A stretch of 63,863 nucleotides of DNA, filler included, from Octopus bimaculoides (GCF_001194135.2; 6 parts of 5 records of this genome joined end to end with filler, not necessarily neighbours in it), one strand, 5' to 3'; numbered from the whole stretch's first letter, positions 1 to 63,863 are shown. A program made the numbers and translations. Notes: generated by a model from the letters alone, not told the origin.

Positions 1-12608: not shown

Positions 12609-12735
12609 CAGGGTGTCCACAAAGTCTGGCTACATGGAGTAGATAAACTCATAACATAAACAATTAAATATAACACATGATAATTTCTTAAAGCATGTGT
12701 TAATCCCCATGTACCCAGAGTTTGTGGACTCCCTG
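12609..12735. mobile_element. Tc1/mariner-type MITE
   Basis: TA|CAGGGTGTCCACAAAGTCTGG ... CCAGAGTTTGTGGACTCCCTG|TA imperfect TIRs with TA TSD; related internal fragment near 4790-4860. Confidence 0.8.
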
Positions 12736-12994
12736 TATGTATGTATATATATATATAACATAAATAATATATAAATAATATATTATATATATATATTATA
12801 TATAACGTCAATATTATATAAATAATATATTATATATATATATTATATATAACGTCANNNNNNNNNNNNNNNNNNNNNNNNNNNNNNNNNNNNNNNNNNN
12901 NNNNNNNNNNNNNNNNNNNNNNNNNNNNNNNNNNNNNNNNNNNNNNNNNNNNNNNNNNNNNNNNNNNNNNNNNNNNNNNNNNNNNNNNNNNNNN

Positions 12995-13026
<32 letters not shown>

Positions 13027-13094
13027 AATATATGCATATATCCATACATATATGTACATATCTACATCTATATGTATACATATATGCATATATG

Positions 13095-13290
13095 GGTACA
13101 GGACATCACAAAAAACGTTAAAGACAATGAGAAACGAAAACATTAAGACGAAGACAGAAAACGAACTTTTTTTAGAACAACGAAAAAAACAAAAAGAGAA
13201 ACGAGACATGCAACATAAAGAATATTTCCCTTCTTCAGTTGTCCTTGTTCCATATACTCCGCGTTTCGAAGGCAAGGACAATACGCGACT
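13095..13290 (-). mobile_element. Dispersed ~200-bp repeat carrying a permuted hammerhead, copy A
   Basis: Homologous to 19790-19972 (-), 48483-48640 (+) and, more distantly, 55870-56012 (-); ends in TA-rich microsatellite. Confidence 0.8.
13226..13289 (-). ncRNA. Putative non-circularly permuted hammerhead ribozyme (strand order C-B-A)
   Basis: GTCGCGT-A|TTGTCCTTG-CCTTC-GAAACGCGG-AGTATATGGAA-CAAGGACAA-CTGAAGA-AGGG. Stem I TTGTCCTTG/CAAGGACAA 9 bp; stem III ACGCGG/TCGCGT 6 bp; stem II (A)GGG/CTTC weak; GUA site. Confidence 0.65.
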
Positions 13291-13483
13291 TCGTTGGAAC
13301 AGTCCTTCCAGCAAAAACAAATTAATTAAATTTGGAATATTTTGCGGAAGGTGAAAGTGTAAACAAGAACAGGAGAGTGGGAACAAAACAGTGAAAGACA
13401 GTAAAAACAAGACAGAACAGTGAAAACAAACGATACATAAGTTTTGCCAAGAATTATCTTTCTCATCGCAGATCGGTGGCTAT

Positions 13484-13528
13484 CGGACGCTGACGAAGGG
13501 AAATAACCCTGAAACTCGAGTCCGTTTG
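13484..13528 (+). ncRNA. Canonical minimal type I hammerhead ribozyme
   Basis: CGGACG-CTGACGA-AGGG(AAATAA)CCCT-GAAAC(TCGA)GTC|CGTTTG: intact core, palindromic ACTCGAGT stem III, predicted cleavage after 13522. Confidence 0.85.
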
Positions 13529-13834
13529 TGCTACAGATCACGATGAGAGGGATAACTTCCCTTGGCAAAACAAACATGACACAGAAGTGTGTCGATAAGC
13601 CAGCTGGAGGAGATGTCCTCCTGGGGCTAAAAGCAACAGTAACATCCAACCCTAGGGGTCAGACACATTTAAGTGGCAATATACATCACTTTATCGGGCA
13701 GTTACTGTTAATACCTCATTTAGAGAATTAACATTGCTTGTTTTCACTTTTTCGATATCAGTGCATAATTTCACTGGAAAAAGATACATAAGTTTTGCCA
13801 AGAATTATCTTTCTCATCGCAGATCGGTGGCTAT

Positions 13835-13879
13835 CGGACGCTGACGAAGGGAAATGACCCTGAAACTCGAATCCGTTCG
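13835..13879 (+). ncRNA. Type I hammerhead, second tandem copy (G16.2-to-A change)
   Basis: CGGACG-CTGACGA-AGGG(AAATGA)CCCT-GAAAC(TCGA)ATC|CGTTCG; predicted cleavage after 13873. Confidence 0.75.
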
Positions 13880-14777
13880 TGCTACAGATCACGATGAGAG
13901 GGATAACTTCCCTTGGCAAAACAAACAGGACACAGAAGCGTGTCAATAAGCAACAGTAACATCCACCCCTAGGGGTCAGCCACATTTACGTGGCAATATA
14001 CTTCACTTTATATATATATATATGCACGCGCGCTCATACTCACACTCACACAGACTCACATACACACGCACACACAAACACACACACACATATATATGTT
14101 ATGGGTGTAGGTAAGTAGTCTACGTTTTCTGCGTGCGTACATCTACCAGCAGGCTCGCATGTGTGTTAGTATAGATTAGTGAATGAGAGTTAGGGGTGTG
14201 TATTGAAAAGGTATGTTGAGTATTATACAATACAACACTGCTTCTGCTAGAAAGAATGGTAGCCTCGATAACGTGTGACATCATTTTCTATATAATGCTC
14301 ATCTGTTATGTTCGGGTTAAAATTTCATCAACATCAAAAATATATGAATTTTCATGGGAGTTATGGCCGTTATGCAAAGTATTCTACAGGAGTGTTCTTT
14401 CTAAGAATGAGTAGGCTTCCGTGTAGCTTTGGAAAATATTCACGTATCCCTGCACAGAAAGAAAATATTTTTATAAATGTAATATGTAATAAAAACCATG
14501 CTCATAAAATCATATCGTTTTGCAGATGATATTCGAGAAGATACTAAAATTTTGTACTTAAAAATATTTTTACGCGAATATACGAAAGGAATTTGAAGAG
14601 CAGCAGATAATAATTGACGAAAACTTTTCAAATGTCAAAATGGCATATTTTTAACACAAAAATATTATAACAACTACAGCAAAAACTACAACATATATAT
14701 CAACGAAAATAGTAATTTTAGCAGCAGCAGCAGCAGCAACAACTGTAATGGTCATAGTAGTAGTAGTAGTAGTAGTT

Positions 14778-14819
<42 letters not shown>

Positions 14820-15156
14820 ACAATAATAATACCTATAATAATGATTAATAAAGATACAATATATTATACGATAAATAAATATTTAAATTAACATTTGGAA
14901 TGAGAGATTTTTTCCATCTACATACACAGAGCTACTAAAAAGGAACATGTATATAAGAATAAAACTATATAGTCATGTTCCAAGAAAGAAATAGTTTTTT
15001 TGATTTTTATTATTTTTGTAAGCTAGCAAATGAAAAAAATTATACACATCATTCTATGGCGAAAAATGATGTTCATGACTTTTCTGCATGTAATTTACAG
15101 ATATAGTTAATATTTTATAGATTATATTTTGAATCGAACACATACATATCTGTTTG

Positions 15157-15224
<68 letters not shown>

Positions 15225-15813
15225 TGTGTGTGTGTGTGTGGGCGGGGGGGAATGAAATAGCAAAAGTAACACTGGTTCTAAAAGGGTACTTGATTCTCAC
15301 TATAATTTTGAATAAAATAAAATTGAGCAATACCTCCTGTAAGAGTACATTCTTGAAAAACCCATTCATTTATTCTGCTGCATTCCATCAAATAACTATT
15401 GACTTCTAAATTAATTACAAGGTGGAAATTTTTATACGGAGTCAACTATTTGACTAAATCTCATTTTTTTTTTCGACATCAAAATAACGATAGGCAAATA
15501 TGAACTCAACAGAGTTCGAACTGAGAAAATTTGGAAATGCATTTAAAAACTACCAGGTTCCTCACCCGATCGATTTTTTCAACATAACAACTATCAAATA
15601 ATTATTGATATTAGTTGATTAAATGGAAGCCAGTCTTTGATTTGGAGATACACATACGAATGCATTTATTCAAGCATAGTTCTGGTACATGCTTTATCGC
15701 AGCTGAAAGGAAGCAAAAACAATGTATATAAATCTAAATGTCCACAAGTCGCAATGTAAATAGCTGAAAATCTATATTGTAAATGCTAGTATTATTATTA
15801 TTATTATTATTAT

Positions 15814-15855
<42 letters not shown>

Positions 15856-15857
15856 CT

Positions 15858-15919
<62 letters not shown>

Positions 15920-16598
15920 TCGCGTTCCGTAAACTATATTTTGTTTTGCAAACATTTTCATAAATATTAGAATATAGACCCATGGACAGAAAGGCATGAT
16001 GAGTTTATGTCGGAGAGTAAATATGTAAATATGGATTCAAAATAACTTGTCTCCCAAATAAGATTTCTATTGTAATATTTTGCTGATAATTGATCTCAAG
16101 AATTTATGACCATTGCGCATTACATTCTCCTCCCCTGCATAGCATTGCGTTCACACGAAGAATGATAACAAAAAAAAAAGATATCCTCACATAAAAAACA
16201 CTTCCAGTCCGTATCACGCAAACCACATATTCTTCTACGTCAAACATGTGAATAACTTACCCGCTATTTCTTAATCTTAACACTATAATCCGATGTTCCC
16301 CCAGTAAGTTGAAATTTTACACATAAGAGCAATAAGATTTCAACATTGCACGTACGTGTAGACTTCTATTACCTGGAATTCAGCGGGCAGCGACGGGTGA
16401 CTTGTGCTCTAGAATATAGATTCAAGTCTAGATTACACTAGACACACGCTATTACAATCACTCATAGCAATAGTACCAGTGCTCAGTAAAAGATATATTT
16501 CACAATCAGCATCACTATCTTCAAGATAACTTACTAAATACTACATATCAACTTCGATGAAAAGCTGTCCTTTTTCTATGTCTATACTGTGAGTATAA

Positions 16599-16647
<49 letters not shown>

Positions 16648-16696
16648 CGTGTGTGTGTGTGTCTGTGTGTGTGTGTGTGTGTATTATATATATATA

Positions 16697-16784
16697 CTAG
16701 CAGAAATACCGGCGTTGCCCGGGTTAAAGAGAATAATGAAATATAAAAACGCCGTCTAGACTACGCATCATCTTTATATAGAGA
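16697..16784 (-). mobile_element. Non-autonomous mini-Helitron
   Basis: Minus strand begins TCTCTATATAAAG and ends with GC hairpin CCCGGGCAACGCCGG followed by TATTTCTG-CTAG|T. Confidence 0.6.
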
Positions 16785-17107
16785 GTTGTATATACACACA
16801 CGCACCCAAACACACGTATATATATATGTATATCAATATAAATATATGAAAGTCAATGAAGTTTCGTAGAAGAAGGTGATCATGTACATACTTTCTTGCT
16901 GTTGTGATTATAACGCCTCATTGTAAACTATGTTCCTTGTTTTCCCTTGTGGAGCATATACAAATAGGTTTTTTGTTGCTGCCCACTCTTGAGCAGTCCA
17001 CATACAGTTGTCCATGTGAGAAGCAGGGCTCTTCCAAGAGAAGACCAGCTACAGACAGTGTTCNNNNNNNNNNNNNNNNNNNNNNNNNNNNNNNNNNNNN
17101 NNNNNNN

Positions 17108-17119
17108 TTAATTAATTAA
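17108..17119. other. Artificial scaffolding linker TTAATTAATTAA between N runs (also about 43572, 51411, 57432, 59797)
   Basis: Identical six-frame-stop 12-mer embedded in N padding five times. Confidence 0.95.
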
Positions 17120-17238
17120 NNNNNNNNNNNNNNNNNNNNNNNNNNNNNNNNNNNNNNNNNNNNTGTGTGTGTGTGTGTCTTTTGGATTGTGTGTGTATTT
17201 GCATAGGGAACATAGATATCTTGATATGACAATCACGA

Positions 17239-17282
<44 letters not shown>

Positions 17283-17449
17283 TTTTATAAGATCTGGTAA
17301 TTAGTCATATATTAATATATTAATTAATATCGATTAATTATCAGGGGGCCAGCACATTTAAAGAATCAAAGAGATTCAGAAATATTATCTGCAATCTCAG
17401 GGGATTAAGGTACATTTTAAAAAATGTCGACGTTATGTATATATATATA

Positions 17450-18177
17450 TAGGGTGTCCCAAAAGTCACTATACATTTTCTTTTTTTCTATTCCGTTTCA
17501 GATATCATTCGGTGAGACGTGAGGCCATCAGCATTTGACACTTTAGACTTTGCAGTTTTTGTAAGTGTATCATTCCCTTGTCCATGGTTCGCCAATTGAC
17601 GTTAGAGCAGTGTTGCAAAATTGCCGCCTGGTAACAAGATATTCTGTCCCATTCTGCAATTCATCGCAAGTTTGAGAATGTTTATGGCTGTCACACTGTT
17701 CCAACGTGTAGCATAATTTATGCACTCCATAACAAGTTTAGCATCAACAAAAGCTCGATTCAGCGTATACTTCGGAAAGTGATGAAGCTCTACCGTACCT
17801 ATTTCAGTTTGTTCAAAGGCTTCAAGCGATAAATTATGATGCTCGTGTGGATATTTGTGACTCACTCCTTCACCATCACCAAAACGACTCTCAGTTCTTG
17901 GAAAAGTTATGGTTCAGCGATGAGTCTAGCTTTCTCCTCTCTGGTTGGCTAAACCGACACAATTGCCGAATTTGGGGAAAATCAAAACCAGAAATTCTTC
18001 AACATGAAAGAGATTCTCTGAAACTGGTGGTATGGTGTACCATGGGCAAGGGAAAGATACACATACAAGAACTGCAAAGTCTAAGGTGTCAAATGTTGAT
18101 GGCCACACGTCTCTCCGAATGATACCTGAAACGAAATAGAAAAAAAGGAAGTGTATAGTGACTTTTGGGACACCCTG
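17450..18177 (+). mobile_element. Internally deleted Tc1/mariner-superfamily element with ~105-bp TIRs
   Basis: TIRs 17450-17557 and 18070-18177 (AGGGTGTCCCAAAAGTCACTATAC...), TA flanks; internal translation QFLEKLWFSDESSFLLSGWLNRHNCRIWGKSKP...LVVWC contains the first catalytic D. Confidence 0.88.
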
Positions 18178-18179
18178 TA

Positions 18180-18222
<43 letters not shown>

Positions 18223-19029
18223 GCTGAGGGGGAGAAGGGGAGAAAAGAAAACTCGATAACAGTAAGGAACTGGTACATTAGTTATATACCCTGCATATAT
18301 GAAAGTGAGAGTCGATGAAGGCCTCTGATCACAACGAGTCGGAACCAATATAACAAGAAATATTCCCCACTTACAAAACTGCTAACTCGCTCTCTATAAT
18401 GATTATTATTCACAATATAACTAGTCTCCACATATATATCCTACAATGAAAAATGTGTTACAGGCATACCTCAACTACTGTCGCAATGTGTTGTAAGGCA
18501 TACGACAAAACTCCAAAAACGATGTAACACGGTAAAATGTGTTTAAAACTTTATTAGCTTATATCAGTTTAAATAAATGGTTTGTACATATTTCGCGTAT
18601 ATTTTTTTTTTTGTTTTTGCACTTCGTTATTTGTTTTTAGATATTTTAAAAAAATATTTACGCTTTTAAATATGTTCACTTACACAGACGTAAAGTTGAC
18701 GTTTATTTTTTTTAACATTAATTTCTCTAAAAAGCAGCGTAAACTCGAAAAGGACGTATAACTAGAAACGAAGTAAGCTGAGCTATACTTATTTCTTATA
18801 AGTACCTTTGATTTAAACTAAAACTGGGCTTGTGGATGTAATTGTGGTATTAATTCAATGCGAACAAAACAAGAACAGCGATGAACTAACAATTCATTAT
18901 TACGTAATGTGTTATAGTATATTGACACTAAAAACAGAATTACCAAAGTCATTGTAACATTCTCTGTATTTCTAAAATAATTCGGCTCTACACTTGCATG
19001 TGAACGCTTCTTTGTGCATGCGTACGTGT

Positions 19030-19158
<129 letters not shown>

Positions 19159-19572
19159 TTTTGGATTGTGTGTGTATTTGCATAGGGAACATAGATATCT
19201 TGATATGACAATCACGAATGGAGTGCATTTATAAAAAAATTTTCCTGAAAGAAGATCATTGAAATACATATTTTCAGTTAAGAATAGGATGCATATTATT
19301 TAATTAAAGAATATAGATCAGAAAACTAGTTTTTCACAAAACTTAAAGGAATCATTCGAAAGCAAATCAGTTGCAGTATGTAATTCATTATAGATGCGTG
19401 TTAGATTATGTTCAAATGATTATTTCTAATGAAATGAAGAAAGAAATTCTGCATGTAGCTAAAGAAACGGCTCCCTATAATGAAAACTCTGCCAAGTATC
19501 AAAGGTACACCTCGGCTGTGTACATATGTGTGTGCATGTGTACGTATGTACATAACATGTTTATTACAAATA

Positions 19573-19615
<43 letters not shown>

Positions 19616-19789
19616 TCACACACACACACACGCACACACACACACATAATAATATACATATGTATATGTATACACATACACACAAACAATATATATGTAT
19701 ATAATAACATAAATAATATATAAATATATGCATATATCCATACATATATGTACATACGTATATCTATATGTATACATACATGCATATAT

Positions 19790-19972
19790 GGGTACAGGAC
19801 ATCACAAAAAAACGTTAAACACAATGAGAAACGAAAACATAAAGACGAAGACAGAAAAAGAACTTTTTTTTCGAACAATGAAAAAAACAAACAGAAACAC
19901 GAGATATGCACACAAAAAGAATATATCCCTTCTTCAGTTGTCCCTGTTTCATCTACTCCGCGATTTGAAAGG
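19790..19972 (-). mobile_element. Permuted-hammerhead repeat, copy B (decayed, strand C absent)
   Basis: CTTTC-AAATC-GCGGA-GTAGATGAAA-CAGGGACAA-CTGAAGA-AGGG; downstream body aligns with copy A. Confidence 0.7.
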
Positions 19973-20075
19973 TGACTTGGCCCCTATTTCTAGCGACCGA
20001 GTGCAGAAAGATCGTTTGATATGTAGTTTGGTGCTGCTAACTTTTCGTTACTCTATGTGTATATGTATACGTAAA

Positions 20076-20121
<46 letters not shown>

Positions 20122-20217
20122 TCAAAAATAAATAGATAGATACATAGCGTGGAGCTTTTCTTTTAACAAGTTTTATGCTATTTTCGTAATCATTAACATT
20201 ACTACCAGAGATCACCG

Positions 20218-20280
<63 letters not shown>

Positions 20281-20893
20281 TTTATCACAGTTATTATTAT
20301 TATCCAATATAGAATTGATAGAAAACAAATGGTTAACGGAAATATTAAAAGCATTTAGACTTGTGAAAAGTTTTACGTGCGTACACATATATACATACAT
20401 ATAAAAATGCATATTTATAATTACCAGTGTTACGTTTCATATGATGGAAAACCTTGGAAGTATACATTTGTCGCCATGGATAATATCAGGAAATATGTCA
20501 TACGTGCAAGAATTATAATCTAATTTTTTTATCAACCTTCTTGGTGTGTATACAAAATTGATGAAATGAATTTTAATATTCAAACGATAAACATTTACTT
20601 AATTAAAATTTGATTAAATGAAACAAGACTAATCCTTACTATAATTCTACAACTACGCTGTCATTTTTTCCCCTTCTCCTCCGCTGTGTCGATGATCCTT
20701 TCTAACTGTGTCTGCAGCGTTCTTTTACTCATTGTCTGCCACCAAGTCTTCCAACGTCTCTTGCTTTAACAGTCCCTGTATCATATCTCGCATTTAATCT
20801 CATCTTTTACTCCGTATGCCATGTAAACATCATTGAAGTTCTGAGGAAATGAGCCAAGTATCCAACCAATGAACATCTATAGCGGCTGGCACA

Positions 20894-20969
20894 TTCTCCT
20901 ATAGACAGCTTCGGGTCGACTAAAGCCTTGTGAGCGGATTTGGTAGACAGAAGCTGAAAGAAGCCCATC

Positions 20970-20970
<1 letters not shown>
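20894..20970 (+). mobile_element. SINE fragment
   Basis: AAAGCCTTGTGAGCGGATTTGGTAGAC..GAAAGAAGCCC segment of the dominant SINE. Confidence 0.7.
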
Positions 20971-21002
<32 letters not shown>

Positions 21003-21005
<3 letters not shown>

Positions 21006-21740
21006 CAAAGTTTTACATTTTGGACATGGAGTTACCAAAGGTTTCGTATCCACAAAACCAAAGCCTTCTGGATAGCTCGTCAGACTCTATACAAAAACAA
21101 AAGAATTAAACTTTCTACGTCGCGGGCGTAAGGATACCCTCAGAAATCGAGATTTAACTTTTAACATATAAAAGCGTTAATGAGGACGGTTTGTCTCCCC
21201 TGAACCAGATGATAAAATAACACCTATAAACCAGGAAAAGCCTAATCAGCAAACAGGGAGATCCAATTTTCCAGAAGATAGCGCTTGAAGTGGACACATT
21301 TAGAAGAAAAAAAAACGTCTTTACGACTATTTAACGCGCCAGGTGTAGTATAGTCCTTAAGAATTTTGGCCCTCTCCGTGATGCAGATTTTGCAACGGCT
21401 ACTTCTATTAATATATGCGCCTGGATGATCTATTATGTGCCACTTCATTCACACGGGGTCCCTTGATCTTTGAGGTGGCATACATGGCGGGCCAGGGACG
21501 TGACAAACCATCTTTCTGGGACTGAATGATAACTGGTGGTTGCGGAAGCGACGTTTGAAAGATGTACTGGCTGATCCGATATATTTACACACTTGGGATA
21601 TGGTTATATTCGCACTCATGGTACATCTCCGATAAGCTCTGGGCCTGGGGATACCGTTGGTAACACCGTTGCTGACGCAGTCGATATGGCGCAATAATCC
21701 AGCGGTGTTATCACCGTGGCTATCACTAATGGTCATGTGT
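21003..21740 (-). mobile_element. Penelope-like element 3' fragment: decayed GIY-YIG endonuclease plus HHR-bearing terminal repeat
   Basis: KYIGSASTSFKRRFRNHQLSF, TSLARHVCHLKD, KWHIIDHPGAYINRSSRCKICITERAKIL...LNSRKDVFFSSKCVHFKRYLL match the C-terminal PLE GIY-YIG domain; stop at about 21245. Confidence 0.88.
21022..21096 (-). ncRNA. Complete type I hammerhead ribozyme
   Basis: TATAGAGT-CTGACGA-G(C)TATCCA(16 nt)TGGATAC-GAAA-CC(TTT)GGT-A|ACTCCATG: intact core, 7-bp stem II, 3-bp stem III, GUA site between 21033 and 21032. Confidence 0.85.
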
Positions 21741-22534
21741 TTGATGACGTAACTGCAGCGTTAGTGCGGGTTTGACCGGCTGAAGGAGTCACCTATGAGG
21801 CTACCGTAACACCTAGACCTGTTATCCACATTACCAGCAATGTACCCATACCATCCAACAGCAATAGCACCACTACTATCACTATAACTACCTCCCGCCC
21901 AACTGTGACCTTCATTGCTACCATGTTAAATTTACCTCCATCTCGTTAACATTTCACTTTTCACTCTGTATTATCAGTGTTTCTAATATAGATAGTACTC
22001 TTGCATTAGCTATACATTTTCGGCCAAATCTTCAATACTTTTCATTTCAGCTATTCCCTTCAAATTCAAAACACTACAGCAAAATTGATATCTTAAATAA
22101 CGAATGATTAATCGCACTGTTTAAAGCTCTTCGTACAAAAGTGAAAATAATTATTTTTGGGGATCTCTCTCGAAATGAAAGAAAATATTAATGATCCCGA
22201 GAAGAATAATTATGCATTGCTTGAATTGAGCAACATTGTTATGCATTGCAAATAAAATATGGAAATATATGTATCACATAAGCTACCATATATTTAATAT
22301 ATTTACATATCGGAATCTCTTGCTAGTAATCGACCGCTCGGAGCGAGTAGATGTAACACATATTTCTGGCAGTTATTTGGTATGGTCGGCGACAGACCAT
22401 ACACAGAATATGGTCAAATATTAAAGGATAAAATAAAATGAAAATTTAAATTCAAGTGAAATATAAACAGAACATCATTGATAAAGGAGAGTAAAGGAAA
22501 TGAAATGAAGTATGTGTGTGCATGTGTGTGTGTT

Positions 22535-22593
<59 letters not shown>

Positions 22594-22595
<2 letters not shown>

Positions 22596-22960
22596 CTTGC
22601 TTACTAACCACATGGTTCCGAGTTCAGTCCCACTGCGTGGCATCTTGGGCAAGTGTCTTCTACTATAGCCTCGCCTGACCAAAGCCTTGTGAGTAGATTT
22701 GGTAGACGGAAACTGAAAGAAGCCCGTCGTATATATCTATATATGTGTGTGCCTGTGCATGTTTATGTGTTTGTGTTTGTCCCCCTAGTATTGCTTGACA
22801 ACTGATGCTGGTGTGTTTATGTCCCCATAACTTAGCGGTTCGGTAAAAGAGACCGATAGAATAAGTACTAGGCTTACAAAGAATAAGTCCTGCGGTCGAT
22901 TTGCTCGACTAAAGGCGGCGCTCCAGCATGGCCACAGTCAAATGACTGAAACAAGTAAGA
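22594..22960 (+). mobile_element. tRNA-derived SINE (5' end truncated)
   Basis: Aligns with the reverse complement of 9200-9588. Confidence 0.85.
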
Positions 22961-23527
22961 GTATAAAAGAGTATACACCACACACACACACACACATATA
23001 TAAAGTAAGATGCACAGAAATGAGAGGAGAGAGAGAGAGCAAGACAGAAAAGAGAAAGAAAGGAAATGAGAGTTAAGAGACGAACAAAGAGAGAGAGAGA
23101 GTAGTATTGAAGAAGAGAAAATGTAAAGAGATGACATGATTCAATGGGGTCTTTTGCTGGTTCAAACCGAAAATGACTTTACTCTGCAACTGAATATGTA
23201 CAATACAAACGGAAGGATGTCGAGACAGCAAAGAAATAATTTTTATTCAATGACTATATATTACAAAGAAATTTATGTATGCTACAATTGGAAAGTAATT
23301 GATGAACGCCCCAATGAGATAAAATAGTTATTTGTAGTTATCAGCTGATTATTTATATTTATTTAAGTAACAGCCTGCTAGACTCCATCGAGCCCTTCCC
23401 CGTAGAATATAGCATTCTTATTCCGAGAATAACTGAAATATAAACTATGCATGTTGAGAGAGGCAGAGGGAGAGAGAGAGAGAGAGAATGAGAATTTGTA
23501 TGTGTGTGTTAGTGTGTGTATGTGTGC

Positions 23528-23577
<50 letters not shown>

Positions 23578-23904
23578 ATGAGAGACAAATGTGTATGTGT
23601 TTGTTTTGTTGCAGAGGGTGCGAGTGTACAACGATAAAAGAACACCGCTACAAACACATTAATACATGTGCACCCAGACAAATACAGAGGACATTAGGCA
23701 TTAAAGCAAATATTAATGAGTGTATGCCTCCTTACTCCTCTCTGTCCCCTTCCCCCTCTCTTTCTATTCTCTTGATGATTCCTGTATGTATATACGAGTT
23801 TATATATGCATACATTTACATATATTATATTCGTTTCTATACAGGAAGACAAAAATTCTGTGTATGCATATTTATAGATAGATAGACATACAAAATACCT
23901 TTAG

Positions 23905-23946
<42 letters not shown>

Positions 23947-23956
23947 NNNNNNNNNN

Positions 23957-23991
<35 letters not shown>

Positions 23992-24074
23992 ATACACATA
24001 TATATTACAGTATATATTGTATTTACATATATATATATGTATTTATGTATGTATAAGTATGTATATGTATGTGT

Positions 24075-24320
24075 ACGAGGGTACATGGCCAAGTGGTCGG
24101 ATGTTGCACTAGCGATTGTGATTTCTATTTCTAGACTGGGTGGTGCATCGTGTTCTTGAGCAAGACACTTCATCTCACGTTGTTCTACGATCGCTTCGAC
24201 ACGTGACGCCTGGTGCGCAGTGCACCTGTTGAGACGTCGTCGATTTGATAGAGAGAGTGAACTAATGTGCGACACAAATAATTGATCGCTATAAACAAAT
24301 CACTTGTGCAAGGTGTTTGG
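24075..24320 (+). mobile_element. SINE of a second family
   Basis: TGGCCAAGTGGTCGG A-box-like head and GTGTTCTTGAGCAAGACACTT segment. Confidence 0.55.
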
Positions 24321-24419
24321 CAAAAGTTGAACGCCCGCACATCGACTTCAACGGTAGAGTCCATCACACACACACAGCAGTCGCCCATGCATACCAGCCT
24401 CCCCTCCTCACGCTACCGA

Positions 24420-24615
24420 TGTTATCCAAGGGAGAGATAAAGGCCGATACAGCTTGGCACCGGTGAAGCTGCAACCCATTTCTACAGCTGAATGAATTGG
24501 AGTAACGTGAAACAAAGTGTCTTGTTCAAGAGCGCAGCACACAGCTCTGTCCAGGAATCAAACTCACTACCTCATGATTGTGAGCCCGACGCTCTAACCA
24601 CTAAACCATATGCGT
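24420..24615 (-). mobile_element. SINE of a second family
   Basis: Minus head GCATATGGTTTAGTGGTTAGAGCGTCGGGCTCACAATCATGAGGTAGTGAGTTTGATTCC is tRNA-like. Confidence 0.7.
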
Positions 24616-24826
24616 TCACGCATATCCCAGTCGGTTGCGCACAAGACTTTTAAGTCCTCTCATATATAATGGCTGCCCCTTCGTTATCGAGTATGGCTAT
24701 AAACGTGGTCCAATCGATGTTTTGGTTAATCTGTGCTTTTGTCCTTTTTCTAATTACTTGCATTAGTTATATATATATATATATTCAATATATGTATATA
24801 TATATATAGAAAGAGAGAGATATTCA

Positions 24827-24870
<44 letters not shown>

Positions 24871-25321
24871 TATGCGTTGAAATAAAGATTTTTCGAATGA
24901 TTTTTCATTTCAATCACTAATCAAATTAGCAAACAGGAAAAAAACTTGAATCAAAAGTTTGACTTTTGTCAGCGGTGTATTTACTTAAAATCTACTTTAC
25001 TCCGAGTTACTACTAAATTAGCATCATGTCATATTAATATGAGAATATCATGAATGCTGTTGTATATAAATAGTTTCATACATTAAATTGGAAACAAAGA
25101 ATAACGATTCAACTTCAGTGTTTCAATTACTTTAAATAGCAAAATTTGCACTTACAAGTAAAATATAGATGATTCTCAGCACGTTGTTTTATATATATAA
25201 TTAAACGAGTTCTTAAGATAAATGGGTGATGTCGGAGGTGAATGTGATAGTTATGATGAGGTAATATTACTGTTAAAGGGGTTGTTCTTAATAAAGTAAA
25301 AATTGATATTTAAAATGACGG

Positions 25322-25472
25322 CTAAGGCAGAGTGCTGGCAGAATCATTAGCACGCTAGGCGAAATGCTTAGCGGCATCTCGTCGGTCGCAATGTTTTGAG
25401 TTCAAATTCCACCGGGACCGACATTACTTTTCATCCTTTCGGAGTCGATTAAATAAGTACCAGTTGAGCACT
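25322..25472 (+). mobile_element. SINE fragment (third family)
   Basis: GGCAGAGTGCTGGCAGAATCATTAGC...GAGTTCAAATTCC...TTTCATCCTTTCGGAGTCGATTAAATAAGTACCAGTTGAGCAC; its 3' part recurs at 31950-32065. Confidence 0.65.
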
Positions 25473-27108
25473 AAGAAAACTATGGTAATCTTAAAAGTAA
25501 CAGTTATGATAAATGTAGTGTTCGCGTCATATTTAAGGACGATGGTTGAGTTTATGTTCATCGTATCGGTCAGAGGGTATTGTGATGGCGGAATGAGGGT
25601 GATGATGAAGGTGGTGGTGGTCATCGGCGTCGTTGTCGTTGTTGTTGACCTTGTTGTGGTGTTGCTGGGTGTTAGTGGTGGAGCTTATCGTGGTGAAGAT
25701 TATAGCTTGCTTGATAGTGGTAGTGATTGTAGATGTAAATGTATCTGATAGTGACGGAAATGAAGGAGGTTTTTCTAGAGATGAAACAGAGGTACATTTG
25801 ATGTTGATGGTAGAGCTAATGATGTTAGTAATACAGGATAGTGAAGTTGAAGTTAATGATCATGATACAAGTGTTTACATTAAATGCGATTTGAACTGTA
25901 ATAAGTGAGTTTTAGAGGTAGAAGAAATAAAAATTGTATAAGTAATGGTATATTAATAATACTAATAGTATAAGTAAAGGATTATTGTTTACTTGTTAGA
26001 GTGCTAGGCTCACGAGCATAGAGTAATGCGTTCTATTTCTCGACCAGGCTAAGTGTTAGTTCTTTGAGCAAAGAGCATCATTTTGCGTTGTTAACATCCA
26101 TTCAGCTGAACAGGAGTAGCAACAGCAGCATAGGTTAACTTTGTGTTCGTCTGAGAAGACAGCAACCAAACTTATGGCGTAGCAGACATATAGTTCTTAT
26201 GAGAACTTGAATGAGTCATAGAGGCATTTCAATACATTGGAAATATATTACACGAAATGGCTTAAGAAAAATAATGCGAATTTACTTGCAGAAAAGACGG
26301 GAAAATATCAGAATACTCGAACAACCCAATGTGTCTGAGATGAAACTATAAATACGCGACGTTTTCTACGATGTGATAGTCGCGTTATGAAGAGCTATCG
26401 ATTGATCAAGCAATTATCTTACTCAAAGCATATAGAAAGAAACTAGACACAACGACGAAGAAAGTAGCGGCTCAGAGACAAGCTGACAGGAAATTTATAA
26501 CAGGGTGGTATCTTTATGTACAACTGAAAATCGTTAGAGATTAATCAATACAACTAGAGTCGAGTGATCTATGGTGGATCCCGACAATTAAACACAGCGC
26601 GAGCCCAATATCTCAATGATAAACGTCTCCATAGAAAATAACAAGAAACGGCCAACGTAATATTTATTTTCCCCGCGAGACAACAAATGCTTAACTCAGA
26701 ACCAGGTTTGTGGAACACAGTGTCTACGAAAGTTAAACCTCGGGGACAAGAAGCCTAAGTCTTAGGGTTTCAAAACGACACACATGTATATGAGAACCAC
26801 ATGTATATGCAAAGTCGAGGCGGAGGATTGCGGTTGTGACTTTGTGTATTGATGGTATTCTAATTAAAGTAATATAAAAATACGATGGTCTCGTGGTAGG
26901 ATCTAGATTACTATAAAATATTTGGGCCCACATTGAAAATAACAATGGTAATGTGGCTAATGTGGTCCTCAGTACAACTGTCTAAAAATGATATACTTTA
27001 AAAGCATAACTGCTACTATATAAAGTCACTTCTACCAGAGTCTACACTTTACACATATACACATAGCAGGCAATGCATGTGTATAATATTGTCAAGATAT
27101 ATAAAAGT

Positions 27109-27169
<61 letters not shown>

Positions 27170-27332
27170 TACCACATACGTACATAAAAAACACACACAT
27201 ACAAATTATACAGGCATTACACGTAAGCAGACGATACTCAATCAAAAAATGAAAAGACGCACGTCACCCCCCCCCACACACACACTTACATACATACATA
27301 TATATATATAACATACGTGTGTTTGTATATAC

Positions 27333-27378
<46 letters not shown>

Positions 27379-28506
27379 CTGAAAATACATCTTGATGGGA
27401 TTTAAGTGACAAATAACAGTCATTAACAGATAAAAGGATTCAGGCGGCTTCAATGCTGACAAATTACAGACAAATTTACTGCACGTAGGATTTTACTGTG
27501 ACTTGAAGATTCGCTTCTCTTAACTGTTTGATAAAGCCTCGAGAGAAATAACTTAAAGTCACAAGCAACTCCTACAAATACAATACGTATATACTTGCAC
27601 ATATATATATGTGTGTGAAGACACACACTTATGCATATGTGTGTGTGTAGAGAGAGAGAGAGGTGAAGAGACAGAAGGCGGGAAAGATAAAGAAAGCTGT
27701 CATTCATCTTATTAATATAGTAAAAATCTATAATCTTGAAGTTGTTGCTCACTTATTTTTTTTTATGTAGCAGTCTCAATTCAAATATTGTATCAATGAA
27801 TTCTGTTGCACCACAAATAAACCACATTAAGCTAGAATCACCAAACCATCATAACTTATATTACATTACCCTGCATACAATTATGATGAATAACTCCCAA
27901 ACCAATATAATGAAGCACATATCCAAATATAAAAAAAAAATGCAGATATATAAATACGAGGTGGGAAAATATTCACCTAAATGCACGTGCTTAAAACTTA
28001 CACTTATTTAAACCAACGCATAATATATGCGTTTGCTTTCTTTCTTGCGATGGCGAAGTAAGTACTTAATCATTATTTATCAAATAAAGCAATTGACGAA
28101 AATTGTGACTTCTGACTTCAATGATCACGTATTTTTTTTAATGCCGACATTGAGTTGTTTGAGGAATTTTTGTTGCTTTTTTTTTCTTCATACAATAAAT
28201 TATTTTCATTACTTTCGATCGAATAGCTGTTAATAGGATAAGGGTTTTAATAAATTAAATATTTTGATTGTAAGCGATTATTATAAGAGATTAGTATTGG
28301 GCGATGGGGTATCTTGTTTCACAGCCTTTCGCTTTTAAACTTTTCAACTTAATTACCACAGACTATCAGATTCCAAAGTAACCCAAATGAGAATCGATAG
28401 GACATACGAATAAACACTGCGGGAATAATTGATAAAATATTCGATATAGAGTTACTACTAAAATTAAATTTGTTTCACTTATCCTTTCGTAATTATAATG
28501 TGTGGC

Positions 28507-28583
<77 letters not shown>

Positions 28584-31500
28584 TGATGATGATAATAAAA
28601 AACATTGAATCAATATGTCCTAGAGATTTTTACTCACCATTAAATATTTAAGAGATTACATCTACATAGCTGTCATACTTTTGAACGTGTAAAATAAATC
28701 ATAAAACTGCCAACTGCTTGAAAAGTATTTTGTGGCAAACACACCATCGTTCAAAAAACTTTTTAAGAGAGAATTCACAAAATAAGTTCTCATACTTGAT
28801 ATAGTTATCAATGTAAGGAGGTAGGGTTGTTTAGGAACGACAGTTGGTGTTTGAAAAATATGATGAAATTATTTTTTTCCTACACAACAAATGATTGAAG
28901 CAAACAAGAAATTGATAGTAGATAGAATGGAACAGGTTTTAGCAATACACGAGTGAAATTTTAAGGTGTTTTCAGAAATACATGTATGCAGCTGATACTG
29001 GTAACGAACTTTTAATCTTAAGCAACATATTAATTTAAGCACAAAAACTATGTTTCGTAAGAAAATTGCTTCCAGAACATAGGGTTTTGGATTCAGTTCA
29101 GTCCCACCTCGTGGCAACTTCAGCAAGTGTCTTCAGCTATAAGCTGAACCAAAATCACTTGCATTATAGCTTTGAAAAAAGAACTGATAAAATCGAACTG
29201 CACTCTTCAAAACTTGCACTAAGAGTAAGGGCAAAGTAAAATTACCGTCTGCTTTTATAGCAAGTTGATGCAGGTATTTTATCCCGTCCCCACCGATTTT
29301 TGGTCCATGCAATTGAAAAGAACCGCATTATTTATGGGATGACCCGATACATATATCACGTGTATACCTACTTGTGAGTGTCTCTATATCTTTGTGTGTG
29401 TTTGTGTGGTGTGTGTTTGTGCGTGTGTGTTTGCGTGTAGTCTGAACGGCGACCCTATAAGAGATCTGGAACTTCGAGTGCGTATGCCAGTGGTGTTACG
29501 TGTGGAAAGGCCTTGAATTTGTATTCTCGAGTTCCGGCATATACGTTCGTGCTATAAAAATGTACTGCCGACAATTAGCAACTGTCTGCCAACTTTATCA
29601 CAACATAAGCTTATGAATGTACGCTATACCACCAATGTTGAATTTTCTAAATAAATAACGGGTAGTGACACAATTAAATGATGTTACTAAGCGATATGTG
29701 CATAGAACAAATTCCCCTTTGTGGGCGAAAACCACTATTTTCTACCTTTTCTAAAGTTATACATTCATAGAATATTTTCAGTTTCAACTGTGTACGTTTT
29801 GGTAAATCTGTTCGTTTTTGAAAACACTATATTCTTTTAATGTTTACTTTCCCATGCTTGCATAGGACGATCTGAATTCGTGAAGGCAAATTGTCTACGG
29901 ACCAATGTCTTTCATATCTCCAACAGTTACTTACTTCCAAGCATAGTAACCATCCATGATTCTGTCGAACAAAACGGCCCGGGCGTTCCGAACCTCCTTT
30001 GTTTACAAGGGGTCTATTTGTTTCCTTGGCTGTTTGTTTTTGTCAGGACATATCAAAGAAGCTCGGACGTGCTTTCGTAGTTAACTGCAAACATACAACA
30101 CAGTTTTAATAGAGAGACTTTCGTCTTGATTCCACTCAACGAACGCAGAAAGACAAGAAGATATCACTCTCATGCTCATCTCCCTCGCGCGCTTGCATAC
30201 ACACACACGATCTATATATACACTCACTCACTCACACAAACAATGACAAGCTTCTTCAATTTCTGCATACCAATTTTACTCCCAAAATGTTGGACGACAC
30301 GTGGCTAAAATATAGATCGTCAGCTAACAACCATTGCGCAGTGGGACCATACCGCTTAAGCAAAAATAACTGAGAAATCTACTGAGGAAACCAAATTGTT
30401 ACTTGATCTGACAGTAATAGCAAATTAATCTTCCCAATATCGCGCTTTGCCACTGGATAACGTAATTCTTATATATGAGAAAAGACACCACAGTTCTTAC
30501 TGTTTAAAAAGCTGATTGGGGGCTCAAGATAAGAAAAAAATAAAACAGCAATAACTATCAGAGCAAGTAGTATATAAGTAATGAATTAAGTAGGCCTTAA
30601 TACTTAGCAATATAAGACTTAGGAAAAGCAAGCAAAAGGCGAAAATTTTTCTAAATTAGAAATGTATTGTCTACACTGCTAAATGCATACGTGCAAGAAT
30701 ATACGAAACAGTGGAAGAATATACGAAAAAACCCCCAGAATATACGGAAGCGAAACAGCGAAAGAATATACGTAAGAAAAGAGAAACACTTTTAAATAGG
30801 TTAAAGATACCTTCTTTAAAAGTTACAAAATCAAAGTTTTCCTTGAGGCTTTTAAGAGATATCTAAGTGCAGTAGTTGCTCAGGTATCAGATTAACCATC
30901 TGAAACCGTTAATGATAGATCTGTCTCTACCTATCAGTCTGTGAAATCCCTCCAGCTATTGTCCAACTATCTCTCGTTGCTATAAAGATATCTACTTGTA
31001 TGAACTTATAGCTAGTTGGATTCCACCTGTACACAATTTCACACGATCTTTCTTTCTTTCTTACGCTTGACAACCTTGCTGCTCCTAGCACTTTAATCTC
31101 TACGCAAAATATTTTTCTATTTAATCAATCCACCCAACTCTAGCAATTCACCGGAAAAAAATAATTTGCTTATATTTCTCTTATATACACCAAATTGTTC
31201 TTCCTCGTGTAATATAACGCCAAACTGGTGGCTGTCTTTAAAGGTATCAATGATGTTCCTGTCTTTCTCACTAATTCATAATAGAAGATGTCGTGTAACA
31301 GGCGCTGATGCACTTACCAGAAATTGGCAATGAAAATAATTCGCAAAATATTTTGAGGCTAATATAATATAGAATTTAAAATTACAAAACAAGAAATGAG
31401 TAACAACGACTGAAAGAACATTCCAGTGTGGCCTTACGCGTGATGGCTAAAATTCAACGATTTCTTCCTTTCTTTCTTTCTTTCTATCTTTCTTTACCTC

Positions 31501-32069
31501 TCCCTTTCTTTCTCTGTATGTATGTATATATAGACAGATAGATAGATAGATGTGTATATGTATATGTATGTATATATATATATATATATATNNNNNNNNN
31601 NNNNNNNNNNNNNNNNNNNNNNNNNNNNNNNNNNNNNNNNNNNNNNNNNNNNNNNNNNNNNNNNNNNNNNNNNNNNNNNNNNNNNNNNNNNNNNNNNNNN
31701 NNNNNNNNNNNNNNNNNNNNNNNNNNNNNNNNNNNNNNNNNNNNNNNNNNNNNNNNNNNNNNNNNNNNNNNNNNNNNNNNNNNNNNNNNNNNNNNNNNNN
31801 NNNNNNNNNNNNNNNNNNNNNNNNNNNATATATATGCAATTATAAATAAGGACAAAAGAAAATAATTTCCTATTCCAATATTTTGAAAATTAGACTTTAG
31901 ATCGTCTAACCACATACAATAATTTTCACTATAAATACACAGCCCATGCCAACTTTGTCTTTCATCCTTTCAGGGTCGATAAAATAAGTACCAGCTGACT
32001 GGAGTCGATGTTATCGACTCATCCCCCATGTTCCACAAGCTGCCCTTGTGGGGGAATAAAAGGAATTTT

Positions 32070-33063
<994 letters not shown>

Positions 33064-34369
33064 TTATTTTATTTATGAATGCGTGTACGTTGTAATTAGT
33101 GGATTTCGAAGGTTGAATTGAGAATTTAAATTTCGACATCAGCAATGTTTGCAACATTGAAAATGGTGCACAAGTTACTCTTCAGTTTAGGTAGTGTTAA
33201 CTGTTTGCTCTTATCAAATTATCTATCTTCTGCTTTACGTACATATATCCGAGTTTTTCTTTATCTTTTGATTTATTTGATTTACACACTAACTTTTCGT
33301 TAATTGTTTCGTTGTATCTTCCATGTAACTAGCAGTAATGTCTTTGTTAATTTATAATCGAACATATACACATTACTCTGACAATCAAATTATATATACC
33401 ACCTGATCGTATCTTTGCCATTCGTTAGTGATAATATCATAAATATTTGTTGCTGTTTTTTTACTACAAGGCTAAGTGTTCATTCAATTTCTCTTTCTCT
33501 TCTATCGCTTTCTTCCTGTTGGCTTCCCTCCCTATCTCCCTGCCTCTCTTTCTGTCTCTCTCCTAAATTCCACGTTTTGAATTCTAATTATACACAGTGC
33601 TCAAGTCTTTCTTGTCAAATTACTGAAGTAAATTCTAAATTCTAAACACATTTTGATAGTTCTACACATACTTATCAAATATACACAACGGATAACATTG
33701 AAACAATATCTTAGGTGCATGTAGAGTTCTTATACGATGAATGTACTCATGATTAATTATTGGGTTTCGTATTTTGCTCGACTTTGCAGAATCAAAGGTG
33801 AGGATTCATAAAAGCTTCTTTTAAATACTGGACATTGAATGGGAAATCGACATGGACATAGCTTGGCTGGTGAGGGGGGCGTCAAGATATAGAATCTCAA
33901 TTGATAATATTTTACCCCAAGAATCCTTGTTATATCCTAACATTTTATTTCATCATATAGTATGATATTTTATCATATAATATGTACTATCATATATTAT
34001 ATACAACCATATACAATATCATCATATCATTTATTATTGTACCATGTTATACAATATGATATCTTATTTATATTCTAACATCACATTACTATCACGTCGT
34101 ATCTTAAATCAGCATACATTTTAAAAGATGTTACATATAATATATATATCAATATTTCATAGTACATCTTGTATGTTCTACTACCAGGATGTGTCACAAG
34201 TGTTTTTTGGATTTTCACTGATGTTATTTGGCAACTTGCATTTATACGTTATGTCATTAATTTGATACAACTTGTTATTCAATCGTTGCTGAACTGTTTA
34301 GACATTATTTTAATACATACTATATAAACATCAATTGATTATACTTTATTTTATAGCTATCTATGGAAA

Positions 34370-34965
34370 ACAGGAATGGGGCAAGAGTAGTAACAAAAGA
34401 AATTAATGATGTGGAAGGCCTAGGAACTGTCAACGAACGTGTAGCAAAAAACTGGTTCATACGTTTCACGGAGAACTTCTGTTATGGTAAATGAGGCCTT
34501 CTTTGAAATCCATGGACAACAGCGAAGCACAAACATTCGTACATTGTCTGCAGAACTTGCTCCTTTACAAGACATCATCAATCGACAAATCCGTAAGCGT
34601 CGTCTTGTGAAAAGACGCTGTCAAGAAATTCCACATGAACTGACCTTTCACAGGTTCAGCGACGTGTGAACATTTGCAAACAACTGCTAGAAAATCCTCG
34701 AGATAGCCAATGCTGGCGTCGAATTTTTGCTAAGGATGAAAAATAAATCTAAATTGGTAATCTTGTGAAGAGAAAGCAGTGGCTTCGTTAAGACAAGCTT
34801 TAGAAACTGCGTTAGACAAGGACGATTTGAACAGGAAGACACGTCGTGTGTTTGGTGGAATTTCGAAGGAGTGTTGCACTTTGACATTTTCCTAAATTGT
34901 AAACGTTAACCGTTATGCTCAACAACTGTAGCAAGTACATCGTGCTTTGAAAGACCGCTACCAGG
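34370..34965 (+). mobile_element. Heavily decayed mariner transposase fragment
   Basis: EINDVEGLGTVNERVAKNWFIRF (HTH), IPHELT (cf. WVPHEL), and CVWWNFEGVLHF...YAQQL motifs. Confidence 0.7.
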
Positions 34966-35063
34966 ACCTTCCACATGTATAGTGTTGTATATCTTCCCCG
35001 CCTACAGTCCGAGGGGCGACGTGTTAACCTCAGTCTCTTCTATTTGCTAATTTGCTGCATTGA

Positions 35064-35151
<88 letters not shown>

Positions 35152-35731
35152 GTCTATCTATCTATCGATCGATATATAGATGGATACATTGATAGATAGG
35201 TAAGTAGGTAGGTAGTTAGGTAGGTAGGTAGGTAGGTAGGTAGGTAGACAGATAGACAGACAGACAGACAGACATATAGAAAGACGGACAGACAGACAAA
35301 CAGACAGACAGAGATATTCTCGGCGTAATAACCTTAGGGTGTACTTTCCAAAACTCCTGAACGTGTATACGTTACGAAATGCAGTCATACAGTCGGACTT
35401 CTGCATTTACCTGATATACCTATGGAAATCAGTGAATACTCGCAGCTTTTATGCGTAAGAATTTTAATTCTGGAAGATAGAATGAACAAGCTTTATTCCA
35501 AGTCTCTACAATTGTTTCTGCGCATCATTATCATGATACCACAATAGCTGTGTACCTGAACCCGTCCAGGTGACTAGGGTCCAGAGCACTGCTGTATACA
35601 CATATATGTATATGTGTGCGCGTACGTATTTCATCATTACATCATGTTAAACCGTTAATCCTACGAAAACACCTGCCTGTTGTCTTCGCCTTCGTCTTTT
35701 GTTTTCTATAATTTTGAACCCCATATATATT

Positions 35732-35767
<36 letters not shown>

Positions 35768-35777
35768 CGCGCGCGCG

Positions 35778-35815
<38 letters not shown>

Positions 35816-36271
35816 TATTTTACACTACCATATCTTCTTTATTATCAACACTGCTCTATTATCAACAGGTATTTAAGAATCAAAACATGAGGCCCTTAAG
35901 CAGTCACTTGCTCTACAACTCGTAATAAACAAATATCCTTCATTACATCCCAATGTTTGAGAAGTGACAAACACATTCTACTATGTAGTCAAAGAGGCCA
36001 TGAGAAAGATCGGATTATCACAACATGATTGAATACTTATCATTGTGAATCACACTGATTAAACAGAAATACAAAAATTAGTTGCTGAAACTCAAACGAG
36101 TAATATAATGTTACAACGAACGAGAAATATCTTCAGTTTGTTGGAAGGAAAATATACAGAACTGGTTTCTCATCCTATAGAAAGAAACGCATAAGTTCTG
36201 ATTTCCCACGAACTAGAGTTCTACTAATTTCTGTAGTAGATGCTTCATTGAAATATACATGCATACATACA

Positions 36272-36307
<36 letters not shown>

Positions 36308-37913
36308 TATATATATNNNNNNNNNNNNNNNNNNNNNNNNNNNNNNNNNNNNNNNNNNNNNNNNNNNNNNNNNNNNNNNNNNNNNNNNNNNNNNNNNNNN
36401 NNNNNNNNNNNNNNNNNNNNNNNNNNNNNNNNNNNNNNNNNNNNNNNNNNNNNNNNNNNNNNNNNNNNNNNNNNNNNNNNNNNNNNNNNNNNNNNNNNNN
36501 NNNNNNNNNNNNNNNNNNNNNNNNNNNNNNNNNNNNNNNNNNNNNNNNNNNNNNNNNNNNNNNNNNNNNNNNNNNNNNNNNNNNNNNNNNNNNNNNNNNN
36601 ATATATATATATGTGTACATACGTACATACATATATCGTATGTGCGTACGAATGCATATATGCATAGAAACGCCTTTTTCTTTGGTGCATATTTAAACAC
36701 TTATTGTATTCATCATTTTTATTACATTATTGCAGTCACAGTCATGAACGCTGCTTTACTCGAGCTCTTCTTATGCCCCATTATCATCATCATCATCATC
36801 ATCATTATCATTATCATAACCGTCATCATCGTGGCCGTCGTCATCATCATTATCGCCATGGTCTGATCGTAACCATTGTCAGCTTATTTAATATAGTTAT
36901 TGTTTTTTAATAACGCAACCATAATTATTCCTACATCGCATCATGTCTTTCGTGATCTTAAGGACAAAATTAATGCTGTATAATGGACTTGAAAATTTAG
37001 TGAAATGAACCGTTTTATTAGTTTGTACTATTGTGTTTCATGTATAGGCAAAAATCAGCATTTCACTAAAACTTTACACATTAGGCCCAAAAATTTCAAT
37101 TCAAGGCCTTTTTTAAAGTTTATTTCGTACTCATATTTCGCTGTAATAGAATAATATGCATGTATACAACGTGCCAAATCATACATACGTACAAAACTGT
37201 ATACACACTCACACACACACATATATATATATATGTGTGTGTGTGTATATAATACTTATACACATATATTTAGTTTATACATATGTACATATGTACATAT
37301 ATATCTATATATTCATATATATATATATANNNNNNNNNNNNNNNNNNNNNNNNNNNNNNNNNNNNNNNNNNNNNNNNNNNNNNNNNNNNNNNNNNNNNNN
37401 NNNNNNNNNNNNNNNNNNNNNNNNNNNNNNNNNNNNNNNNNNNNNNNNNNNNNNNNNNNNNNNNNNNNNNNNNNNNNNNNNNNNNNNNNNNNNNNNNNNN
37501 NNNNNNNNNNNNNNNNNNATATATATATATATATATACATATATCATTTGGTTGAAATCGAATTCTACTGCTTGGAGAGGAGGTAAAATAAAACCTATCA
37601 GTAATAGTGCCGACTCTGAAAGAATATGGGAGATAATATCAAGAAATTAATTTCCTAATTTAATTTAAATATTAAGGGAAATGACAGTCCAATCTTACTT
37701 AAAAAAATTAATTCGATTTAGAAACTAATTCTGATTATCAAGAATTGGATATTTATTGCATACGACATCTACCCTTTGAGATATTTATCCAAATTTATGC
37801 CACAAGCTTTTCAAATTATTTCCCAGAAGTTTTCGTTCTTCAAATTATTTTGATCAGTCGTGTATGCAGCAGCATTGTATTTGTAAAAATTTATCCACTC
37901 ATCTGCAATCACG

Positions 37914-37962
37914 ATTAACGTCACTGACGAAGTCAGACAAACCGAAACATGTGTCGGTTGTT
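37914..37962 (+). ncRNA. Decayed type I hammerhead motif
   Basis: CTGACGA-AGTCAGACAAACC-GAAAC(ATGT)GTC; stems I and II poorly paired. Confidence 0.4.
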
Positions 37963-38405
37963 ACCGGTTTGCGCGAAAGGTATGGAAGAATTATTTTAAG
38001 TAACTACTTTAAATTATCTTAAGAAATCAATCACAAAAAGATGATGGAACATGAGATACCAACTATTTATTTCTAGTAAAGGTCTTGTATTTTTAACAAT
38101 CGATTTATCTGATACGAATTATAGGGTGTAGACACGTTTTGAATTGTTATGACTTCTTTTGGACCCGATATTTATTATCATAATCCATAGTGACATTTTG
38201 CAATGAATCTGAACGGAGAAGTTAAATAGAACTCAACAATATGCTTAAGAAATCTGAATCGGTATATTTGTAAACGAAGACGTGACGTACAAAGTCAGCC
38301 GTTTTATCTCGTACGAACTTATATGCTTATATGTGTATATGCGATTGCCTATCTATATATGAATATATAAGTGTGTGTGTGCGCATGTGTGTGCATGCGC
38401 ATACG

Positions 38406-38443
<38 letters not shown>

Positions 38444-38631
38444 GATCTTGTTGCTTGGCAGCCCACAAAGAATCAGACCTGTCGTTCTGGCAATCCTGAG
38501 AATTCTAGCAATCCAAAGAATCATTAGTTTCGAACGTGTAAATTCTACTACAGGTATTGAATACTTTTCTCCAGTTAATGCATCTAAGCATACGCACACG
38601 CGCGCGCGCGCAGGCACACATTCAAACTCAT

Positions 38632-38729
<98 letters not shown>

Positions 38730-38816
38730 CGAGTGAGAGAGATAGATACTAAGATATATGCAGACGCATACGTATATGAATAAATACACACGTGTTCACA
38801 AACGCAAACACTCACG

Positions 38817-38888
<72 letters not shown>

Positions 38889-41447
38889 AAGAGAGAGAGG
38901 GGAGACAGAGAGAAAGAGAGAGTTATACAAATACTGTTCAGCGATTCTAATGTTGGCTTTCTTTGAAGTAATGAGGAAAATGTTGCTTGAAGGAAATTAG
39001 AGAAAACTAACAACTAAAATTTAAGACAATTGAGATCGAATCAGTCCAGAAAAGCAATAAAATTGGATTAAGGAATAATAAATATAAAGTAAATAAAATA
39101 GCAAATATTATACAGATGAGAAATTACGAGGTAAATCTGGAACGAAAAGGAAAGAATACAACAACAAATATATAAAGTAAACAAACATATTAATAGCAAT
39201 AGAATCATATAGAAATGCAGGGATAAGCAAAACTAAAAAGATGTAGATAAGCAAAAAGAAAGACGAGAAGACCAACCAGAAAAAAATAAATAGTTTACAA
39301 TGAATTAGAAGAAATCGTTATAAAGAGATTTAGGAGAAAGAGAAATAAACAAGGTATGAACAACGAATAATAACACCAGAAAAAATATTTTGGAAACAAA
39401 TGAATGAAATAAGAGAAAATGAAACAAAGAAACAAACGAAGAGCGCAAAGAAAAAAAACGTAAACGCTAGAAAGACACAAAAATAATGGTGGAAAAGAAA
39501 TGAAAGAAACCAAGACAAAAATAAAGAAATAGAGACAGACAGAATGACATAAAGAATTCAAGAAAAAATATGACAGAAAGAGAGAGAGAATAAGAGAAAA
39601 AAAGAGAGATTGAAAAAGAGAGAGAGAGAAAGACAGCCGGAGACGCAGATGGTGAAAAAGCGTGGTTGGAGGGAGAGAAGATTTCCTCGAGAAATAAATG
39701 GAAATCAGAGGTTGTATTAGCAGGTTGTCTTGAAGAAATGCCTAAGAAGAAATTGAAATAAAATAAAAATGGTAAAATGATGGAATAAAGAAAAATTATG
39801 AAANNNNNNNNNNNNNNNNNNNNNNNNNNNNNNNNNNNNNNNNNNNNNNNNNNNNNNNNNNNNNNNNNNNNNNNNNNNNNNNNNNNNNNNNNNNNNNNNN
39901 NNNNNNNNNNNNNNNNNNNNNNNNNNNNNNNNNNNNNNNNNNNNNNNNNNNNNNNNNNNNNNNNNNNNNNNNNNNNNNNNNNNNNNNNNNNNNNNNNNNN
40001 NNNNNNNNNNNNNNNNNNNNNNNNNNNNNNNNNNNNNNNNNNNNNNNNNNNNNNNNNNNNNNNNNNNNNNNNNNNNNNNNNNNNNNNNNNNNNNNNNNNN
40101 NNNNNNNNNNNNNNNNNNNNNNNNNNNNNNNNNNNNNNNNNNNNNNNNNNNNNNNNNNNNNNNNNNNNNNNNNNNNNNNNNNNNNNNNNNNNNNNNNNNN
40201 NNNNNNACATGCATACATTCAAACACACATATATACATACATAAATATGTTTACATGCATACACACATGTATGCATGCATACATATATGCATACATACAT
40301 AAAATGCAAAAACAGAGAGATGTGTAAAGAGAGGGTGTGAAACGAAATAGTCAGATATACTTAGATAGATAGGAAATCAAGGAAATAAGAAAGTGAGACA
40401 GAAAGACAGAGACAGAGAGATAGAGAGACAGAGAGAGGGACAGAGAAGTAGTGAGGTGGGAGTGTATACATTTATATTGCTATATATATGCACACAAATA
40501 AAAATGAGCATATATGTGTGTATACATAAAAGAGCATGCAGGCGAAGGCCTACAGACACAAAGAGAGGGAAACAGAGTGAGCACAAAGAGAGAAAGAAAT
40601 AGAAAGGAAGTAGATACAGTAAGAACGATATATGCACTTTGATGTATATAAGCATATATATAAATGCGTATATACATATATATACATTCACATATACATA
40701 AGGAGGAAGAGATTTAGATAGTAGGAGGCAAAAGGGAATAGAGAGAGGTAAAGAGTAAGAGCGATAGAGATGTATTACGAGACACAGAGGTCTTATCAAA
40801 CATGCAAACTTAAACGAGGGTTTATATATANNNNNNNNNNATGTGTGTGTGTGTGTGTGTGTGTGTACAAACACGCGTGCACACACGCTTAGACACACAC
40901 ACACGGGCACACATGGTCTTGGAGGCAAAGTGAGTGAAATAGAAGAGGCGGGAGAGAGAGAAGAAAGTATAAAAGATGAATAGAAACTATTAAAAAGTGC
41001 CTTCGGAAGAAACATAATGTTAAGATGGTCGATGGATTTTTATGCTCTTCTTTTCATTATCTTACTTTTCTCCACCAAAATCGATAAGTTCATAATTTTT
41101 CTAAAATCACAAAACTGATAAGTCAGTCGAAATTTTGATTTCTGTTTGTTTCTAAAGATTTCTATTATTTCCATTGTCAAATCTTCACTTTATAGTTTCT
41201 TCCACATGCTCTCTTTCACATATATCTCTGTGTGTGTGTGTGTGAGAGAGAGAGAGAGCATACACTCGTACAAACGCGAAGACGTATGCATGCACGCACA
41301 CACTGATGCGCACATATATATGTATGAGCGTGCATGTGTGCATGTGTATGTATCCGTGTGTGTATGCATGCCTGTGTGTGTATATGTGTGTGTGTGTTTG
41401 AAAATATACAGCTATTTACATTCAAAATTCTCTGAGTAGAGGATACG

Positions 41448-41495
41448 CCTTCTCTCTGATGAGGAGCAATAATGCTGAAACTTATGTCCAAGTGT
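41448..41495 (+). ncRNA. Decayed type I hammerhead motif
   Basis: CTGATGA-GG-AGCA(ATAA)TGCT-GAAAC(TTAT)GTC; stem I weak. Confidence 0.45.
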
Positions 41496-41606
41496 GTTTC
41501 CGATTGATACGATGTTTTTCCGATTGATACGATGTTTTTCATTAAAGTTATACACAATGAACCTGTTTCAGGTATACTTAATTATGCTATGCTCTCTCTT
41601 TCTTTT

Positions 41607-41680
<74 letters not shown>

Positions 41681-42052
41681 NNNNNNNNNNNNNNNNNNNN
41701 NNNNNNNNNNNNNNNNNNNNNNNNNNNNNNNNNNNNNNNNNNNNNNNNNNNNNNNNNNNNNNNNNNNNNNNNNNNNNNNNNNNNNNNNNNNNNNNNNNNN
41801 NNNNNNNNNNNNNNNNNNNNNNNNNNNNNNNNNNNNNNNNNNNNNNNNNNNNNNNNNNNNNNNNNNNNNNNNNNNNNNNNNNNNNNNNNNNNNNNNNNNN
41901 NNNNNNNNNNNNNNNNNNNNNNNNNNNNNNNNNNNNNNNNNNNNNNNNNNNNNNNNNNNATATATATAAGGCAATTTATAACAATATCTCCATACAGCCA
42001 TTTATGAAATATTACTTACACAGAAAGCATGACATGCTTTTACATATATATA

Positions 42053-42911
42053 CAGGATGCGATCGGTAAATTATCCCCATTTTATATTTTTAATTTTGCG
42101 CATGCACATTGTTTTTTATTTACATAGTATTGTAGGGTCAGTTGGGCACCATCTGTGAGAAAACTAGGCACCATGACACAATTCACTCTGTCAGAAATTT
42201 GGAAATGTCATGCTGTATTACTCGCCATTCACGCTGAAAGCTCCAACACTAACATTTCAGGATGCTTGGTTGTCAATCTGAAGACAGTGCAATATGGGGA
42301 CATGTACCGAGAGTGATAAAAATCAAGCATCCCGTCAACATCATCGTGTTTGGAGTGATCGCTGTGATGGTGACGTTATACCTCCATTAATCGTCTCACA
42401 TGGCCTCAGACTCAATACGAAGGTTTACATTAAATGCCTCGAGGAGGTAGTGCTGCTCTGTGTGAAGAGGGTGGCTGCTGGAAGACCCTATATCTGGCTA
42501 CGGGACTCTGCACTATGCCACACAAGCAGGATAAGCCCAGTCGTGGTTCTCAGACAATTTCTACGATCATATCACCCCTAACACCTGGCCACCTAACTCC
42601 CCAGACTGCAACCCTATTGATTATTATGTGTGGGGCGCGGATGAACGAACGACCAAAACAACTTCTTGCAACACCAAAGGTGAACTGAAGGCAAAGATTA
42701 TCGTAGCATTCATAAACTTAAACAAGGAGACAGTCCTGAAGAGTTGCAGAAGATTCCGAAGTCGTCTGAAGGCCATAGTTGAAGTCAATGGCGATTTTAT
42801 TGAATAAATTTGGTTTTTAGTATTTCAAGATGATTTTTATGTAATTTTGGTAAAATGTCAGTGTTATTTTCCTTTTTGAGTAATTTACACGACAGTTTAT
42901 TCACTGCACCT

Positions 42912-42913
<2 letters not shown>
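42053..42913 (+). mobile_element. Internally deleted maT (DD37D-like) Tc1/mariner element
   Basis: VFGVI..DGDVIPPLIVSHGLRLNTKVYIKCLEEVV...AAGRPYIWLRDSALCHTS, NSPDCNPIDY, and RFRSRLKAIVEVNGDFIE*; TA flanks, weak TIRs. Confidence 0.88.
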
Positions 42914-42942
<29 letters not shown>

Positions 42943-42943
<1 letters not shown>

Positions 42944-43090
42944 CGACGGGCTTCTTTCAGTTTCGGTCTATCAAATCCACTGTGGTCGTCCCGAGGTCTT
43001 ATTAAAAGAAACTTGTCCAAGGTGCCACACACAGGGACTGAACCCAGGATCATGTGGTGGGGAAGCAAGCTTCTTACCACACAGCTACAC
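42943..43090 (-). mobile_element. SINE 5' half
   Basis: Matches the head of 9200-9588. Confidence 0.75.
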
Positions 43091-43490
43091 CTTCACCTAT
43101 ATATTAATATATATATAGTACCTAATTTCCTACGCGATGGAATAGGATATCATTTTCAAATCTGGATGTTTATTGGTGTTATACAATTAAAAGCACGTAT
43201 TAAATATAGTGATTTATTTACAGAGAAGAGGTACATGTACTTTAAACCGGTACGATTGTCAAACTGAAACAGATGCACAGGCAGATTCCCAATATTATTT
43301 CTGTTTATTTAAGACAAAAAAAAAAAACAATATTATTACTTCGTCTCTATCTCCATAGCTAAGGTCTTCAAATGAAGGGGTGCGGAGTTTTCTTAGTTTT
43401 ACACGCTTCAGTTATTCTGATATACAGTTATGTGTGCTCGTGGTTGTATGTTTTTTTTTATATTGGTGTCTATACATACACACACACACG

Positions 43491-43527
<37 letters not shown>

Positions 43528-43627
43528 NNNNNNNNNNNNNNNNNNNNNNNNNNNNNNNNNNNNNNNNNNNNTTAATTAATTAANNNNNNNNNNNNNNNNN
43601 NNNNNNNNNNNNNNNNNNNNNNNNNNN

Positions 43628-43700
<73 letters not shown>

Positions 43701-44225
43701 TATATATATATATATATCTATATAAATGTATAGATAGATATATAGATAGATACATATATACAGAGTATATGTATATATGTATATATTTATTATATATGTA
43801 TACATACATTCATACAAACACGCATATACACGTGCGCGCACATACACACACATATGCATATGTGTATATATATATTTATATATACATACACATACACATA
43901 CATACTTACAAATGTAAGACATAAGACTTCTTAATTTATCAATCTTAATACAAATATATATATTCATAAAATTTTATTAAAAGGTCTACTTTTTCTGGGT
44001 AGGACTACTTTCTCTGAAACTGCTTGCTTAATTTCCTAGATATCTTTAATATCTTTATGCTTTTCTCAATTATTAAAAAGCAAATAAGTAAAAATACGCA
44101 TGGGAGTGGTTATAGATAGAGAGTGACAAAATCCAAAACAAAACTGAGAGAGAGAGAGCGGAGAGAGCGTGAGGAAAAGAAACAGAGAGAGGGAACGAGA
44201 TGGGATTAAATAGATAGATAGACAG

Positions 44226-44258
<33 letters not shown>

Positions 44259-44268
44259 NNNNNNNNNN

Positions 44269-44303
<35 letters not shown>

Positions 44304-44527
44304 GAGTGAGAGTGAAAGAGAGAGAGATAGAGGGATAATGTGCTTATGAAGGTCACATAACTATTCTACATAGGGTCCTATCGAAATTGACAATTAACAG
44401 GCCGAAAAAAGCAATGAACTCCTTCATTTTTTACATATATTTATGCCGTTTTCCATGGTAATGCTTTCTGTATACACATAAAACTAAATGATACCGAAAT
44501 AAAAGTGCACTTTTGTACTTCGTTTTT

Positions 44528-44566
44528 AAAGCTCTGATGAAGCCATAGGGTGATACTCAAGCACTG
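44528..44566 (+). ncRNA. Highly decayed hammerhead-like motif
   Basis: CTGATGA-A-GCC(ATAG)GGT-GATAC(TCAA)GCA; GAAA and GUH both mutated. Confidence 0.2.
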
Positions 44567-44831
44567 AACTATGAGTGCATTGCATCTCATAACAGAAACA
44601 TCTTATAACATCTTATAGCAGTAAGCTAATGACGCTCATGATATAATTTCTTATTCCCTAGTCATTTCCATTATATATGTATATGTATATGTGTATGTAT
44701 ATGTATATGTATATGTATATCTATCTATCTANNNNNNNNNNNNNNNNNNNNNNNNNNNNNNNNNNNNNNNNNNNNNNNNNNNNNNNNNNNNNNNNNNNNN
44801 NNNNNNNNNNNNNNNNNNNNNNNNNNNNNNN

Positions 44832-45290
44832 TGCTGTTGCAGGCAGAGCGTTTGATGCCTTTCTCAACCGTGCCTCACTTATTGTAATCCATGGGATTAC
44901 AATCGGGAGAATCAGGAAGCTACAAACTGGTGCTGGTGAAGTCGTAGAAATTGTCCAACAACTATTTCTGATTCTTTCCGGGCGGTACGGAGACAAGCCA
45001 AATCCTACTGCCACACATATGACCTTCCAGCAGCAACCTTCGCCAACCAGGGATTGACTACAATCTCCAAGAGCTTCACGCAGTTGCCTGAATTGAGCGT
45101 AAGGCTCTGTTCATTACTTGTTGGATGAATTCCGGCTTGGGGACGCAGTTAGAACGTCCGCTGTATTCTTTCCTGCTGGCCACGGTTTTTGTAGTCTCAG
45201 TTGCACCGGTCCATGACTCGTCTTACTGCTTTACAGTGTTTATAGAGCATTGAGCAACTATCATGATATCGGTATTTTGATATCCGGCGC
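44832..45290 (-). mobile_element. Second maT-like transposase fragment
   Basis: LTLNSGNCVKLLEIVVNPWLAKVAAGRSYVWQ and DSPDCNPMDY...GTVEKGIKRSACN on the minus strand. Confidence 0.8.
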
Positions 45291-46761
45291 ATATCACAGT
45301 GAAACTGGTAGCGCTTTTCCAATATTCAGATACTTTCCATTCTCCATGTCAGCTAACCTTTTCCCAGATACAACTTGAATATTTATACTCTCCAACGCCG
45401 TTGACTGTTCATCAATGCATAAAGCTGTTCCTGGAAAAAAAGGAGCAAAAACATCGTCAAATTTAGCCCGAACACCGAACACACACACACACGCACACAC
45501 ATACATACACACACACATACGCACACATATGCATACATGCATGTCTTTATAAGTATATGTGTAAGCAAGACTAACACAATTTGGGTTTAAAATTTACGAC
45601 AGCTGTTTCCGTATAACTTTATTGATGTATTCATAGATTACAACATAGCATAAATCCGCAATCTCCTGGTAATATTTTAAAGAGGTATTAACAGGCAAGA
45701 TAAGATCTTGATGATGACATATCCAACAGCTACCGGAAAATTGATATTTTAAAAAGAAAATCAGAAGTATAACGAGAAGCAAGGAGATGAAACGACTCTA
45801 TTATTTCAAGCAGTTAACTTAATTGGTTCTAACTTGCTATGAGGAAGTGCAAGAAGCATAAAGAAGCTGTAGCTAAGATAGGGAATTAAAACTAGGAAGG
45901 TATCATGGCGGTTATGTGGGATGAAAGAAAGCAGACCTCGGGCAGCGGAAAGTCATAAAACTGTCAACACCATTGCGCGCTCGTACACACACGCACGTAC
46001 AGACAAATACATTCATGCACACTTATACATATGTTTACACCCCCCACACAAGCACACACACATATGTACACACATATAGACATATATAAACACACATGCA
46101 TATACACACACATATACATACACACACGCACACACACACATATATATGCATTCACACACACACACACATATATATATATATACACATAACCATGCATATG
46201 TATATACGCACATATGCATACATACACACACATATACATATATATACACGCATATATATATACATATACACTAAGACGCACATACGTATACTCGCACATG
46301 CTTGTGCTCGCATACGCAAACATGTACGCGTATATATAGACACACACTAACCACCATGTGTTTATATACTTATATAAAATATAAAGATATGAACCAAATG
46401 ATATAATATAAAGAAAGAAATATAAGGAAGATATATAAGAAATCGTAGACGGAGAGCTAATTTTACCTGAAGATATTGGATTATGCTATGATGTACTCTA
46501 TGAATACATAAATAAAGTTCGACTGAAACAATTATCGTAGACTTAAACCCGATTTGTGTTTCCCATTTAAATACCTACGCTGCATTTGGAACCAATGCTG
46601 AGTCGGATCTACGCTTTGAATTGGCTTTGGTACTTACATATCTGCAATATCCTAGAAACAACATGATACCTTTATGGCTGTTTTACCTCATTTTGAACCT
46701 TATGTTCTGGCGTCCTACGTGTTGTTGTGCCAGGATTCTAATGAATCCTATGACTAGTCGC

Positions 46762-46793
<32 letters not shown>

Positions 46794-46859
46794 TGTATGT
46801 ATGTATGTATGTATGTATGTATGTATGTATGTATGTACGTACGTACGTATACATATAAC

Positions 46860-46975
46860 AAAAGACGAAACAGGTGTAGGAACAACAAGCAGGTGTATTA
46901 GTTTAATGCTCGGGAAGAATGGTAGTCTTTCATGTTCAGAGCCTACGCTCCTCGACAGATAGGATTAAGAGAAAG
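46860..46975 (-). mobile_element. PLE terminal-repeat-like fragment (U6 hammerhead family), copy 3, decayed
   Basis: CTGTCGA-G-GAGC(GTAG)GCTC-TGAACATG-AAAGAC plus flanks homologous to 3370-3520. Confidence 0.6.
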
Positions 46976-47261
46976 AAAAAAGGAGAGAGAAAATAATTTA
47001 TATATATATATATGCGTGTGTGTGTATATATATATATGTGTGTGGGTGTGGGTGTGTGTGGGTGTACGTGGGTGTGTGTGGGTGTGTGTGGGTGTGTGTG
47101 GGTGTGTGTGGGTGGGTGTGTGTTAATATTTGTTTATATGTTGATTTATGATGAAAGCCATTTTACATTAATATAATGGGTTGCTCTGTACTTTTGTAGA
47201 GTACAAATTTATTATTTATTATTCTTATAAGAGAATGTTGTTGACAGGTGACAGAACTCTT

Positions 47262-47314
47262 ATACATGACAGTCTGATGACGGCTTAGCTGGCCGAAACT
47301 TGGATATCACTATG
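47262..47314 (+). ncRNA. Near-canonical type I hammerhead motif
   Basis: CAT-GAC-AGT-CTGATGA-C-GGCT(TAGCT)GGCC-GAAAC(TTGGAT)ATC|ACT-ATG; one C/A mismatch in stem III. Confidence 0.5.
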
Positions 47315-47338
47315 AACAGCGTTCTTGTGCAAGAATAA

Positions 47339-47371
<33 letters not shown>

Positions 47372-47372
47372 G

Positions 47373-47451
<79 letters not shown>

Positions 47452-47464
47452 GTCTGTCTATCTG

Positions 47465-47527
<63 letters not shown>

Positions 47528-47568
47528 GTCTGTCTGTCTATCTGTCTGTCTGTCTATCTGTCTGTCTA

Positions 47569-47605
<37 letters not shown>
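47339..47605. repeat. (TCTA)n/(TCTG)n compound microsatellite
   Basis: Directly visible. Confidence 0.97.
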
Positions 47606-48317
47606 TTACGTACACATATATACTGCCCCCCTCACAAATAGCTATCAAATCAGTGTTTACTGAGAAATATATGTAGTTTTAAATTACAATAACTCACTCT
47701 ACTTCGATCGGAGATTCAACTTTCAGTGGAAAGGTAAATTCCAAAATGCATTGAAAGATGTAGTTTTAGTAAATATAACAAAACAATCACTTAAACCATA
47801 AAAATCAATTCATCAAACACTTGTGGGACTCTTTTAATTTAGCACTATGTTAATAGTTTTATATCTGTGTCTTGAGTGTTTGAGAGAAATCATTTAATGG
47901 CTGTTAATCAATCAATCTCTCTCTCCTTTTCTCTTTATGTTCCTCACTCTGTATTCCTATATCATTCTCTCTGTCTCTCTCTCTCTTTCTCTCTGGTTCG
48001 GTTACATAACATACACTCATATGTCACTTTTCTTTTATTAATAGCAGAGAGAATGTCTTTTCACACACACGTACACACACATATAAAATAAATGACAGAG
48101 ACGGAAAATGGAATGCACGAGAAACTTAATTGGTCATTTCCCGTGTATTCAATTCTCCGCCTCTATCATTTGTTATACACTCAACGTACACGGAGGAATT
48201 CCCGAGGTAGATCCAGCGACAATCGTCTAATTACTGTGTATAATGTCAGGTAGCCATAGGCATGAACGTGCTTTATATGCGTACTATTAGAAACACACAC
48301 ACACACACACACATAAA

Positions 48318-48478
48318 AGAAGTGGCTGTGTGGTAAGAAGCTGTTTTCCCAACCATATTGTTCCGGGTTCAGTCCCACTGCGTGTTACCTTGGGTAAGTG
48401 TCTTCTACTATAGCCTTGGGCCGACCAAAGCCTTGTGAGTGGATTTGGCAGACGGAAACTGAAAGAAGCCCATCGTAT
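48318..48478 (+). mobile_element. SINE 5' half
   Basis: GAAGTGGCTGTGTGGTAAG...GTTCCGGGTTCAGTCCC...GAAAGAAGCCCATCG. Confidence 0.82.
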
Positions 48479-48482
48479 ATAT

Positions 48483-48640
48483 GTCGCGTATTATCCTTGC
48501 CTTCGAACGCGGAGTAATGGAACAGGGACAACTGACGAAGGGGTATACTCTTTATGTTGCATGTCTGGTTTCTCTGTTTGTTTTTTTCGTTGTTGGAAAA
48601 AAGTTCGTTTTCTGTTTTCGTTTTTATGTTTTCGTTTCTC
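48483..48640 (+). mobile_element. Permuted-hammerhead repeat, copy C
   Basis: GTCGCGTA|TTATCCTTG-CCTTC-GAA-C-GCGGA-GTAATGGAA-CAGGGACAA-CTGACGA-AGGGG; one A lost from GAAA. Confidence 0.78.
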
Positions 48641-48659
48641 ATAATAAAAAGTCCACCTC

Positions 48660-49988
48660 ATCAAAACAAAAATATAACGAAAATTACATCCAATATGGTT
48701 TTATATTATCGGTAAAAGACAACTAAGTTCCTTTTTGTATGGCTTGTTTAACAACACTCTCAAATGATGCGATGGTTCCCAGGAAAATTCAACTTCCTTT
48801 AATAACAAATCATCCGCAACATAAGGACAAACCAAAAGAATACACTGAGATGCTGAAAAATAATTTAAGAATTCAATCAAAAAGCCTGAAGAAATTTCAT
48901 TCAATTCCCGAGAAAGCTCAAATCGCTAATTACAAGATTGCCCAGTCTTTGGCAAAAAAGGAAAAAAAAACACATTCTGATGCTGAAAACATTATTTTAC
49001 CAGACTTGGAGATCACCGTTGGCTCAATGATTAGTGATGAAGCTGTCAAACAGATTTTTCTGCCTACACGTTTTCTCGTAAAATTCAAGACATTTCGCGA
49101 GACATTGCTGATCAGCTCCACGAACATTTCACTGAGCAATAATTGAACTCGAAAGCTTGTGGGCCCCACAAATCAATGAAAGTACAGACATCAGTAACAA
49201 AGTTCAACTAATTTCATTTCTGCGAATCATCAGAGGAGGTGAAATAATAAGTCAGTTTTTCTTTTGTTGTGAACTGAAGTAAAGAACAACAGGAGAAAAT
49301 GTCTTTAAACCTGGTAAATCAAAATGTCGTACTGAGAGTGATGCAGTGGCTAATTTGTATTAGCGTTTGCACTGATGGCGCTGCATCCATGCAAGGTCGA
49401 AAAAAGGCTTAGTGGTTCATATATTATTTAAAAAATCCATAAGTTAAAATTGTGCATTGCATAATTCACCACGAAGTTTTGGTGTCAAAAATCTGTATCT
49501 ACCTGATGGTCTCCCGAAGACGATGGACAACGTTGTTTAAGTGGTGAATTGCGTAAAATCGCATTCTCTACGGTGCAGACTTTTTGCATCTTTATGTGAA
49601 ACTATGGATTCTGATTTTAAGTGTTTACTGCTTTATACAGAAGTGCGATGGCTCTCGAAAGGAAAAGTGCTCTCTCGATTTATCACTTTGCGAACTGAAA
49701 TAATATTTTTCTTCGATGCTGAAAACTCTGGATTTGAATTTCTTAACGATGATAATTGGTGGCTGGAAGTAGCATTTCTCATCGATCTTTTTGAGAAGTT
49801 GAACGTTTTAAATTTGAATCTGCAAGGAGCGGACGAAAATATTATTACAATTACAGGTAAATTAAAGTCTTTCACCGACAAGTTAGAACTGTGGATAAGG
49901 AAAGTTAAAAATACGCAGCTTGATTTATTTCCAGGCGTAGAGGCTTTGCCAAACAAATTTGAAATTTTGTCAGAAGTGCAGAAGACAG
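48660..49988 (+). mobile_element. Buster/ZBED5-like hAT transposase pseudogene (runs into gap)
   Basis: BED-finger remnant (KYNENYIQYGF...CMACLTTLSNDAM), KTHSDAENIILP, CTDGAASMQG, HCIIHHE, and a long open frame LLYTEVRWLSKGKVLSRF...LAFLIDLF-like...LNLNLQG. Confidence 0.9.
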
Positions 49989-50923
49989 NNNNNNNNNNNN
50001 NNNNNNNNNNNNNNNNNNNNNNNNNNNNNNNNNNNNNNNNNNNNNNNNNNNNNNNNNNNNNNNNNNNNNNNNNNNNNNNNNNNNNNNNNNNNNNNNNNNN
50101 NNNNNNNNNNNNNNNNNNNNNNNNNNNNNNNNNNNNNNNNNNNNNNNNNNNNNNNNNNNNNNNNNNNNNNNNNNNNNNNNNNNNNNNNNNNNNNNNNNNN
50201 NNNNNNNNNNNNNNNNNNNNNNNNNNNNNNNNNNNNNNNNNNNNNNNNTAAGTCACGACTTTCCCTCATCACTCTCGCTGTCATGAATTCAGTGAACCAG
50301 ATACTGCTCCGTTCCGGTTCATCTTTATGCAACAACACTAACGTTGACCAATGAAGATATAATAGAAAATACAGAAATAAATAAATGAATAAAACGAAAC
50401 TAATACATAACTGAGAAACATCTCGGGTGAAATCATGGCGGAACGTGACTAGATTATTGTCTGCTATTCTTTTATTCTTTTATTCTTTTATTCTTTTATT
50501 CTTTTACTTGTTTCAGTCTTTCGACTGCGGCTATGCTGGAGTACCGCCTTAATAGTTTTTGCGTGTGTATACTTGCGCACGCGCGCGTGCGTATGCGCAT
50601 GTGCACGCACATGTGTGTGCGCGCGCACACTGGTATGCAGGCGTACAAGCATGCGAATATACATATGTACATATGAATGAATACGCACGTGTGTGTATGC
50701 GTGTATGTATGTGCATGTATGGGTAAGCGTGTGTGTGTGTGTGTGTGTGCACGCGAGCATGCATGTTCGTCCAAGCGCGCGCGTCTGCAGAAGTTATTGT
50801 AAAGACTGCGTGTAAACAGGTGTTAAAAACGTAGCAATATCATTTCAACGGTGAGCATTCCTCAATAATGAAGGAACGTTCCAGATATGCTGATAGAAAA
50901 AAAAAACCCATGACAAGGATGAT

Positions 50924-50981
<58 letters not shown>

Positions 50982-51511
50982 GCAACAACAACCAATGTCG
51001 AAGTAGGATGTTGTAGTTTCTGATTACAGCTGTCATAGATTTAAGAGCTAAGAGACACCGATTTCTGCTTGGTGTCCCGTCCATCAGATGACAGTTGGGA
51101 TTCAATTCAACTTCACTGATGAAGCTTTTTTTCCATACTTTTCTCGACACGTACATACATACAAGCATATATACATACATATATAGATAAACACATACAT
51201 TCGTTCATACATAGAATATATACACATTTGTGTGTGTGTATATACTTCTTATGAAAAATAACTGACATATAAAGATGACGAAGGTGTAAGCGTTCTAGTT
51301 TAGTGGTTATTTTGTATTCTACTCGTCATGTTATATGCAGTATATATATATATATATATATATATANNNNNNNNNNNNNNNNNNNNNNNNNNNNNNNNNN
51401 NNNNNNNNNNTTAATTAATTAANNNNNNNNNNNNNNNNNNNNNNNNNNNNNNNNNNNNNNNNNNNNATGCTAGCATGGAAAGTGGACGTTAAACGATGAT
51501 GATGATGATGA

Positions 51512-51547
<36 letters not shown>

Positions 51548-51550
<3 letters not shown>

Positions 51551-51715
51551 TACGACAGGCTTCTTTCAGTTTCCGTCCACCAAATCCACTCACAAGGCTT
51601 TGGTCGGCCCGAGACTATAGTAGAAGACACTCGCCCAAGGTGCCACGCAGTGGGGCTGAACCCGAAACCATGTGGTTGGTAAGCAAGCTACTTACCACAC
51701 AGCCACTCCTGCGCC
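51548..51715 (-). mobile_element. SINE 5' half
   Basis: Near-identical to the head of 9200-9588. Confidence 0.85.
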
Positions 51716-52128
51716 TCTGTTAATTTGTACGAATAGATCCCTTAATAATAGTGCTCCAGGATGGCCACGCTCCAATGACTGAAATACATAAATGATAAAA
51801 TGTTGAAAGAGAGAGAGAGAGAGAGATCAATACATTTGTATTCCATCGTTAATTTGAGAGCTGTGATCAGTTATTGATTAGATATCAGTGCAGTTTTGTG
51901 TTTCATTGTCAGGGCCGAGAGAATCGATCAGCTATTGATAAATATCAATATATTGTATTTCATAGTGAGTTTATTGATTGAAACTGGCAGAGAGGGTCTG
52001 GGGGTGAGGGCGGGAGCAAATCAATAGAACAGGATCTTGCTAAATAGTTCCTGCATTGATTGGAAAAGTATCATCATCATCATCGTCATCACTGCCATCA
52101 AGACCAGTAGCAGCAGGTGCAGCATCGA

Positions 52129-52161
<33 letters not shown>

Positions 52162-52299
52162 TTCCATCCTCTTCCTCATCACAGTCAACATCATCATCAC
52201 CATCTAATCCCATCATCACCACCGCCGCTGCCACCGCCACCTGATTGAGGAATCAATACAATAGGATCTTATTAAATATTTTCATGAAATGATTGGAAG

Positions 52300-52330
<31 letters not shown>

Positions 52331-52571
52331 CCGTTATCCTCCTCCTCCTCCTCACCATCATCATCATCACCACCACCAGCTGCAACAGTTGTGCGTGTGG
52401 AGGGGGAATGAAAAGGATCTGCTGACATGTGTTGTTGCTGTTGTTGTTATAACTGCAGTAGTGGCTGGAGGGGGGAGGGGGTGTTTTTGCTGCGTCACTG
52501 CAGCATGATGGTTATTAAAACTTCTTGTTGATGTTGGAATGGTGGTGGTGGCCATGGTGGTGGTAGGAATT

Positions 52572-63863: not shown

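What the first reader, a model, noticed from the sequence alone, without database searches (positions are those of the whole stretch)
13226..13289. Hammerhead ribozyme with non-circularly permuted (C-B-A) strand order, implying a triple-pseudoknot fold
Seen: the minus strand reads [III' GTCGCGT][A|][I' TTGTCCTTG][II' CCTTC][GAAA][III CGCGG] linker [I CAAGGACAA][CTGAAGA][II AGGG]. All core nucleotides are present; stem I has 9 perfect bp and stem III has 6 bp. Known: types I, II and III are the cyclic orders ABC, BCA and CAB of the strands CUGANGA, GAAA and NUH. CBA is not cyclic, so all three helices cross each other. Inference: the fold is sterically plausible because the distal ends of stems I and II lie side by side in the hammerhead and the ~10-nt linker can bridge stem III to stem I. 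From memory, non-circular HHR rearrangements have been reported for some eukaryotic repeats (Weinberg lab); I cannot tell whether this family is among them. Stem II is the weak point (G-U rich; GAAGG/CCTTC could mispair with G8/A9).
Basis: partly seen in the sequence, partly recalled or inferred. Interest (0 to 1): 0.9.

Follow-up and report, generated by a model that had tools for sequence, protein, structure and literature searches.

The report
Orphan reverse-order hammerhead look-alike in octopus DNA
The octopus sequence does contain every piece of a hammerhead self-cutting RNA in the rare, already published "S-G-C" order, right beside ordinary hammerhead repeats. It is a single copy with a very weak second helix and strong competing folds, so it is more likely a relic than a working ribozyme until a cleavage test says otherwise.

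Summary
The minus strand 13289-13228 reads GUCGCGUA|UUGUCCUUG-CCUUC-GAAA-CGCGG-(11 nt)-CAAGGACAA-CUGAAGA-AGGG. All hammerhead core bases are present. Stem I has 9 Watson-Crick pairs and stem III has 6 pairs.

The block order is not a new topology. It is the "type SGC" non-circular permutation described and validated by Eckert et al. 2023 (PMC10085705).

New context:
- The window is Octopus DNA.
- About 200 nt away, on the other strand, lie two tandem retrozyme-type repeats (351-nt spacing), each with a type-I hammerhead.
- The candidate's CUGAnGA block shares GGAC..CUGAnGAAGGGAAAUA with those hammerheads, so it probably descends from one.

Points against activity:
- Stem II has only 3 pairs (G-C, G.U, G.U).
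- The fourth helix needed in validated SGC ribozymes is no better than chance.
- The natural flanks encode stronger competing folds that hide stem I and the core.
- No second copy was found anywhere I could search, so covariation is untestable.

Chance alone gives about 1e-5 per window, but roughly 0.02-6 such motifs per octopus-sized genome.

My estimates are about 0.5 for an inactive or barely active relic and about 0.3 for a genuine active SGC hammerhead. The second would be the first in an animal genome.

The parts
13283..13289 (-). S block, stem III 5' strand GUCGCGU, including U16.1 at 13283
   Evidence: Read directly. It pairs with A15.1 + CGCGG (13264-13259), duplex about -7.6 kcal/mol.
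13282..13282 (-). A17, the cleavage-site nucleotide. The predicted cut is between 13282 and 13281 (GUA|U).
   Evidence: Position by analogy with hammerhead numbering. No cleavage data exist.
13273..13281 (-). S block, stem I 5' strand UUGUCCUUG
   Evidence: Nine Watson-Crick pairs with 13247-13239. Duplex about -11.5 kcal/mol.
13268..13272 (-). G block, stem II 3' strand CCUUC. Only UUC (13270-13268) pairs in the register used by validated SGC ribozymes.
   Evidence: The pairs are G-C, G.U, G.U with one extra base after A9.
13264..13267 (-). G block, conserved GAAA (G12 A13 A14 A15.1)
13259..13263 (-). G block, stem III 3' strand CGCGG
13248..13258 (-). 11-nt G-to-C linker AGUAUAUGGAA
   Evidence: Its best duplex with the 3' tail is -3.9 kcal/mol, against -4.2 +/- 1.6 for shuffled tails. 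The fourth helix of known SGC ribozymes is therefore not evident.
13239..13247 (-). C block, stem I 3' strand CAAGGACAA
13232..13238 (-). C block, conserved CUGAAGA (C3-A9)
13228..13231 (-). C block, AGGG: a bulged A followed by stem II 5' strand GGG
   Evidence: The run GAAGGGAAAUA (13233-13223) is identical to plus strand 13495-13505 in the neighbouring type-I hammerhead.
13295..13302 (-). Competing helix: CUGUUCCA pairs with UGGAACA (13252-13246), occupying the linker and the top of stem I
   Evidence: Duplex -9.7 kcal/mol. It is part of the -28.4 kcal/mol minimum-energy fold of the 107-nt context.
13216..13237 (-). Competing hairpin: UGAAGAA (13237-13231) pairs with UUCUUUA (13222-13216) and hides the CUGAAGA core
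   Evidence: -4.6 kcal/mol on its own, and present in the minimum-energy fold.
13475..13534 (+). Neighbouring canonical type-I hammerhead (repeat copy B): GGUGGCUAUCGGACG CUGACGA AGGG-AAAUAA-CCCU GAAA C-UCGA-G UC|CGUUUGUGCUAC
   Evidence: Manual reading. Rfam Hammerhead_1 RF00163 scores 15.6 bits, E = 0.16, in a 76-nt search, which is below the gathering score. The type-I descriptor also hits it.
13826..13885 (+). Second type-I hammerhead (repeat copy A), with G16.2 changed to A in the one-pair stem III
13428..14011 (+). Two tandem copies (13428-13700 and 13779-14011; 351-nt spacing, 83-96% identity) of a retrozyme-like repeat
   Evidence: The whole block 13094-14011 is flanked by (AT)n tracts.

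Best explanation
The motif is a real sequence pattern with the block order of the published type-SGC hammerhead. Most likely it is an orphan relic, inactive or only feebly active, rather than a working, conserved ribozyme.

It sits in a roughly 110-nt GC-richer island, in inverted orientation next to a two-copy array of retrozyme-type repeats that carry ordinary type-I hammerheads.

Its CUGAAGA block, with the following AGGGAAAUA, appears to be inherited from such a type-I hammerhead. Where that ancestor would carry its own stem II 3' strand and GAAA (CCCU-GAAA in the neighbouring hammerhead), this copy reads UCUU-UAUG.

Upstream pyrimidine-rich sequence happens to supply a UA cleavage triplet, a GAAA, a 9-bp partner for stem I and a 6-bp stem III. 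On paper this gives a complete S-G-C hammerhead.

Shown: the sequence, the pairings, the neighbouring hammerheads and the shared 11-16 nt. Inferred: the descent from a type-I copy and the lack of activity.
For: - Single copy. There is no other copy in the window or in 42 kb of cephalopod DNA fetched for the purpose. There are none in the metagenome or viral collections.
- Stem II has only 3 pairs, two of them wobble. Validated SGC-1, -2 and -3 have 5-6 pairs by the same count (4-5 Watson-Crick pairs read by eye).
- The helix between the G-to-C linker and the 3' tail was required for cleavage of SGC-3. Here it is no better than shuffled controls.
- The natural 107-nt context has a -28.4 kcal/mol nested fold. 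That fold keeps stem III but replaces stem I with CUGUUCCA/UGGAACA and buries the core in a hairpin.
- The C block shares GGAC(AA/G)CUGA(A/C)GAAGGGAAAUA with the neighbouring type-I hammerheads. Downstream, GUC-U-CGUUU aligns with their GUC|CGUUU.
- No plausible cargo lies downstream of the cut, only T-rich low-complexity sequence and then (AT)n and an assembly gap.
- Eckert et al. searched all RefSeq and reported rearranged hammerheads only from metatranscriptomes plus one bacterium.
Against: - A neutral relic would have to acquire a 17-nt S block complementary to two separate segments, plus a correctly placed GAAA. I estimate that at 1e-8 to 6e-6 per decayed core, which is a low figure for a single window.
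- All core positions are intact and the GUA triplet is cleavable.
- The candidate shares with SGC-1, -2 and -3 the odd single extra base after A9, followed by a G10.1-C11.1 pair.
- Natural retrozyme hammerheads with a mismatch at the base of helix II still cleave weakly.
- The island-to-retrozyme homology beyond the 16-22 nt around the core is not statistically secure (p 0.02-0.12).
- My energy comparison of a pseudoknotted fold with nested folds is crude.
Confidence: 0.5

Rival explanations
1. It is a genuine, evolved type-SGC hammerhead ribozyme of an octopus retroelement lineage related to retrozymes or Penelope-like elements. Stem III forms first as a hairpin. Its loop then pairs with the downstream CAAGGACAA (stem I) and GGG (stem II). 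The RNA cuts itself after A13282, leaving almost the whole ribozyme on the 3' product, as suits 5'-end processing.
For: - The block order, core bases, stem I and stem III all fit, and the motif is the best-scoring S-G-C match in the window.
- Chance is about 1e-5 per window.
- It lies about 200 nt from bona fide hammerhead repeats and shares its C block with them. That is natural if it belongs to the same mobile-element world.
- It has the same one-base insertion after A9 as validated SGC ribozymes.
- A minimal 64-nt construct has only a -13.9 kcal/mol nested competitor.
Against: - No second copy and no covariation.
- Stem II has 3 weak pairs.
- No fourth helix.
- The flanks favour inactive folds.
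- There is no recognisable element for it to process.
- It has no sequence kinship with the HRIMA-1 or SGC-variant families.
Confidence: 0.3
2. It is pure coincidence, unrelated to any hammerhead ancestry. A 9-bp inverted repeat between a pyrimidine tract and a purine tract happens to abut CUGAAGA, UA and GAAA.
For: - About two 9-bp inverted repeats with short loops are expected per 17 kb (my own arithmetic).
- Purine and pyrimidine tracts raise helix odds about 100-fold. Stem II pairing is automatic for GGG against UUC.
- A genome-scale search is expected to yield on the order of one such hit (plus my analytic estimate).
Against: - The 9 bases after the core (AGGGAAAUA) and GGAC before it match the neighbouring hammerheads. 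Anchored at the core, I estimate the odds of that at about 1e-5.
- Landing within 250 nt of a hammerhead array adds a further coincidence of 1e-2 to 1e-3.
Confidence: 0.12
3. The island is some other structured element, such as a regulatory hairpin or an alternative-fold RNA on either strand, or a DNA-level palindrome used in retroelement integration. Its hammerhead-like bases would then be incidental.
For: There are many mutually complementary segments in 100 nt. Inverted partial copies beside Penelope-like element arrays are described.
Against: No Rfam family matches on either strand. No tRNA-like fold was found. There are no repeats of it to suggest a functional class.
Confidence: 0.05

Closest known systems
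Type-SGC hammerhead ribozymes (HRIMA-1 motif and type-SGC variants), Eckert, Friedrich, Weinberg & Weinberg, Nucleic Acids Res 2023 (PMC10085705)
   Same: - The S-G-C block order and the mutually crossing stems I, II and III.
- All conserved core bases.
- The cleavage site predicted at the 5' end of the motif.
- One extra base between A9 and G10.1, which I read in SGC-1, -2 and -3 from the published oligos.
- Stem III of 5-6 pairs.
- A short or absent linker from stem I to stem II.
   Different: - The known ones come from metatranscriptomes, probably small circular RNAs. There are 583 sequences, with covariation and in vitro cleavage.
- This one is a single genomic copy in an animal.
- Here stem I is long and strong (9 pairs) rather than 5-6 weak pairs.
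- Stem II has 3 wobble-rich pairs rather than 4-5 Watson-Crick pairs.
- The helix joining the G-to-C linker to the 3' tail is missing.
- Stem I does not share the conserved AUGUU/AACAU sequence.
Type-I hammerheads of animal non-LTR retrozymes and Penelope-like elements (Cervera & de la Pena 2014, 2020; PMC7229834)
   Same: - The candidate is physically adjacent to two such repeats.
- Its C block shares CUGAnGA-AGGG-AAAUA with their hammerheads.
- It lies in low-GC, microsatellite-flanked sequence.
   Different: In those the order is C-G-S (type I), with a one-pair stem III capped by the palindromic loop UCGA, arranged as 351-nt tandem units. No type-I, -II or -III partner can be drawn for the candidate's core.
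Type-GCS singleton of Caballeronia peredens (same 2023 paper)
   Same: A lone, non-circularly permuted hammerhead-like sequence in a cellular genome with no covariation support. Its biological meaning is unclear even though it cleaves partially in vitro.
   Different: It has a different block order, a bacterial host and well-formed GC-rich stems.
'HHR_core' and 'HHR_half_core' remnants noted in Naiad Penelope-like elements (Craig et al. 2021, PMC8557442)
   Same: CUGANGA with a GAAA found at a distance on either side, not fitting canonical descriptors. Naiad remnants are reported in Octopus.
   Different: No helices or activity were claimed for those. I could not obtain their sequences. No Penelope-like coding remnant was seen in the window's ORFs.

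Membership tests
Type-SGC hammerhead ribozyme | Blocks in the order S (cleavage site), G (GAAA), C (CUGAnGA) on one strand | tested here: met
   the definition is.
Type-SGC hammerhead ribozyme | Conserved core: C3 U4 G5 A6 N7 G8 A9, G12 A13 A14, the A15.1-U16.1 pair, and H17 not G | tested here: met
   CUGAAGA, GAAA and GUA| are read directly.
Type-SGC hammerhead ribozyme | Stems I and III abut the core without insertions | tested here: met
   Stem I has 9 Watson-Crick pairs. Stem III is A-U plus 5 pairs.
Type-SGC hammerhead ribozyme | Stem II of about 4-6 pairs next to A9 and G12 | tested here: not met
   Only G-C, G.U, G.U with a one-base bulge, or A*C followed by 3 pairs without it. SGC-1, -2 and -3 give 5-6 pairs by the same count.
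Type-SGC hammerhead ribozyme | A helix between the G-to-C linker and the sequence 3' of stem II (needed for cleavage of SGC-3) | tested here: not met
   Best duplex -3.9 kcal/mol against -4.2 +/- 1.6 for shuffles. The requirement is described.
Type-SGC hammerhead ribozyme | A short linker (typically 3 nt) from the stem I 5' strand to the stem II 3' strand | tested here: inconclusive
   The linker is 0-2 nt if stem I is fully paired, and 3 or more nt if its top pairs open. Greedy counting gives 0-2 nt for the validated ribozymes as well.
Type-SGC hammerhead ribozyme | Covariation in stems I-III across homologues | not testable with these tools
   No homologue was found. Octopus genomes are not searchable by DNA here.
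Type-SGC hammerhead ribozyme | Site-specific self-cleavage abolished by a G5 mutation | not testable with these tools
   This needs an in vitro transcription assay.
HRIMA-1 lineage of type-SGC ribozymes | Conserved stem I sequence AUGUU/AACAU and a GGACC/GGUCC stem II | tested here: not met
   Comparison with the SGC-1 and SGC-2 oligo sequences.
Canonical hammerhead types I, II and III (Rfam RF00163, RF00008, RF02276 and others) | Cyclic block order with a nested three-way junction | tested here: not met
   No Rfam hit at E <= 10 in a 121-nt search. My scan of all six orders finds only S-G-C for this core.
Animal non-LTR retrozyme (the neighbouring repeats, not the finding itself) | Type-I hammerhead with a 1-2 bp stem III capped by a palindromic tetraloop, in tandem repeats of 150-450 bp with low GC | tested here: met
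   C-UCGA-G stem III, 351-nt spacing, two copies.

The most novel reading that the evidence does not exclude
This is the first non-circularly permuted (type-SGC) hammerhead in an animal genome, caught next to its type-I relatives. It would have evolved from a retrozyme type-I hammerhead by keeping the CUGAnGA block and recruiting a new GAAA block and cleavage-site block upstream. That would be a natural example of how a non-circular RNA permutation arises.
Probability: 0.25. Interest if true: 0.75.

Novelty: new member of a known kind. Interest (0 to 1): 0.45.

Why it matters
Non-circular permutations of a ribozyme are so far known from one study of environmental RNAs. How they arise is an open question raised by its authors. 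If this copy cleaves, three things follow:
- It would extend the permutation to an animal chromosome.
- It would tie the permutation to retrozyme or Penelope-like mobile elements.
- It would offer a concrete ancestor-descendant pair, a type-I hammerhead and an SGC hammerhead sharing one block, for studying the rearrangement.

If it does not cleave, it is a useful warning. In genomes rich in hammerhead repeats, complete-looking permuted cores can appear without function.

Tried and rejected
- **Rfam.** The gathering threshold over the whole piece, and E <= 10 around the motif, gave no hammerhead or other credible family for the motif. This is expected, because covariance models cannot represent crossing helices.
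- **Canonical readings of the same core.** There is no downstream GAAA or cleavage-site partner for type I. A type-II reading (GAAA-C-GCGGA-G-UA| at 13267-13255) fails because UAUGGAACAAGGACAA forms no stem I hairpin (sequence reading).
- **Other copies in the window.** Only a 16-nt match to the neighbouring hammerheads. A CUGAUGA site at 2893 (minus strand) looks superficially similar but was not reported by BLAST.
- **Reaching octopus paralogues through spurious ORFs.** The exact ORFs are not in the protein collection. Two homology searches found nothing.
- **DNA pattern scans.** The motif pattern gave 0 hits in the metagenome and viral collections. The neighbouring hammerhead's pattern gave 0 hits in the metagenome, viral and bacterial/archaeal genome collections.
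- This yielded two 21-kb loci (Octopus bimaculoides and Argonauta). They confirm the host through a shared SINE but contain neither the island nor the retrozyme.
- **Extended homology of the island to the retrozyme.** p is 0.02-0.12 depending on gap costs, and 2.7% of other window segments score as well, so it is not established.
- **tRNA and SINE-head search.** None found.
- **Coding potential.** Ten ORFs had no Pfam family above its cut-off. The six-frame translation of 14000-17063 looks like noise. I did not run Pfam on it.
- **Supplementary consensus sequences of Naiad Penelope-like elements.** Not held.

Full report
**1. Observation.**
On the minus strand the window reads, from 13289 to 13228: GUCGCGUA|UUGUCCUUG CCUUC GAAA CGCGG AGUAUAUGGAA CAAGGACAA CUGAAGA AGGG.
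- Stem I is nine Watson-Crick pairs flush against A17 and C3.
- Stem III is the A15.1-U16.1 pair, four G-C pairs and one G.U pair.
- My own scan for the S-G-C arrangement (CUGANGA, an upstream GAAA, then an upstream UH, with helices counted outward from the core) finds this as the only match of comparable quality in the 17-kb piece. One further hit reuses the same GAAA and core with H17 at 13387 (stem I 6, stem III 2).

**2. Is it more than chance?**
- In 40 Mb of first-order Markov sequence trained on the window, the relaxed pattern (stem I >=4, stem III >=3) occurred 42 times. A combined stem I + III length of 14 or more never occurred.
- Extrapolating at about 0.376 per extra pair, and an independent analytic estimate, give 4e-10 to 1e-9 per base-strand for stems as long as these.
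- That is about 1e-5 for this window. It amounts to roughly 0.02-6 per 2.7-Gb octopus genome (size from my own knowledge), depending on whether stem II and Watson-Crick-only pairing are demanded.
- The arms are a pyrimidine tract and a purine tract. Given their compositions, the 9-bp helix has probability 1/756, stem III 1/10, and the GGG/UUC stem II is automatic.
- The motif is unlikely for a single window. It is nevertheless the kind of hit a genome-wide descriptor search would produce about once by accident. This is why the authors of the published permutations required covariation.

**3. What the order is.**
Eckert, Friedrich, Weinberg and Weinberg (NAR 2023, PMC10085705) split the hammerhead into blocks C (CUGAnGA), G (GAAA) and S (cleavage site). 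Types I, II and III are CGS, GSC and SCG.
- They discovered type SGC (407 HRIMA-1 sequences and 176 variants). They showed cleavage at the analogous site, loss of cleavage with a G5 mutation, and disruption and rescue of four helices.
- All their rearranged examples came from metatranscriptomes, apart from one bacterial type-GCS singleton.
- A full-text search found no later paper that uses the term 'type-SGC'.

**4. Fit to the validated SGC ribozymes.**
I rebuilt SGC-1, -2 and -3 from the published oligonucleotides and ran them through the same counting.
- All three form stem II only if one extra base follows A9 (CUGAUGA-U-GG...). The candidate behaves the same way (CUGAAGA-A-GGG), giving a canonical G10.1-C11.1 pair.
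- Its stem II then continues with only two G.U pairs and stops, against 5-6 pairs by the same count in the validated RNAs (4-5 Watson-Crick pairs read by eye).
- The short or absent linker from stem I to stem II is not disqualifying. Greedy counting gives 0-2 nt for the validated ones too.
- The fourth helix joins the G-to-C linker to the tail after stem II and was essential in SGC-3. It is not present here: the best linker-tail duplex is -3.9 kcal/mol, against -4.2 +/- 1.6 for shuffled tails.

**5. Competing folds.**
- For the bare 64 nt, the nested minimum is only -13.9 kcal/mol.
- With natural flanks (107 nt), the minimum is -28.4 kcal/mol. That fold keeps stem III but pairs CUGUUCCA (13302-13295) with UGGAACA (13252-13246), taking the top of stem I. 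It also folds UGAAGAA (13237-13231) onto UUCUUUA (13222-13216), burying the catalytic core.
- The first of these helices prolongs stem III away from the core. It therefore cannot coexist with stem I in a hammerhead-shaped molecule. This is an inference from the known Y shape.
- My rough sum for the pseudoknotted active fold is stem I -11.5, stem III -7.6 and stem II about -2 to -3, plus a pseudoknot penalty. That does not beat the nested fold. The comparison is crude.

**6. Surroundings.**
- The piece is non-coding and full of microsatellites, with two assembly gaps.
- A SINE-like repeat at 9197-9586 matches three copies (68-91% identity) in a 21-kb Octopus bimaculoides locus that I fetched through a reflectin protein. 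The host is therefore an octopus.
- On the plus strand, 13428-13700 and 13779-14011 are two tandem copies (351-nt spacing) of a repeat.
- Each copy carries GGUGGCUAUCGGACG CUGACGA AGGG-AAAUAA-CCCU GAAA C-UCGA-G UC|CGUUUGUGCUAC. This is a type-I hammerhead with a 6-bp, internal-loop, 5-bp stem I and a one-pair stem III capped by a palindromic tetraloop.
- Copy A has G16.2 changed to A.
- In a 76-nt search Rfam's Hammerhead_1 aligns to copy B as I drew it (15.6 bits, E = 0.16, below the gathering score).
- This matches the animal non-LTR retrozymes of Cervera and de la Pena, which a 2026 preprint derives from Penelope-like elements.
- The whole block 13094-14011 is bracketed by (AT)n. Inverted partial copies beside such arrays are described for Penelope-like elements.

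**7. Kinship of the candidate with its neighbours.**
- The candidate's GGACAACUGAAGAAGGGAAAUA matches the neighbours' GGAC-GCUGACGAAGGGAAAUA.
- As an unanchored BLAST hit this is E = 0.08. Anchored on the shared core, nine identical bases after it that no hammerhead function requires have odds of about 1e-5 (my arithmetic).
- Where the neighbours continue CCCU GAAA C-UCGA-GUC|CGUUU, the candidate continues UCUU UAUG U-UGCAU-GUC-U-CGUUU. This looks like the same type-I hammerhead with its GAAA destroyed.
- Homology over the rest of the island is only suggestive (p 0.02-0.12).

**8. Weighing.**
Against a working ribozyme:
- It is a single copy, so covariation cannot be tested.
- Stem II is weak.
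- The fourth helix is absent.
- The flanks favour inactive folds.
- There is nothing recognisable downstream to process.
- RefSeq was searched by the discoverers without a eukaryotic report.

For a working ribozyme:
- All core positions are intact.
- Stems I and III are strong and correctly placed.
- It shares the one-base insertion after A9 with validated SGC ribozymes.
- It lies next to, and is related to, real hammerheads.
- The odds that a decayed core would acquire a co-adapted S block and G block by drift are low (1e-8 to 6e-6 per core by my estimate).

My estimates are about 0.5 for an inactive or feeble orphan built on a retrozyme relic, about 0.3 for a genuine active SGC hammerhead, about 0.12 for pure coincidence, and the remainder for something else.

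**9. Novelty and value.**
The topology is known. At best this is a new member of the kind, and the first in an animal genome. Its particular appeal is that its type-I relatives sit beside it, which would make the origin of a non-circular permutation testable. One in vitro transcription experiment and one genome-wide search would settle the question.

**10. Limits.**
- No octopus genome could be searched by DNA.
- Only about 59 kb of cephalopod sequence was examined in all.
- The energy estimates ignore pseudoknot thermodynamics.
- The null models do not capture all low-complexity structure.

Noticed in passing
window 13428-14011 (+): Two tandem retrozyme-like repeats (351-nt spacing, 83-96% identity), each with a type-I hammerhead. 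The cores are at 13490 and 13841, and the predicted cuts follow C13522 and C13873. Copy A has a G16.2-to-A change and lacks 34 nt that copy B has. Rfam misses both hammerheads at the gathering threshold.
   Followed up: yes
window 9197-9586; L001 489-729, 12047-12509, 18213-18589: A SINE-like repeat 68-91% identical to three copies within 21 kb of Octopus bimaculoides chromosome CM046601.1. This identifies the window's host as an octopus.
   Followed up: partly
SGC-1, -2 and -3 sequences in the supplement of PMC10085705: All three validated type-SGC ribozymes carry one extra base (U) between A9 of CUGAUGA and the first stem II pair. The octopus candidate has an A at the same place.
   Followed up: partly
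window 13095-13230 and 13345-13427 (-): T-rich, loosely repetitive flanks (CGUUUUC, CUGUCUU and UUUCACUG words) on both sides of the GC-richer island. Words such as TTGTTTTCACT recur in the spacer between the two retrozyme copies (13738-13748, plus strand). Their origin is unclear.
   Followed up: partly
window 7713-7824 / 7935-8046 and 4794-4859 / 12627-12692: Two further dispersed or tandem repeat pairs (76% and 88% identity) of unknown family.
   Followed up: no
window 2893-2865 (-): CUGAUGAACGGAAAAUAAUUCUUUG resembles the candidate's CUGAAGAAGGGAAAUAUUCUUUAUG, but it runs into a (GTA)n microsatellite and has no GAAA or stem partners. It is probably chance.
   Followed up: partly
window 5009-5895 and 12858-12994: Runs of N (assembly gaps). 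The second lies about 100 nt beyond the T-rich flank of the island, so anything further downstream on the minus strand is unknown.
   Followed up: no
literature: PMC8557442: Naiad Penelope-like elements, present as remnants in Octopus, are reported to carry 'HHR_half_core' cases with GAAA on either side of CUGANGA at 35-50 nt. This may be an unrecognised pool of permuted hammerheads.
   Followed up: partly
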